Below, piece by piece: positions 1-64,000 of a DNA stretch of 64,000 nt. The DNA is from TPA_inf: Saccharomyces. Lineage: Eukaryota. The DNA is taken from positions 1,152,001 to 1,216,000 of the forward strand of contig BK006938.2 of assembly GCA_000146045.2 (NCBI GenBank), given 5' to 3'. A model generated the notes under the pieces. That model was not told the origin of the DNA, did not search any database, and worked only from the letters and a program-made list of their open reading frames with translations. Within the stretch, counting starts at the first letter, position 1, and the number at the start of each line of letters is the position of its first letter. The translations under genes were made by a program, and so were the position numbers.

Positions 1-1626
1 GATTGCATTTCTCAAAACATCGGGGTATTGGCCTAGCAGTCTAATCAACAGTTTTGCGGCAGGTTCTTTTAATAACGAAAAATCGGCATTTATCCATTTT
101 TCTTGGGTGATACCAGAAGCATTTCTTTCAACTGATCTTAACCTTGAGTGAGCATATTGAAGGTATGGACCAGTGTCACCTTCGAATGAAAGCATTCTTT
201 CCCATTTAAACTCGTAGTTGTTGATACGCTTACCTTGCATATCTTGAATCATGACGGCAGAGATACCAACTAAATCGGCAACTTCTTCTGGATGCTCAAT
301 TTGCGCGTATTTGTTCTCATTCTTTTTCATAACTTCGTGCATTTTTTCCTTAGTTTCCTCCAAGATATTATCTAAGAAGACAACAGTACCTTTTCTTGTT
401 GACATACCTTGGACCATACCAAAGTTGACATGCTGTAGATCTTTAGCCCACTCAAAGCCCATCTGCTTCAAAATTTCGAAGAATTGGGCAGCGTGCAAAT
501 CTTGTTGAGAAGCGATAACGTAAATCATCTTGTCAAAATGATACTTTTCATAACGGTCCATAGCTGCACCAACGTCTCTAGTTAGATATAACGTAGTACC
601 GTCCGATTTTTGAACAATAGCCTTTCCTAACTTTTTGTTAAATTTTGTCAAATCGATCAAAACTGCACCCTTATCCTCATGTGTTAAGCCCTTTTCCTTG
701 AACAGGTCGATAGCTTTGAGCATGGATTCTTTAGAAACTTGAGATTCACCAGAGTAAACATCATATTTGATGTTCAAACGTGCATATGTGTCAATATATT
801 TTTCAATAGAAAATTCACGGAATCTCTTCCAAATTTTTAAAGCTTCCTCGTCACCATCTTCCATTCTCTTGAAATATTCACGAGCTTTTCCATTGGTGGA
901 TTGTTCTAATGGAATACTGTCACCTTCTTCCTCAATATCCTTGTTGATACGAACGTAAACATCGAACAGGTGGTGAATTGGATCCTTAACTAAAGCCTCT
1001 TCATTACCGTATCTTTCAAAACCAACAGCTAAAAGACCAAATTGTTTACCCCAGTCACCCAGGTAGTTCATTCTGATAACCTCCCAACCTAATTTTTCAT
1101 AAAGGTTGGCCAAAAAGCCACCAATAATAGTGGATCTTAAATGACCAGCATGAAATGGCTTGGCAATGTTGGGAGAGGAGAATTCAATAATAACTTTCTT
1201 GTTTTCAACCAATTTGCAAGAACCATAATCCTCCTTTCTGGTTAAGATATCTGGGATGACAAGTTTTGCTAAAAATTGAGGGTTGAAGAAAAACTGGATG
1301 AACGGGCCATTCGCTTCAACTTTCTCCAAGAAATCTCCACATGGAAATTTTTCAGCCCATTGGACTGCCAAATCCTTTGGATTGGCACCTTTGATTCTCA
1401 ATCTTGGGATAGGAATCAACAAATCGCCTCTCTCCATAGTATTTGTCCATTCTAATGCTGGAAAAATAAGAGACGAGTCTACGCCGGAAATCTTGCTTAA
1501 TTCTTGTGAAATGTAATTTCTCATCAAATCCACGATATTTACATCAGGATGAGAATCCTTGGCAACCGCAGGTTCCGCGATAGATAGTTTCTTTAGTTGA
1601 GAAATCATATTTGCTGTGCTAGCCAT
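1..1626 (-). CDS. Cytoplasmic arginyl-tRNA synthetase, N-terminal 542 codons. The ATG is at 1626..1624 and the gene continues past the window start.
   Basis: Minus-strand translation from 1626 reads MASTANMISQLKKLSIAEPAVAKDSHPDV... with the class I HIGH-type motif SSPNIAKPFHAGHLRS and no stop before position 1. It is absent from the ORF track only because the stop lies outside the window. I recognise it as yeast YDR341C from memory. Confidence 0.85.
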   Translation of the reverse strand, partial: MASTANMISQLKKLSIAEPAVAKDSHPDVNIVDLMRNYISQELSKISGVDSSLIFPALEWTNTMERGDLLIPIPRLRIKGANPKDLAVQWAEKFPCGDFLEKVEANGPFIQFFFNPQFLAKLVIPDILTRKEDYGSCKLVENKKVIIEFSSPNIAKPFHAGHLRSTIIGGFLANLYEKLGWEVIRMNYLGDWGKQFGLLAVGFERYGNEEALVKDPIHHLFDVYVRINKDIEEEGDSIPLEQSTNGKAREYFKRMEDGDEEALKIWKRFREFSIEKYIDTYARLNIKYDVYSGESQVSKESMLKAIDLFKEKGLTHEDKGAVLIDLTKFNKKLGKAIVQKSDGTTLYLTRDVGAAMDRYEKYHFDKMIYVIASQQDLHAAQFFEILKQMGFEWAKDLQHVNFGMVQGMSTRKGTVVFLDNILEETKEKMHEVMKKNENKYAQIEHPEEVADLVGISAVMIQDMQGKRINNYEFKWERMLSFEGDTGPYLQYAHSRLRSVERNASGITQEKWINADFSLLKEPAAKLLIRLLGQYPDVLRNAI

Positions 1627-2130
1627 TCTGTAGAAAAACGAGCTATTGCTTTTTCTTTGATTAACAGAATTTACAACACTCAAGAATTTATTTCGTAACC
1701 TTATAATATCCTCTCCATAGATGCATTGTGAAAATTGAAGCTAAAAATTTTTTTCGCTTCGCATCATGAAAGTAATTTTTCTTCTTTTAAGTGACGGGCG
1801 ATGAGTAAGAAAGAAATAACTGACTCATTAGACACTTTTTGAAGCGGGATACAGAAAAAGAAGATATTTCCCATTTCAAAAAGGCTCTACTATATCCTTA
1901 CCATTTACCAAACTAACCAAAATTTGTAGACGTGGGTCTGCAGGCAAAATTGGAATATTTGTGAATAACAGTGCGGTCGGTAAACAACTGACTTCTTCCC
2001 ACTTTGCATTTCTCTTTAAAGTTTCTTTGTCTCCGTCCCACTCAACTTTCTGAGAACAAATGATCAAAAACTTGAAAATTAAACTGTATTATTTTGTATA
2101 TATTAAAAACGTATTTACTTTTCAAGATAT

Positions 2131-4012
2131 CATTAAAAATATAAAATTAGAATTAGAGTACATTTCAAATGCACAAATTAGAGCGTGATCATGAATTAAT
2201 AAAAGTGTTCGCAAATTATTTGGTGCTGAACATTCTCTTGTACAATGGCTTGTCATCGTGAGTCATTTCTTCAGCGTCGTAGTTGGCACCTCTTCTGGAT
2301 GGTGGAACCCATGAGGCAGACTTCCATGGTAGAACACCTTCTTCCCACATGGTGTTGACTTCTTCCAAAGTCAAACCCTTAGTTTCTGGAACAACTAACA
2401 AAACATAGAAGAACATGAAGACCAAACAGCCCATGAAAACGTAACCGTAGTAGAAGTTAATAGCACCAGTAATAAATGGAGTGAAGAAACCAATCAAGAA
2501 ACCCCACAACCAATTAGCAGCTGTAGCAATAGACATAGCCTTAGACTTGACTCTCAATGGGAAAGTTTCAGAAACAACGACATAAGGAATTGGAGCCCAT
2601 GTAGTAGCAAAACAGAAAATATAGAAACAGGCAAAGACAATCATACAGTTACCAGCACCCTTGGAAGATGGTTGGTCTTGACCATTTGGCCATAATCTGG
2701 TGACACCCACGGAAGCATAGACAACCATACAAGCAGTCATGGATGCAGCACCCCATAGCAAACAAGTACGACGACCATATCTCTCAACAACGTAAATACC
2801 AACAAAGGTGGAAGCAAAGTTAACAATACCCAAGACAATAGAGGTTTCGAAAGAGTCACTCAAACCAACAGCCTTGAAAATAGTAGTACCATAGTAGAAG
2901 AAATAGTTATCACCTGTCAATTGTTGTAGAGATTGAATCATAGCACCCATGATCAAACGCTGAAGGACCTTTGTCTTGCTACTAAACAATTCACCCCAGG
3001 ATGCATTACCAGCTAATTTCTCTGCCTCTACACCAGCCAAGACAGCTTCGACTTCAGCCAAAACAGATGGATCATCAACAGCAACCTTGTTAGAAACGGC
3101 AATAGAACGTTTGGCTTCTTCGATCTTACCGACTTCAGCCAAATAACGTGGAGACTCTGGAACAAATGTCATACCACCAATCATAAACAAAGCCCAGGCA
3201 AAACACAAACCTAATGGAACTCTCCATTGCACAGAGTTGGAGTAGTTCTTAGTACCGAAGTTGGTACAGTAACCCAAGAAAATACCGGCAGTAATCATCA
3301 ATTGGTAGCAAGAGACTAAAGTACCCCTTAAATGCTTTGGGGATACTTCAGAAATCAACATAGGAGATAAAACGGCAATACCACCAACACCCAAACCGGA
3401 AATAATTCTACCGATGAAATATTGGTACCATTTGTTGATAGATGCAATTTGAATAATAATACCGATGATGTAGATGACAACAACGACAATCAAACCCACC
3501 TTACGACCGTACATATCACCCAATTTGGAAAGAATAATACCACCAATGGCACAACCAATGTTGAAAATGGAGACAATCAAACCAGTTCTAACCTTAGACA
3601 AATAATTAGTACCATCTTTATGCTTCATACCAAATCTTCTGATGAAATCGGTTTGATTGATGAAACCAGAAATGGTACCAGTATCCCAACCGAAAACGAA
3701 ACCACCAAAGGCGATCATGATACACATAATAGAGACAGTGACATAGGCAGAAGCTGGTCTCTTTGGAATTTCAACGACAGGTTCGTGCTCTTCACCTTCA
3801 CCATAAGCTTTTATTTCATCTCTTTCAGCCTTGTTTGATGGTGTAGATAAAACCGAGTGGGAGGCTGAGTCAACAGCAGAGAGATGCTCCACAGGAGTTT
3901 GCTCTGCAATAGCAGCGTCTTGTGACATTTTTTGATTAAAATTAAAAAAACTTTTTGTTTTTGTGTTTATTCTTTGTTCTTAGAAAAGACAAGTTGAGCT
4001 TGTTTGTTCTTG
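2131..4012. repeat. Tandem direct repeat unit A: HXT7 CDS plus 85 bp of 3' flank and 84 bp of 5' flank.
   Basis: Roughly 99.5% identical to 7523..9404 at a constant offset of 5392 bp. Identity starts abruptly at cattaaaaatat and ends at ttgttcttg. Confidence 0.95.
2216..3928 (-). CDS. HXT7: High-affinity hexose transporter, MFS sugar porter with 12 TM helices, 570 aa.
   Basis: Complete ORF. Protein has sugar-porter signatures (GRR/GRK motifs, PESPRYL, PETKG). It differs from the downstream copy at residue T556 versus A556 among the few nucleotide differences I spotted. HXT7 is assigned by position as the first copy and by gene order. Confidence 0.9.
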
Positions 4013-4295
4013 ATGTTTTATTATTTTACAATAGCTGCAAATGAAGAATAGATTCGAACATTGTGAAGTATTGGCATATATCGTCTCTATTTATACTTTT
4101 TTTTTTTCAGTTCTAGTATATTTTGTATTTTCCTCCTTTTCATTCTTTCAGTTGCCAATAAGTTACAGGGGATCTCGAAAGATGGTGGGGATTTTTCCTT
4201 GAAAGACGACTTTTTGCCATCTAATTTTTCCTTGTTGCCTCTGAAAATTATCCAGCAGAAGCAAATGTAAAAGATGAACCTCAGAAGAACACGCA

Positions 4296-4310
4296 GGGGC
4301 CCGAAATTGT
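4296..4310 (+). promoter_or_regulatory. GGGGCCCGAAATTGT motif in the HXT7 promoter, about 370 bp upstream of the ATG. It is shared with the HXT6 and HXT3 promoters.
   Basis: Direct sequence comparison of the three HXT upstream regions. The motif has the same orientation relative to all three genes. Confidence 0.35.
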
Positions 4311-7300
4311 TCCTACGAGAAGTAGTGGGTCATAAAAAGTTTATTCCCTGGAAAAAAAATTTTGCGTTGCCTTTCTGGAGAATTTTTTCGAATTAGCGTG
4401 CTGCCACTGCATGCATTTCTGAGAAGTGTGGGCATTCTTCCACCAGTTGTTCCTCCTAAAAAAAAAAAAGATTTCCTACCCCGCACAAATTCCTGCATAC
4501 CCCTCATTTCCACGGGGTAAAAAAAAAACATCCCGTAGCAGCCTCTGACGGAGCCGTATGGAACAATCCTGGATAAATATGGCGGAAAAACGGCTCTGGC
4601 TGCGGCTTTGTTTAAGGCAGAAACTAGATGAGATGTTTGTTGTTACGGAAAAAAAAATTTGTTGCGCTTTCTGTAGTGGGATTTGTCCTCATAACTTCTC
4701 CATGAAGGGGCCATTAAAATCTAGCCCTCTAGTAAAGCGTTATGGGAGCACTCTTGCGGCGTTCAACGGTGCTGCTTTTTCACTTTTACAGTATGATATG
4801 TCTTTCACATTGGGTTTTAGCTATAATTAGATAAAAATATTTTAAGTTGCTTTTGAAGTGTTTAGTAGGGCGTGTTTAGCAGGGCATGCTTAACAACCCC
4901 AAATGATCTTAGCGATGAGAGTACTATTTTCTAGGGTTGTTTTGTGCAGCCTGTTAATGTAGACATCAAGAAATTAAATGCGATCTTAATTCATTCGGAA
5001 TTTCTTTTCACCGTGTGAATGAAATTTTTCGAGATGCTAAGTATAATAAAAATAAAAAAATAAAATCGCTTTTCTTCTAGAGAATTTTTCCGTGAGAAAG
5101 TAAAAACACATAATACTAGCTTAATAAACTTTTCTTTCCACCACCCATAGGATACGCTAACAATTTTTGCTGTCAACTGCTTGCCATTTTGTTTTCTTCC
5201 GACTACTATCACTTAGGGCTATTGGCAGTATATGCGTAATTTTATCAATTACCATACTTGTCAAACATAGATCAGGAAAAATATTAACGTTCCTGTCAAT
5301 CTAAGACTTGAAGATTACAGGACTTTTTTTTTTCTTACTGTATTTTTCCGTAGAGTGCACCATTCGGCAGATGGATCGCGGGGAAATTGAGAGTTTATGC
5401 AAAAAAATCCGAAGGTGGAATTAAATGGGTCCCGCTTTGGAAAGCCCCGGATTTAATCCCCCATTAAGGCAAATTACTCCTCATCCTAGGTGGAGAAAAG
5501 AACCGGAAAAAAATGCAGTACCTTTTTTGTTCCCATTTCTTTTCCAAGTAAACAGGCGGAGAATCAAGCTGCTGCAGTTAGTTCTCAGAGTTCACTTAAC
5601 GTTCTCCTGTAATAAACATAAGGAACAACCATCACCCCACACTTTTATCTCTTCCTCACTAACATTGTGTTAGCTTGCATGTTCTTTGAGACTAATGACC
5701 GATTGTTTGATCTCTTCTTCCGATTATTGCTGGTCCGATCCCTTGAGCATCGAAAACCAAACGACTGTTTAAGATCTGTAATTGATTAAGACCCATTGGC
5801 GATTACTCACTCATCGGCAAAAAAAAATGGTCTGAACATGCGTTGAAAATTTTGCTCCCATGAGATTTTTTGTCTCATGTAGTAATTATTTTATTTCTTG
5901 AGCAATCTGAGCTTCAACAAGACAGAAAACGAATATGGCAACTGTTATTTCGTTATATAGTGTTGCTGGTGACCGAACACAAAAATGATCTTAGAATTGT
6001 AACTCAGGGAGCATACGAACAAAAGATTATTAGCATTTCGTACTTTCTAAAAGTTGAAGAAGTTGGCATTTGTTGATTTTATCATATCCTTAATAAAAAG
6101 TTGACGTCAGCATACAATTTGAAAATAGCAATATCGAATGCCTATTCCTCCTTTCGTTGTTTGAGTTTACCTAATATATCGATGCATTTTTGCAAAAGTG
6201 TGGTATTGAGCACGCGGTACTAGAAGGAAAAATCTCTTCTTTTTACTACGTGTCCTGCATTTCTATCATGGTGAAGATAATCATTATTTTATGTCAAAAA
6301 TTACTAGTTAGCTGTCAGAATTTTTTGTTTAAACATTGTTGAATTCCTGTCGCAGGTTAAAGAAATCGAAAAATAGCCAATGAAGTAGACAGAATCATTT
6401 GACCAGTTAGGTAAATTACTGTGTCAAATAATTCAACAACGCGTTTCTACGTGGTGGGCAGAAGTCCCTGGAATACTTTAGTGATGGTACACTTTTCGAC
6501 ATTAGAATTGTCTCTGAATTGTCACCCCGCTAATAAGTTATTTGTATGGACGCCAATAAAACCATACAAACGCGGCTTTCTGGTACTGCGTTTAATCTTG
6601 CATGAACTTTTCCGTCCATTGGGGCGAATATTCACTGTGCGATGTATACTACCTTTTTAGCTACTGAAGCCACTCTTAAAGCATGATTTTTTTCCTTCCT
6701 GCCATCTAAAGGTTACTTACGGCAACCTTTCCATAAATTGTTGCTGAAATAACATATAATAGTACCAAATGGGCCTATCAATAAGTTTACAGCCTACAAG
6801 ATTTTCTTCCACTAAAATATATTCGAATAGGACTTTGGCCAAAAACTGTTCATTAAGGGGCAGACTGTTCATGTTTTCTCGCAAATTACCTTTTTAACAA
6901 GGTGAAATTATTTTTTTTGGGGAATGCTAACTGTTTATCATCTGCCAGGAAAGAAAACTTAGATCCTCTTTACCAATCGCCGCCAGTAGTACATCATTTC
7001 TTATTAAATAAAAACATTTTCATATCATTAACCCTTTTTCAAACATATATGGGATGTAGTTTGCCAAGGATGATCATAAAGGCCTAATATGATCCCCATT
7101 TTCTTTTTATTACCAAAAATTCAGGTTTATTGACAAGCCTTCTCTACTCTGTCGCAATGCCAGTTTAACATTGAGGAGTTTAGTAGCTTCATTGTAATGA
7201 GGTGACTCTATTTAATTTCAGGTAGAAAAGCGCAGTACCGAGGTGAGCCCTGCATATGTACACTGATTGTGAAAAGCTCCGGCTCATAATTAATTTTTTT

Positions 7301-7522
7301 GATGAATTATAGAGTACTTTGTTTATAATAGAAGACTTTTTTTTTCCTCCTAAGGTAGCTTATGCGAGAAAGAGCGCCTACTTCGCTTCTAGCGCTACAA
7401 AACAATAACTTTGAAGGGTAAAGCTGTTAACTTTTCTTCAAAGCTTAGAAAAGAAAAAAAATTAATAAAAAATTATACTTCTATTGGCAACATCTTGCCA
7501 TACAATATAAATCGTAAGGGTT

Positions 7523-9404
7523 CATTAAAAATATAAAATCAGAATTAGAGTGCATTTCAAATGCACAAATTAGAGCGTGATCATGAATTAATAAAAATGT
7601 TCGCAAATTATTTGGTGCTGAACATTCTCTTGTACAATGGCTTATCATCGTGAGCCATTTCTTCAGCGTCGTAGTTGGCACCTCTTCTAGATGGTGGAAC
7701 CCATGAGGCAGACTTCCATGGTAGAACACCTTCTTCCCACATGGTGTTGACTTCTTCCAAAGTCAAACCCTTAGTTTCTGGAACAACTAACAAAACATAG
7801 AAGAACATGAAGACCAAACAGCCCATGAAAACGTAACCGTAGTAGAAGTTAATAGCACCAGTAATAAATGGAGTGAAGAAACCAATCAAGAAACCCCACA
7901 ACCAATTAGCAGCTGTAGCAATAGACATAGCCTTAGACTTGACTCTCAATGGGAAAGTTTCAGAAACAACGACATAAGGAATTGGAGCCCATGTAGTAGC
8001 AAAACAGAAAATATAGAAACAGGCAAAGACAATCATACAGTTACCAGCACCCTTGGAAGATGGTTGGTCTTGACCATTTGGCCATAATCTGGTGACACCC
8101 ACGGAAGCATAGACAACCATACAAGCAGTCATGGATGCAGCACCCCATAGCAAACAAGTACGACGACCATATCTCTCAACAACGTAAATACCAACAAAGG
8201 TGGAAGCAAAGTTAACAATACCCAAGACAATAGAGGTTTCGAAAGAGTCACTCAAACCAACAGCCTTGAAAATAGTAGTACCATAGTAGAAGAAATAGTT
8301 ATCACCTGTCAATTGTTGTAGAGATTGAATCATAGCACCCATGATCAAACGCTGAAGGACCTTTGTCTTGCTACTAAACAATTCACCCCAGGATGCATTA
8401 CCAGCTAATTTCTCTGCCTCTACACCAGCCAAGACAGCTTCGACTTCAGCCAAAACAGATGGATCATCAACAGCAACCTTGTTAGAAACGGCAATAGAAC
8501 GTTTGGCTTCTTCGATCTTACCGACTTCAGCCAAATAACGTGGAGACTCTGGAACAAATGTCATACCACCAATCATAAACAAAGCCCAGGCAAAACACAA
8601 ACCTAATGGAACTCTCCATTGCACAGAGTTGGAGTAGTTCTTAGTACCGAAGTTGGTACAGTAACCCAAGAAAATACCGGCAGTAATCATCAATTGGTAG
8701 CAAGAGACTAAAGTACCCCTTAAATGCTTTGGGGATACTTCAGAAATCAACATAGGAGATAAAACGGCAATACCACCAACACCCAAACCGGAAATAATTC
8801 TACCGATGAAATATTGGTACCATTTGTTGATAGATGCAATTTGAATAATAATACCGATGATGTAGATGACAACAACGACAATCAAACCCACCTTACGACC
8901 GTACATATCACCCAATTTGGAAAGAATAATACCACCAATGGCACAACCAATGTTGAAAATGGAGACAATCAAACCAGTTCTAACCTTAGACAAATAATTA
9001 GTACCATCTTTATGCTTCATACCAAATCTTCTGATGAAATCGGTTTGATTGATGAAACCAGAAATGGTACCAGTATCCCAACCGAAAACGAAACCACCAA
9101 AGGCGATCATGATACACATAATAGAGACAGTGACATAGGCAGAAGCTGGTCTCTTTGGAATTTCAACGACAGGTTCGTGCTCTTCACCTTCACCATAAGC
9201 TTTTATTTCATCTCTTTCAGCCTTGTTTGATGGTGTAGATAAAACCGAGTGGGAGGCTGAGTCAACAGCAGAGAGATGCTCCACAGGAGTTTGCTCTGCA
9301 ATAGCAGCGTCTTGTGACATTTTTTGATTAAAATTAAAAAAACTTTTTGTTTTTGTGTTTATTCTTTGTTCTTAGAAAAGACAAGTTGAGCTTGTTTGTT
9401 CTTG
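7523..9404. repeat. Tandem direct repeat unit B: HXT6 CDS plus short flanks.
   Basis: See unit A; identical boundaries shifted by 5392 bp. Confidence 0.95.
7608..9320 (-). CDS. HXT6: High-affinity hexose transporter, 570 aa, near-identical paralog of the upstream copy.
   Basis: Complete ORF. The protein is identical to the HXT7 ORF except A556 where I compared them. The silent differences I spotted are at 7643 and 7686; a non-silent difference is at 7667. Confidence 0.9.
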
Positions 9405-9740
9405 TTTTTTTATTATTAAAACAGAAAAATTGGAAAAAAGAAGAAGATAGTTACAAACCATATGTCTTTTCTCGAGCTCTTTTTATATGTTTCTGTGCTT
9501 TCTATATTGTATACCCATTTGCTCTCCATTGTCTGCAAGCCAAAATCTGCATACAGATCCGAGACATCTCTTGGATTTTTTTCAATGAAGGCACGGAGGG
9601 CATCTGAATAATCTCAATGAGTAAGAAACGAAATTTTTTAAGGAACATTTTCAATTTGCCTACGGACTATTCTCTGCAAAGTTCCAATAATTTCTCCTTT
9701 TTTTCCAGCGTTTAAAGGAAAAAAACTGGTTTTCGATGCC

Positions 9741-9755
9741 GGGGCCCCACAATGT
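9741..9755 (+). promoter_or_regulatory. GGGGCCCCACAATGT motif in the HXT6 promoter, about 420 bp upstream of the ATG. It forms the left arm of an 8 bp inverted repeat, CCCCACAA(9745-9752)/TTGTGGGG(9767-9774).
   Basis: Seen in sequence. TTTTTGTGGGG also fits the Mig1-type GC-box pattern of an AT-rich run followed by GYGGGG. Confidence 0.35.
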
Positions 9756-10005
9756 ACCTGCACTTTTTGTGGGGTAAACGTGGATAAAACGAATCTCCGT
9801 TGCCTAAAAAACATTTTTTTTCGTACGGTCCCCTCTGCGTTCAGGAAAAAAAGAGATCGGGTGGTGAGGCTAGGTAGCGTAGCCCCTTGGAGAAGCATAT
9901 GAAACATTTGTCTTGGCGCCGCACACAGGAACTGCGCACTTCTTTTTGTCCTAGGTTGCTTATCACACCATATGGTGCACCCGTGCTCGTTGTCACTGCC
10001 TTTTT

Positions 10006-10449
10006 TTAACAATTCTTCCTTTGTTCCTCTGAAAGCACGGGCCGGCGCACTCCAATTACCCCTACATTAATTTCCAAGTAGTAGCAGGGGGATGAACATG
10101 TGAACATGTTGCAACAACTGCGGTGTCTTCTTAGGCTTGTGTTCGGAATTTCTTCCTCCTGTTTCGGTGTGTGTTGCTTATTTTTTCCTTGCCCCTTTGC
10201 GGCATCACAGCAGCCGTTGTTCCGTATTCCGGCTGATAAGCATGGAAAGATTTTCCAACAATACTCATGAAAAAATGTGTTGGTGTCTGAGTAAGCTAAA
10301 TTTTCCCAAATTTGATGCCATTCAACCCGAAAACTTAAAATGTAAAAGGGGTTGAGATAGTGCAGCTGTGTGGCAAAAGTCAAAAAAAATCTGTTCCTTT
10401 CAAGGAAATGAAAAAAGGAAGGAAAAAATGTCCAGGACAGAAAGGCCAT
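10006..10449 (-). CDS. Small ORF of 147 aa in the HXT6 upstream region; probably non-coding (dubious).
   Basis: ORF-track entry only, with no recognisable protein features. It lies inside the HXT6 promoter and corresponds by position to a dubious annotated ORF (YDR344C) as I recall. Confidence 0.15.
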   Translation of the reverse strand: MAFLSWTFFPSFFHFLERNRFFLTFATQLHYLNPFYILSFRVEWHQIWENLAYSDTNTFFHEYCWKIFPCLSAGIRNNGCCDAAKGQGKNKQHTPKQEEEIPNTSLRRHRSCCNMFTCSSPCYYLEINVGVIGVRRPVLSEEQRKNC

Positions 10450-10956
10450 CCCCTTAGTAAAGAAACCTGCTTAGAGATTCTTGAGGCTCGAAAATGGTTG
10501 GTGGTTGGACTTCTTTTGAGTTTTCCGTCCGGATTTCAAACGAAATCCATCATCACGTTCCTAGCAACAAGAGGATTATTGGACGATTGTCGGGAGTAAA
10601 GATTACTCAGTTGGTTTTCTAACTCTACTGCGCACTTCTTCGTGGGTATAACAAATTGCACACACATACATTCTTATTATTTGATACTGCTTACGATAAC
10701 CGGAGACTTCTTTTTTTTCCTGTTCGGCTCTCGCCGATGGTATGAAGTTAAATGGTAGAAAAATTGTTTGTTTTGTTTACAAACTGGATCAAGAAATGTT
10801 AAAATTCTGTTTGATATCATGTACCAATGTCTTTTATTAACTGTATCAGAGAATTATATATATAAAGTCATAAATCTTGTGTATTATTTATCATTATTGA
10901 CTAGCACATCGAATCTTAAAATACACTATTATTCAGCACTACGGTTTAGCGTGAAA

Positions 10957-12660
10957 TTATTTCTTGCCGAACATTTTCTTGTAGAATGGCTGGTCATCAT
11001 GCATCAATGCATCAGCATCGTAGTTAGCACCTCTTTGAGATGTTGGAACCCATGAAGCAGACTTCCATGGTAGAACACCTTCAGCGTACATATCATTGAC
11101 TTCTTCCAAAGTCAAACCCTTAGTTTCTGGCACAAAGAAGAAAACGTAGAAGTAGGCGAAAACCATACAGCCCATGAAAACGTAACCGTAGTAGAAGTTA
11201 ATAGCACCAGTAATAAATGGAGTGAAGAAACCAATCAAGAAACCCCACAACCAATTAGCAGCTGTAGCAATAGACATAGCCTTAGACTTGACTCTCAATG
11301 GGAAAGTTTCAGAAATAACAACATAAGCAATTGGAGCCCAAGTGGTAGCAAAACAGAAAATATAGAAACAGGCAAAGACAATCATACAGTTACCAGCACC
11401 CTTGGATGAACCATTACCTTCACCATTTGGCCATAGTCTGGTGACACCAACAGAAGCGTAAACTACATAACAGCAGACCATACCAATGGCACCATATAAC
11501 AAACAGTTACGACGTCCAAAACGATCGACAGTGTACAAAGAACAACAAGTAGAGAAGAAGTTGACGACACCGAAAACAATAGAAGTTTCGAAAGAATCAC
11601 TCATACCAACAGCGTTAAAAACGGTAGTACCATAGTAGAAGAAATAGTTATCACCAGTCAATTGTTGTAGAGATTGGATCATGATACCCATCATAGTACG
11701 CTTAAACATGGCCGGCTTACCAGTGAACAACTCACCCCATGATGCTGAACCAGCAGCTCTAGCTTCTTCAACACTAGCTTCAATAACTTCCAACTCTTGT
11801 TGAATGAATGGATGGTCTGGGGCAACCTTGTTAACTTTGGAAAGAGATGCTCTTGCTTCGTCAATTTGACCAGCTTCAACCAAATAACGTGGGGATTCTG
11901 GAACGAAAGTCATACCACCGATCATAAACAAAGCCCAGGCAAAACACAAACCTAATGGAACTCTCCATTGCACAGAGTTGGAGTAGTTCTTAGTACCGAA
12001 GTTGGTACAGTAACCCAAGAAAATACCCAAGGTAATCATCAGTTGGTAACAGGAGACTAAAGTACCTCTCATTTCCTTAGGAGCGACTTCAGAAATCAAC
12101 ATAGGAGATAAAACGGCAATACCACCAACACCCAAACCGGAAATAATTCTACCGATGAAATATTGGTACCATTTGTTGATGGATGCAATTTGAATAATAA
12201 TACCGATGATGTAGATAACAACAACGACAATCAAACCCATTTTACGACCGTACATATCACCCAATTTAGCCAAAATAATACCACCAATGGCACAACCAAT
12301 GTTGAAAATGGAGACAATTAAACCAGTTCTAACCTTAGACAAATAATAACTACCATCTTTATGCTTCATACCGAATCTTCTCAAGAAATCAGTTTGGGCG
12401 ACGAAACCAGAAATGGTACCAGTATCCCAACCGAAAACGAAACCACCGAAGGCAACCATAACACAACAGATAGACACAGTGACATATGCACCTTTACCTG
12501 TATTTGGGTTGGTAAGTACTTGGTCGGCCTCAGCTTGGAAATCATCTTGAACACCTTTTTCTTCAGGCATGTTCATTACCTGAGAGCTATTCGAAGGCAG
12601 GTCAGCATTCGAATTCTCACTTGACTTTTGTGGAGATATTAAATCTGGAGTTGAATTCAT
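10957..12660 (-). CDS. HXT3: Low-affinity hexose transporter, MFS sugar porter, 567 aa.
   Basis: Complete ORF. Protein is roughly 85-90% identical to HXT6/7 across the TM core with a divergent N-terminal tail ([27 protein letters not shown]...). Length and neighbourhood match HXT3. Confidence 0.9.
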
Positions 12661-12856
12661 GATTGTTTAACTCAGATGTAAATTTTGTTTGTGATTCTAT
12701 TATTTATGAAAAGCTATTAAGTAAAATTATGGAATATTCATGCTGAAGATAAAACAGCGCCTGTATTTATATGCAACCCCCAAGCGAAAAAAAACTTTGA
12801 CTTTTCTTCTCTTCTGGAGAAATTCTCTGGGGATATAGTCCCCAGATTTTTTGAGT

Positions 12857-12869
12857 GGGCCCCCAATGT
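12857..12869 (+). promoter_or_regulatory. GGGCCCCCAATGT motif in the HXT3 promoter, about 200 bp upstream of the ATG.
   Basis: Same motif family as 4296 and 9741. Confidence 0.35.
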
Positions 12870-12972
12870 CCCACATCGTTATTGAGTTGTTTCTTTCTCC
12901 AGAAGGTCGTTGTACAGTCATTATAATGGCGGTCAGTATAATGACCTCCGGAAATACCAACATCGGGGAAAG

Positions 12973-13306
12973 CGGAAAATCTGGAAAAATTCTCCACGAA
13001 GCTTTCTCTGTGATAATCCGCGACCGAGAGTTTAACCGAATCCGCGGAACGAGATATTCCGTGTTTATTGCGGTATTATATGAGCCGGACGAATCCGGAA
13101 AAACTACGTGACAGGAACGATGACCGGGCAGCAGGCGAAGCTGGAAGAATATAGCTAAGAAAATGCGCACGGAAAAAAAACACTCCCGAATTTCTCCGTG
13201 AAAAGAGCCTACTAGGGGATAATAGTAGGTATCCGTTAATATTACCGAACTATTGAAAACCTACCAAATGCAAGAAGATGCAAACGAGCTAGAATGTTCC
13301 GCGAAT
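12973..13306. promoter_or_regulatory. Cluster of at least 8 CGGANNA (Rgt1-type) motifs in the HXT3 upstream region.
   Basis: Forward matches: CGGAAAA at 12973, CGGACGA at about 13086, CGGAAAA at about 13096 and CGGAAAA at about 13170. Reverse-strand matches (TNNTCCG): TAATCCG at about 13014, TATTCCG at about 13056, TTCTCCG at about 13192 and TGTTCCG at about 13296. Density is far above the background of the neighbouring intergenic DNA. Confidence 0.6.
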
Positions 13307-14168
13307 AGCTCATCTTACAATTTTTTTCTTTTTTCAAGAAAAAGAAAGTATTTTTTTTTCCTTTCATTTCATTGCTCCTCCTCCAGGTGTTATCTCGAGA
13401 AGATGAAGGCTGTCTGCGATGACGAATAGGAAAGAAAAAATTTTCCTTAATTTTGCTTGCTTAATTCTTATACGAATAATTCTTCTTAATCAACATCGGG
13501 CTTCATATTTACCAACACGCATTATTGATTAACAATACTTGCCTTAGGTTGAAATTGGACGCCGGAAGAGAATTTATAGCTAGTCAGTGTTCTTCGGCGT
13601 AATTTTATTAATGGACATACAGTGTACTTTTCAAACTACACCGCCATTTGATATACCGGTGTAATTTTTGATGAAGTGTCAGAATTAGCCGCACAGTTAA
13701 TTGAACACTTCGCTGTAAGGTGTGGATACAGATTAGATAAGAGCATTAGGCACCACATTTCTTCAGGCTTTTCCTGATGCTGGTTTGGATATTGCCTTCA
13801 TCCCGCACCAAAGCTGGCGTCCCGCATGAGGAAAATGAAGAGTTGTAAGCAGCACTAAATTCCGAAATTAAAGGGCGGGCGGATGCCACCAGTAAAATAT
13901 TCTTGATCAATCTTTGATATTTTCAAATGATCTCCCATTGTAATCTGAGAACTGCTCTTGTTTGGCTACGTAAGGCAGTATGAGGGTTGTAGTTAGTAGT
14001 AACCCTGTCTAAGATTCCCGGTGCTATGTACTTCTCTCACAATAATACAAGTAGTGAATGTCACTTAATAAATTTTTGTAATAAAAAGTCTACAAAGTTT
14101 GTTTGTGACTTGTCGAAATTCAATTCTGTTGCTTTCATTTTTCTGTAGAGAAGAAATAATATTCCGAC

Positions 14169-14179
14169 AAAATGTAAAT
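14169..14179 (-). promoter_or_regulatory. Candidate ARS consensus sequence in the HXT3-SVF1 intergenic region.
   Basis: Plus strand reads AAAATGTAAAT. The minus strand reads ATTTACATTTT, an 11/11 match to WTTTAYRTTTW, with AT-rich 5' context TATTT and a GTC 3' flank (consensus GTT). Sequence match only. Confidence 0.3.
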
Positions 14180-15213
14180 AAATATGCTAAAGTGGGTTAC
14201 GACAAATTTCTTGAGAGCCATTGATTTTTGCTATAGAGGCATGAAAGCATACTGCACACACATCCAATACTTAACTTTGGCAAATGAGGAGCCTAATTAC
14301 AGAGATAACTTCAAACTACATAAAGAACCAAGATACTAGTTAATGGAACGCCTAGACGATCATGCTTAACTGAACGAAAAGTAACTAATGAAATACAAGT
14401 CTCTTTTCGCCGAAATTTGAATTTAACAAGTCTAGTATACCCATTGTTAGTGCATTTCTCCGTGTTTTGAGACGCTTTTTTTACATGCTTCTAAATAAAG
14501 GCATCATCCATGCTCGGCAGCCGTAGAAAATCATTAGCCCCTAACTTCCAAAAATAGACTGCGCGCTACGTGAGACGCTTACTTCAGCTGTAGTATCCTA
14601 ACGTGAAGGTTTTTTTAATTTACCCCATAAGGATCGCGTCAATAGGATCGTTTCCATTTTCCGACTTTGCAGATTAGATGGATCCCTAAAACGAAGTGCA
14701 TAGTTGCGGTATTTTGTATTTGAGCCATTTAAAATAGTCTGGAAGGTTTTCTTTTTGATTAAATACATTTGGTGTTTCATTAAACCTGGAACAATACATA
14801 TGATCACTTCATCCCGATAAATACCAAGCCCCAGGAACGTACTTACTCCTACCAGCACCTGTATTATAACCTTTTCTGAGAGTTCTTTTGTTTTGCTTGC
14901 AAGGGTATATTTCGCAGATATCCACGAAAACTTTATTCATTTGCTCAGGCTATATTACATTATATATATATATGTATGGATACATAAGAAAAATGAGATG
15001 AATAAAAACGACAACTATTTATTATGGCAACATTGTTTACTGTGGCTATTTCTCGCATCACTCTTATTTTGAACAATAGTATCGATTATGTGACGCAACA
15101 ATTAAAAAGGGGTATAACGATAACTTGCTATAATTATTAAAATTTGCAATATTAGATTTGTGTAGTATTAAATCACAGATAGGAAAAAGCATACGAGACC
15201 TTCCCACTTTTGC

Positions 15214-16659
15214 TCATGCTTCATTGTAAGACTCCTCACTAATCACATCTGATTCAGAAATGAATGTTACTTCGGTCCAAGCTACACCGTGAATTTTCTC
15301 CCCGCCATTTATTTGTAAAGTTGAGCTTTTTGGATCAGCATATTGGTATATAAATGGCTTAGTACCAGCAACACCAGAGACGATGTTTTTAACAAAACTT
15401 GGAATTTCGCCCATCACATCAATTCTTTCAACTAGGTTGTTCAACGGACCCTCCACAACAGCACAGATCTTATTTTCTTCTGCGACGTTCTTGTATTCTT
15501 CTTCCTCTTCATCTTCCTTTTCATCTTCCTTTTCATCCTCTCCTTGTAAAGCTTGTTCAGTCCCATTCTCGGATTCCAATTGTTCATCCTTGACTTTGGT
15601 ATTGATACCTTTGAAGGTGATCTTAATATCTTTTGGAACTTTCCAACCAACAGAATCAATTTCTGAGTTTAAGTGCTCAACAAGATTGTTAGTTGTCATC
15701 GCTAAAACTTCTTTATCATCGGTAATAATACCAGCAGAAATTTTAGTGTTGGCATATGATTTTGGTGTAGTGAACTCCATCAACACCGCGGAATACTTTT
15801 CGGAATGGAAAAACATGAAGTTCCATGCCTTAGCTGCGTGATGAGGCTTCATGCCTTGGAAGGCCATTATAAATGTCGAAATCGCAGGGTCTTCCTCTTT
15901 AAAAGTAATCGTACGATCTTCATAGGTGATTTCGACTTCTTCACTGTCGCTTTCTTCTTCACTACCAGATTCCTCCTCAGAATCACCAGACTCTTCATCT
16001 TCGTCTTCATTATCATCCTCATCAGCTGAGGATTCTTCTTCATCAGATTCTGGAATAACTTCTTTCTTAACTTTGATAGTACCGTGACAAGCATTCCTTG
16101 GCCAGAAAACGTGTCTCATGCTACCCCATGGTTCATTGATATTGTTACCATAATAAGTCGCAGGATCATCGCCTATCTTGGCTCCAGGGGTTAACCTTCT
16201 TATATGCAAGTCAACGACAGATAAATCACAAACACTGGATTGAATGTGATAGCTTTCACCGTCTTCACTTAATTCTACAGAAAGATTGTCGGCATAGAAG
16301 TTTGGACCTTCGATGTAAAAATTTTCCAACTTGGTGGAAGTCCAGATATTCAAATCCTCTGGATTCTTCGAGTCAAAAATTCTGAAAGTAAATTGGGATG
16401 CAGTGTGCAACCCAATGATGTTCGAATGAATAACCTGGGCAAATCCAAAGATACCTGTTTTCAAGTCACTGAAATAAAAGATAACCGATTCAACGTTTGT
16501 ATGGTCAGGAGCTTGCCAAAAAAAATCTTCACGACTGGTTTCTCTGTAAGGCTGCTTATTTTTTACCCTATCAGCAACACTATGAATGTAATCTTTCCCA
16601 TATTCAGGCTCAGCCATACCAGTGACTGCTGAGATCCCACCTTTTATCCACTTCAACAT
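15214..16659 (-). CDS. SVF1: Survival factor Svf1 family protein, 481 aa, with a long acidic Asp/Glu/Ser tract.
   Basis: Complete ORF of 481 aa. The internal low-complexity acidic block is DEEESSADEDDNEDEDEESGDSEEESGSEEESDSEE. Length and position fit SVF1 (YDR346C). Confidence 0.85.
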   Translation of the reverse strand: MLKWIKGGISAVTGMAEPEYGKDYIHSVADRVKNKQPYRETSREDFFWQAPDHTNVESVIFYFSDLKTGIFGFAQVIHSNIIGLHTASQFTFRIFDSKNPEDLNIWTSTKLENFYIEGPNFYADNLSVELSEDGESYHIQSSVCDLSVVDLHIRRLTPGAKIGDDPATYYGNNINEPWGSMRHVFWPRNACHGTIKVKKEVIPESDEEESSADEDDNEDEDEESGDSEEESGSEEESDSEEVEITYEDRTITFKEEDPAISTFIMAFQGMKPHHAAKAWNFMFFHSEKYSAVLMEFTTPKSYANTKISAGIITDDKEVLAMTTNNLVEHLNSEIDSVGWKVPKDIKITFKGINTKVKDEQLESENGTEQALQGEDEKEDEKEDEEEEEYKNVAEENKICAVVEGPLNNLVERIDVMGEIPSFVKNIVSGVAGTKPFIYQYADPKSSTLQINGGEKIHGVAWTEVTFISESDVISEESYNEA

Positions 16660-17147
16660 TATATTATATTATACAAAAGCTTATTCGTTTCTTTTTTCTT
16701 GATTCGATGCAATAAATGACTGAATCTTTTGATCTTCTACAGATTTCAAATTATCAAACGAATACAAAAGAATTCTATCAACAGGCTCTATCTATATATA
16801 ACAAACGAAAAGCCGTGCTATTCGTGAATCTCAAGGAGTAATCTTGCAAGATATCCCCGAATGTTTCAATCAACCAGCTGTCATTTCGCTTTTGTTTTCT
16901 CCCACTCATCGCAAGTTTGCCTCCTCAACAACAAAAAAACAACGAAAAAAAGCGGTACTAAACCGGACCTGAAGTTCCGTGGAAAGTGAGATTTATATTA
17001 TGCAGGATTTTGCTCAGATTCTCTCAAGAGCAATATCATAATGCATAAGTGATGAAAAGTATGGCAGAAACGGTGGGAGGAACCGCAGTTTTAGCTAGGA
17101 TCTGGAAACAATCAGTGATTTGCCATTTAACAGCTGGGGGAATCTAA

Positions 17148-18143
<996 letters not shown>

Positions 18144-18325
18144 ATGAAACTGGTAATGGGAATTTTTTCCTTTTGATATAAGTTGGTAGTCTCTGTAAAT
18201 ATATAAAGTCAAACTATTCGTAATGTGTATATAACGTGGTCTTAAATTATTTTTATTCGTATCTCTCCCTTTTATTTGCCTGGCTTTGGTGTCTCATAGC
18301 TTCTTTTCTCTCTTTTAAGCTCACT

Positions 18326-19825
18326 TTACTGACTTTTCCTGCCGACCTTTAGACTTTTTACTCTGCTCAGTAATTTGCTGCCCGTCGATTTCTTTTTCAT
18401 ATTGGGCTCATTGTAGCGCACACCCAAATAAACGTCTTCCTCATCTTCATTGTGATCATCTTGGCCGTCGAAATCAGTAGTATAATTGGACTTATGCGTT
18501 CTGTTAGGAGAATTAACGGTTTTCGACCTTCTAACACCTTCATTGCTGTGACCAACATCATAGTTGTCTCTACTTAAACTCAAGTTTCTTCTAACGCCTG
18601 TCATGGGGGCATTGCTATCACCGGATCCTCCGAGACCTAATCGTTGAGAAAGTGACTTATTTCTTTGTAAACCACCGTTACGATTATGATAGGAATGGGC
18701 TTTTATGTCGTTTCTAATGGCAGCTGAGGAGGCCGGCGCCCCATCTAAAAACGTACTAGAACCTAATCCCGCAGTAACTGGCCCATGAACCAATTCTGTC
18801 TTATTTTTGGCATCCATTTGTTGGACGTTACCCACGTTTGCTTTTATTGCGTCCTGCGTATCACCACCTCTCCTTAGAGTCTGCGAACTGTACTGGTATA
18901 TATCAGAATCATCTGTATCATCTCTCCCAAAAACCTCATCCAGGGCAGACTTCTTGGTTGAAGCGCCACCGATGGTACTGTTTGGACCATCGACCGGAAA
19001 TGCTAAAACAGGCGCAGCTTTGTTATTTTTATTTCTATGAGGTGTTACTGCATCGAATGGGCCGTCATGATGAAATGAGCCACCGAACAATCCAGTTACA
19101 TCTAACTTATCGATAGTATCGACGTTCTTAGGAACAATAACCTTACTTTTTCTCTTTCCCTTCTTAGAAGGCGTTGAAGATGAGGAAGCTTCACGGTGAT
19201 GGTGGGATGAAGATCTGCGTGAAATATATGTGCCGCTGTTGCTATGTTCGCGGTGAGAAGAAGGACGAGAAACCTTTTCCTTTGGATATGCACGCCTTGA
19301 TCCATTGGTTGAAGTGATCTCTTCGTATGAGGGTGGTAGGTCAGTGTTTTCTCTTGTGTTACCTACTGTACTTACGTCACTTTCCTCCAAATATCTTTGC
19401 CTTAATTGTTCTTTTTCTTCTTTAGCAGTGGGATGATTTTTATTCCTTGAAACAGGTGGGGGAGACCTTCTAAAATCGGTTGCAGAACTCACATCGTCTA
19501 GGAAAGGATTCTTTGAGGAAAGAGGTCTCGAAGGTGGTGATAAACTACCACTACTAAAGCTCTCCAAACCAGAATAAAAAGCACCCTGCTGATCTGCGTT
19601 TCGCTGGGGTTCATCCTCTGGAATGTTTGGGAATGATAATTGTGAAGAAGTTCTTGTGTTCAATTGTGGCATATCAAATGAATTGGTACGAGATTGGTTT
19701 TTCGCCCACTCCTGAAACTGGGAGTCATTTTTATACTGATTAATACTTGAATCAACTGTGGCATTTCTAAACGGGTTATTAACAGAAAATGGCCTACTAG
19801 AGGTACTACTGTTTCTATTCTCCAT
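18326..19825 (-). CDS. PAL1: Ser/Asn-rich low-complexity protein of 499 aa, involved in endocytosis and cell shape.
   Basis: Complete ORF of 499 aa, MENRNSSTSSRPFSVNNPF... Size and position match PAL1 (YDR348C). Confidence 0.8.
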   Translation of the reverse strand: MENRNSSTSSRPFSVNNPFRNATVDSSINQYKNDSQFQEWAKNQSRTNSFDMPQLNTRTSSQLSFPNIPEDEPQRNADQQGAFYSGLESFSSGSLSPPSRPLSSKNPFLDDVSSATDFRRSPPPVSRNKNHPTAKEEKEQLRQRYLEESDVSTVGNTRENTDLPPSYEEITSTNGSRRAYPKEKVSRPSSHREHSNSGTYISRRSSSHHHREASSSSTPSKKGKRKSKVIVPKNVDTIDKLDVTGLFGGSFHHDGPFDAVTPHRNKNNKAAPVLAFPVDGPNSTIGGASTKKSALDEVFGRDDTDDSDIYQYSSQTLRRGGDTQDAIKANVGNVQQMDAKNKTELVHGPVTAGLGSSTFLDGAPASSAAIRNDIKAHSYHNRNGGLQRNKSLSQRLGLGGSGDSNAPMTGVRRNLSLSRDNYDVGHSNEGVRRSKTVNSPNRTHKSNYTTDFDGQDDHNEDEEDVYLGVRYNEPNMKKKSTGSKLLSRVKSLKVGRKSQ

Positions 19826-20385
19826 GCTAAATCTTGCGTATATGTATCAATTTTTCTAAAAATGGAAAATGCTGGCAAAGTGTAATGGAACCTACAATGT
19901 ATCAACAATTAAGCAGTCGAAGATTATGGTAAAATGACGTTACGTGTTCGAAGGGATAGGTCTGCAAAACACTTAAATTCCTCGAATAAAAATAACAATA
20001 AAAAGAGCGAGGTAGATCGGATATATTTCGGATTCTACACACTATAAAATACAAATTAGAAATTTTACAGAGTTACCTCCCAAGAAAGAGTATCTTCATT
20101 TTCTAGTGAATAACCTATCGCCAGTCACCATGATCTGCTGTTGAACCAACCTCGAGGCGGGAAAAAAAACAAAAAAAAAAGTAACGCGATTTACGCTCCG
20201 TGCACGACGATTCTTTGAGATGGCTGCCAATGGTTGATCACAAGTACTAGCTTCTACACAACTGGATAAGAATGACGCATATATACTTTTAAGTATGTTG
20301 TTATTAAATCTGCTATATAATGATGTTATACGTGCATTGGTCAAGGAGAAAAAGGTTTTATGTTATGAACTTTTGTTAAAACCAT

Positions 20386-22176
20386 TCAAAGAACAATAAG
20401 TATCGAGAATATCGAAAGTAGTAGCAAGGAAGCTATACGAGTTACATGTCCAGCTGGATCTTTGTTAAATGTATAAGGACTGCTCAATCGAACGCCTGCT
20501 CCCGAAGCACTGCTGGTTCTATTAGTTGAATTTGACCACTCTTCTGAGGCTGACACAGAAAAGCTGTCGAATTGAGTACTGGATGGTCTAGCACTTGTGC
20601 TTGCTCTTGAAGTATCATAGAATGACCGGCCCGCACCTGTAATCACACCGTTTGAGTATGCTGCTGTCAGTTGACCTGGGACAGTGAACATATAGCCTGA
20701 CCTATAGGATGGATAAAGAGTCAAGTTTCTTGTATTACTACTATTCATCACTTTTGCGTAAGGAATGTAACCAGATTTGATCTTCTTGATGATAGTGGAC
20801 GCGGTAGTTTCATTTGTCTCTTCAGTAACTGCGTCATCTTCAACCTTCTTTGCCTGTGCAATGGCTATAGTGTTATCCTCTAAGTCCATTGCCATATATA
20901 TATTTTTTATGAAGGCTTCTCCGAGTATGTTTACTCCAGTATTTGTATTAGCGTATAGTGTTAGAAAACAAGCTTCCTGTCCAGAACTGAAAAACATTGA
21001 AGAATTGGTGGATGTATCGTAAGTAGATGATAATAAATCACGTAGGGGTATTTCAATTGTCAATTCTCGAAGCCTGAAACCCAAGGAGACACCCATATCT
21101 GCTATAGAACATTGGACTAGCCACCTATCTAGTGATTCCACATAAGTGGCCGCAATTTGAACGGCAATCTGAATAATGGTACTAGTTGGCAGGTAACTGA
21201 CCGAAGAAGTTGAATCAAGTAAGGCTGGGCTCAGAAAGTCCTTCGAAGTCATATTCAAACTTTGTCCGCTGTTAGACACAATATAAATAGGGCCTAATGG
21301 CACAATTGGGTACCCAACACTAACAGCATTACTCACTGGGTCAACGTAAGGAATTAAGTCAAATTTTCCCAGTGTACCGGTAAACAGCGAAGGATCCACC
21401 CCTCCAAGAAGTAGCTTCCCACAATTAGATATTGGATCTCTATATGTTTTGTACGTGGAAGTGTCTCCAGCCAACCACAGTGAATATGACGAACTTTCAA
21501 TGATATCTGCATCTTTCAATAAGGATAGAAAATAAGACTGTTCTGTGTATTGTGAGCTATCGATAGCATTGCCTGGGTTTGTGACCTTCCCGCTTAAACC
21601 TAACAAGCCTGAAGTCTTAAAGTTCGAGGACTGAATATCAAAGAAGGAAACGTTTGAAATGGATAGGCTCCCCGAGTTAAATTGTACGTTATCTCGAGTT
21701 ACCATTAAATCGGTTATCAAAGCGGTCGAGGAATTTTCTGAGGAAACATTTGTAAAATTCATATCGTCTGTCACCAAAGTACAGTTAACAGCTCTACCAT
21801 CAATGAAAGAAATCTCATATATTTGGCCAGGAGAAACAGGAACAGATGATGTAGAGTCATTCATGAGGTAGCTGGGATGCTTATGATATACACCGGAGTA
21901 TTCGTTATGACTTTCGCTTGTTCCGGAAACCAGATTTATGTACGGTTGGATAATATCCACTAGCAAACGTTGGCGTTGACCGGGAGTGCCAAATGTGCTA
22001 TTAACATAGTAGTTTCCTCTACCATCTTTACCCACGGCTAGTACAGGAAACGGCTCCTCCGTTGACGAAGAGGTTCCAGACTTTGCTGTAGTTGTTGTAT
22101 TTGCAGTACTAGCCGTTGCAAACTCTAACTGAAAAGTTGATATGAGCCACAGATACCATAAAATTAGGCATGTCAT
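20386..22176 (-). CDS. YPS7: GPI-anchored yapsin-family aspartic protease homolog, 596 aa from the second Met.
   Basis: ORF-track ORF is 605 aa. It has an N-terminal signal/TM sequence, a Ser/Thr-rich region and a C-terminal hydrophobic GPI-type tail (LLLLSIFSILIVL). The internal Met (MTCLILWYL) gives the 596 aa I recall for YPS7. Confidence 0.75.
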   Translation of the reverse strand: MTCLILWYLWLISTFQLEFATASTANTTTTAKSGTSSSTEEPFPVLAVGKDGRGNYYVNSTFGTPGQRQRLLVDIIQPYINLVSGTSESHNEYSGVYHKHPSYLMNDSTSSVPVSPGQIYEISFIDGRAVNCTLVTDDMNFTNVSSENSSTALITDLMVTRDNVQFNSGSLSISNVSFFDIQSSNFKTSGLLGLSGKVTNPGNAIDSSQYTEQSYFLSLLKDADIIESSSYSLWLAGDTSTYKTYRDPISNCGKLLLGGVDPSLFTGTLGKFDLIPYVDPVSNAVSVGYPIVPLGPIYIVSNSGQSLNMTSKDFLSPALLDSTSSVSYLPTSTIIQIAVQIAATYVESLDRWLVQCSIADMGVSLGFRLRELTIEIPLRDLLSSTYDTSTNSSMFFSSGQEACFLTLYANTNTGVNILGEAFIKNIYMAMDLEDNTIAIAQAKKVEDDAVTEETNETTASTIIKKIKSGYIPYAKVMNSSNTRNLTLYPSYRSGYMFTVPGQLTAAYSNGVITGAGRSFYDTSRASTSARPSSTQFDSFSVSASEEWSNSTNRTSSASGAGVRLSSPYTFNKDPAGHVTRIASLLLLSIFSILIVL

Positions 22177-22585
22177 AGCAAAAATCAACGGCAAATAAAG
22201 CAAGCACGCAGTTACGATACGTTCAAAGATCTTTCCAAGTTCTGTATCCTTCTAGAACGATTAGTCTAATGCAACTGATATGTCCAACATTCTAAATATA
22301 ACTTATTTTGGTATTAGCTGCATCATTCTACCATGATGAGCTGCGGCGTTCAATATCTCATTTTTTTTTGTTCGGGGTAACGAGGTTCATTGTTGCAAAT
22401 AGCACGACCAAACGAGCGGTATGATACAAAGCACTGCAAGTCATAGCTGAGGTAAAAAAAAAAAGAATGAAGATCTCATTGTTTGGGTTAAATTACTTTC
22501 AAGAGCCTCTTTTTTAGGCTCGGTTGGTTAAAAGAGCAAGAACCGAAACACTAGTGCATCAATTTTTATAACAATTTTGTAATTA

Positions 22586-22845
22586 TGTTGATAATTGGCA
22601 GTAAAGTTACAAAATACACACTAATTAAAATATTGAACACTTACAATATAAAGCTGATATCAAAATAAATATCGAACAATAAATACAACTCTCTCCAATA
22701 TCAATATACTGCCGTCGTTATTTAAAAAATTAGCCCACCTGGGAACATTATAGAAAGAGATTTGTTTTTTGGTCTGGCAATGTGTCATAATCAAGCTCTT
22801 TGCAATATACATCCCCAACTCATATATTTGTATACAGGAAGAAGA
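22586..22845 (+). repeat. LTR-like fragment of uncertain family (possibly a tau or delta relic), starting with TGTTG.
   Basis: Starts with TGTTG and is AT-rich and non-coding. It abuts a degenerate delta and lies in the LTR cluster upstream of tRNA-Met. Family assignment was not verifiable without alignment. Confidence 0.3.
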
Positions 22846-22968
22846 ATCGACCACCATCTATCGACTAGCATATTATCATATACGGTGTAAAAAGATGACA
22901 TAAAAGATGAGAAACAGGGTAATCCCAACAATTGTCTCAATATTTACCTATTTCTCACATTGTCACCG
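22846..22968 (+). repeat. Degenerate, internally deleted delta (Ty1/Ty2 LTR) fragment.
   Basis: GGAAGAAGAATCGACCACCATCTATCGACTAGCATATTATCATATACGGTG aligns to the delta 5' end. ...GGTAATCCCAACAATTGTCTCAATATTTACCTATTTCTCA aligns to the delta 3' end. The middle of the LTR is missing. Confidence 0.6.
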
Positions 22969-23315
22969 CTCGAAAGTGCATTTTATATACGTTCTTTTGT
23001 GACGACTACTTTTGGCGGGAATCTTAGCGCCTTAAATGCAGTGAAAGATTACTCTTTTGAGTTATTGCCTGAATTTTGTCTGCAAAATTGTTATTATTCA
23101 GGAATTTAGAATAATTCAACTCTGGAGGCCTGCGCTGTACTACGGGCTCAAGTAATACCGGAGTGTCTCGACAATCCTAATATAAACAGTCTTAGGGAAG
23201 TAACCAGTTGTCAAAACGGTTTATCAGATTAATTCACGGAATGTTACTTATCCTATATATTATATAAAATATGGATCATACTAAATGGTGGAAGCGCGGA
23301 ACCTTGGATCTAAAC

Positions 23316-23647
23316 TGTTGGAATAAGAATCCACTATCGTCTATCAACTAATAGTTGTACTATCAATATATTATCATATACGGTGTTAAGATGATGACAT
23401 AAGTTATGAGAAGCTGTCATCGAAGTTAGAGGAAGCTGAAGTGCAAGGATTGATAATGTAATAGGATAATGAAACATATAAAACGGAATGAGGAATAATC
23501 GTAATATTAGTATGTAGAAATATAGATTCCATTTAGAGGATTCCAATATCATCGAGGAGAACTTCTAGTATATTCTGTACACCTAATATTATAGCCTTTA
23601 TCAACAATGGAATCCCAACAAGTCTCTCAAAATACACCCATTTCTCA
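23316..23647 (+). repeat. Solo delta LTR of Ty1/Ty2 type, 332 bp, running TGTTGGAATA...ATTTCTCA.
   Basis: Full-length LTR with canonical termini and internal ATGGAATCCCAACAAG (the TYA start lies inside the LTR). No Ty internal sequence follows. Confidence 0.85.
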
Positions 23648-23812
23648 TAAACCAATTGTTCAGGCATTTATACGTTTAGATAGCCCAGCTATAGAAGGCG
23701 GAGTTTTACCTCATGTTGCTCAATCTGTTCGTTTTCTTAGGTTTCATATGTGTTCTATGAACGTTCAGGATAATGTATTGTCATGCTGACGTATCCCATT
23801 CTGAGATGTAAC
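23648..23812 (-). repeat. Truncated sigma (Ty3 LTR) fragment, minus orientation. Its TGTTG end lies about 17 bp upstream of tRNA-Met.
   Basis: The reverse complement reads ...ACGTTACATCTCAGAATGGGATACGTCAGCATGACAATACATTATCCTGAACGTTCATAGAACACATATGAAAC... This aligns to the sigma 5' end as I recall it. The distal part is replaced by the delta at 23316-23647. Confidence 0.55.
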
Positions 23813-23828
23813 GTCTGTACAAAACAAA

Positions 23829-23901
23829 GCTTCAGTAGCTCAGTAGGAAGAGCGTCAGTCTCATAATCTGAAGGTCGAGAGTTCGAACCTCCCCTGGAGC
23901 A
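23829..23901 (+). tRNA. Elongator tRNA-Met, anticodon CAT, 73 nt.
   Basis: GCTTCAGTAGCTCAGTAGGAAGAGCGTCAGTCTCATAATCTGAAGGTCGAGAGTTCGAACCTCCCCTGGAGCA. It has a cloverleaf with A box TAGCTCAGTAGG and B box AGTTCGAACCT. The anticodon loop CTCATAA gives CAT. Confidence 0.95.
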
Positions 23902-23906
23902 TTTTT
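23902..23906 (+). terminator. Pol III terminator T-run (T5) immediately 3' of tRNA-Met.
   Basis: TTTTT directly after the acceptor stem. Confidence 0.7.
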
Positions 23907-24119
23907 GCCGAGCACGGTACTTTTTTTTATTCTCAGTAAATGAAATCCAAGGGCTCATTTATTTGAGAAAGTAAATAAGGTATTAGAGGTAATAAAGTAA
24001 CCATGGGCCAAGAAGACATATTCATAAACTTATGAAAAAACTTTGTAGGTATTAATAACTTATGGGTAAATTACTATCTATGAATGAATATTTACTATTT
24101 ACTAGTGCTCATCTGGATA

Positions 24120-26174
24120 TTAATTTAGACTTTTCAACGTCTCTCTTATAATATTTGTACATTTATTAACATCATCATCATTAAATCTAGGCTTGCCATC
24201 TTCTTCGAACATATCTTCGTCAGTAAACAGGGTGCTATCAGTAGGTTCTTTAATGTTATTATTTTCCACCAATTCCGTCAGTAAAGTTTCGTCAAAGTTT
24301 TTGGGAAACGGCCAGCCTTGGTCTTTTATTATCTGTATCAAAGCCATATGCCTGATTTCAAAGCCCCCGAAGAGTATCTTATTGTACCAGGAGCGTGCTC
24401 CTTTTTCGTCTCTCATTTTGACATAATGCATTACCATTGCAGAACAAAATTTAAACGTTAAAGGCACCCCATTTTTATGCATCACCTGTAGCAATTCTGA
24501 TAGTTCAGCCTGCGTTAATGTATGATTTTTATAGGCTACTATGGAAAAGGGACATAGCGTGGTAGTTAAAACCACTTTTTTGGCGAAAGGTTGAGAATAA
24601 AAATCCAGAAGAACATTGTAGGCCAGCCTTGGTTCACGAGCTTGGAATCTAATATAATTTAGGAAAACATTGAGGATTCCGGTATCATTTCTCCAATACC
24701 TGTATTTATGAGCTTCCTCGGAAAGAAAACTCTTGTACTTGTAATATAAATCAAGAAGACAATTCTTGAATTGACCACTTTCCAGTGAAACAGAACTCGA
24801 AGATAAAAGGCTTCTATACAGTTCAGTTAAAATTGGAACAGTCACTGGTGATCCTATTCGCATTGTGTTCGGTAGAATATTATTTTTGTTCTTCAGCTCT
24901 CTTGCTAACGTAGGAGCTGTCAAAGTCGTTGATTTTGAATGATAGAGCCACCCCCAAATCCCTAGGGCATTCAGAATATTAGCAGACGCCTTTGAGCTGT
25001 ATGATGAGAGGAGATATTTACACACCAATTTCGGGTCACGAAAGGCTTGAAAAGATGCAATTAATTCACCCATTAAAAACTCCTTGAACAATTTATATTT
25101 CATCAGTGGGCTGCTTTGTAAGCAGGAAATTACATTGAAAAGCTCCTCCTGCCTATTAGATATTCGGAGCAGATTCAAGTAGTGGTGAATGGGAAAATTC
25201 AATATGTGTTCGTTTCCATCAATGTGATTAAGCAATCCTGAGCTTACAATGAATTTCAGTTCCTCTTGAAAGGTTTTGATGAATAACTCAACATTTCCAC
25301 TTTTCAAAAGGTAATAAAGTAAGGTATTGTTGAACTTGACATAACGCAGGTTCTTTTGCTTTGCTCCATCTTTACCAGAATAACAGTGCTGTTCCAACTT
25401 CTGTAGTAGAGCTTGAATAAATACTTTAATGAACCTAAAATTTTTCGCCTTAACAAGGCCATTTACTAGAGCGATTAAGCTGTCAAATGTATGCAACTTC
25501 AGAACTTTTTCCATTATAAATTTTATGTTTGTCTCATCATGCAAAAATATTTGGAACGTGGCTAACTGCCTCTCCATCTCAGTTCCTTTTATCAGCCTAT
25601 TGGTAAATCTCGTACAGTAGTTAGAAGTAAAGAGAAGAACATCACTTTTCAAAAGAAAAAGATAGTGATTAAAAGATTCTGATTTTGGAATATGATACCA
25701 GAACCATCTGTGGACCTCACCTGGTAGATAAAATCCAATTTTTCTTGCCACCTCTGGGTATAACTCGTGTTGATGCAAAATGATATCATATAAAAGTTTC
25801 TTCTTTTCATTTTCTGAGCAATTATTTATATGCAGGGCATTTCGTAGAGATTCAAAAAAAGAGGCGTATTCAGTTACTCCAAAAGTCTCACTTAATACAG
25901 TTTTCAATTGTCGGAGCTCGTATAAACGCTTCTGAACATTTTTCGAAGATCCGCTCTTCCTAGAACATGGCACCTGTCGTTCAAAATCGCCAAACTGCAA
26001 AGGTTCTGAACGATTTGATTTAATTTTCAATGGACAGTTTTTCGTAGATAAATGGCGCAGATTTGTAATAGGTAGAATTGTGTATGTCCCTGCGCTACCC
26101 ATATGTTTAAACAGCGGTGAAGTGACCATTTGAGCCAAAGGCTGGGAATAGACACGGCATATACATTTTAACAT
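24120..26174 (-). CDS. ATP22: Mitochondrial translational activator for ATP6, 684 aa.
   Basis: Complete 684 aa ORF with a basic N-terminus. Size and position match ATP22 (YDR350C). Confidence 0.8.
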   Translation of the reverse strand: MLKCICRVYSQPLAQMVTSPLFKHMGSAGTYTILPITNLRHLSTKNCPLKIKSNRSEPLQFGDFERQVPCSRKSGSSKNVQKRLYELRQLKTVLSETFGVTEYASFFESLRNALHINNCSENEKKKLLYDIILHQHELYPEVARKIGFYLPGEVHRWFWYHIPKSESFNHYLFLLKSDVLLFTSNYCTRFTNRLIKGTEMERQLATFQIFLHDETNIKFIMEKVLKLHTFDSLIALVNGLVKAKNFRFIKVFIQALLQKLEQHCYSGKDGAKQKNLRYVKFNNTLLYYLLKSGNVELFIKTFQEELKFIVSSGLLNHIDGNEHILNFPIHHYLNLLRISNRQEELFNVISCLQSSPLMKYKLFKEFLMGELIASFQAFRDPKLVCKYLLSSYSSKASANILNALGIWGWLYHSKSTTLTAPTLARELKNKNNILPNTMRIGSPVTVPILTELYRSLLSSSSVSLESGQFKNCLLDLYYKYKSFLSEEAHKYRYWRNDTGILNVFLNYIRFQAREPRLAYNVLLDFYSQPFAKKVVLTTTLCPFSIVAYKNHTLTQAELSELLQVMHKNGVPLTFKFCSAMVMHYVKMRDEKGARSWYNKILFGGFEIRHMALIQIIKDQGWPFPKNFDETLLTELVENNNIKEPTDSTLFTDEDMFEEDGKPRFNDDDVNKCTNIIRETLKSLN

Positions 26175-26665
26175 GCCAATAAGAACATTAAAGTGAACGC
26201 TTGGAAGATTTGAAAGCCCATTCTTGCCAGTACGCCAATAAAGTGTGTCGCGCAGAATAGATCTTCATGTAATTCCTTTTTCCCTTTTATGCAATCTATA
26301 ATGTTAATCAGCGTAGATCACTATATACGCTTTTTTTTTTTTTTTTCAGCTCCGATTAGAGAGCAAAAGAGATGTAACATCGATCCTGCTATAATTAGAA
26401 TACAAGTGTTGATCTTTAATTGTACTGTTTCTGCGAAAGCTATCGAGCATTTGGCTGTATTCCACTGTCCATTGTATTTTTAACTCTCCTTTTTATCATT
26501 CTGAAACATAGAGCTGTTTTGACAAAATTCAGTTTTTTCTCAATTAGTGCTTTCATTCATACGTTCGTTACAAGCTTTGAATTTTAACTTTATTTTCGGG
26601 CTTCCACCTTTGCTTCATTATTTTACTTCAGCTCTTTAGCTTTCTGTGACATTCAATTTTATTGT

Positions 26666-29260
26666 ATGACAGCACGTCGTTTGATTAATATAGTTCCTAA
26701 TACGTCTAAGCTAGACCCTTTAAAGGAGGAGGACTCAACGCATCTGAAACAAAATCAACCTAAGAAGTTTTCCACAAAGGAGTTGATGCTTTCAGAATAT
26801 ACCGAACGCAAAAGTTGCAGCCTTCCGTTGTCTAAATCCCGATCAGGCAGTAGTGCATCCAGTAGCACTACAGGTTCGAACGGAAAGAATATTGGAACAA
26901 GACGCCCTAGCTCCAACCTAGATTTCAATTTCGCTAGCCAAGATGTTGTTAAAAATGTATTAGGTAATAATAATCCACACGTACCCACAGCGAAGTGCAT
27001 TAGGCCAATATCAGATGATTCTATAGGTACATCGAGCACAGAGATATTTTCTTCATCGCACTCAAATACGACATCTGATTCTTTATGTACATCAGATATA
27101 AGCTCAGAAGAGGGTGAAATAGCAAACAGTAAGATGGAGGATAACTGCTTCTTCAAAAGTATGAGAGAAGCTGACCATAGAAGCAATATTACGCCCTTAA
27201 AGAAAAGCCGACCGGGATCAATACTACAGAAAACACGTACAGCAAGTAGCGCTGATAAAACAATCTGCTCAATGAGTACCATAACTACATGCATTCCATC
27301 TCGTCAAAATTCGGTGTCAACTCCTAAACTCTCCAGGACAGTAGGGCTGCCTGGATCGAGCAATACAACCAACAGTATAGCCGCATCACAAACTTCATTC
27401 ATAAGCGAGAATGACTCTCCTCTTAAACATCATTGCATGAGTACCGCAACTATCCAAGAACCAAAACTCATGCCGATCACAAAAACGCCGTATGTGCATT
27501 CCAATAGTACTTCTGTAATATTACCATATAAAACAACCCAACTTACTCCTTCTCAACGTTACCGTTTAAGGAAAGAGCAAAATGACCAATCTTTGCGTAA
27601 AGCCATAAAAATGAAAGAAAAATTTTATGAAGATCAAGACGTTAACTTGGAACTTCAAGAGGGCGATGTCGACGGCTCGTTAATTTGGAACATTCCAATG
27701 GCATCTTTATCGACCAGTTCTTTTTTAACATTATCTAAGTTTAATAGAAAAGAAATGAGTTTAGATTCAGCGCGGGGGGATGAAGAGATATTAATACAGG
27801 AGAACAATTGCGAAGGCAAACAACACTCATCTTCGGCTCTCTGTGTGGACAAAACTTTCCATCAGGTTCATAGTACTAGAAAACATACATCAAATTCAAG
27901 TAACACTTTAAAAGAATCATGTCTGGACTATAAGGAGCTTCCGCCAACATGCATTCCTGGTATATCTCCTGTGTCTGATTCACAGTACATCCAGGATACA
28001 ATGAAAAATCTCTCCCAAATATACCTGCATAGTTCCGAAAAAATCTCCAAAAGTATTCTTTCTGGTCGTTCAAGATCTGTACAGAGTTTACCACTGGAAT
28101 TTAAAGAAGCCAGTAGTCAGGGAATGGAAGACCTAATGCTAGTTTCAGAGGACAAACTAAAGGCCGTAAGTCATTTCCGTCCGAGTTGGCTCCCGCCCAA
28201 GGATTTCAAAGAGAGGAAATTGCAAGATAAACAAATCTACAAAAATATCGACTTAGCATCAATGGAAGAGTTGCAAAAAAATAAAGAACGTGACGAAAAA
28301 GCCAAAAAGAATGAGCAGAATAAGGTCAAATTCCAGCATTTACTGGACCGAGGCATTACTCGTAACTCGTCATTAAGTGAATTAAAGAAAATTATTTGGG
28401 AAACACCTTTGATATCTAAAGTACGGCTTCAAATATATAGTCAACTTCTACAAAGTGACAATTGCTTGATAACAAAATGTTTTATTGAATCATTTGAGGA
28501 AGTAATGCAGCTACTCAACAAAATGGATTTTCCCAAAGATAAAGAATTTGAAATAAGACAGCTTATTGAACACGATGTACAGGAAAAGGTTTTTTATAAA
28601 AATGGAACAGATAAGCAAGTGGTTTCTGACTTGATGCTATTACTGCAACTGAAATCTATATCTCAACAAGGTTTGGTTACTGGTGATGAGATGCTATTCT
28701 ACCATTTTTTAACTGATCAATCTTTTGGGACTTTGAAGGAAACATGGGAAATGGTCAACTTGATACAGATGACGTGCTTCAGTGAAATTTGCAAGGAAAA
28801 ATACGATTCAAGAATATTAAATCCCAGAGGAATTGTTGCCCATCTTTTACGAAAAGATGAGTTCAAAAATGAATTCAATGGCGGATGTTTGAATAGCAAT
28901 ACATGGTGGAACATATTGCAAAGAATGGACCATAAACTTTTTATGTGGGTAATGGATGTAATTATCGTTCATAATGGCCAAAACTTTGCAAACTACCCCG
29001 TAAAAATGGAAATATTCAAAGACAAAGTATGGGAATACTATAGATCTAAGAAGGTTATTGTAAATTATAAGATTTTGGTTTCACTAACAGTTAACGTATT
29101 GTTAAACTACCACTTCGGATATGATAATCTGAAACATTTATCAGATTTGGATGATAAGCATTTTTGTATTCCACTGTATACGGAGGATAGTATCGAAGAG
29201 GAAAACCTCAATAATATTTTCACAAAGTGGTGGTTGCACTACTACCGAAAATTACGTTAG
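26666..29260 (+). CDS. SBE2: Golgi protein involved in bud growth and cell-wall component transport, 864 aa.
   Basis: Complete 864 aa ORF with a Ser/Thr-rich N-terminal half. Matches SBE2 (YDR351W) by size and order. Confidence 0.8.
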
Positions 29261-29800
29261 CGTGTATGTGGCACGTACTAAAAGTTTGGTGACCAGACTA
29301 TCTCTTCTTAAGTTCATTTTCACTCTGAAACTTATAAATGCATACATACAGAAATTACTTTCGATTAATATAATAATATATTTTTAATAAACAATGAACT
29401 AATGCCCTTATTGTGTTTTGTTATTAACCTTTTCATCACCATTTTTTTTTGCTAGCTTCTACGGCATTCACTTACGTGCTGCAAAATTTCGCAGCATGGA
29501 AGAAATTGTTCGCGAAGAAAAAAGATTTCGCTCAGTGATTTGTAGTGACAATAGGTACCAGTGTTATCACTAAGTATATCTTTTAGTATATCTCTTCGCT
29601 TGAGGAGGGATCAAAAAAAAACAAACGTAAACGTGCACATAAACGTCAAGTACTTTTTGCAGGCATTAATATTCGTCTCCAACAAAGACAAATAAAGAAG
29701 CAATCTTTTCATTACCTTAAGCCAGTATCTATTGATATCAATCGATAAGGTTCGTTGTTATCGGTGCTAAAAATTATAAAGTGAAAATAAGAATCTTTTC

Positions 29801-30754
29801 ATGTCGTGCTCAAACGGCATCTGGCCTACTGTATCTAATTTGTGCGGATCATTATCCTTCTTCACCTCTGTTATTTCATTGTTTCCACAAATAATTGAGA
29901 CTTATCGAGATAAATCTGTCGATGGGCTATCGCCATATTTTTTGCTGGCTTGGTTATGTGGGGATATTACCTCGCTGATAGGGGCAAAGCTAACAGGGCA
30001 ATTGTTATTTCAGATACTTTTAGCAATTTATTTTCTATTGAATGATTCTTTTGTATGTGGTCAATATTATTACTATGGCGTGCTGCATGAAAATAAATTG
30101 GCGACTGTCGGCCATGAGCCTAAACCTCTTCTTCCCGAACTGGTTGAAAATGGTGAGCTTTTGAGGGAGGAAGAGGACATGATACAAGGTGGTAGCAGTG
30201 CAGAAAGCCCTAGAAGCAGTAGAAGAAGGTCTGCCATTACAGCAGCCTTGGCTATAGCTCATACTATAAGTACAGCTAGCGCATATCCGCTAAATGTAGG
30301 CTCCACCCAATCACAAGTGGGGCCTCCCGGAGATGGTAAAAACAGCCAGCTGGGTACAATTTTATCTTGGATTGGCGCTTCCTTCTACGTAGGCGCACGT
30401 ATCCCACAACTAATCAAGAATTACAATAGAAAGTCTACAGACGGCTTATCTCCCTTCCTATTTGCTACTACACTACTCTGCAATATCACGTATAATTTGA
30501 GCATCTTCACAAGCTGTAGATTTTTAGATAATCAGAACAAGAGGGAATTCATCGTGAATGAGTTGCCCTTTATATTTGGAAGTGCTGGAACAATTGCGTT
30601 TGATTTGATATACTTCTACCAATACTATATCCTTTATGCAACTGATATGCAACTACGTGAACTGGAAAGAGAACTATACAGTCCTGAAGAAGACAGTGCA
30701 GCGCAACTAGTGACAGAACGTACATCACTGTTGTCTGGTGAAACGCAAACATAG
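29801..30754 (+). CDS. YPQ2: PQ-loop vacuolar cationic amino-acid transporter, 317 aa.
   Basis: 7-TM protein with two PQ-loop-like repeats (LSPYFLLAWLCGD, LSPFLFATTLLCN). Confidence 0.8.
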   Translation: MSCSNGIWPTVSNLCGSLSFFTSVISLFPQIIETYRDKSVDGLSPYFLLAWLCGDITSLIGAKLTGQLLFQILLAIYFLLNDSFVCGQYYYYGVLHENKLATVGHEPKPLLPELVENGELLREEEDMIQGGSSAESPRSSRRRSAITAALAIAHTISTASAYPLNVGSTQSQVGPPGDGKNSQLGTILSWIGASFYVGARIPQLIKNYNRKSTDGLSPFLFATTLLCNITYNLSIFTSCRFLDNQNKREFIVNELPFIFGSAGTIAFDLIYFYQYYILYATDMQLRELERELYSPEEDSAAQLVTERTSLLSGETQT

Positions 30755-31106
30755 TTTTCCCTACGGAGTACTACCATTTATATTTAAACAATGCACTCTG
30801 CTCTTGGGATAGTCCTTGCGAGACCCTTTTTTCCCAATAGGAATACTACGTTCGTACTCTGTGTAAAAGTACCCAACTATAGTTAGCGCCAGTTTTACGT
30901 AAAACCGTCTATGTCTTGTTTGCATTCGCAACAGCTACAAACACATATAGTTTGTCACACTAATATTAATAATGAAAGTTATTATGTATTCACTGTGAAC
31001 GCTTCAGTATACAGTACGGCAGTAAGTGTTTCATTCTGTTCTGGATTAATAATCTTTCACTTTGCCTAGCCATTTGGGGGCGGGTTTTGGCTGGGTTAGC
31101 TTCTCC

Positions 31107-31113
31107 TTAGTCA
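31107..31113 (+). promoter_or_regulatory. TTAGTCA Yap1-response-element-like motif about 190 bp upstream of TRR1.
   Basis: Exact TTAGTCA. TRR1 is a classic Yap1 target (established knowledge). Identified by motif match only. Confidence 0.45.
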
Positions 31114-31298
31114 TGGAGAAAAAAAATCGCCCGCAAGTATCTCGAAAAAGGAAAAAATGCCCACGCGTATAAGAGTGGACCCAACTGCTCGAGGTTTCAA
31201 GAGCTTGTAGATTAATTTCTGTAGTTCAGTTATACTTGCCTACAAGTGCTATACAGCAAATAGCGAACAGTACGAAAGTAAACATCATATTATCAATA

Positions 31299-32258
31299 AT
31301 GGTTCACAACAAAGTTACTATCATTGGTTCAGGTCCAGCTGCACACACCGCCGCCATCTATTTGGCCAGGGCAGAAATCAAGCCAATCCTATATGAAGGT
31401 ATGATGGCGAACGGTATTGCTGCCGGTGGCCAGCTAACCACCACTACAGAAATCGAAAACTTCCCAGGTTTCCCAGATGGTCTAACAGGTAGCGAACTGA
31501 TGGACAGAATGAGAGAACAATCCACGAAGTTTGGCACTGAAATTATCACGGAAACAGTTTCCAAAGTTGATCTGTCTTCCAAACCATTCAAGCTATGGAC
31601 CGAATTTAACGAAGACGCAGAACCTGTGACGACTGACGCTATAATCTTGGCCACAGGCGCTTCTGCTAAGAGAATGCATTTGCCGGGCGAGGAAACCTAC
31701 TGGCAAAAAGGTATTTCTGCCTGTGCCGTGTGTGATGGTGCCGTCCCCATTTTCAGAAACAAGCCATTGGCCGTCATTGGTGGTGGTGACTCTGCATGTG
31801 AAGAAGCTCAGTTCTTGACCAAGTACGGCTCAAAAGTGTTTATGCTTGTCAGAAAAGACCATTTGCGTGCTTCTACCATTATGCAAAAGCGTGCTGAGAA
31901 GAACGAAAAAATTGAAATCCTTTACAACACTGTTGCGCTAGAAGCTAAGGGGGATGGTAAATTATTGAATGCCTTGAGGATTAAGAACACTAAAAAGAAT
32001 GAAGAAACCGATTTGCCAGTCAGCGGTTTATTTTATGCAATTGGCCACACTCCAGCAACAAAGATTGTCGCTGGCCAAGTCGACACTGATGAAGCGGGCT
32101 ACATTAAAACTGTCCCAGGCAGCTCATTAACCTCCGTTCCAGGATTTTTCGCTGCTGGTGATGTTCAGGATTCTAAATACAGACAAGCTATTACTTCTGC
32201 TGGCTCTGGTTGTATGGCCGCTTTGGATGCTGAGAAATACTTAACTTCCCTAGAATAG
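31299..32258 (+). CDS. TRR1: Cytoplasmic thioredoxin reductase, 319 aa.
   Basis: FAD/NADPH-binding motifs [10 protein letters not shown] and GGGDSA, and the redox-active CAVC motif. The ORF-track ORF starts 21 codons upstream at 31236. The [14 protein letters not shown] start gives the canonical 319 aa. Confidence 0.9.
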
Positions 32259-32581
32259 ATGAATTTTCCATTATAAAATAGATACACTCAAATTTTTGTA
32301 TACTTATCCAACAAATCGTTACTTTCTCCTTTTCTTTAATAAAAAGCAAACCATGAATTTTATTTCTTTTCCCCATTATTAGAGAAAGCCAATACATAAT
32401 CTACATATATTGCGTGTCTGAATTAAACTTTTTAGACACATGACATAGGCCATCGGCTTACTTTGTAACGCGTGGTTGCCTATACACCGACTATTAAGTT
32501 ATGACTAATATTATTGCTGCGCTTCCCCACCTGCATTTTTCTTGTCGTCTTTGCCAAAAGGAAAAAAAAACCTACGCAGAT

Positions 32582-32604
32582 TGACTCTCTAAAAAATGAT
32601 TCAT
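32582..32604 (+). promoter_or_regulatory. Two Gcn4-type elements upstream of TRP4: TGACTC (32582-32587) and ATGATTCAT (32596-32604).
   Basis: Core GCRE motifs lie 150-165 bp upstream of the TRP4 ATG. TRP4 is a general-control target (established knowledge). Confidence 0.55.
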
Positions 32605-32746
32605 GACCAGACAATTCAGTAAACATAAACTCTGTTGCATTCATTCTTCTGGAAAACTTTATAATAAAGCATCTGATATTACAGCTACTGACAACTAAGT
32701 GAATTTAAACTGCAATAATCACAAGAAAACTTAGTATTCCCTTATC

Positions 32747-33889
32747 ATGTCCGAGGCGACTTTGCTATCTTACACCAAGAAATTATTGGCTTCTCCGCCG
32801 CAATTGAGTAGCACAGACCTACACGATGCGTTGCTGGTTATATTAAGTCTTTTGCAAAAATGTGATACAAATAGCGATGAGAGTCTTTCCATCTATACCA
32901 AAGTTTCGAGTTTTCTCACGGCCTTGAGAGTTACTAAACTTGATCACAAGGCTGAATACATTGCGGAAGCTGCAAAGGCTGTGCTCAGACATTCCGACCT
33001 TGTTGATCTACCTTTACCCAAGAAGGACGAATTACACCCGGAAGATGGACCAGTAATCTTAGATATTGTAGGTACTGGTGGTGACGGACAGAATACTTTT
33101 AATGTTTCCACGTCTGCTGCTATCGTTGCCTCCGGAATTCAGGGCCTAAAAATTTGTAAGCACGGTGGTAAAGCTTCTACATCCAATAGTGGAGCTGGTG
33201 ACCTAATTGGAACTTTAGGCTGTGACATGTTCAAGGTTAATTCATCGACAGTGCCCAAACTTTGGCCTGATAATACGTTCATGTTTCTACTTGCTCCTTT
33301 TTTTCATCATGGAATGGGCCACGTTTCTAAGATACGCAAATTTCTTGGAATTCCGACTGTTTTCAACGTACTGGGACCACTTCTACATCCAGTTAGCCAC
33401 GTAAACAAGAGAATATTGGGCGTTTACTCAAAGGAACTTGCGCCTGAATATGCCAAGGCAGCCGCTTTGGTATATCCAGGAAGCGAAACTTTTATAGTTT
33501 GGGGACATGTTGGGTTAGACGAAGTATCACCTATAGGCAAAACTACTGTCTGGCATATTGATCCGACATCGTCCGAACTTAAATTGAAGACCTTCCAATT
33601 AGAACCTTCTATGTTTGGTTTAGAAGAACACGAGTTGTCGAAGTGTGCTTCATACGGCCCTAAAGAGAATGCGAGAATTCTAAAAGAAGAAGTCTTGTCC
33701 GGCAAGTACCACCTTGGCGACAATAATCCTATTTATGACTACATCTTGATGAACACCGCCGTGTTATATTGTTTAAGCCAAGGTCACCAGAACTGGAAGG
33801 AAGGGATCATTAAGGCAGAAGAAAGCATACATTCTGGTAATGCATTACGTTCTTTAGAACACTTTATAGATAGTGTGAGCTCCTTGTAG
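32747..33889 (+). CDS. TRP4: Anthranilate phosphoribosyltransferase, 380 aa.
   Basis: Glycine-rich PRT motif ILDIVGTGGDGQNTFNVSTSAAIVASG, typical of TrpD. Confidence 0.9.
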   Translation: MSEATLLSYTKKLLASPPQLSSTDLHDALLVILSLLQKCDTNSDESLSIYTKVSSFLTALRVTKLDHKAEYIAEAAKAVLRHSDLVDLPLPKKDELHPEDGPVILDIVGTGGDGQNTFNVSTSAAIVASGIQGLKICKHGGKASTSNSGAGDLIGTLGCDMFKVNSSTVPKLWPDNTFMFLLAPFFHHGMGHVSKIRKFLGIPTVFNVLGPLLHPVSHVNKRILGVYSKELAPEYAKAAALVYPGSETFIVWGHVGLDEVSPIGKTTVWHIDPTSSELKLKTFQLEPSMFGLEEHELSKCASYGPKENARILKEEVLSGKYHLGDNNPIYDYILMNTAVLYCLSQGHQNWKEGIIKAEESIHSGNALRSLEHFIDSVSSL

Positions 33890-34066
33890 ACATTATTTCA
33901 TATGTTATACTTAAACTAGATAGAGACGTTTTATTTGTACTAAGCTGAACATTACCCTAATTACGCGTTATAAGTTTTAATCCTTCATTTTGAAGGAAAA
34001 CAAATAAACAAAAAGTTGATGTGGAACAAATACAATGTGCGCGGATATCTTAAGCAACTTCGTTAG

Positions 34067-34411
34067 TTACAGTCCACACAAAGCGAAAAAGGGCTGATAA
34101 ACACTCATGGACGAAGCGTCACATCTCCCAAATGGGAGCTTGAAGAACATGGAATTTACGCCTGTAGGATTTATCAAATCCAAGCGAAACACCACGCAAA
34201 CACAAGTTGTATCGCCTACTAAGGTTCCAAATGCCAATAATGGTGATGAGAACGAAGGCCCTGTTAAGAAAAGGCAGAGAAGAAGCATTGATGATACAAT
34301 TGACTCCACAAGGCTATTTAGTGAAGCTTCACAATTCGATGACAGCTTTCCAGAAATTAAGGCTAACATTCCGCCTAGTCCAAGGTCAGGCAATGTTGAC
34401 AAAAGTCGCAA
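34067..34411 (-). CDS. Small ORF of 114 aa antisense to the SPC110 5' end; probably non-coding (dubious).
   Basis: ORF track only. It overlaps the SPC110 start on the opposite strand and corresponds by position to a dubious annotated ORF (YDR355C) as I recall. Confidence 0.1.
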
Positions 34412-36941
34412 GAGAAATTTGATTGATGATTTGAAGAAAGATGTGCCAATGTCTCAGCCCTTGAAAGAACAAGAAGTAAGAGAACACCAAATGAAGAAAG
34501 AGCGATTTGACCGTGCTTTAGAGAGTAAATTACTAGGAAAAAGACACATAACATACGCAAATTCTGATATTTCTAATAAGGAACTTTACATTAATGAAAT
34601 CAAGAGTTTGAAGCATGAAATCAAAGAATTAAGAAAGGAAAAAAACGATACTCTCAATAATTATGATACCCTTGAAGAAGAAACAGATGACTTGAAGAAC
34701 AGATTACAAGCGCTGGAAAAAGAGCTGGACGCCAAAAATAAAATTGTGAATTCAAGAAAAGTAGATGATCATTCTGGATGCATAGAAGAACGTGAACAAA
34801 TGGAAAGAAAGTTGGCTGAATTAGAAAGAAAACTGAAAACTGTGAAAGACCAAGTGCTAGAATTAGAGAATAATAGTGACGTACAAAGTTTAAAATTGAG
34901 ATCTAAGGAGGATGAATTGAAGAATTTAATGAATGAGTTGAATGAATTGAAGAGCAATGCAGAAGAAAAGGATACACAGTTGGAATTCAAGAAAAATGAA
35001 CTGAGGAAACGAACAAATGAATTAAATGAGTTGAAAATCAAGTCTGATGAGATGGATTTACAACTAAAACAAAAACAAAATGAATCAAAAAGATTAAAAG
35101 ATGAATTAAATGAGCTTGAAACCAAATTCAGCGAAAATGGTTCTCAGTCTTCTGCAAAAGAAAATGAATTGAAAATGCTGAAAAATAAAATAGCCGAGCT
35201 AGAGGAAGAGATTAGCACGAAAAATTCACAGTTAATCGCAAAAGAAGGTAAGTTAGCATCATTAATGGCTCAGCTAACTCAATTGGAGAGTAAACTTAAT
35301 CAAAGAGACTCCCAGTTGGGCTCAAGGGAAGAAGAATTGAAAAAAACAAACGATAAGCTACAAAAAGATATCAGGATAGCAAGAGAGGAAACAGTTTCAA
35401 AGGATGAACGGATAATTGATCTTCAAAAAAAGGTTAAACAGCTAGAAAATGACTTATTTGTGATAAAAAAAACGCACAGTGAGTCTAAAACTATTACTGA
35501 TAATGAACTAGAATCTAAAGATAAACTTATTAAAATTTTAGAAAACGATTTAAAGGTTGCACAAGAGAAGTACTCTAAAATGGAAAAAGAGCTCAAAGAA
35601 AGGGAATTTAACTATAAAATTTCCGAATCAAAGTTGGAAGATGAAAAGACCACGCTAAATGAAAAAATTTCTAACTTAGCCGCAGAAAACTCACAGCTAA
35701 AAAATAAAATAGAGGACAATTCGACTGCCACTCACCATATGAAAGAAAACTATGAGAAGCAGTTAGAATCGCTAAGGAAAGATATTGAAGAGTACAAAGA
35801 AAGCGCAAAAGATTCTGAAGACAAAATTGAGGAACTAAAAATTAGGATTGCTGAAAATTCTGCTAAAGTATCGGAGAAAAGATCAAAGGATATAAAACAA
35901 AAAGATGAACAGATCAGCGACCTCACTCAGAATCTAAAACTACAAGAAGATGAGATAAGCTCATTAAAATCCATAATTGACAGGTACAAAAAAGATTTCA
36001 ATCAATTGAAATCTGAACAGAGTAATATCCAACATGACCTAAATTTACAAATACTAAATCTGGAAAATAAGTTAATAGAGAGCGAGGATGAATTAAAGTC
36101 ACTAAGAGATTCTCAAAAAATTGAAATAGAAAACTGGAAGAGAAAGTATAACAATCTTTCACTGGAAAATGACAGATTGTTGACAGAAAAAGAATCCGCA
36201 TCAGACAAAGAGCGCGAGATATCCATCTTGAACAGAAAACTTGATGAAATGGATAAAGAAAAATGGAACTTACAGGAATCTAAAGAAAAATATAAACGCG
36301 AACTACAGAAGGTGATTACTGCTAATGATCGTTTGAGAAGAGAGAAAGAGGAGTTGAATGAAAACAGCAATAATATTCGTATCATGGAAGACAAGATGAC
36401 TAGGATAAAAAAAAATTATTTGAGTGAAATCACTTCTTTACAAGAGGAAAATAGGAGACTTGAAGAACGCCTCATATTAAATGAGAGGCGTAAAGACAAT
36501 GATTCAACTATGCAATTAAATGACATCATAAGCTATTATAAATTGAAGTATCACTCAGAAGTAAGACACAACAACGATCTTAAGGTGATCAATGATTATT
36601 TAAACAAGGTTCTTGCTTTGGGGACCCGTCGTTTAAGATTGGACACAAGGAAAGGTGAGCACAGTCTAAACATTTCACTTCCAGACGATGATGAACTAGA
36701 TCGTGATTACTACAATAGCCATGTTTATACAAGGTATCATGACTATGAATACCCGCTTAGATTCAATTTAAACAGAAGAGGTCCCTATTTCGAACGCCGC
36801 TTAAGCTTCAAAACAGTTGCCCTTTTAGTGCTTGCTTGTGTGAGGATGAAAAGGATTGCTTTTTACAGGAGATCAGACGATAACAGATTGCGAATACTAA
36901 GAGATAGAATTGAGAGTAGCAGCGGGCGTATATCTTGGTAG
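34107..36941 (+). CDS. SPC110: Spindle pole body inner-plaque coiled-coil protein, 944 aa.
   Basis: N-terminal NLS (KKRQRR), about 650 aa of heptad-rich coiled coil with repeated NELNELK motifs, and a C-terminal globular region. Confidence 0.9.
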
Positions 36942-37198
36942 TATCGCTTACTCTATCATCATATTTCTCGTATGTACATCGACTCCTACGCAGACTGATC
37001 TTCAAGCGAGCCACCGTGAATGTGGAAGCATAAACAGATGAGAAACCTTTTTGTTTCTGAGATCGTGACCTTAGATTGTAGTGTGCTAATCTCCCTAGTA
37101 TTGACTACTTTGCGTTTATTCATTTCTTTCTCCAATAGAAATACAGCATAAAACATACGTAGGGTATATCTATGTATGTGGTATATTTGTATTATAAG

Positions 37199-37582
<384 letters not shown>

Positions 37583-38058
37583 CTAACCTAGTTGAATATA
37601 CTGCTAATGAATGCTAAAATACACAAATTTCATGTAAAAAAACCCCGCGAATTTTGTGTTATGGTTAAAAAATAACTGTAACTGAAATTACCCAAATTGG
37701 AGAAAACTTGTTAAGTCCTTATTTTAGCTACTGTGGATGGCTCCCTCTGTGGAAATAGCAGCAATTTTGGCCATTTACCATGTTCTAGAAAACGGCTAAA
37801 AAACAAATAATGACCCCGAATATTTTAAATCGCAAAACCTAAAATAACCTGCTATTTAACTCAATAACCTATGACAGATTAGCAAAAAGCCCTAAAATTT
37901 ATAACTTAAAACCTAATGGTATTTTTAAAGGGGTGAATATTGCGCATAACCATTTCAAGTTAAAAACCCTTATATCATTATATAAAAAATATCTTAATAA
38001 AGAAGCAATTTGGGACAAGTCACTACTTCAAGTATAACCCAGACAAGAGTCTTTTAAA

Positions 38059-39732
38059 ATGCCACAAAGAATTGAGCTTACCTCCGAACCAGTCAGAAAA
38101 CCGCGGTCTACTGAGAGCTCACTACTCAGAAAGATACAAAGAGCGTGTAGATCCACATTGCCTGAACCAGATTTGGGCTTGAACTTAGATGTAGCTGACT
38201 ATATCAACTCAAAGCAAGGAGCAACCCCTAGAGAGGCTGTGTTAGCAATTGAAAAATTGGTCAATAATGGGGACACGCAAGCAGCTGTTTTTGCACTTTC
38301 ACTACTAGACGTGCTGGTAAAAAATTGTGGTTACTCTATACATTTGCAAATCTCCAGGAAGGAATTCTTAAATGATCTAGTGAAAAGATTTCCAGAGCAA
38401 CCACCATTGAGATATTCCAAGGTGCAACAAATGATTCTTGAAGCCATCGAGGAATGGTACCAAACCATCTGCAAACATGCCAGCTACAAAGATGATCTTC
38501 AATATATCAACGACATGCATAAATTACTGAAATACAAGGGTTATACTTTCCCAAAAGTTGGGAGTGAAAACTTGGCGGTGTTGAGACCGAATGACCAACT
38601 GAGGACACCTAGTGAGCTACAGGAAGAACAGGAAAGAGCTCAAGCTGCAAAACTAGAAGAGCTGCTAAGAAGCGGCAAGCCCGATGATTTGAAAGAAGCT
38701 AATAAACTGATGAAAATTATGGCGGGATTTAAGGATGACACTAAAGTAGCAGTCAAACAAGCAATTAACAATGAACTAAATAAACTCAAAAGAAAAGCTG
38801 ATTTATTCAACGAAATGTTGACTTCAGCCGATGAGCCTGATCTTGAAAATGAAGCTATTCAAGAATTGTATGGCGACTTAAAATCAGCGCAGCCGAAATT
38901 CAAAAAGCTTATTGAGGAAGAACGCGATGACGATGCGCTTGTTAGTAATCTATCAAAATTTAACGATCTAGTGATCCAATTGTTAAAAAGGTACAAGTCA
39001 ATAAAAGGTATGAAGGAAGAAGAACTAAATGTCCCCGATACGAATGAACCGGCAAAAGAGCTTAATTTGATAGATTTTGATGACGATACAACAGCAAACA
39101 CTCCATCTGTGACATCTCCAAGCAAATCTTTGCAACCTTTTGACGATCTTTTAGGGGATTTTAATAAGGTAAGTTTATCATCCCCAAAGTCTCCTCAAGA
39201 AAACGACACTGTTGTTGATATACTTGGTGACGCTCACTCAAAGTCATCTGGTATAGATTTATTAGATTTTGATTCGCAACCTGGAGAAAGTAAAACCGCT
39301 CTGTCCGCATATTCTAACTCGATTGTTCTACCTAATGGTTTACTAAATAGTTCAAGTAACTCCAAGGAAATCACAGCTCAATCGCAAAGACATATACTTA
39401 ACCAATCGGATCACTTACGCATTGATTACGAATTAACTCGTGAGTCGATGACAAAACTACGATTAGTTATCTTCTATTCAAACATAAGCAGTGATCCAAT
39501 AACTAATTTTGCACTTTTAGTGGCATCACCTAAAGGCACGACATTGTCTCTGCAACCGCAATCGGGCAATATGCTCCAAAGTAACTCCAGAGATGGTATC
39601 AAACAGATTGCTTCCGTAGAGGGTATATCTGTTAATTTAGGTAAGCCCATAAAATTGAAATGGAAGGCTAATTACTGCACCAAGGGTGATTCGAAGGAAG
39701 AATCGGGCACGACCAGTTTGCCCACAATATAA
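38059..39732 (+). CDS. GGA1: Golgi-localised gamma-adaptin-ear-containing ARF-binding protein, 557 aa.
   Basis: Complete 557 aa ORF with an N-terminal VHS-like region, a central GAT-like coiled coil and a C-terminal ear. Confidence 0.85.
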   Translation: MPQRIELTSEPVRKPRSTESSLLRKIQRACRSTLPEPDLGLNLDVADYINSKQGATPREAVLAIEKLVNNGDTQAAVFALSLLDVLVKNCGYSIHLQISRKEFLNDLVKRFPEQPPLRYSKVQQMILEAIEEWYQTICKHASYKDDLQYINDMHKLLKYKGYTFPKVGSENLAVLRPNDQLRTPSELQEEQERAQAAKLEELLRSGKPDDLKEANKLMKIMAGFKDDTKVAVKQAINNELNKLKRKADLFNEMLTSADEPDLENEAIQELYGDLKSAQPKFKKLIEEERDDDALVSNLSKFNDLVIQLLKRYKSIKGMKEEELNVPDTNEPAKELNLIDFDDDTTANTPSVTSPSKSLQPFDDLLGDFNKVSLSSPKSPQENDTVVDILGDAHSKSSGIDLLDFDSQPGESKTALSAYSNSIVLPNGLLNSSSNSKEITAQSQRHILNQSDHLRIDYELTRESMTKLRLVIFYSNISSDPITNFALLVASPKGTTLSLQPQSGNMLQSNSRDGIKQIASVEGISVNLGKPIKLKWKANYCTKGDSKEESGTTSLPTI

Positions 39733-39935
39733 TCAAATTCGGTAGAGAAGTTGAAAAAAAAGTAGATGCCATATTATATTACAGAGAACAGAGTGTTACG
39801 CCAACATACTAAACCAGAGAAGTAAAACGTTTTACTTATATATAATAGTATTCGTAAATTTATAAAAATCAAAAAACCAATATAAGCCTGGTTAAAAAAA
39901 AAAAAAGATCAGTATCGTAAAGTCGTAAAGTTAGG

Positions 39936-42884
39936 TCATTGTTTTTGGAACCTTTGTAAAATCTCCTGTGGAGTTGGTGACTTTATCCTTGGAGCAGAAT
40001 TAATGTTAGAAATATTGGAAAGAGAAGATTGAGATGGAGATGATTTCGGTGGCGGAGCTTGAGACCCTGGTTGTAGTTGCTGCAGTTGCTGCACATGACT
40101 GGACTCCTCCTGTAACTGCTGCCTTTGCTGTTGAATCTGGTGCTGCTTTAGCTGTTGCTGTTGTTCTCTCAAGGTTCTATAATAGTTTTTTGCCGCCTTA
40201 AGGGCCATCTCAGGACCAATGTCTGGTTTTTGCTCCAACAACTTCCTCGAGTAACTTTCAATGATATCTTGCTCAGTATACTGTTTCTGGTTTGGTCTTG
40301 GAGCCGACGCTTGCCCATTTCTAGCCAAATTTGAAGAAGATTTGCCATTTGAAGGTATTGGACTTTGAGCTCGGGATGAATGTGCCTGCTGACTTTGCTG
40401 TTGCCTCTGTTGTAATCTATTTTTCACTGTTCTTCTCAATTGTATATCCCTTCTCAATGCCTCATCTCTTTGGGCTTTCAAAAGCGACATTTCTGCTGGG
40501 GTAGGGACCTTCATGTTTTTACAATCTAACGGTTTCCTTGGCTGGGTTGGATTGGGACGCGGCGTATTTTCTCTTTTTTTCATACATTTTCTAATCGCCT
40601 CAAACATGCTCGCCCAACGGAGTCTCCTATGACCTCTTTGTATGGATTCTGTATTTACACCTAAAGGCGATATTCTTCTATTCTGTCTCTGCTGAAATTT
40701 ATGGGCTTCAATCAACCACTGTTGAGCACTATGTGCTCTGGGACCCTTGAGGTCACTAAAATTGAATCGTTCATTTAATTGTACAAAACGCTCAAAACAC
40801 TGCCATGGCGTTCTACGTTCAATATTCGATAAATAAGAATATGTGAGGCGATGTGTCATATGTGCACTAATCAATTCCCAATTGTAGCCATATGTGTTAA
40901 TATTTTTGACCAGTTCCTGATCGTCCTCAGACAGCCATATAGTCGGTGTTCTATTTTGAAGATAGCGTAATGAAGGTACTGCTGGTGGTCTTAAATAATG
41001 ATTTCTTCTATTACCATAGAACATACCCCGCCTTTTGCTCAATTGTGATATTGATGGTTCTTCGTCAATCAATTGACGCTCAAGTAACTTATAAAATCCA
41101 TTATCATCCAGTGACACTACCGATTTGGAAATTGGAATAAATGGTAAAGAATCATCTTTTTTTGGCCGTTCTTCATTAATACCATTATACAGCGGTAAAT
41201 CCTGTATTAATGTTTTTTCAAAAGTATTGAGTTCGTCAACAAAGATTGAAAGTTTAAATGGGGGGGCTAGCTCTTTCTTTGATTCTTCGGTTTCGATCAA
41301 CGCTGATGATGCAGCTACTTCATGTTGTATTAAAACAACTTCGCTTGAGGAGGATGGCTTTTTTAGAAGTAACTTGGTGTCAATAGAAGATATAATTTGA
41401 TCGTGGGCACCTTCTTGAGATAACAAACCATCTGCAAAATCAAAATCACTCTTAGCTCCTGCTTCATTCTTTCCATTCTCATCATTATCGTTAGCAGCAG
41501 CACTTTCTTTTTCAGTAATATCGTCAACGTTCGCAATAATTCCAATGTCATCCTTACCGGCTATGCTAATATCGGAATCATTTCTTGAAGTATCCGATGG
41601 TCTACCGGACTTTTCAGATATGCGCCCGTCGTCAGATAATTTATTTTCCTTACCAGGTAGAAGTGTTTTACGTTTTACACAGCATATTTCCCCATAGGTC
41701 CAGTAGTCCTTGATTGCCTGTGCCATTGCTGTGCAGATAGCTACTTTATATTTGTGGCCCTCTTTAAAATCTGCTTGCATCCATTTAGCTTCTTCTAAAA
41801 GTATGTTTTGATGCGTATTGTGTTGTTTCCACGGATCGATGAATCTTTTAGGTTGTCTTAAAGACCATAATCCAAGTCTTCTTAGTTCTTCTATTCGCGA
41901 GCCAACAACAGTAATTCTGGCCTCGTTTAAGGCGTTGTTTATAATATTAGTGGTCAAAGCCTTGTGAGCTCTCGGTATTAGATTAATAAGAGGCAGAGTT
42001 TGTGACATGTACTTCAATTCTGCTAAGGGCAAAGCCTGGGGTATTTTCGATGGTATATAATCGTTCATTAATAAAAATACGGTCTCTAATGCGTCAACAT
42101 TGTTCTCGTTATAATGGTCTGATGTATCTATCTCTTTCGCCATAATGTTCTTTATCAACGGATCCTTGAATTTTACTGCAGGTTGCACCTCAGTGGGATC
42201 TGCTGGTGGGTACTCGATGTTCTCATAATAAGTGTAGTGTGCTAATGCATTAGGCACTGGGGGACGCGGCGAAATAGGTAATGAAGCCATTTCCGAATTA
42301 TTAGAAGATTCCAATGACTGAGATTGCATCTTCTGTCTTTTTTCATGTCGCTCTTCTTCACCTCCCATAGTTGACTCAAGTGGCCTTTTGTTCCACATAC
42401 CTCCTGTCTTTTCAGCTGGCCTCAAAGAATCCATCATATTTTCACGGATTGAATTATCGTGGCTTGGAACAAAATGACTCTCTGATTTGACTGATACATT
42501 TTCGCTATTTTCTGGCAGTTCCCTACTCATTTTAGAATCGGATAGCCTCTGGTTAGGTACATTTATTAAATTTACATCCTTCAATTTCTTTTTTGTTATG
42601 GGAGTCGCAGCTGTATGTAGGAGCTTCGGCAGTGACGCCTCGTCAAACCTTATACCCCTTCGTATATCGTTTTTCTTTAAAAATGCATCTATTTCCTTCC
42701 GAAGTTTGTTTTCATCTGTTAACTCTAGCAGCTGGTTCAAGCGGGATACGCAGTATAGTTCGGTCAGTTTTCTATCTCTTTCATCAATTAAGTCATCTGC
42801 CTTAGGAAATTTACTTCTATCACTGCTCTGGTCCTCACTGAGTGATGCTGAATTAGGCACTGCTGAACTTGGACGTGAGGACAT
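39936..42884 (-). CDS. EAF1: NuA4 histone acetyltransferase scaffold subunit with HSA and SANT-like domains, 982 aa, and a Q-rich C-terminus.
   Basis: Complete 982 aa ORF with a poly-Q/CAG-CTG-rich 3' end (QQQQLKQHQIQQQRQQLQEE). Confidence 0.85.
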   Translation of the reverse strand: MSSRPSSAVPNSASLSEDQSSDRSKFPKADDLIDERDRKLTELYCVSRLNQLLELTDENKLRKEIDAFLKKNDIRRGIRFDEASLPKLLHTAATPITKKKLKDVNLINVPNQRLSDSKMSRELPENSENVSVKSESHFVPSHDNSIRENMMDSLRPAEKTGGMWNKRPLESTMGGEEERHEKRQKMQSQSLESSNNSEMASLPISPRPPVPNALAHYTYYENIEYPPADPTEVQPAVKFKDPLIKNIMAKEIDTSDHYNENNVDALETVFLLMNDYIPSKIPQALPLAELKYMSQTLPLINLIPRAHKALTTNIINNALNEARITVVGSRIEELRRLGLWSLRQPKRFIDPWKQHNTHQNILLEEAKWMQADFKEGHKYKVAICTAMAQAIKDYWTYGEICCVKRKTLLPGKENKLSDDGRISEKSGRPSDTSRNDSDISIAGKDDIGIIANVDDITEKESAAANDNDENGKNEAGAKSDFDFADGLLSQEGAHDQIISSIDTKLLLKKPSSSSEVVLIQHEVAASSALIETEESKKELAPPFKLSIFVDELNTFEKTLIQDLPLYNGINEERPKKDDSLPFIPISKSVVSLDDNGFYKLLERQLIDEEPSISQLSKRRGMFYGNRRNHYLRPPAVPSLRYLQNRTPTIWLSEDDQELVKNINTYGYNWELISAHMTHRLTYSYLSNIERRTPWQCFERFVQLNERFNFSDLKGPRAHSAQQWLIEAHKFQQRQNRRISPLGVNTESIQRGHRRLRWASMFEAIRKCMKKRENTPRPNPTQPRKPLDCKNMKVPTPAEMSLLKAQRDEALRRDIQLRRTVKNRLQQRQQQSQQAHSSRAQSPIPSNGKSSSNLARNGQASAPRPNQKQYTEQDIIESYSRKLLEQKPDIGPEMALKAAKNYYRTLREQQQQLKQHQIQQQRQQLQEESSHVQQLQQLQPGSQAPPPKSSPSQSSLSNISNINSAPRIKSPTPQEILQRFQKQ

Positions 42885-43032
42885 CTTTGAGGCGGAAACT
42901 GTACTTTTGATTATGATGTCTCTAAATAATCTTTATATTCTATCTGTTCGGCGGCTAACGCCTACGGGTAATAGCCGGCCTTTGAAAATTTCGCGGCTGC
43001 AGCAAGTACGCAAAAATCCTTATCCCTTCTAA
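42598..43032 (+). CDS. OPI7: Small ORF of 144 aa from the internal Met, overlapping the EAF1 5' end on the opposite strand; probably non-coding (dubious).
   Basis: ORF-track ORF 42487..43032 contains an internal Met giving 144 aa. By position it matches the dubious ORF YDR360W/OPI7 as I recall. Confidence 0.2.
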   Translation: MGVAAVCRSFGSDASSNLIPLRISFFFKNASISFRSLFSSVNSSSWFKRDTQYSSVSFLSLSSIKSSALGNLLLSLLWSSLSDAELGTAELGREDIFEAETVLLIMMSLNNLYILSVRRLTPTGNSRPLKISRLQQVRKNPYPF

Positions 43033-43411
43033 CGGTTCGAAAGGGGGAAGAACCAGAAATTTTGTAGTTACGCCGCAAATACCTGTATGCCCCGGCTCAA
43101 AATGCTCAACACTTATATGCTGACTATGTTCTATAAGGCTCAGGGTGAATGACCTTTCTTGAATTACAATCTGATTTCACTTTGCACAATATATACTATG
43201 TATTTTTATTGGAGCACACGACATTAAAAAGATGATCGCCCAGAAAAATTTTCAGCGGTGGCGGATTAATTTTTACTGTCCTCGGCAGCCCAAAATTATC
43301 CGTGTAGGATGACATAAAGGCTCAATGGCCGCTGCTGCTTCGTCTGTTAATAATATACAAATTGCACTAACTGTGCAGGGCAGTGATCGCAACTATTTAC
43401 TTTTCGTAAAA

Positions 43412-44263
43412 TTACCAAGTGGAAATTTCTGTTTCCAATTCATCGATACTTTTGACAAGGCCTTCGTGATCAAGAATCATGTATGAGCTGATAACACCCT
43501 TTTTAGCTTCTGATTCGAAGTGAATCTTGGCATATTTTTCAAAAAATCGGTCCTCCTCATGAAAGTAGTCTACTTCATCGGCCTTCACCCTTTTTTTGGA
43601 TCTTTCGTCTTTGTTTTTATTCCTCTTACCAGAGTCGGTATCATCGTCAGTGTCAAAATTTACTTCATACTTCCTGGTGACGATGATATAGAAGTCATAA
43701 TGTTTGTCATCGCCAAGTGCCGTGGCAACATCCTCCAACGTAATCTTGTATAAAGGTGGAACGACTTCCGGTGGCATATTAATCAGCCTTTCACTGAGAA
43801 CCAAAGCACAATTTTTATTACCACTATCAATCATAGTTTTGAAGAAAGTGGAAAGTCTCATGTCCACTTTTTGTAAATATTTGACATAATCACTTAGATG
43901 ATTAGCTTTGAAATCAACGAATGAAAGAAAACAGTATGGATCAGATTCTTTGCCGTCTGTTTTAATTGTGGTGGTTGGGGAACCTAGGATCAAATCTGCC
44001 AAGCTGCTTAGTTGAATCCTGGTACTTTCTTGAGGACCAAATAACTGACGCAGTAAATTCTTTAAAGCATGAAAATCAACTTCTGGGTTACCACCGAAAA
44101 AATCGAAGTCAATATTTACGATCTCTTCTTCTCCATTTTGCTCTTCTTCATTTTCTGAATCGGTGCTACTAATGTCAATTTCAGACTCGTCACTGCCATT
44201 TTCTTCCTCCACATTTTTTCTCTTCCTATTTTTTAAATCATTTAATTTGATAGCTTGAACCAT
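43412..44263 (-). CDS. BCP1: BCP1 family nuclear export/chaperone protein, 283 aa.
   Basis: Complete 283 aa ORF with an acidic N-terminus (ENEEEQNGEEE). Confidence 0.85.
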   Translation of the reverse strand: MVQAIKLNDLKNRKRKNVEEENGSDESEIDISSTDSENEEEQNGEEEIVNIDFDFFGGNPEVDFHALKNLLRQLFGPQESTRIQLSSLADLILGSPTTTIKTDGKESDPYCFLSFVDFKANHLSDYVKYLQKVDMRLSTFFKTMIDSGNKNCALVLSERLINMPPEVVPPLYKITLEDVATALGDDKHYDFYIIVTRKYEVNFDTDDDTDSGKRNKNKDERSKKRVKADEVDYFHEEDRFFEKYAKIHFESEAKKGVISSYMILDHEGLVKSIDELETEISTW

Positions 44264-44678
44264 ATTTGTGAGTTAATTAGCAATCCTATGAAAATGTGGG
44301 CCTCATGAACAATCTAAATGATAAAATTATAAGGACATAATAGATAATATATTGACAACTCTTTTTCAGATATTTTTTCTACCTCAATCTCATCGCGAGG
44401 AATATAGGCACGGAAAGAGAAACTCGTATAAAGTGACCACGGATATCGAGAATTTGATAATTTACCCTTAACTGAAGTTATGGCACAATATCTGTATAAA
44501 TTTTAATACATAATTTGCGGCAGGAATAACTGCAACAATACTCAAAGTTATTAGTGCTAGCCAGGCGATATTTTACATTAGGCTATTTTATTCCTTTTTC
44601 ATTTCAATAAAAAAAGATAGTTTTTTTCGTCAACAATAGTTCAATGTCACAAATTGTATTTATTACGTAAAGTCCATC

Positions 44679-46697
44679 TCATGACAGGTATTCGAGTGTT
44701 AATAGTCCAGCACTATTAGAAAATGCATAACATTTGCCTCCAGCGCTCGTTTCATTCCATTTTGTACATGTTATATTAATGCCGTGCGCATCTATTTTAG
44801 CTTTACTAACATCGTTGACCGTCAGCGGATACACTTCATAAGAACTATCAATTCTATATTTGTCATCTTTTATGCTATAATCCCATTTCCAAAGCCTTAA
44901 TGACTTTTGAGTTGCTGAACTGTTTTTAATGCCATGCAAAAGGCGCCTAGCTGCGTTGGTTATAATAAGACTTCCATCTGCTGATCCAGCAAGGACCATT
45001 GGATGTAATCTTGACACCCCAATGGCCGTTATGGTCGTCTCTCGCGACACTAAAGGATGAACTGCGAAAGCAGCCCTAGACGGCACAGCCCTTAAGGAAC
45101 TTGCACCATCTGAGTAAATATACGAGTAGATTTGAGGACAATAAACAACTGGAACCAAATTACTTCCCCTGAATCTGGACACCGTGGTCTTTGTTGTAGC
45201 AATGTCTTTTGGATTGAAAATGTAAAAGTAGCCGTCCACCGCAACTGTACTGACGACTGTATCTTCAAAATCTGAATAGGCTGTTGAAACGGATAATATG
45301 TAGGAGTCATGGACTTGGTCATAAAATGAAGGCACTTCAGGATCAGTCAAGTCAAACTCTGCTACAAATCCGTTCTTAAAGCCACAAACAACAGTAGTAG
45401 GAGATAAAAAATCAAAAGTAGTTATCAAACTGTCTGCCAGGGATAAAGTCAAAGAAGGCTTCTCACACATCTTAAACACGTGAACATCGGTTGCATTATC
45501 AATAATTTCCAAAAAATTTATTGTCCCTTCCTGGCTTACGAATGATAAACAGCCAACCAGATGAGGTGCGTGACATCCTTCGTGCCATTTAAGATCCCAC
45601 ACTTCACCAAATGAGTGTACAATGGTTTGAACTTTTACGCAATGTAGAGTAGAAGTATTCATTTTGAAAATTTGTATACAGGAGGAGTGCTTCTCCTTGT
45701 CAAACATTTCTAAATGCTCGTTCAAAGGCTCATCCATGTACTGTGATACCGCGACGGCTAAATATTGTATATCCTTGCCTATATCAGTATTTTCCTCTAT
45801 ATTAAGCCATGCAATATCTGTTACCAATCCTCCTACGTTGTAAATAAAGCCGCGCCTTTTGCCGTTAGCAAGCACCGGAAACTCTATTTTATCGCCAGTG
45901 GATACCTCTGCATCAACTTCCCCGATAAGTAACTTCAATCTCTTCGTTCTCAATTTGATCATATTCTCAAATTCAGTCTTATTAATTTCATGATATACGG
46001 TTCTGTTTTTATCCCCTATGACTTTATTATATGCACTTTCCTTTTTACACGGTGGATCTAAGCATACAAAATATGGAGAATCAGGCTGAATATTCTTGAA
46101 TGGGAAATCGAAAACGCTAGTTTCAAAGCCTTCCTTAACTTTTGCTAGCAACAATAACTTTTCCTTATTCAGTCCATAAATTCTTTCAATCTTGTCTCTT
46201 GCACTCGAAAGATCTTTTAGGAGCCTGATGGGACGGCCCTTCTGTCCTAGACTTGACCCTGGGGAGCTGCTCTTCATATTTTTAGTCGAATTCTTCTTCA
46301 AACGAAGTTTCTGTACAGTATTTCTTCTTCCACTGGGTCTAACAGAAGCTCCACTTCCACTACTGTTTAAATCCGCCACCTCATTTTTAGTAGACTCTAA
46401 CTCATTCTCAAATTCTATCTCAACATTGTCACTTTCCTCACCATCACCTTCATCATTCAATACAAAATCATCATCGTCGGTGTCATCAACATTATTGACT
46501 TGTGTAGTATTTATCACATCATCGCGACCAGCATGCACTAATTGTGCGAAATTTGCAACTGCTTTCTTAGATGCGTTTCTCCTCGGCCTTTTACTGCCTG
46601 AGTTTTCAGATACTGGGCTTGCCAAGCTATCATAGGGAACTTCTGCTACCACAGATTTTCTAGGTCTTCCTCTTTTCTTTGCCGGTATTACTGCCAT
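44679..46697 (-). CDS. TFC6: TFIIIC subunit (tau91) with WD40 repeats, 672 aa.
   Basis: ORF-track ORF is 674 aa (MAMAVIPAKK). A start at the second Met gives 672 aa. It has an N-terminal basic AT-hook-like KKRGRPRK. Confidence 0.8.
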   Translation of the reverse strand: MAVIPAKKRGRPRKSVVAEVPYDSLASPVSENSGSKRPRRNASKKAVANFAQLVHAGRDDVINTTQVNNVDDTDDDDFVLNDEGDGEESDNVEIEFENELESTKNEVADLNSSGSGASVRPSGRRNTVQKLRLKKNSTKNMKSSSPGSSLGQKGRPIRLLKDLSSARDKIERIYGLNKEKLLLLAKVKEGFETSVFDFPFKNIQPDSPYFVCLDPPCKKESAYNKVIGDKNRTVYHEINKTEFENMIKLRTKRLKLLIGEVDAEVSTGDKIEFPVLANGKRRGFIYNVGGLVTDIAWLNIEENTDIGKDIQYLAVAVSQYMDEPLNEHLEMFDKEKHSSCIQIFKMNTSTLHCVKVQTIVHSFGEVWDLKWHEGCHAPHLVGCLSFVSQEGTINFLEIIDNATDVHVFKMCEKPSLTLSLADSLITTFDFLSPTTVVCGFKNGFVAEFDLTDPEVPSFYDQVHDSYILSVSTAYSDFEDTVVSTVAVDGYFYIFNPKDIATTKTTVSRFRGSNLVPVVYCPQIYSYIYSDGASSLRAVPSRAAFAVHPLVSRETTITAIGVSRLHPMVLAGSADGSLIITNAARRLLHGIKNSSATQKSLRLWKWDYSIKDDKYRIDSSYEVYPLTVNDVSKAKIDAHGINITCTKWNETSAGGKCYAFSNSAGLLTLEYLS

Positions 46698-46893
46698 CGC
46701 CACAACTTAATATATTATTACACGTATCGCAATGGAGCAAGTTAGAGAAATTTCGCTAATGGATCAAAGAGTACTAGCTTTAGTTTTTAGGACATGAAAC
46801 TGCTCTTACTGAGTAGAAATCAAAGCTTTAACAACTCATCCAGGCTTTCTCGAACAAAAAATGGAATGTTGTTTATCTTCTTTTGCAACGTAG

Positions 46894-46906
46894 GGTTTTC
46901 GAACCG
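46894..46906 (-). promoter_or_regulatory. B-box-like TFIIIC binding site (ETC-type) in the TFC6 promoter, about 200 bp upstream of the ATG.
   Basis: The minus strand reads CGGTTCGAAAACC. It matches the GGTTCGA core of the B-box consensus GGTTCGANTCC, and no tRNA gene is present. TFIIIC binding at the TFC6 promoter (ETC6) is established knowledge. Confidence 0.6.
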
Positions 46907-47182
46907 CAGCTTTCCGGGTGATACTGAATCCCTTCTATTTCCTTACAGAAGACAGCAAATTTTATTGTAGCATATAAGAAAAGAAATGACAGGCAGAGGA
47001 GGGACCAGCATGCCTATGAATTCCCAATACCATATATCACTTTGACAGCGTATATCGCAATTGAAATAGAACAACTTTTCATTATTACTTCAGAATTCAT
47101 TTTAAAGTGATTGCGAACACGGATTATAGCCCTGAACAATAAAAGGCAAGAGAAAAAATCATTTGTTTTAGGCTGTTAACAG

Positions 47183-48553
47183 ATGACCGGTGATTCCAGA
47201 AGCATCAGCGAACCCTCAATTAATCTAGATCCAGATAATACAAGTTTTTCTGATGAAAACAGCGATGACTTCTTTATGGACAATTCCTATGATATAGATG
47301 AAATCGATCATAGCGATGAAAGTAATAGGCAAAGTGTCATAGTTGACTCTAAAGTCACGGTACCGCCATCAAAGCATTCAACTCTAACATTATCTGATAG
47401 TGAAGATAGCGACGCAAAGGAACAACATCAGTCCCTGAGCAGATCATCTAGTAAAAATGTAAATATAGAAGATATTACGGAGCCCAAGCCAGACAAACCA
47501 TCGGGTCGAACTAGAGGAAGATCTGTGATGAAAGAGTCTGTAGTTGAAATAAACTCATCTGAATCTGACTTAGACGAAGACAAAAATTTTCCCAGATCTA
47601 GGTCAAGGTCCAGGTCAAGCATAAGATCAATATCTCCAGCGGGAAAATACAAGCGACAGAAAAGTTCATTACTGTATACCTATGATGAAAACGATGACTT
47701 TTTCAAGGAACTTGCTAAAGAAGCCAAAAAAAGCACCACTATTTCTAAAGAATCGACACCCGACCAGCGGAAGCGAGTTTATAACATCAAATTTCTCTCT
47801 AAGCTAGAAGGAACTATAAATAAAGCGGTCCAAGTGAAGGTCCTCGGAAAATACGAATTTTCAAAAATACTTCCTGCTGCTTTGGACGGATTGATGAAGT
47901 CCTATAAAATTCCGAAGGTAATGAAAGATATATACAAGGTAGAGAATGTTACTCTTTATTGGAACAATGCAAAATTACTCACTTTTATGACTTGTAATTC
48001 GCTACATATCCCACAGGATTTTGAAAATGAAGTCTCTGATATCGATGTTACTATCGTATCCAAAGAATACGAAAAGAACTTTGAAGCGACACTGGAATCA
48101 AAGTTAAAGGAAGAAGAAGCTGCTTTACTCATAAAAGAACGTCAGGAGATGGAAAGGAAGTTAGAGAAAAAGAGAAATGAACAAGAAGAGTCCGAATATC
48201 GCGAGTTTGAATCCGAATTAAAAAACGTAGAAGAAACACAAGAAATAAAAGAAAATGATACAGTTATGAATACAAAACTTCTGCAAGAGGGTGGCTCTTT
48301 GTCAGGAAATAGTAGTAGCATGGAAGAAGTTATGAGAATCGCTCTCATGGGTCAAGATAACAAAAAAATCTATGTCCATGTTAGGCGTTCAACACCATTT
48401 TCTAAAATTGCCGAATATTACAGAATCCAGAAACAGTTACCACAAAAGACGAGGGTTAAATTACTTTTTGATCATGATGAATTGGACATGAATGAGTGTA
48501 TAGCCGATCAGGATATGGAAGATGAAGACATGGTTGATGTCATTATTGATTGA
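47183..48553 (+). CDS. ESC2: Protein with tandem C-terminal SUMO-like domains, involved in genome stability and silencing, 456 aa.
   Basis: Complete 456 aa ORF with an acidic/Ser-rich N-terminus and two ubiquitin-like-fold-sized C-terminal blocks. Confidence 0.8.
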   Translation: MTGDSRSISEPSINLDPDNTSFSDENSDDFFMDNSYDIDEIDHSDESNRQSVIVDSKVTVPPSKHSTLTLSDSEDSDAKEQHQSLSRSSSKNVNIEDITEPKPDKPSGRTRGRSVMKESVVEINSSESDLDEDKNFPRSRSRSRSSIRSISPAGKYKRQKSSLLYTYDENDDFFKELAKEAKKSTTISKESTPDQRKRVYNIKFLSKLEGTINKAVQVKVLGKYEFSKILPAALDGLMKSYKIPKVMKDIYKVENVTLYWNNAKLLTFMTCNSLHIPQDFENEVSDIDVTIVSKEYEKNFEATLESKLKEEEAALLIKERQEMERKLEKKRNEQEESEYREFESELKNVEETQEIKENDTVMNTKLLQEGGSLSGNSSSMEEVMRIALMGQDNKKIYVHVRRSTPFSKIAEYYRIQKQLPQKTRVKLLFDHDELDMNECIADQDMEDEDMVDVIID

Positions 48554-49456
48554 GCGCAATTTGCTAAAAAAGGCCGAACTCCGGCTCTTTACGTGCCACA
48601 ATTATTATTTACTATGGGCGGCGGGTGTGTTGGTGGTGCTTGCGGTACTTGTAAAATATTTTCTGAATATAATTGAATAAGACCTTTTGTGTTTAAATCA
48701 TACTCGGGTAATTCTCTGTTCAAAAAGTAGGTGCTGACCCTCTTCTACCTTCCGTGAAATATTATAAAGGAATTTTTCCATCTCTAACTCAACATGTTAA
48801 CGCTTTTCTATAAAAATTTGATCGCCTAATGAATACAAAAATCTCTTCAGCTTTTTCGTGCTAGGTTTGAATAGTACATCTAACGTAGAACAACTATCAA
48901 AACAATTTGATATTTCCTCGGCTATAGTTTTCTTGGAACAAGAGGTAAACTACTTCTCTATTGTTGCTACAGCAGTCAATTAAAATAATTCGTTTCATCA
49001 TAATATTATGATATCAACGCTAAAAGGTTGTATAAATTACGAGATCAGCAGAAAATAAAATTCAAGCCATCATCCTTTAAGGTGATTTGAAGGGCAAGAA
49101 TTGGTAGTGTAACTGCATCAATGAGTGATTAGGTGAAAACGAAGAAAAATAATAAATATGGTACTGTGCAGAATTGTTGATTTTCTTTTTTGAACTCTAA
49201 ACCATCAAGAATGGCTTTCACCCACTATTGTTACACATAGTACTATTACTTACACCAAGATGGGATCCGACAAATATCTCAACACTATATTGGTCTACAT
49301 GCTTTATCGATTGCTCCTTATTTACGTATTTCTATAAATAGGGCGTACTTTACCAACAGTGATCATGGATGCAAAAAATGTGAATACATTTATATGGAAA
49401 AAAGGTTTATATCAATATATTTTAAAGTGATTGAAAATTACTGATGTGTTTGATAT

Positions 49457-49666
49457 TGTTGGAATAAGAATCAACCATCATATACCCGACTAACGTTCAT
49501 ATTATTAGTAAACTATCATATACAACCTAAGAAGTTGACATAAAGATTGACAAGCAGTTACCATTTTTAGTAGAAGTTGAAAAGCAAGAATTGATAACCA
49601 AATATTGTTTTCCAACAATGCAATCCCAACCCTATCTCAATATTCATAGAATTCACTTATTTCTCA
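49457..49666 (+). repeat. Diverged, internally shortened delta LTR (210 bp) about 85 bp upstream of tRNA-Lys.
   Basis: TGTTGGAATAAGAATCAACCATCATATAC...CACTTATTTCTCA termini; too short for a full 334 bp delta. Confidence 0.7.
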
Positions 49667-49749
49667 GTTTAATACATGATGATGCATCTTGATATTGAGA
49701 AATTATATGTATTATCCCTTTTTAACCTTTAAAAGGTCACAAATAAATA

Positions 49750-49822
49750 GCCTTGTTGGCGCAATCGGTAGCGCGTATGACTCTTAATCATAAGGTTAGG
49801 GGTTCGAGCCCCCTACAGGGCT
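49750..49822 (+). tRNA. tRNA-Lys, anticodon CTT, 73 nt.
   Basis: GCCTTGTTGGCGCAATCGGTAGCGCGTATGACTCTTAATCATAAGGTTAGGGGTTCGAGCCCCCTACAGGGCT. The anticodon loop CTCTTAA gives CTT. B box is GGTTCGAGCCC. Confidence 0.95.
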
Positions 49823-49847
49823 AATAACACATTCAAAATGTTATAAA

Positions 49848-49855
49848 TTTTTTTT
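49848..49855 (+). terminator. Pol III terminator T8 run 26 nt downstream of tRNA-Lys.
   Basis: TTTTTTTT; first T-run after the gene. Confidence 0.6.
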
Positions 49856-50127
49856 CGGGTTTGTGTTTAAAACTAACCTTCTAAAGAAAACAATAAAAAT
49901 TATATCAACATTTCCTCATGTCTTTGTAACCTACTAGTAGGGATTTTGAAGGGCTGAAAGCTTCTTAGTTCTGTCGGATCCATTATATTATCATTATTTA
50001 CGAAACTAGTGCTATGGGTGGCGAACGTGGTGGGCGTTACCTTTTAAAGTCCTAATGGAAACCTACCTATGCATAAAGTGAATAGAGTGGCAATAAAAGT
50101 CGAATAATAGTACAAATACGCAAAAAT

Positions 50128-50397
50128 ATGAGTACGGACGTTGCTGCTGCACAAGCCCAAAGTAAAATAGATTTAACAAAAAAAAAAAATGAGGAAATAA
50201 ATAAGAAGTCTCTAGAGGAAGACGATGAATTTGAAGATTTCCCCATTGACACATGGGCCAATGGTGAAACAATAAAAAGCAATGCTGTAACGCAAACAAA
50301 CATATGGGAAGAAAACTGGGATGATGTTGAAGTTGACGACGATTTCACCAATGAATTGAAGGCCGAATTGGATAGATACAAACGGGAAAATCAGTGA
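50128..50397 (+). CDS. SEM1: 26S proteasome lid subunit, DSS1 homolog, 89 aa.
   Basis: MSTDVAAAQAQSKIDLTKKKNEEINKKSLEEDDEFEDFPIDTWANGETIKSNAVTQTNIWEENWDDVEVDDDFTNELKAELDRYKRENQ is a small acidic protein with conserved DxW/EENWDD motifs. Confidence 0.9.
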   Translation: MSTDVAAAQAQSKIDLTKKKNEEINKKSLEEDDEFEDFPIDTWANGETIKSNAVTQTNIWEENWDDVEVDDDFTNELKAELDRYKRENQ

Positions 50398-50842
50398 GGG
50401 GCTACATAACATTATTTCTAAATAACGCAAAAGGAAATTATACGTCTAATGTTACTTTAGTACATTGTTGTCATACTAGTATATTTTGCTTAGATGATAA
50501 AATAAATAATAAAAAGAGATACGAAAGGCTATGCGGTAGTCGATTATATGGCCTTGTAGTATAATAATGATGCACGCAAAGTATTAAATAACTCAGCTGA
50601 GATTTCTCATTTCTTTAAATGCAGTCTCAGTTTAAAAAATTAACTATATTAAGATCCGCTCTTTCTACCATATGATGCAAATGTGTCCTCGAACTAGTAC
50701 TTGCAATTTCAGGTAACCCCAATCGTTTCTTTATTATTGTCATTTTTACTATCATAATAATATCATCCGTAATAACAATTAAGTAACAAATCACATCCAT
50801 GTAACCATTTAATTTGTTTCAAGTAACATTCCGAGTGAATAG

Positions 50843-52210
50843 CTAGTCACATACATATATCTTACCTGCCGCTCCGCTGCAAATGACTTTACTTGTTTCT
50901 TGAGGATGCCAGTCCACTTGAGTTATAGGCTTGTTGCCTGGAATCTTGATGTTATTTAATAAGCGCGACGTATTCCAATCCCAAGTAAATAGTCTGCTTT
51001 TTGAATCGCCTGAACATATGTAACGACCATCACCAGAAAAAGCCAAGCTTATCCCATAACCAGCAGATGAATGCCCTTTAAATATCTTTTTTGGATGCCT
51101 CTTATATTTGGGTTTCAAACTGAAAGAATATATTCTATTATCCATGCTTTGTGCACAGAAATAGTTCTGAGACGGATGTACATTTAAAAATGGCATAGAA
51201 TGTTGAGCCGTGTCACTTATTTGTTTTATTGGTACATTGATCTGATTTTCCCAAATTCTTACCGTCTTATCCTCTGAAGAAGAAATAAACTTCGAACCAT
51301 CGGGAAAATACTTGAGAGCCAGAATGCTACTTAGGTGATGATCATATGTCTGCACAAGACCTTGATTTTCTGAAACACGATCATCATAATGTAATATTTT
51401 CGAATTCGATAAACCTACAATGAACTCATGTGGGTTAGTGGGCCGAGATTCAACATCTGCAGGCGTTGAATTAAGGTGCAACCTGGTTTTCACTTTACCA
51501 GTTTCAGTATCCCAAATTTTAACGCTTCTATCAAAGGAAGAGCTCAAAAAAGATTGACAGTCTTCGGTGAATCGTAATGCTTTAATAGGCTTGTTATGAC
51601 CTTGAAAATCTCGTAGGCATTCATAGTCATGGTAGAAATCCCAAATTTTTATAGTATGATCATTACCACCAGAGAGAATTAAGTGTCCAGTTTTAGGTAA
51701 GAATTTCAGGGCAGTGGTTCCTTCTGGATGCCCCGGATAATTACGTATAACTTTTTTTGGTAAGTAACACCGAAAGGATATCCTTTCCTCACGAAGATCA
51801 ACATCGACGTCATTTGGTGGATATAAATATCCTCTGCCTTGATAGTCCTTTTCTGATTTACCATAAAAATGGGAGACTTCCTCTACCTCTATCTGTTCCG
51901 AATCTAGGTTGTCCTCAGCCAGCGCGTGCACGAAGATATCCTGATCTTCTTTCTGAGTTTCGCTGGCTTGTGAAGTTTCATCGTCACTACTTGACCAACT
52001 GCCCCACGGCCCATCTCCTTTGCGAGTTTTCCGTCTTCTTTTTAGTTCTGACTTTGTAAAATGTGATTTTCTCTTATGAATATTATTTGAAGAAGGTTCA
52101 TACGAAGTATCTTCATGCAAATTACCATTTTTCTTTTCATGAACAGATTTGCCTTCGTCGAAGTTCAAATCAGAGTCTGAGCTTGTGTCATAACCGTCTA
52201 CTAAACCCAT
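50843..52210 (-). CDS. CDC40: Pre-mRNA splicing factor Prp17, WD40 protein, 455 aa.
   Basis: Complete 455 aa ORF. The C-terminal two thirds are WD repeats (GH...WD dipeptides: IKIWDF, VKIWDT, VRIWEN). Confidence 0.85.
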   Translation of the reverse strand: MGLVDGYDTSSDSDLNFDEGKSVHEKKNGNLHEDTSYEPSSNNIHKRKSHFTKSELKRRRKTRKGDGPWGSWSSSDDETSQASETQKEDQDIFVHALAEDNLDSEQIEVEEVSHFYGKSEKDYQGRGYLYPPNDVDVDLREERISFRCYLPKKVIRNYPGHPEGTTALKFLPKTGHLILSGGNDHTIKIWDFYHDYECLRDFQGHNKPIKALRFTEDCQSFLSSSFDRSVKIWDTETGKVKTRLHLNSTPADVESRPTNPHEFIVGLSNSKILHYDDRVSENQGLVQTYDHHLSSILALKYFPDGSKFISSSEDKTVRIWENQINVPIKQISDTAQHSMPFLNVHPSQNYFCAQSMDNRIYSFSLKPKYKRHPKKIFKGHSSAGYGISLAFSGDGRYICSGDSKSRLFTWDWNTSRLLNNIKIPGNKPITQVDWHPQETSKVICSGAAGKIYVCD

Positions 52211-52496
52211 TTCATCTGCTCTTCAAAGTACATGCCGTGTTTGTTGCACTATTTGGCCAAAAATAAAGGAAAAATTTCAAGATTTTTTTTTTACCTCATC
52301 TCTAGCAAGGACACAGTACTCCCTCGTAAATAAGACAAAATACAAAAAAGAAAATTCAAAGAAATGGTATTACAAGAACCGGTCAGAGAAACATTACGAT
52401 AATTGATATCAACTACAAATCCAATGATGCATTCTTTATAATTGTACATATCTATTTGTATTCAAGTTTCATTTAAATACTATTTCATTGACTGCT

Positions 52497-54383
52497 TTAA
52501 ACCTTTACCTTCTTGGATGATTTGCTTTTCTTTTTCAACTTGTTTACCAAGTTACCAATATCTTCATTATCATCTGCGTTATTGGTCATATTGTTTTCAC
52601 TACCGCCAAGTTTTCTTTTCTTATTCTTAACACGTTTACTACGTTCTTTTAGGATTTTACTCATAGCTTGTGTACCTTTGAATTCAGGCTGGGTCGGGTC
52701 GATAGCAAAATCGTGATCTTCGAAGACTTCTTTAAATCTAGGATCTTCTAAATCAGGTGTAAAGGTGTCTTCAACAATTCTCTCTTTCTTTTGATACCGG
52801 CCTTTCTTGTGTTTTTCTTTTTCTGATCTTAAGATTTCGTTCATGTTGAAATGTGCTTTGTTATTTATTGTGCCCTGAGTTTCGGTATCATCATCATCAT
52901 CCATTAAAAGCTCCAATTCAGCCTTTGATTTGGCATTCTTTTCGATCTCCTCTTCATCGTTAGTATGCTTTTTATTAACAGATTTCAACTTGCTTTTCTT
53001 ATCCTTCTCCGACTGCTGTTTCAATTCCTTTACTTTCTGCTTTCTTGCTTTACGACGTTCCTTCTCTTTTCTTCTTATTTTCTCTATAGTCGTTTCTTCT
53101 TTGTCTTCCGACGATTTCTCGTTTCCTCCTTCCAAGGCTGGAGTAAATGTAATTTCCATATCAACTTCTTCATCTTCATCGTTAGGGGTTTCTTTCTTGG
53201 AATTAAACCCAAAGTCACCAACCAACGACTTTAGTTTATTTTTCGCCTCTTCATCGACCTGCCCATCCGATTCATCACTATCTGACGCCAAGTAAGCCTT
53301 AAAGTCCATATCATCAATTTCCTTTTGGGTAAAGGCCCTCTTAGCAACTTCGACCCTATCAGCTGGCGTTTCATCCCAGGTCAATTTGACGCTTGAATGT
53401 TGTAGAGCATCTGTGCTAAACTGGTGTGGCCTATAGTTCTTAGGCAATATACTGCATTCATCTCTTACATCATCATCAAAAGTCATACCATCAGGAACAT
53501 ACCTTAAATCGAACATATTAGCGGTTGACTCATATTCGGTACCATCACAGTTATCATAGATAGCTTTGGAGGTGGTTGTATCACTACAATAAACTATTGC
53601 GTAATAATATCTTAATCTGTCCAACTGGTATTGACGTAAAGCTCTGGAATCCACGTCCTTGTCAGCATCTCCCTCTTCATAAAGATCCTTAATACCGATG
53701 TCCATATCAGAATCAGAGTCATCAGTTTTCTTCTTTTTGGAGGTTTTGTTCTTATTTTTCTTTTGGAAAAGTTCCTTTGGAGGTCCTTCAACTTCCTCGC
53801 GTTGCATTCTTTCTTTACCAAATTCACTTGGATAAATAGCAACTCTTTCAATTTTACCACCTTTAGGAACGAAACTGGAAAAGGTAATCATCAAATCCTC
53901 AGATTTAACATGGTCCCAATCTAAATTTACGACGGCCAAATTCTTAGAGATGTCACCAGATTCTGGTTTGGCATTTTCAATTTCTACTTCATTTTCTTCT
54001 TCGCTTTCAACTTCACTTTCTCCGGACGATTCAGAATCAGAAGAAGTGAATTCATCAGAAGAGCTAACATAATCATCAGGAACTTCACCACGGGCACGGT
54101 CCACTACTGTTTTCGCATTAACTTCTGAATCTTCATCATTTTCTGCTTCCTTTTCGAAATATTTGTCGAAATCTTCCAATTCCCTGTTATTCTGCGCATT
54201 TTTGATCTTTCTACCATACTTGTCAACCTTAGATTTATGCTGGACCTCCAGATCCTTCTTACTGAACCTAGAATCTAACTTGATCTTATGATCTTTGGTT
54301 TTCGTGTTCTTAAATTTAGGATCGCTGTAGATCCCGGCAAACCTAGCATCTACACCTTCCTTCTTTGGGTTCTCTCCAGCCAT
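52497..54383 (-). CDS. ESF1: Nucleolar pre-rRNA processing protein, 628 aa, highly charged.
   Basis: ORF-track ORF is 634 aa. A start at MAGENPKKEG gives 628 aa. It has long acidic and basic low-complexity stretches typical of ESF1. Confidence 0.8.
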   Translation of the reverse strand: MAGENPKKEGVDARFAGIYSDPKFKNTKTKDHKIKLDSRFSKKDLEVQHKSKVDKYGRKIKNAQNNRELEDFDKYFEKEAENDEDSEVNAKTVVDRARGEVPDDYVSSSDEFTSSDSESSGESEVESEEENEVEIENAKPESGDISKNLAVVNLDWDHVKSEDLMITFSSFVPKGGKIERVAIYPSEFGKERMQREEVEGPPKELFQKKNKNKTSKKKKTDDSDSDMDIGIKDLYEEGDADKDVDSRALRQYQLDRLRYYYAIVYCSDTTTSKAIYDNCDGTEYESTANMFDLRYVPDGMTFDDDVRDECSILPKNYRPHQFSTDALQHSSVKLTWDETPADRVEVAKRAFTQKEIDDMDFKAYLASDSDESDGQVDEEAKNKLKSLVGDFGFNSKKETPNDEDEEVDMEITFTPALEGGNEKSSEDKEETTIEKIRRKEKERRKARKQKVKELKQQSEKDKKSKLKSVNKKHTNDEEEIEKNAKSKAELELLMDDDDDTETQGTINNKAHFNMNEILRSEKEKHKKGRYQKKERIVEDTFTPDLEDPRFKEVFEDHDFAIDPTQPEFKGTQAMSKILKERSKRVKNKKRKLGGSENNMTNNADDNEDIGNLVNKLKKKSKSSKKVKV

Positions 54384-54698
54384 CTTCAATTTTTCTTGCA
54401 ACCTTATACGATCCGCTGAAATGTCTTGAAAAATATTCCGGACCCACAGTTATGTGATATTTATTATTTGTACCATTATGCTAATGATGAATTTGAGATG
54501 AGATGAGATGAAATTTTTTCTGTAACTGAAAAATTTCGGAACGTCAATAATGATCGGTAGCCTCATCTGGGATATTTGGCCCGGCTCATATTGCTAATCT
54601 TTGGATATAGGGCTATTAGCAGATTTCAATCGTCCTCTCTTGGCATAGTAGACACAGAGTTGTATTTGCGCTTCTGAGCGATGCTTCCGAGATTGTTG

Positions 54699-54703
54699 AA
54701 GCA
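54699..54703. repeat. Ty1 target-site duplication AAGCA, left copy.
   Basis: The same 5 bp immediately follows the 3' LTR at 60622-60626. Confidence 0.85.
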
Positions 54704-55037
54704 TGTTGGAATAGAAATCAACTATCATCTACTAACTAGTATTTACATTACTAGTATATTATCATATACGGTGTTAGAAGATGACGCAAATGATGAGAAA
54801 TAGTCATCTAAATTAGTGGAAGCTGAAACGCAAGGATTGATAATGTAATAGGATCAATGAATATAAACATATAAAATGATGATAATAATATTTATAGAAT
54901 TGTGTAGAATTGCAGATTCCCTTTTATGGATTCCTAAATCCTTGAGGAGAACTTCTAGTATATTCTGTATACCTAATATTATAGCCTTTATCAACAATGG
55001 AATCCCAACAATTATCTCAACATTCACCCATTTCTCA
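54704..55037 (+). repeat. Ty1 5' LTR (delta), 334 bp.
   Basis: TGTTGGAATAGAAATCAAC...CATTCACCCATTTCTCA. Confidence 0.95.
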
Positions 55038-56319
55038 TGGTAGCGCCTGTGCTTCGGTTACTTCTAAGGAAGTCCACACAAATCAAGATCCGTTAGACGT
55101 TTCAGCTTCCAAAACAGAAGAATGTGAGAAGGCTTCCACTAAGGCTAACTCTCAACAGACAACAACACCTGCTTCATCAGCTGTTCCAGAGAACCCCCAT
55201 CATGCCTCTCCTCAACCTGCTTCAGTACCACCTCCACAGAATGGGCCGTACCCACAGCAGTGCATGATGACCCAAAACCAAGCCAATCCATCTGGTTGGT
55301 CATTTTACGGACACCCATCTATGATTCCGTATACACCTTATCAAATGTCGCCTATGTACTTTCCACCTGGGCCACAATCACAGTTTCCGCAGTATCCATC
55401 ATCAGTTGGAACGCCTCTGAGCACTCCATCACCTGAGTCAGGTAATACATTTACTGATTCATCCTCAGCGGACTCTGATATGACATCCACTAAAAAATAT
55501 GTCAGACCACCACCAATGTTAACCTCACCTAATGACTTTCCAAATTGGGTTAAAACATACATCAAATTTTTACAAAACTCGAATCTCGGTGGTATTATTC
55601 CGACAGTAAACGGAAAACCCGTACGTCAGATCACTGATGATGAACTCACCTTCTTGTATAACACTTTTCAAATATTTGCTCCCTCTCAATTCCTACCTAC
55701 CTGGGTCAAAGACATCCTATCCGTTGATTATACGGATATCATGAAAATTCTTTCCAAAAGTATTGAAAAAATGCAATCTGATACCCAAGAGGCAAACGAC
55801 ATTGTGACCCTGGCAAATTTGCAATATAATGGCAGTACACCTGCAGATGCATTTGAAACAAAAGTCACAAACATTATCGACAGACTGAACAATAATGGCA
55901 TTCATATCAATAACAAGGTCGCATGCCAATTAATTATGAGAGGTCTATCTGGCGAATATAAATTTTTACGCTACACACGTCATCGACATCTAAATATGAC
56001 AGTCGCTGAACTGTTCTTAGATATCCATGCTATTTATGAAGAACAACAGGGATCGAGAAACAGCAAACCTAATTACAGGAGAAATCTGAGTGATGAGAAG
56101 AATGATTCTCGCAGCTATACGAATACAACCAAACCCAAAGTTATAGCTCGGAATCCTCAAAAAACAAATAATTCGAAATCGAAAACAGCCAGGGCTCACA
56201 ATGTATCCACATCTAATAACTCTCCCAGCACGGACAACGATTCCATCAGTAAATCAACTACTGAACCGATTCAATTGAACAATAAGCACGACCTTCACCT
56301 TAGGCCAGGAACTTACTGA
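54997..56319 (+). CDS. TYA: Ty1 TYA (Gag) ORF, 440 aa.
   Basis: Starts inside the 5' LTR ([17 protein letters not shown]...). Q/P-rich N-terminus with a Gag-like core. Confidence 0.95.
55038..55047 (+). other. Ty1 minus-strand primer-binding site.
   Basis: TGGTAGCGCC directly 3' of the 5' LTR, complementary to the 3' end of initiator tRNA-Met. Confidence 0.85.
56299..56305 (+). promoter_or_regulatory. Ty1 +1 programmed ribosomal frameshift heptamer CTT-AGG-C.
   Basis: CTTAGGC is in the TYA reading frame (Leu435-Arg436) 14 nt before the TYA stop. The +1 frame continues into TYB. Confidence 0.9.
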
Positions 56320-59300
56320 ATCTACGGTAAATCACACTAATCATTCTGATGATGAACTCCCTGGACACCTCCTTCTCGATTCAGGAGCATCACGAACCCT
56401 TATAAGATCTGCTCATCACATACACTCAGCATCATCTAATCCTGACATAAACGTAGTTGATGCTCAAAAAAGAAATATACCAATTAACGCTATTGGTGAC
56501 CTACAATTTCACTTCCAGGACAACACCAAAACATCAATAAAGGTATTGCACACTCCTAACATAGCCTATGACTTACTCAGTTTGAATGAATTGGCTGCAG
56601 TAGATATCACAGCATGCTTTACCAAAAACGTCTTAGAACGATCTGACGGCACTGTACTTGCACCTATCGTACAATATGGAGACTTTTACTGGGTATCTAA
56701 AAGGTACTTGCTTCCATCAAATATCTCCGTACCCACCATCAATAATGTCCATACAAGTGAAAGTACACGCAAATATCCTTATCCTTTCATTCATCGAATG
56801 CTTGCGCATGCCAATGCACAGACAATTCGATACTCACTTAAAAATAACACCATCACGTATTTTAACGAATCAGATGTCGACTGGTCTAGTGCTATTGACT
56901 ATCAATGTCCTGATTGTTTAATCGGCAAAAGCACCAAACACAGACATATCAAAGGTTCACGACTAAAATACCAAAATTCATACGAACCCTTTCAATACCT
57001 ACATACTGACATATTTGGTCCAGTTCACAACCTACCAAATAGTGCACCATCCTATTTCATCTCATTTACTGATGAGACAACAAAATTCCGTTGGGTTTAT
57101 CCATTACACGACCGTCGCGAGGACTCTATCCTCGATGTTTTTACTACGATACTAGCTTTTATTAAGAACCAGTTTCAGGCCAGTGTCTTGGTTATACAAA
57201 TGGACCGTGGTTCTGAGTATACTAACAGAACTCTCCATAAATTCCTTGAAAAAAATGGTATAACTCCATGCTATACAACCACAGCGGATTCCCGAGCACA
57301 TGGAGTCGCTGAACGGCTAAACCGTACCTTATTAGATGACTGCCGTACTCAACTGCAATGTAGTGGTTTACCGAACTATTTATGGTTCTCTGCAATCGAA
57401 TTTTCTACTATTGTGAGAAATTCACTAGCTTCACCTAAAAGCAAAAAATCTGCAAGACAACATGCTGGCTTGGCAGGACTTGATATCAGTACTTTGTTAC
57501 CTTTCGGTCAACCTGTTATCGTCAATGATCACAACCCTAACTCCAAAATACATCCTCGTGGCATCCCAGGCTACGCTCTACATCCGTCTCGAAACTCTTA
57601 TGGATATATCATCTATCTTCCATCCTTAAAGAAGACAGTAGATACAACTAACTATGTTATTCTTCAGGGCAAGGAATCCAGATTAGATCAATTCAATTAC
57701 GACGCACTCACTTTCGATGAAGACTTAAACCGTTTAACTGCTTCATATCATTCGTTCATTGCGTCAAATGAGATCCAAGAATCCAATGATCTTAACATAG
57801 AATCTGACCATGACTTCCAATCCGACATTGAACTACATCCTGAGCAACCGAGAAATGTCCTTTCAAAAGCTGTGAGTCCAACCGATTCCACACCTCCGTC
57901 AACTCATACTGAAGATTCGAAACGTGTTTCTAAAACCAATATTCGCGCACCCAGAGAAGTTGACCCCAACATATCTGAATCTAATATTCTTCCATCAAAG
58001 AAGAGATCTAGCACCCCCCAAATTTCCAATATCGAGAGTACCGGTTCGGGTGGTATGCATAAATTAAATGTTCCTTTACTTGCTCCCATGTCCCAATCTA
58101 ACACACATGAGTCGTCGCACGCCAGTAAATCTAAAGATTTCAGACACTCAGACTCGTACAGTGAAAATGAGACTAATCATACAAACGTACCAATATCCAG
58201 TACGGGTGGTACCAACAACAAAACTGTTCCGCAGATAAGTGACCAAGAGACTGAGAAAAGGATTATACACCGTTCACCTTCAATCGATGCTTCTCCACCG
58301 GAAAATAATTCATCGCACAATATTGTTCCTATCAAAACGCCAACTACTGTTTCTGAACAGAATACCGAGGAATCTATCATCGCTGATCTCCCACTCCCTG
58401 ATCTACCTCCAGAATCTCCTACCGAATTCCCTGACCCATTTAAAGAACTCCCACCGATAAATTCTCGTCAAACTAATTCCAGTTTGGGTGGTATTGGTGA
58501 CTCTAATGCCTATACTACTATCAACAGTAAGAAAAGATCATTAGAAGATAATGAAACTGAAATTAAGGTATCACGAGACACATGGAATACTAAGAATATG
58601 CGTAGTTTAGAACCTCCGAGATCGAAGAAACGAATTCACCTGATTGCAGCTGTAAAAGCAGTAAAATCAATCAAACCAATACGGACAACCTTACGATACG
58701 ATGAGGCAATCACCTATAATAAAGATATTAAAGAAAAAGAAAAATATATCGAGGCATACCACAAAGAAGTCAATCAACTGTTGAAGATGAAAACTTGGGA
58801 CACTGACGAATATTATGACAGAAAAGAAATAGACCCTAAAAGAGTAATAAACTCAATGTTTATCTTCAACAAGAAACGTGACGGTACTCATAAAGCTAGA
58901 TTTGTTGCAAGAGGTGATATTCAGCATCCTGACACTTACGACTCAGGCATGCAATCCAATACCGTACATCACTATGCATTAATGACATCCCTGTCACTTG
59001 CATTAGACAATAACTACTATATTACACAATTAGACATATCTTCGGCATATTTGTATGCAGACATCAAAGAAGAATTATACATAAGACCTCCACCACATTT
59101 AGGAATGAATGATAAGTTGATACGTTTGAAGAAATCACTTTATGGATTGAAACAAAGTGGAGCGAACTGGTACGAAACTATCAAATCATACCTGATACAA
59201 CAATGTGGTATGGAAGAAGTTCGTGGATGGTCATGCGTATTTAAAAACAGTCAAGTGACAATTTGTTTATTCGTAGATGATATGGTATTGTTTAGCAAAA

Positions 59301-60265
59301 ATCTAAATTCAAACAAAAGAATTATAGAGAAGCTTAAGATGCAATACGACACCAAGATTATAAATCTAGGCGAAAGTGATGAGGAAATTCAATATGACAT
59401 ACTTGGCTTAGAAATCAAATATCAAAGAGGTAAATACATGAAATTAGGTATGGAAAACTCATTAACTGAGAAAATACCCAAATTAAACGTACCTTTGAAT
59501 CCAAAAGGAAGAAAACTTAGCGCTCCAGGTCAACCAGGTCTTTATATAGACCAGGATGAACTAGAAATAGATGAAGATGAATACAAAGAGAAGGTACATG
59601 AAATGCAAAAGTTGATTGGTCTAGCTTCATATGTTGGATATAAATTTAGATTTGACTTACTATACTACATCAACACACTTGCTCAACATATACTATTCCC
59701 CTCTAGGCAAGTTTTAGACATGACATATGAGTTAATACAATTCATGTGGGACACTAGAGATAAACAATTAATATGGCACAAAAACAAACCTACCAAGCCA
59801 GATAATAAACTAGTCGCAATAAGCGATGCTTCATATGGTAACCAACCATATTACAAGTCACAAATTGGTAACATTTTCCTACTCAACGGAAAAGTGATTG
59901 GAGGAAAGTCGACAAAGGCTTCGTTAACATGCACTTCAACTACAGAAGCAGAAATACACGCAGTCAGTGAAGCTATACCGCTATTGAATAACCTCAGTCA
60001 CCTTGTGCAAGAACTTAACAAGAAACCAATTATTAAAGGCTTACTTACTGATAGTAGATCAACGATCAGTATAATTAAGTCTACAAATGAAGAGAAATTT
60101 AGAAACAGATTTTTTGGCACAAAGGCAATGAGACTTAGAGATGAAGTATCAGGTAATAATTTATACGTATACTACATCGAGACCAAGAAGAACATTGCTG
60201 ATGTGATGACAAAACCTCTTCCGATAAAAACATTTAAACTATTAACTAACAAATGGATTCATTAG
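56305..60265 (+). CDS. TYB: Ty1 TYB (Pol: protease, integrase, reverse transcriptase, RNase H), expressed as a TYA-TYB fusion by +1 frameshift. The +1-frame segment after the slip site is given here.
   Basis: Continuous +1 frame from the slip site to the stop at 60265 (ORF-track ORF 56546..60265 is its Met-initiated subset). Motifs: LLDSGASRT (protease), H-x3-H...C-x2-C with DDE (integrase), LFVDDMVLF (RT). Confidence 0.9.
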
Positions 60266-60287
60266 ATCTATTACATTATGGGTGGTA

Positions 60288-60621
60288 TGTTGGAATAGAA
60301 ATCAACTATCATCTACTAACTAGTATTTACATTACTAGTATATTATCATATACGGTGTTAGAAGATGACGCAAATGATGAGAAATAGTCATCTAAATTAG
60401 TGGAAGCTGAAACGCAAGGATTGATAATGTAATAGGATCAATGAATATAAACATATAAAATGATGATAATAATATTTATAGAATTGTGTAGAATTGCAGA
60501 TTCCCTTTTATGGATTCCTAAATCCTTGAGGAGAACTTCTAGTATATTCTGTATACCTAATATTATAGCCTTTATCAACAATGGAATCCCAACAATTATC
60601 TCAACATTCACATATTTCTCA
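60288..60621 (+). repeat. Ty1 3' LTR (delta), 334 bp.
   Basis: Identical to the 5' LTR except CC to AT at LTR positions 324-325 (60611-60612 versus 55027-55028). Confidence 0.95.
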
Positions 60622-60836
60622 AAGCATATATGTAGTATATATACATATACATATATATATTTATATAGGTTTGGGAACCTATGTTTTTTATTGTACCAAA
60701 CGCATCCCTCTTCAATAATCTTCGAAAAAAAAGTGCACAACAAGCGGGAAAATCTGTGTAAAGCTGTATAAGTGATCTGTACAAAAACTACGAAGAAAAG
60801 AAATAATACCAGGGAGGAACTACCAATTGTAACCAT
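60438..60836 (-). CDS. Chimeric small ORF (132 aa) spanning the Ty1 3' LTR/flank junction; probably not a conserved protein gene.
   Basis: 184 bp of the ORF lie inside the LTR and 215 bp lie in AT-rich flank. It corresponds by position to annotated YDR366C as I recall. Its existence depends on the Ty insertion. Confidence 0.2.
60622..60626. repeat. Ty1 target-site duplication AAGCA, right copy.
   Basis: Matches 54699-54703. Confidence 0.85.
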
Positions 60837-60847
60837 TAACCTTAGTT

Positions 60848-61614
60848 ATGAGATCATCTCTTCTAACCCTTCCAAAAGTATGTTTCCGGCAAACGCTATA
60901 AATTTTTGTTAACTTGTAAGGATTCGAAGCAAAGCACAATTTTACTAACCTGTTCTCAAACATATTTTTTTTTCATAGTCTTTTTTGGGGTTTATGCCGC
61001 TATACCTTGCAGTTGAGATTGTCTTAGGTATTTCCATTCTAAACAAATGCAGTGGTGCTTATGGTATTTTAGCATTGTTCACGGGTCATCCGTTGGATTT
61101 TATGCAATGGATAGCATATCTTTGGTCGGTATTTACATTAATCGTATTCTCACAAGGGCTGTATTTGATTCATAAGCCAAACTTGCTGGTATTTTCGCAA
61201 ATCTGCGTACTTTATACAATCGATACCATTTCCACTTGTTTTTTTACTCTATGGTTTACCACGCAATGGTTCACCTTGGAAGACACTGCTAATATTGATG
61301 GAAATAATGCACTACAAAGTAACCCAATATCGACAGGTAAGCTGACAGAACGTGGTATTGATATAAGTAAACAAAGTGCAACTGAAAGCTACGAATATAC
61401 CATGACTATTTTAATTACGTTGGTGTCATTGATATTCAGGTTCTACTTTAACTTCATTTTGGCATCTTTTGTTCAAGAATTGTTACACCACCCCAAATAT
61501 TTAGTTGATAGGGATGACGTAGAACAAAACTTGAAAAACAAGCCTATTTGGAAAAGACTGTGGGCTAAGAGCCAAAAAGGTTGTTATAAGCTATGTAAGA
61601 ATTTGTTAGAGTAA
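60848..61614 (+). CDS. KEI1: Kex2-cleavable Golgi protein, a component of inositol phosphorylceramide synthase, 221 aa. It is spliced as exon 1 (60848..60877) plus exon 2 (60979..61614).
   Basis: Exon 1 ATGAGATCATCTCTTCTAACCCTTCCAAAA (MRSSLLTLPK) ends at the GTATGT donor. Branch point TACTAAC is at 60943-60949 and the acceptor CATAG is at 60974-60978. Exon 2 continues in frame (SFLGFMPLYLAVEIVLG...) into the ORF-track ORF 60985..61614, which itself begins at a TTG. Exon 1 (10) plus exon 2 (211) codons total 221 aa. Confidence 0.8.
60878..60978 (+). other. Spliceosomal intron of KEI1, 101 nt.
   Basis: Donor GTATGT, branch point TACTAAC 29 nt upstream of the acceptor, poly-T tract and acceptor AG. 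Confidence 0.8.
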
Positions 61615-61903
61615 ATAGTAAAATAAAGCCCTAGCGTTATAGCGTTTTACACTGATGAAGAAATGTTTCTATTCTGACATCATAAAATCATTCTCACTGA
61701 TGCTATTGTCACTTTTCATCACGTGTGTATTTAAGTAGCTCTTACGTAATTTTGAAAAAAAAGGAAAAAGGAAACTATATAGCACGCAATTCCCTATTTG
61801 GTTGCAATTCAATTCCGTGAAACCCTTTTCTTTTCTAAAGTGATAATAAAGTAACTTTGCAATATAATCAGGTCGCAAATATACCCACAGATAATAATCT
61901 ACC

Positions 61904-62842
61904 ATGCCTGCTACGTTAAAGAATTCTTCTGCTACATTAAAACTAAATACTGGTGCCTCCATTCCAGTGTTGGGTTTCGGCACTTGGCGTTCCGTTGACA
62001 ATAACGGTTACCATTCTGTAATTGCAGCTTTGAAAGCTGGATACAGACACATTGATGCTGCGGCTATCTATTTGAATGAAGAAGAAGTTGGCAGGGCTAT
62101 TAAAGATTCCGGAGTCCCTCGTGAGGAAATTTTTATTACTACTAAGCTTTGGGGTACGGAACAACGTGATCCGGAAGCTGCTCTAAACAAGTCTTTGAAA
62201 AGACTAGGCTTGGATTATGTTGACCTATATCTGATGCATTGGCCAGTGCCTTTGAAAACCGACAGAGTTACTGATGGTAACGTTCTGTGCATTCCAACAT
62301 TAGAAGATGGCACTGTTGACATCGATACTAAGGAATGGAATTTTATCAAGACGTGGGAGTTGATGCAAGAGTTGCCAAAGACGGGCAAAACTAAAGCCGT
62401 TGGTGTCTCTAATTTTTCTATTAACAACATTAAAGAATTATTAGAATCTCCAAATAACAAGGTGGTACCAGCTACTAATCAAATTGAAATTCATCCATTG
62501 CTACCACAAGACGAATTGATTGCCTTTTGTAAGGAAAAGGGTATTGTTGTTGAAGCCTACTCACCATTTGGGAGTGCTAATGCTCCTTTACTAAAAGAGC
62601 AAGCAATTATTGATATGGCTAAAAAGCACGGCGTTGAGCCAGCACAGCTTATTATCAGTTGGAGTATTCAAAGAGGCTACGTTGTTCTGGCCAAATCGGT
62701 TAATCCTGAAAGAATTGTATCCAATTTTAAGATTTTCACTCTGCCTGAGGATGATTTCAAGACTATTAGTAACCTATCCAAAGTGCATGGTACAAAGAGA
62801 GTCGTTGATATGAAGTGGGGATCCTTCCCAATTTTCCAATGA
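61904..62842 (+). CDS. YPR1: NADPH-dependent aldo-keto reductase, 312 aa.
   Basis: AKR family signature (GYRHIDAAAIY, LGLDYVDLYLMHWP, IEIHPLLPQ). Highly similar to GCY1-type reductases. Confidence 0.85.
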   Translation: MPATLKNSSATLKLNTGASIPVLGFGTWRSVDNNGYHSVIAALKAGYRHIDAAAIYLNEEEVGRAIKDSGVPREEIFITTKLWGTEQRDPEAALNKSLKRLGLDYVDLYLMHWPVPLKTDRVTDGNVLCIPTLEDGTVDIDTKEWNFIKTWELMQELPKTGKTKAVGVSNFSINNIKELLESPNNKVVPATNQIEIHPLLPQDELIAFCKEKGIVVEAYSPFGSANAPLLKEQAIIDMAKKHGVEPAQLIISWSIQRGYVVLAKSVNPERIVSNFKIFTLPEDDFKTISNLSKVHGTKRVVDMKWGSFPIFQ

Positions 62843-63015
62843 GCGCGCTACATTACAGTTAATGCCTCCAGCAACCTGTAGTGCTTCTTTAAACCGATCC
62901 GATACAGCTGAAACAAACATTGATTTTACTAATTTTCATATAATATATACACATATATCGAATGATAATGCAAAATATAATTTAATGAAATTGGAAATAC
63001 TCGGAAAATTTATCA

Positions 63016-64000
63016 TTATCCTTTTCTTCTTTTGAACGTAAACTTCGGACCGTCGTCATCGTCGTCGTCGCCATCACCGTTATTAGAAGCCCCAAAAGAG
63101 CCACGTGATCTACTAGTTGCGCTTCTACTGTGTCTACTTTGCTTGGAACATTCTTCTGACAAGTTTGGCCGTAAGTTCATTTCCTTCACCACAAAAAGAT
63201 TACGATTATTTTCTCTGTGATTTAGTCTATCGCTTTTATCATCAATATCACCCAGATCATCTTCATCAGTAATAAAAATTTTGTTTTTTAGTGGTTGAAC
63301 GCTGGCTGCAGTACCTGAACAACGAGAAAAAGAAAACGAATCTTCTTCTCCTTCATTTGAACTATCCTCATTCGTGAATCTGTTTAGAGCTTGAGATCTT
63401 TTCTGGATAGTGTTTGAGTTTATATTATCGGACATAAATGTATTCGATCCAAATCTTTCCATCTCCGTCAAAGCAAACATATCTTCGTTTTCTTCTGTGC
63501 CCCATTTTGTAGTTGTATCCTTTTTGGAGTATTTTTTTAACGGAACATAATTTCTAGTGATTAAAAAGGCTGCATTTCGTATAAAATCTGAGCTTTGAGT
63601 GTTATTTTTACCCTCTTCTTTGTGCGCCTTTGATTTTGGACGTACCTTGACAAAAGTCTTGAAATTCTTGCGTTTATGCCATTCTGGCTCCATTAGGCTA
63701 TTTTCCCATTTTTCAGTTGTTCTGCTTGTTTTGTTTCCCTCACTATCAAATGATTTCCTCAGTAAATTGTTACTAGGTTCTACAATAGCCAAATTTTTTA
63801 GCTGATTAATAGCTTCCTCGCTCAACTCCTCATCCTTCAATTCAACAATGGTTGACTTAACTCTTTTGACCTCTCTATTTTTAGTTTCTTGAATAGCTTC
63901 AACAAATGCGTGCGGCGTACCAGATTTCTCTTTAATAGATAACTCTTTTACAGGTGACTTACAATTTTCTTGTAATGGAGATGAAATTTCTCGTGAATAA
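63016..64000 (-). CDS. XRS2: C-terminal portion of an MRX-complex subunit (Xrs2). The ORF runs off the window end; the stop is at 63016.
   Basis: The minus-strand frame is open from 63016 to beyond 64000. ORF-track 63016..63840 is just its last Met-initiated segment. It has a poly-Asp tail (DGDDDDDDGPKFTFKRRKG) and a basic C-terminus. Assigned by position after YPR1. Confidence 0.65.
   Translation of the reverse strand, partial: YSREISSPLQENCKSPVKELSIKEKSGTPHAFVEAIQETKNREVKRVKSTIVELKDEELSEEAINQLKNLAIVEPSNNLLRKSFDSEGNKTSRTTEKWENSLMEPEWHKRKNFKTFVKVRPKSKAHKEEGKNNTQSSDFIRNAAFLITRNYVPLKKYSKKDTTTKWGTEENEDMFALTEMERFGSNTFMSDNINSNTIQKRSQALNRFTNEDSSNEGEEDSFSFSRCSGTAASVQPLKNKIFITDEDDLGDIDDKSDRLNHRENNRNLFVVKEMNLRPNLSEECSKQSRHSRSATSRSRGSFGASNNGDGDDDDDDGPKFTFKRRKG

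What the first reader, a model, noticed from the sequence alone, without database searches (positions are those of the whole stretch)
2131..9404. Near-perfect 1.88 kb tandem duplication carrying HXT7 and HXT6 with a 5392 bp period
Two 1882 bp blocks (2131-4012 and 7523-9404) are roughly 99.5% identical. Each contains a complete 570 aa hexose-transporter CDS plus only about 85 bp of flank on each side. The encoded proteins differ at residue 556 (T versus A) in the copies I compared. Homology stops abruptly, so the two genes have entirely different promoters (3.6 kb unique versus 1.6 kb unique). Identity this tight, including synonymous sites, implies either a very recent duplication or ongoing gene conversion confined to the coding unit. 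A direct repeat of this size is a substrate for unequal sister-chromatid exchange. From the literature, HXT6/7 chimeric amplifications are selected in glucose-limited chemostats; I did not see that in this sequence.
Basis: partly seen in the sequence, partly recalled or inferred. Interest (0 to 1): 0.55.

Follow-up and report, generated by a model that had tools for sequence, protein, structure and literature searches.

The report
HXT7–HXT6 tandem glucose-transporter gene repeat
This is the well-known pair of almost identical high-affinity glucose-transporter genes (HXT7 and HXT6) of baker's yeast; the pair is an old duplication kept identical by repeated copying between the two genes, so it is real but ordinary.

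Summary
Window 2131-4012 and 7523-9404 form an ungapped direct repeat with a 5392-nt period. It has 6 mismatches in 1882 nt (99.68% identity). Each block holds a 570-aa sugar-porter CDS plus about 85 nt on each side. The two proteins are exactly S288C HXT7 (copy A) and HXT6 (copy B) and differ only at T556A.

Two refinements. All six mismatches lie in the 3'-terminal 167 nt, and the remaining 1715 nt are perfectly identical. A third paralogue, HXT3 (10957-12660), sits 3349 nt further on.

Comparison with four other S. cerevisiae genomes, S. paradoxus and S. uvarum settles it. All have the same HXT3-HXT6-HXT7 arrangement and block edges that agree to within a few nucleotides. Flanks group by position (orthology). 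Coding blocks group by genome. The duplication therefore predates the genus radiation, and the identity comes from gene conversion (concerted evolution).

Patches are also exchanged with HXT3 and with a chromosome-VIII-type paralogue. This raises between-strain divergence inside the blocks to 1.5-8.5%, against 0.2-1.8% in the flanks.

The locus and its role in unequal-crossover amplification are already published. Two reviews that call the pair a recent duplication appear to be wrong.

The parts
2131..4012 (-). Repeat block A: the HXT7 unit, made of CDS plus 84 nt of 5' leader and 85 nt of 3' trailer
   Evidence: It aligns ungapped with 7523-9404, with 6 mismatches in 1882 nt.
2216..3928 (-). 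HXT7 coding sequence (570 aa, Thr556)
   Evidence: ORF. Pfam Sugar_tr E=4.1e-181. Exact match to NP_010629.3 HXT7 S288C.
7523..9404 (-). Repeat block B: the HXT6 unit
7608..9320 (-). HXT6 coding sequence (570 aa, Ala556)
   Evidence: ORF. Pfam Sugar_tr match. Identical to P0001, 'HXT6 [S. cerevisiae S288C]'.
2298..4012 (-). Perfectly identical tract of 1715 nt, partner 7690-9404. Read as the footprint of the most recent conversion event in this lineage.
   Evidence: Longest exact run. The mismatches cluster outside it with P about 1e-6.
2131..2297 (-). 3' tail of the block, carrying all six A/B differences (3.6%). Copy A keeps a copy-A-specific haplotype here.
   Evidence: Copy B carries the common allele at all six sites. 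Copy A's alleles are shared with copy A of strain L002 (4 of 6 sites) and of strain L005 (2 sites).
4013..7522 (-). Unique spacer: the HXT7 promoter and upstream region, which is also the HXT6 downstream region
   Evidence: No significant similarity to the HXT6 promoter. Orthologous to the copy-A upstream region of S. paradoxus (z=158) and S. uvarum (z=66-70).
9405..10956 (-). Unique spacer: the HXT6 promoter, which is also the HXT3 downstream region
   Evidence: Orthologous to the copy-B upstream region of S. paradoxus (z=172) and S. uvarum (z=62-71). Unrelated to copy-A upstream sequence.
4090..4095 (-). TATAAA element 167 nt upstream of the HXT7 ATG
   Evidence: motif scan; the sequence is visible. 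The distance is the same as in HXT6.
9482..9487 (-). TATAAA element 167 nt upstream of the HXT6 ATG
   Evidence: the sequence is visible. The element lies at -164 to -180 in both copies of S. paradoxus and S. uvarum.
10957..12660 (-). Third tandem paralogue (HXT3, 567 aa), about 80% identical to HXT6/7 across the full-length CDS alignment. It exchanges coding patches with them.
   Evidence: Exact runs shared with both A and B lie at 11167-11315 (149 nt), 11345-11406 (62 nt), 11921-12027 (107 nt) and 12086-12180 (95 nt).

Best explanation
This is the HXT7-HXT6 pair of Saccharomyces cerevisiae (S288C-type sequence). The two genes encode tandem, same-strand high-affinity hexose facilitators of the MFS sugar-porter family, and the low-affinity paralogue HXT3 follows them.

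The duplication is old. It predates the split of S. cerevisiae, S. paradoxus and S. uvarum. Each copy has its own independently evolving promoter and downstream region.

A block has been homogenised repeatedly by non-allelic gene conversion between the two copies. It covers the CDS plus about 85 nt of leader and about 85 nt of trailer, and its edges have been fixed since before the genus radiated. In the S288C lineage the latest event left 1715 nt of perfect identity and stopped short of the 3' tail.

Conversion also imports shorter coding patches from HXT3 and from the chromosome-VIII sister cluster (HXT4/HXT1 type). As a result, alleles of the block differ far more between strains than the flanks do.

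The same direct repeat is the substrate for crossovers. These delete one copy and the spacer (single-copy or chimeric HXT6/7, circular DNA) or amplify the unit. Amplification is the adaptive event seen under glucose limitation.

Shown here: the anatomy, the age of the duplication, grouping by genome versus grouping by position, and the mosaic patches. Inferred: the conversion mechanism itself. From the literature: transporter affinity, amplification and deletion.
For: Identity and anatomy.

Concerted evolution within the species. Repeat-core identity between A and B within a genome is 99.7% (S288C), 99.0% (L001), 98.9% (L004), 98.7% (L005) and 95.9% (L002). The same position compared between genomes is only 91.3-98.7% identical.

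Flank control. Unique flanks differ by 0.2-1.8% between strains, while the blocks differ by 1.5-8.5%.

Across species. S. uvarum (L006) and S. paradoxus (L008) have the same C-B-A-ArgRS order. Within-species A-B CDS identity is 99.8, 94.5 and 93.9%. Between-species identity is 86.5-91.8% with no A-A or B-B preference. HXT3 orthologues are 90.0-93.8% identical.

Flanks group by position. The 400 nt outside the block give z=62-172 upstream and z=10-86 downstream for the same position across species. Paralogous flanks give z<3.

Block edges coincide to a few nucleotides in all three species.

Mosaic structure. Variable sites fall in shared haplotype blocks. HXT7 and HXT3 of S288C share exact runs of 149, 107, 95 and 62 nt, against about 26 nt expected, and strain L002 has none of 60 nt or more. 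Strain L002's HXT6/7 shares a 182-nt exact run with a chrVIII-type gene.

Literature. The genes are 99% identical and amplify by unequal mitotic recombination (PMC2586090). SK1 has one copy without the spacer (PMC3757047). S. uvarum HXT6/7 amplification has a unit of about 5.36 kb (PMC5455960). HXT3-HXT7 and HXT1-HXT4 fusions occur in cheese strains (PMC5995190).
Against: No conversion event was observed directly; the mechanism is inferred from sequence patterns.

Only five S. cerevisiae genomes were compared, and four of them were chosen because their proteins were diverged, so the strain sample is biased. Only one genome each of two other species was used.

Some of the long-read assemblies show 1-nt indels in copy A. 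This warns that assembly errors exist, although they cannot create the block-wise substitution patterns.

Two reviews (PMC3497230, PMC10500205) state that HXT6/HXT7 is a recent duplication within S. cerevisiae.
Confidence: 0.9

Rival explanations
1. Very recent duplication. A 1.9-kb unit, or a larger one, was duplicated in the S. cerevisiae or S288C lineage so recently that only six substitutions have accumulated.
For: The blocks are 99.68% identical, including synonymous sites. Two reviews assert a recent duplication (PMC3497230, PMC10500205).
Against: Both copies, in the same order, with position-specific orthologous promoters and the same block edges, are present in S. paradoxus and S. uvarum.

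The two promoters share no significant similarity.

The six differences are clustered rather than spread. They include a copy-A-specific haplotype shared with other strains, so they are older than the identity tract.
Confidence: 0.03
2. The two sequences are held identical by purifying selection and codon-usage selection alone, without sequence exchange.
For: HXT genes are highly expressed and codon-biased (general knowledge). Transmembrane segments are conserved across paralogues.
Against: Selection cannot make paralogues within each genome share the same synonymous and non-coding (UTR) variants while orthologues differ by 8-13%. It also cannot produce strain-specific haplotype blocks shared by both copies. 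Nor can it explain 1715 nt without a single difference next to a 3.6%-diverged tail.
Confidence: 0.02
3. A mechanistic variant of the best explanation. Homogenisation is coupled to transcription or templated by the transcript (cDNA-mediated conversion). This would explain why the block is the CDS plus short leader and trailer and nothing else.
For: The block runs from about -85 to about +87 around the CDS in three species. The TATA element lies outside it at -167 in both copies. That extent is of the order of a yeast mRNA.
Against: Transcript ends were not mapped here.

The 3' edge falls right after a TATATT-like element, which in yeast usually lies upstream of the poly(A) site, so the mRNA probably extends past the block.

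Ordinary DNA-templated conversion, limited by loss of homology, explains fixed sharp edges equally well.

Exchange with HXT3 and chrVIII genes involves internal coding patches, as expected for ordinary heteroduplex tracts.
Confidence: 0.08
4. Assembly artefact. One gene was written twice, or two diverged genes were collapsed to one sequence.
For: Near-identical 1.9-kb repeats are hard to assemble. PMC3223075 notes that these genes lay at contig ends in a draft genome.
Against: The two copies sit in long unique flanks within one contiguous window. They carry six consistent differences. The same two-copy structure appears in at least seven independent assemblies from three species.
Confidence: 0.01

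Closest known systems
HXT7 (YDR342C) and HXT6 (YDR343C) of Saccharomyces cerevisiae S288C, with HXT3 (YDR345C) next to them
   Same: The proteins are identical. The order HXT7-HXT6-HXT3 next to the arginyl-tRNA synthetase gene is the same. The published description matches: tandem, about 99% identical, amplified by unequal recombination (PMC2586090). The systematic names are from my own knowledge.
   Different: Nothing differs; this is that locus.
Nearly identical tandem gene arrays of yeast that vary in copy number (CUP1, ENA1/2/5)
   Same: They are same-strand tandem copies kept nearly identical. They show copy-number change by unequal recombination and circle formation. PMC12157680 groups them with HXT6/HXT7.
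   Different: In those arrays the whole repeat unit is repeated, promoter and spacer included (my knowledge). Here only the CDS plus about 85 nt on each side is homogenised, and the two promoters are unrelated and evolve independently.
Human alpha-globin genes HBA1/HBA2, the classical case of concerted evolution of a tandem pair (my knowledge, not tested here)
   Same: An old tandem duplication is homogenised in discrete blocks with sharp edges. The flanks have diverged. Unequal crossover between the blocks gives single-gene deletions and triplications.
   Different: The organism and protein family differ. Here additional donors (HXT3 and chrVIII paralogues) feed patches into the pair.
HXT3-HXT7 and HXT1-HXT4 fusion genes of cheese strains (PMC5995190) and the single-copy HXT6/7 of SK1 (PMC3757047)
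   Same: They are crossover products of the same family of direct repeats. Locus L007, fetched here, is such an HXT1-HXT4-type fusion.
   Different: The window carries the unrearranged three-gene arrangement.

Membership tests
MFS sugar-porter family / yeast HXT hexose transporters | Full-length match to the Sugar_tr (PF00083) profile | tested here: met
   Residues 68-528 cover profile positions 1-452 of 452. E=4.1e-181 for copies A and B, and E=1.2e-179 for C.
MFS sugar-porter family / yeast HXT hexose transporters | Sequence homology across the whole transmembrane core to solved sugar porters | tested here: met
   Matches include STP10 (6h7d, E=1e-63, query residues 65-536), GLUT1/3/4, XylE and GlcP.
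MFS sugar-porter family / yeast HXT hexose transporters | High-affinity glucose transport activity | not testable with these tools
   Taken from the literature (PMC12668610 and the references in it). Because the proteins are identical to HXT7 and HXT6, that evidence applies directly.
HXT7/HXT6 locus of S. cerevisiae | Exact protein identity and conserved neighbours (HXT3 on one side, arginyl-tRNA synthetase on the other) | tested here: met
   for identity; for the gene order in other strains.
Tandem paralogues under concerted evolution (non-allelic gene conversion) | Paralogues within a genome are more alike than positional counterparts between genomes or species | tested here: met
Tandem paralogues under concerted evolution (non-allelic gene conversion) | Sequences just outside the homogenised block show normal orthology by position | tested here: met
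   Same position across species gives z=62-172 upstream and z=10-86 downstream; paralogous flanks give z<3.
Tandem paralogues under concerted evolution (non-allelic gene conversion) | Mosaic tract structure: discrete blocks of shared variants and long exact runs between otherwise diverged copies | tested here: met
Tandem paralogues under concerted evolution (non-allelic gene conversion) | Direct observation of conversion events and their genetic requirements | not testable with these tools
   This needs marked-allele genetics.
Recent segmental duplication | The second copy is absent from related species | tested here: not met
   Both copies are present in S. paradoxus and S. uvarum.
Recent segmental duplication | Uniformly low divergence across the duplicated unit, including non-coding flanks | tested here: not met
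   Mismatches are clustered and the flanks are unrelated.
Direct-repeat substrate for unequal crossover, copy-number change and circle formation | Same orientation, with hundreds of nucleotides or more of uninterrupted identity | tested here: met
   The repeat is in direct orientation and includes a 1715-nt perfect run.
Direct-repeat substrate for unequal crossover, copy-number change and circle formation | Copy-number variants present at the locus | not tested
   The window has the two-copy state. Variants are documented in the literature only (PMC2586090, PMC3757047, PMC5850772, PMC5455960).

The most novel reading that the evidence does not exclude
The homogenised unit has had the same edges for the whole Saccharomyces radiation, from about -85 to about +87 around the CDS, with the TATA box just outside. 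It may therefore be defined by the transcription unit. Conversion would then be transcription-coupled or transcript-templated rather than limited simply by decay of homology.

Combined with patch import from HXT3 and the chromosome-VIII cluster, this would make HXT6/7 a locus that is kept identical within a genome yet is 4-8 times more variable than its flanks between strains. In effect it would be a diversity-generating exchange network for transporter alleles.
Probability: 0.08. Interest if true: 0.55.

Novelty: already known. Interest (0 to 1): 0.17.

Why it matters
The locus is a textbook example of adaptive gene amplification, so the finding adds nothing new in kind.

There is a modest by-product. 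The data show that the pair is an ancient duplication masked by concerted evolution. It is not a recent duplication within S. cerevisiae, as two reviews state (PMC3497230, PMC10500205).

This matters for three reasons:
- It affects how duplicates are dated from sequence identity.
- It affects reconstructions of HXT family history.
- It affects short-read population studies. Such studies will misjudge variation at a locus whose alleles differ by up to 8% while its two copies are nearly identical within a genome.

Tried and rejected
1. Residual promoter homology. A sensitive blastn extended the alignment about 115 nt past the 5' edge (80% over 230 nt). Without the identical 113 nt, the remainder is not significant: z=2.4, with 9 of 200 shuffles as good. 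I rejected it as homology and kept only the observation that TATA sits at -167 in both copies.

2. HXT3 as the main donor of the strain-specific variants. Only about 28-33% of non-S288C alleles match HXT3, so HXT3 explains some patches but not most.

3. Getting a canonical S. cerevisiae HXT4/HXT1 sequence. A second protein search using an S. uvarum HXT4-like query did not list one. I used the HXT1-HXT4 fusion locus L007 instead, so donor identity on chromosome VIII is only approximate.

4. Rgt1 (CGGANNA) and Mig1 motif counts in the HXT7 and HXT6 promoters are not clearly above shuffles. The best P values are 0.18-0.22 for Rgt1 and 0.04-0.06 for Mig1. No conclusion was drawn. The HXT3 promoter is clearly enriched for Rgt1 sites (9 against 1.7 expected).

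5. UTR homology with other paralogues: none.

6. Lin & Li 2011 (PMC3002240), the main paper on HXT family evolution, is not held in the library. I could not check whether it already dates the duplication.

7. My first extraction of copy A from L001 was off. I corrected it using the called gene coordinates.

8. The global alignment of the S. paradoxus locus to the window is valid only for block B and HXT3, because the fetched locus is shifted. Its other columns were ignored.
Full report
**What is there.** Window 2131-4012 and 7523-9404 form a direct repeat with a 5392-nt period that aligns without gaps. There are exactly six mismatches in 1882 nt (99.68%). They lie at 2148, 2160, 2205, 2252, 2263 and 2297. 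Each block contains a 570-codon ORF on the minus strand, 2216-3928 and 7608-9320. Each also includes 84 nt upstream of the ATG and 85 nt downstream of the stop.

Two things were missed. First, identity is not uniform. All six differences lie in the 3'-terminal 167 nt of the block (3.6% divergence), and the other 1715 nt are perfectly identical. This clustering has a chance probability of about 1e-6 to 2.5e-5. Second, a third, diverged tandem paralogue of 567 aa lies at 10957-12660, 3349 nt beyond copy B.

**Identity of the genes.** All three proteins are full-length members of the Pfam Sugar_tr family, with E about 1e-180. They are homologous over the whole membrane core to solved sugar porters such as STP10, GLUT1/3/4 and XylE. 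Copy A is, residue for residue, NP_010629.3 'hexose transporter HXT7 [Saccharomyces cerevisiae S288C]'. Copy B is exactly the S288C HXT6 protein. In other strains the neighbours are HXT3 on one side and an arginyl-tRNA synthetase gene on the other.

**Where homology ends.** Beyond the block, the two promoters and the two downstream regions show no significant similarity. A sensitive blastn finds nothing apart from a weak extension of about 115 nt on the 5' side. A shuffle test shows that extension is not significant: z=2.4, with 9 of 200 shuffles as good. 'Homology stops abruptly' is therefore supported. The only trace of common ancestry outside the block is architectural. Both genes have their single TATAAA at exactly -167 from the ATG (window 4090-4095 and 9482-9487). 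The element lies at -164 to -180 in both copies of two other species.

**Recent duplication or gene conversion?** I fetched the same locus from four other S. cerevisiae genomes (L001, L002/L003, L004, L005). I also fetched it from S. paradoxus (L008) and from a metagenome contig whose proteins are exact matches to S. uvarum (L006). All have the order HXT3-HXT6-HXT7-ArgRS.

Three results decide the question.

(i) Within each genome the two blocks are more alike than either is to its positional counterpart elsewhere.
- Within S. cerevisiae genomes, A-B repeat-core identity is 99.7% (S288C), 99.0% (L001), 98.9% (L004), 98.7% (L005) and 95.9% (L002). Between genomes, the same position is 91.3-98.7% identical.
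- Across species, A-B CDS identity is 99.8, 94.5 and 93.9% within S. cerevisiae, S. paradoxus and S. uvarum. Between species it is 86.5-91.8%, with no A-A or B-B preference. HXT3 orthologues are 90.0-93.8% identical.

(ii) The 400 nt just outside the block do the opposite and group by position. Upstream, z is 62-172 for the same position across species; downstream, z is 10-86. Paralogous flanks are at background, z<3.

(iii) The block edges coincide to within a few nucleotides in the three species. The block starts at ...AAGAACAAACAAGCTCAACTTG, about -85. It ends at ...TTTTATATTTTTAATGA, about +87.

S. uvarum belongs to the most distant lineage of the genus (my knowledge). The duplication and its two distinct promoters therefore predate the genus radiation, and the coding-block identity is maintained by gene conversion. 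The 'very recent duplication' alternative is refuted. Two reviews state the opposite. [quoted passage not shown]

**What the six differences mean.** At all six sites, copy B of S288C carries the allele found in most copies of other strains. Copy A's tail shares a copy-A-specific haplotype with copy A of strain L002 (four of six sites) and of L005 (two UTR sites). Thr556 is unique to S288C HXT7 among the sequences compared. The tail is therefore older variation that the last conversion tract did not reach, not new mutation since a duplication. In strains L001, L004 and L005 the unconverted differences sit at the 5' end of the block instead. Strain L002 keeps distinct A-type and B-type 5' ends that other strains have homogenised in opposite directions.

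**A wider exchange network.** Between strains the unique flanks differ by 0.2-1.8%, but the blocks differ by 1.5-8.5%, in patches. The 161 variable sites among HXT6/7 copies form haplotype blocks. Part of this variation comes from other paralogues.
- S288C HXT7 and HXT6 are about 80% identical to HXT3 overall, yet share exact runs of 149, 107, 95 and 62 nt with it, at window 11167-11315, 11921-12027, 12086-12180 and 11345-11406. About 26 nt would be expected. Strain L002 has no run of 60 nt or more.
- HXT3 of strain L004 carries an HXT6/7-type patch.
- Both HXT6/7 copies of L002 share a 182-nt exact run with the 570-aa gene of a chromosome-VIII-type locus, L007. S288C has no such run.
- L007 has only two HXT genes. 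It looks like the HXT1-HXT4 fusion described in cheese strains (PMC5995190).
- The UTR parts of the block have no counterpart in any other paralogue. Exchange with HXT3 and chromosome VIII is therefore confined to coding sequence, while HXT6-HXT7 exchange includes the leader and trailer.

**How it works.** Two genes encode an identical or nearly identical high-affinity glucose facilitator. They are driven by two unrelated promoters of different length, and both are reported to respond to the same four repressors (PMC12668610).

Recurrent non-allelic conversion keeps the transcribed core identical. This is inferred, and could occur within a chromatid, between sister chromatids or between homologues. 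Loss of homology at the edges stops heteroduplex extension, which explains why the edges are sharp and stable.

Crossovers in the 1.7-kb identical tract give the known rearrangements:
- Loss of one copy and the spacer, as in SK1 (PMC3757047) and possibly sake strain K7 (PMC3223075).
- Circles and amplifications selected under glucose limitation (PMC2586090 citing Brown et al. 1998; PMC5850772).
- Amplification of a unit of about 5.36 kb in S. uvarum (PMC5455960). This matches its repeat period of 5328 nt.

**Verdict.** The feature is real, correctly described and correctly named, and it is already well known. The analysis adds three things: a clear choice of gene conversion over recent duplication, the fixed block edges across the genus, and evidence for patch exchange with HXT3 and the chromosome-VIII cluster. 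These refine known biology and are not a new kind of system.

The most novel reading left open is that the block is defined by the transcription unit, through transcription-coupled or transcript-templated conversion. I rate it unlikely. Ordinary homology-limited conversion explains the edges, and the 3' edge probably lies upstream of the poly(A) site.

Noticed in passing
window 10957-12660 (exact runs at 11167-11315, 11345-11406, 11921-12027, 12086-12180): The third tandem paralogue (HXT3) is about 80% identical to HXT6/7 overall but shares exact runs of 149, 62, 107 and 95 nt with both. These runs are absent in strain L002, so they reflect recent, strain-polymorphic conversion between HXT3 and HXT6/7.
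   Followed up: yes
L001-L005 compared with window 2131-4012 and 7523-9404: Between S. cerevisiae strains the two blocks differ by 1.5-8.5%, while the surrounding unique DNA differs by 0.2-1.8%. The extra differences come in haplotype blocks. Short-read mapping to the reference would handle this locus poorly.
   Followed up: partly
L002 10001-11713 and about 15426-17138, compared with L007 10001-11713: Both HXT6/7 copies of strain L002 share a 182-nt exact run with the 570-aa gene at a chromosome-VIII-type locus; S288C has none. This suggests interchromosomal conversion between the two sister clusters. Direction and the exact donor (HXT4 or HXT1) are not resolved.
   Followed up: partly
L007 6185-11713: This chromosome-VIII-type locus has only two HXT genes between the Pal1 paralogue and the ArgRS paralogue. 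The 570-aa gene starts like HXT1/HXT3 ([12 protein letters not shown]) but sits where HXT4 should be. It looks like the HXT1-HXT4 fusion reported in cheese strains (PMC5995190).
   Followed up: partly
L004 about 15335-17217; L005 15404-17117: Copy A (the HXT7 position) has a 1-nt insertion giving a frameshift in L004 (stop at codon 265) and in L005 (stop at codon 370; called as two genes). In L002-L004 copy A was not called as a gene, although L002's ORF is intact. These could be real pseudogenes or homopolymer errors of long-read assemblies.
   Followed up: no
window 4090-4095 and 9482-9487: Both otherwise unrelated promoters have their only TATA[AT]A within 1.2 kb at exactly -167 from the ATG. 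The element lies at -164 to -180 in both copies of S. paradoxus and S. uvarum. Core-promoter spacing seems conserved although sequence similarity is gone.
   Followed up: partly
window 12661-13860: The HXT3 promoter has 9 CGGANNA (Rgt1-type) motifs against 1.7 expected from shuffles (P<0.004). The HXT7 and HXT6 promoters have 3 each, not above chance.
   Followed up: no
window 54703-55002 and 60287-60586; 23494-23648; tRNAs at 23829-23901 and 49749-49823: A pair of 100%-identical direct repeats at least 300 nt long lies 5584 nt apart, as expected for the two LTRs of a Ty retrotransposon. A related 155-nt copy (83-85% identical) lies next to a tRNA-Met gene, like a solo LTR. A tRNA-Lys gene lies about 5 kb upstream of the element.
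   Followed up: no
window 3422-3838 and 8814-9230 (+ strand); 10006-10449 and 12727-13170 (- strand): Two identical 138-codon TTG-start ORFs lie antisense inside the two transporter genes and are simply part of the repeat. Two 147-codon ORFs lie in the HXT6 and HXT3 upstream regions. No similarity was found between those two regions. They are probably not genes.
   Followed up: no
literature: PMC3497230 and PMC10500205: Two reviews describe HXT6/HXT7 as a recent duplication, one of them 'within S. cerevisiae'. The synteny, flank orthology and shared block edges in S. paradoxus and S. uvarum contradict this.
   Followed up: yes

Follow-up and report, generated by a model that had tools for sequence, protein, structure and literature searches.

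The DNA analysed here, which we call the window, is a 64-kb stretch in which a Ty1 element of 5,918 bp (54704-60621, ends TG...CA) lies between the genes ESF1 and KEI1. A repeat search returned a direct repeat at 54703-55002 and 60287-60586; the exact bounds of the long terminal repeats (LTRs) were then read from the sequence. The features of the locus, including both copies of the target site duplication (TSD), are as follows:

52497-54383, minus strand: ESF1 (YDR365C); Pfam RRM_ESF1 and NUC153; exact match to ESF1_YEAST
54699-54703, no strand: left TSD copy, AAGCA; read from the sequence
54704-55037, plus strand: 5' LTR (delta), 334 bp, TG...CA, with a Ty2-type U3; repeat search and sequence
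54997-56319, plus strand: TYA (Gag) open reading frame, 440 aa, starting within the 5' LTR; Pfam TYA, E=1.8e-232
55038-55047, plus strand: primer-binding site (PBS) TGGTAGCGCC, directly 3' of the 5' LTR; read from the sequence
56299-56305, plus strand: +1 frameshift heptamer CTTAGGC, with CTT in TYA frame 0; sole copy in the element
56303-60265, plus strand: TYB (Pol) frame past the frameshift, encoding protease, integrase and reverse transcriptase/RNase H; translation and Pfam
60280-60287, plus strand: polypurine tract (PPT) GGGTGGTA, adjoining the 3' LTR; read from the sequence
60288-60621, plus strand: 3' LTR, 334 bp, identical to the 5' LTR at 332 of 334 positions; repeat search and sequence
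60438-60836, minus strand: MOR1/YDR366C, a chimeric open reading frame; from the list of open reading frames, exact match to the S288C protein
60622-60626, no strand: right TSD copy, AAGCA; read from the sequence
60848-61614, plus strand: KEI1 (YDR367W), with an intron at 60878-60978; from the sequence, with Pfam Kei1 on the orthologous genes in loci L001-L011

The LTRs have the termini TGTTGG...TTCTCA and differ only at LTR positions 325-326, where the 5' LTR reads CC and the 3' LTR AT. Chance falls far short of explaining a 334-bp repeat that is 99.4% identical and has the same 5-mer on both sides. The PBS of Ty1 is complementary to the 3' end of the initiator tRNA-Met. When base 56302 is skipped, TYA and TYB are joined into a Gag-Pol fusion of 1,755 aa that contains no internal stop. 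Pfam places TYA at residues 17-400 of this protein, Pol_BBD at 459-533, rve at 663-763, SH3_retrovirus at 829-890 and RVT_2 at 1281-1487; protease, integrase and reverse transcriptase thus follow one another in the copia order. The LTRs, the TSD, the PBS and PPT, the joining of TYA and TYB through CTTAGGC, and the order of the Pol domains are those of Ty1 (Ty1/copia, Pseudoviridae). An earlier note on this DNA, written from the sequence alone, had described a perfect AAGCA duplication, LTRs identical at 332 of 334 positions, an intact PBS and PPT, open TYA and TYB frames, and the canonical frameshift site. This anatomy proved accurate throughout, and no stop interrupts TYB in the fusion. Judged from these features, the element has everything in cis and in coding capacity that further retrotransposition needs, and it may still be mobile.

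In exact-sequence look-ups, Gag-Pol matched S288C NP_058152.1 / P0C2I3 (Ty1-DR6, YDR365W-B) and Gag matched the S288C gag protein NP_058153.3; ESF1, YPR1 and YDR366C also matched S288C proteins exactly. Because its Gag-Pol is identical to NP_058152.1, the element is YDRWTy1-5 of chromosome IV. From Carr's coordinates and the SGD nomenclature, we take the ORFs of YDRWTy1-5 to be YDR365W-A (TYA) and YDR365W-B (TYB). File S2 of Carr et al. 2012 gives YDRWTy1-5 as chrIV 1206697-1212614, 5,918 bp, on the + strand. When the same coordinate offset is applied to the solo LTR st51 of Carr, it falls on an LTR remnant at 49457 of the window. YDRWTy1-5 has also been employed by name as a recombination substrate in studies of genome rearrangement.

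The earlier note had taken the insertion to be young and strain-specific, had proposed inspecting other strain assemblies for the empty site, and had named the presence of the element in all of them as the finding that would make it old. We ran this comparison. All 10 of the other chromosome-scale S. cerevisiae assemblies have an empty site, in which the 5-mer occurs once and there is no LTR; the 5-mer reads AAGCA in five loci and TAGCA in three. The junction open reading frame turned up in a single assembly, L011, whose sequence matches the window at 100% over 11.6 kb. In Carr et al. 2012, YDRWTy1-5 is listed as Full, "Active" (a phylogenetic label in that study), present in one of 19 strains, and of class "s288c"; the other 18 strains lack it. 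The insertion is recent and, among the strains examined, restricted to the laboratory lineage of S288C.

The two differences between the LTRs bear on how the element came to be here. Both states at these positions are standing variants among other Ty1 copies, which suggests that the differences arose in one recombination event rather than through two mutations, and points to recombination between copies in the history of this element or its parent. An old element whose LTRs were homogenized by gene conversion, or one that entered a solo LTR already present at the site by homologous recombination, could show such a trace. Either history is, however, contradicted by the clean, LTR-free empty site of the 10 other assemblies and of 18 of the 19 SGRP strains, and a perfect 5-bp duplication is the signature of integrase and not of recombination into an LTR. 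We consider such an origin so improbable that it can practically be set aside. The recent insertion is instead the work of the element's integrase, which cut the ESF1-KEI1 intergenic region at AAGCA with a 5-bp stagger.

About 90% of Ty1 insertions lie near Pol III genes, and other sites make up a minority of about 10%; integration at Pol III genes is explained by a model of tethering through AC40. ARAGORN and Rfam detect only two tRNA genes in the 64-kb window, a tRNA-Met at 23829-23901 and a tRNA-Lys(CUU) at 49749-49823. The tRNA-Lys(CUU) gene ends 4,880 bp before the start of the Ty1, which lies on its downstream side. The position typical of Ty1, about 1 kb upstream of a Pol III gene, is not obligatory, and its absence here leaves membership in Ty1 unaffected. 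The distance of about 5 kb in the earlier note was right, and what that note called unusual corresponds to the known minority of about 10%. LTR fragments within the window are found only upstream of the two tRNA genes; there are no other Ty remnants near the insertion site, and the idea of a local hotspot is without support.

We also considered whether the insertion could have been tethered after all, by an unannotated Pol III gene or by a site that binds TFIIIC only (ETC) near the ESF1-KEI1 promoter. The one candidate is a B-box-like sequence in the KEI1 intron, GCTTCGAATCC, which is a single match with one mismatch to GGTTCGANTCC at 60920-60930 on the minus strand, 294 bp from the insertion point. 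Such matches occur at chance level, with 1.72 expected per window and at least two in 49 of 100 shuffles, and this one lacks the first G of the 9-nt consensus GWTCRANNC. For a site on the minus strand the Ty1 would, moreover, be downstream and outside the upstream targeting zone, and solo LTRs have not built up at the ESF1-KEI1 site as they have at both tRNA genes. Run on the entire window, ARAGORN and Rfam (gathering thresholds) gave no Pol III gene within 4.9 kb of the Ty1. Relaxing Rfam to E<=1 over 52500-63000 added only a chance miRNA-like match in AT-rich flanking sequence, which scored 25 bits where the gathering score is 100. Around the reconstructed empty site, a scan for paired A and B boxes found no pair out to 1.5 kb, and the same scan recovers both real tRNA genes. 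Sequence scans may miss sites of the ETC type: strict B-box patterns found nothing in the TFC6-ESC2 intergenic region, the location of the known site ETC6. We nevertheless rejected a cryptic Pol III target as unsupported by these scans, and we judge tethering at this locus to be very unlikely. Since the element does not lie in the usual zone, some 1 kb upstream of a Pol III gene, it would have integrated into a Pol II promoter region with no tethering to Pol III through AC40.

The Ty2-type U3 string AACTATCATCTACTAACTAGTATTTAC is present in both LTRs, at 54720 and 60304, and the canonical Ty1 U3 string is absent. The same string occurs in Ty2 loci (Carr locus files); of the 41 'active Ty1' LTRs that Carr aligned, 18 carry it (18 versus 23). 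Ty1/Ty2 hybrids have been described as 18 of the 32 full-length S288C Ty1 copies, carrying a TYB segment derived from Ty2; the number of LTRs with the Ty2-type U3 equals the number of described hybrids. Because the U3 of its LTRs is Ty2-type, the element is assigned to this known recombinant ('hybrid') subclass. When its Gag-Pol is compared with that of five other Ty1 copies of S288C, the amino acid differences concentrate around residues 1400-1700, a pattern compatible with a Ty2-derived 3' part of TYB.

The insertion divides the space between two divergent genes. The ATG of ESF1 (54383) is 320 bp from the 5' LTR, from which ESF1 is divergently oriented, and the ATG of KEI1 (60848) is 226 bp past the 3' LTR, with KEI1 in the same orientation as the Ty1. 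The reconstructed empty intergenic region measures 541 bp; remeasurement thus reproduced the distances in the earlier note and its split divergent promoter of about 540 bp. In the classical ROAM arrangement the 5' end of a Ty is divergent from the affected gene, as is seen here toward ESF1. Any effect on ESF1 would arise from a ROAM-like divergent arrangement beside the 5' LTR, and any effect on KEI1 from its adjoining the 3' LTR. The earlier note predicted strain-specific effects on expression, and the insertion may have rewired promoter usage of both genes. A search of the literature on this Ty1 together with ESF1 or KEI1 expression returned nothing relevant. Whenever ESF1, KEI1 or MOR1 of an S288C derivative is compared with that of another strain, the 5.9 kb of Ty1 in the shared promoter of S288C has to be kept in mind.

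The annotated MOR1/YDR366C is a chimera. Codons 1-71 lie in unique DNA, and the last 61 of its 132 codons are contributed by the 3' LTR, read in antisense, which thus encodes the C-terminal 61 residues. The open reading frame begins 12 bp away from the KEI1 ATG and runs on the other strand. In strains that lack the Ty1, a different product of 95 aa is encoded in place of the 132-residue MOR1. The name MOR1 comes from PMC6683748, and an activity in mitochondrial morphology has been reported for it, with the 132-aa version rescuing the morphology of a dnm1 deletion. Half of the annotated Mor1 protein is encoded by the LTR, and the protein is restricted to genomes with the YDRWTy1-5 insertion. 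Should S288C express the native protein, and should that protein be behind the reported activity, MOR1 would be a chimera of very recent origin, born of Ty1 and missing from most of the species. A reading centred on the creation of a lineage-specific protein-coding gene, MOR1, possibly with rewired ESF1 and KEI1 promoters as well, seems to us an unlikely account of the locus.

We are highly confident that the feature is best explained as YDRWTy1-5, the full-length Ty1 of S288C chromosome IV: a recent insertion of the S288C lineage, of the Ty1/Ty2 hybrid type, that probably integrated untethered. No result speaks against this identification. The earlier reading of a young, intact, strain-specific Ty1 stands; it missed that the element is the annotated YDRWTy1-5, and a hybrid, not a canonical Ty1. 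The element is real but ordinary. It is annotated in the reference, its presence and absence among strains have been published, and as a discovery it carries little weight.

Set against the published YDRWTy1-5, the element shows no difference: Gag-Pol and Gag are identical in every residue, its length and strand are the published ones, and so is its distance from the nearby solo LTR. With the Ty1/Ty2 hybrids it shares the Ty2-type U3 in both LTRs. Like the his4-912/917 insertions, those in the ura3 and CAN1 promoters, and ROAM alleles, it places a Ty 5' of Pol II genes, where Ty insertions are rare. Those other insertions were, however, selected through their phenotypes, whereas YDRWTy1-5 resides in the reference genome without such selection, between two essential genes.

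Direct repeats were searched for over positions 53000-62500, their ends were read out, and the LTR copies were compared base by base. The search returned one pair of long direct repeats, spaced 5,584 bp apart, which bound a Ty1 element with a total length of 5,918 bp. The element and its immediate neighbors are as follows.

54383, minus strand: ESF1 ATG, 320 bp from the LTR
54699-54703 and 60622-60626: target-site duplication, AAGCA
54704-55037: 5' LTR, 334 bp, starts TGTTGG, ends TTCTCA
directly 3' of the 5' LTR: TGGTAGCGCC
54997-56319: TYA (Gag) open reading frame, open, 440 aa
directly 5' of the 3' LTR: GGGTGGTA
60288-60621: 3' LTR, 334 bp, starts TGTTGG, ends TTCTCA
60438-60836, minus strand: YDR366C (MOR1) open reading frame, 132 residues
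60848: KEI1 ATG, 226 bp from the 3' LTR

The motif CTTAGGC occurs once in the element, at 56299, with its CTT in the TYA frame; a one-base skip at this site yields a Gag-Pol of 1,755 residues without an internal stop. Its Pfam domains (TYA, the Pol beta-barrel of the protease region, the integrase core, a retroviral SH3-like domain, and RVT_2) follow the Ty1/copia order. The earlier note had described an apparently intact Ty1 with a perfect 5-bp duplication, LTRs identical at 332 of 334 positions, open TYA and TYB (Pol), and CTTAGGC; all of these features were re-measured and confirmed, as were the distances to the ESF1 and KEI1 start codons.

In an exact-sequence look-up, the reconstructed Gag-Pol was identical to NP_058152.1 / P0C2I3 (Transposon Ty1-DR6 Gag-Pol polyprotein, S. 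cerevisiae S288C); the Gag protein, ESF1, YPR1, and YDR366C were likewise exact S288C proteins. File S2 of Carr, Bensasson and Bergman 2012 (PMC3511429) lists a full-length Ty1 of 5,918 bp on the plus strand of chrIV, 1206697-1212614, under the SGD name YDRWTy1-5. The offset between the coordinate systems (window coordinate + 1,151,993) also places their solo LTR st51 (1201450) on an LTR remnant at 49457. The element is thus already known as YDRWTy1-5. The name recurs in work on chromosome rearrangements, where the element is a breakpoint (PMC3102749), and an engineered duplication of 105 kb has the element at one of its ends (PMC11406185). YDRWTy1-5 is therefore a well-used as well as annotated landmark of the reference genome.

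We compared the ESF1 neighborhood in ten other chromosome-scale S. cerevisiae assemblies, in each of which ESF1 encodes the same protein as in the window; this is the empty-site check that had been proposed earlier. None of the ten has a Ty gene between KEI1 and ESF1, and the spacing of the two genes is ~540 bp throughout. Exact flank strings located eight of these loci, which could be read at the base level; in each the 5-mer is present once and the LTR is absent. The empty site reads GATTGTTG-AAGCA-TATATGTAG in five of the eight; in the other three (loci L002, L004, and L007) TAGCA replaces AAGCA. The difference is a SNP at the position equivalent to 54699, where the later duplication begins; S288C and five others have AAGCA. 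The remaining two loci differ from the left flank probe and have the same gene spacing. Only one assembly (locus L011) was recovered via the junction-spanning YDR366C; it matches the window at 100% identity across 11,563 bp that take in the Ty1, and therefore belongs to the S288C lineage. Carr et al. scored the element as 'Full, Active' and of class 's288c', at a frequency of 0.05 (present in one of the 19 strains that had data; PMC3511429). Most full-length Ty copies are recent and strain-specific in other surveys as well (PMC4022208; the ScRAP preprint), and SK1 and S288C have only one Ty in common (PMC3757047). Because the empty sites, the Carr scoring, and these surveys agree, the claim of a young, strain-specific insertion is supported; it is not new, as Carr et al. 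had already published an equivalent test. Since the 5-bp duplication is perfect and the empty sites are clean, the insertion was integrase-mediated and did not arise by recombination into an older LTR.

The 41 'active Ty1' LTRs in the Carr alignment (File S6) comprise two sharply different U3 types: AACTATCATCTACTAACTAGTATTTAC is found in 18, and also in Ty2 locus files, and the canonical CACTATCGTCTATCAACTAATAGTTAT in the other 23. Both LTRs of YDRWTy1-5 carry AACTATCATCTACTAACTAGTATTTAC in U3 (54720 and 60304), and neither carries CACTATCGTCTATCAACTAATAGTTAT. Eighteen Ty1/Ty2 recombinant elements have been reported among the 32 full-length Ty1 copies of S288C (PMC4022208). The match between these 18 and the 18 LTRs, together with AACTATCATCTACTAACTAGTATTTAC in both LTRs, places YDRWTy1-5, by its U3, in the Ty1/Ty2 hybrid subclass and not among canonical Ty1. 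Compared with five further Ty1 copies of S288C, the amino-acid differences in TYB cluster around residues 1400-1700.

The two LTR mismatches are confined to LTR positions 325-326, with CC in the 5' copy (55028-55029) and AT in the 3' copy (60612-60613). Both U5 versions, TTCACCCATTTCTCA and TTCACATATTTCTCA, are present elsewhere among the Ty1 LTRs of S288C (Carr File S6). The adjacency of the differences and these standing variants suggest that a single event, be it recombination, conversion, or reverse transcription of a mixed RNA pair, is more economical than two independent point mutations. With one such event, the 332/334 identity is not convertible into an age, which suggests that LTR divergence is a poor clock for YDRWTy1-5.

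MOR1 (YDR366C) is a chimeric ORF that owes its name to an overexpression screen for mitochondrial morphology (PMC6683748). With 12 bp separating its ATG from that of KEI1 on the opposite strand, the ORF spans the whole stretch of native KEI1 upstream DNA from the insertion to the MOR1 ATG, 215 bp (60622-60836). Codons 1-71 derive from unique DNA next to KEI1, and the Ty1 3' LTR, read on its antisense strand, supplies the last 61 codons (residues 72-132) plus the stop. The same ATG in an empty-site strain opens a different ORF of 95 residues, and a collection of ~15 billion proteins has the 132-residue protein on only three contigs. From these sequence comparisons, the annotated Mor1 protein exists only in genomes with the YDRWTy1-5 insertion.

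The 64-kb window contains only two tRNA genes, each with degenerate Ty1/Ty2-type solo LTR fragments (70-87% identical to the LTR of the full-length element) just upstream.

22864-22957 and 23316-23647: solo LTR fragments
23829: tRNA-Met
49088-49201 and 49457-49646: solo LTR fragments
49749-49823: tRNA-Lys(CUU)

These fragments follow the normal Pol III-targeted pattern, unlike the full-length element; no LTR remnants were found in the window near the ESF1-KEI1 site. The element starts 4,880 bp past the 3' end of tRNA-Lys, the nearest tRNA gene, with CDC40 and ESF1 intervening, which bears out its description as far from any tRNA gene. AC40 tethers Ty1 integrase to a window ~1 kb upstream of Pol III genes (PMC7459421); at this distance, and on the downstream side of tRNA-Lys, the insertion is therefore outside the usual targeting window. 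About 90% of S288C Ty1-Ty4 sites lie close to Pol III genes, and a position in a Pol II promoter is rare for a Ty element (PMC3757047); YDRWTy1-5 belongs to this known minority.

The site was also searched for a hidden Pol III target. Rfam at E<=1 over 52500-63000 gave only a chance match, and a scan of the reconstructed empty site found no A-box and B-box pair within 1.5 kb; the same scan recovered both real tRNAs. One B-box-like 11-mer, GCTTCGAATCC (60920-60930, minus strand), lies in the KEI1 intron (60878-60978), at a distance of 294 bp from where the Ty1 inserted. The 11-mer is one mismatch from GGTTCGANTCC and unpaired with any A-box; with 1.72 expected per window, it was rejected as being at chance level. 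The TFIIIC gene TFC6 (YDR362C) is located at ~44.7-46.7 kb, and its promoter, ~7.5 kb from the insertion, presumably holds the ETC6 site. The TFC6-ESC2 divergent promoter (~46698-47182) contains GGTTCGAAAACCC on the minus strand, which we take to be this TFIIIC site. Strict B-box patterns had no match in that promoter region, GGTTCGAAAACCC included. If ETC6 is there, the patterns miss it, and such scans may overlook other TFIIIC-only sites of this type; ChIP data would be needed to exclude them.

Of their native upstream DNA, the essential genes ESF1 and KEI1 retain 320 bp and 226 bp, respectively, measured from the ATG. We found no relevant literature on altered ESF1 or KEI1 transcription from the Ty1. 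KEI1 follows the 3' LTR in tandem, and ESF1 is back-to-back with the 5' LTR and with the enhancer region inside TYA. ROAM alleles, in their classical form, have the same back-to-back Ty arrangement, and it is in this placement of ESF1 against the 5' end of the Ty1 that YDRWTy1-5 resembles them.
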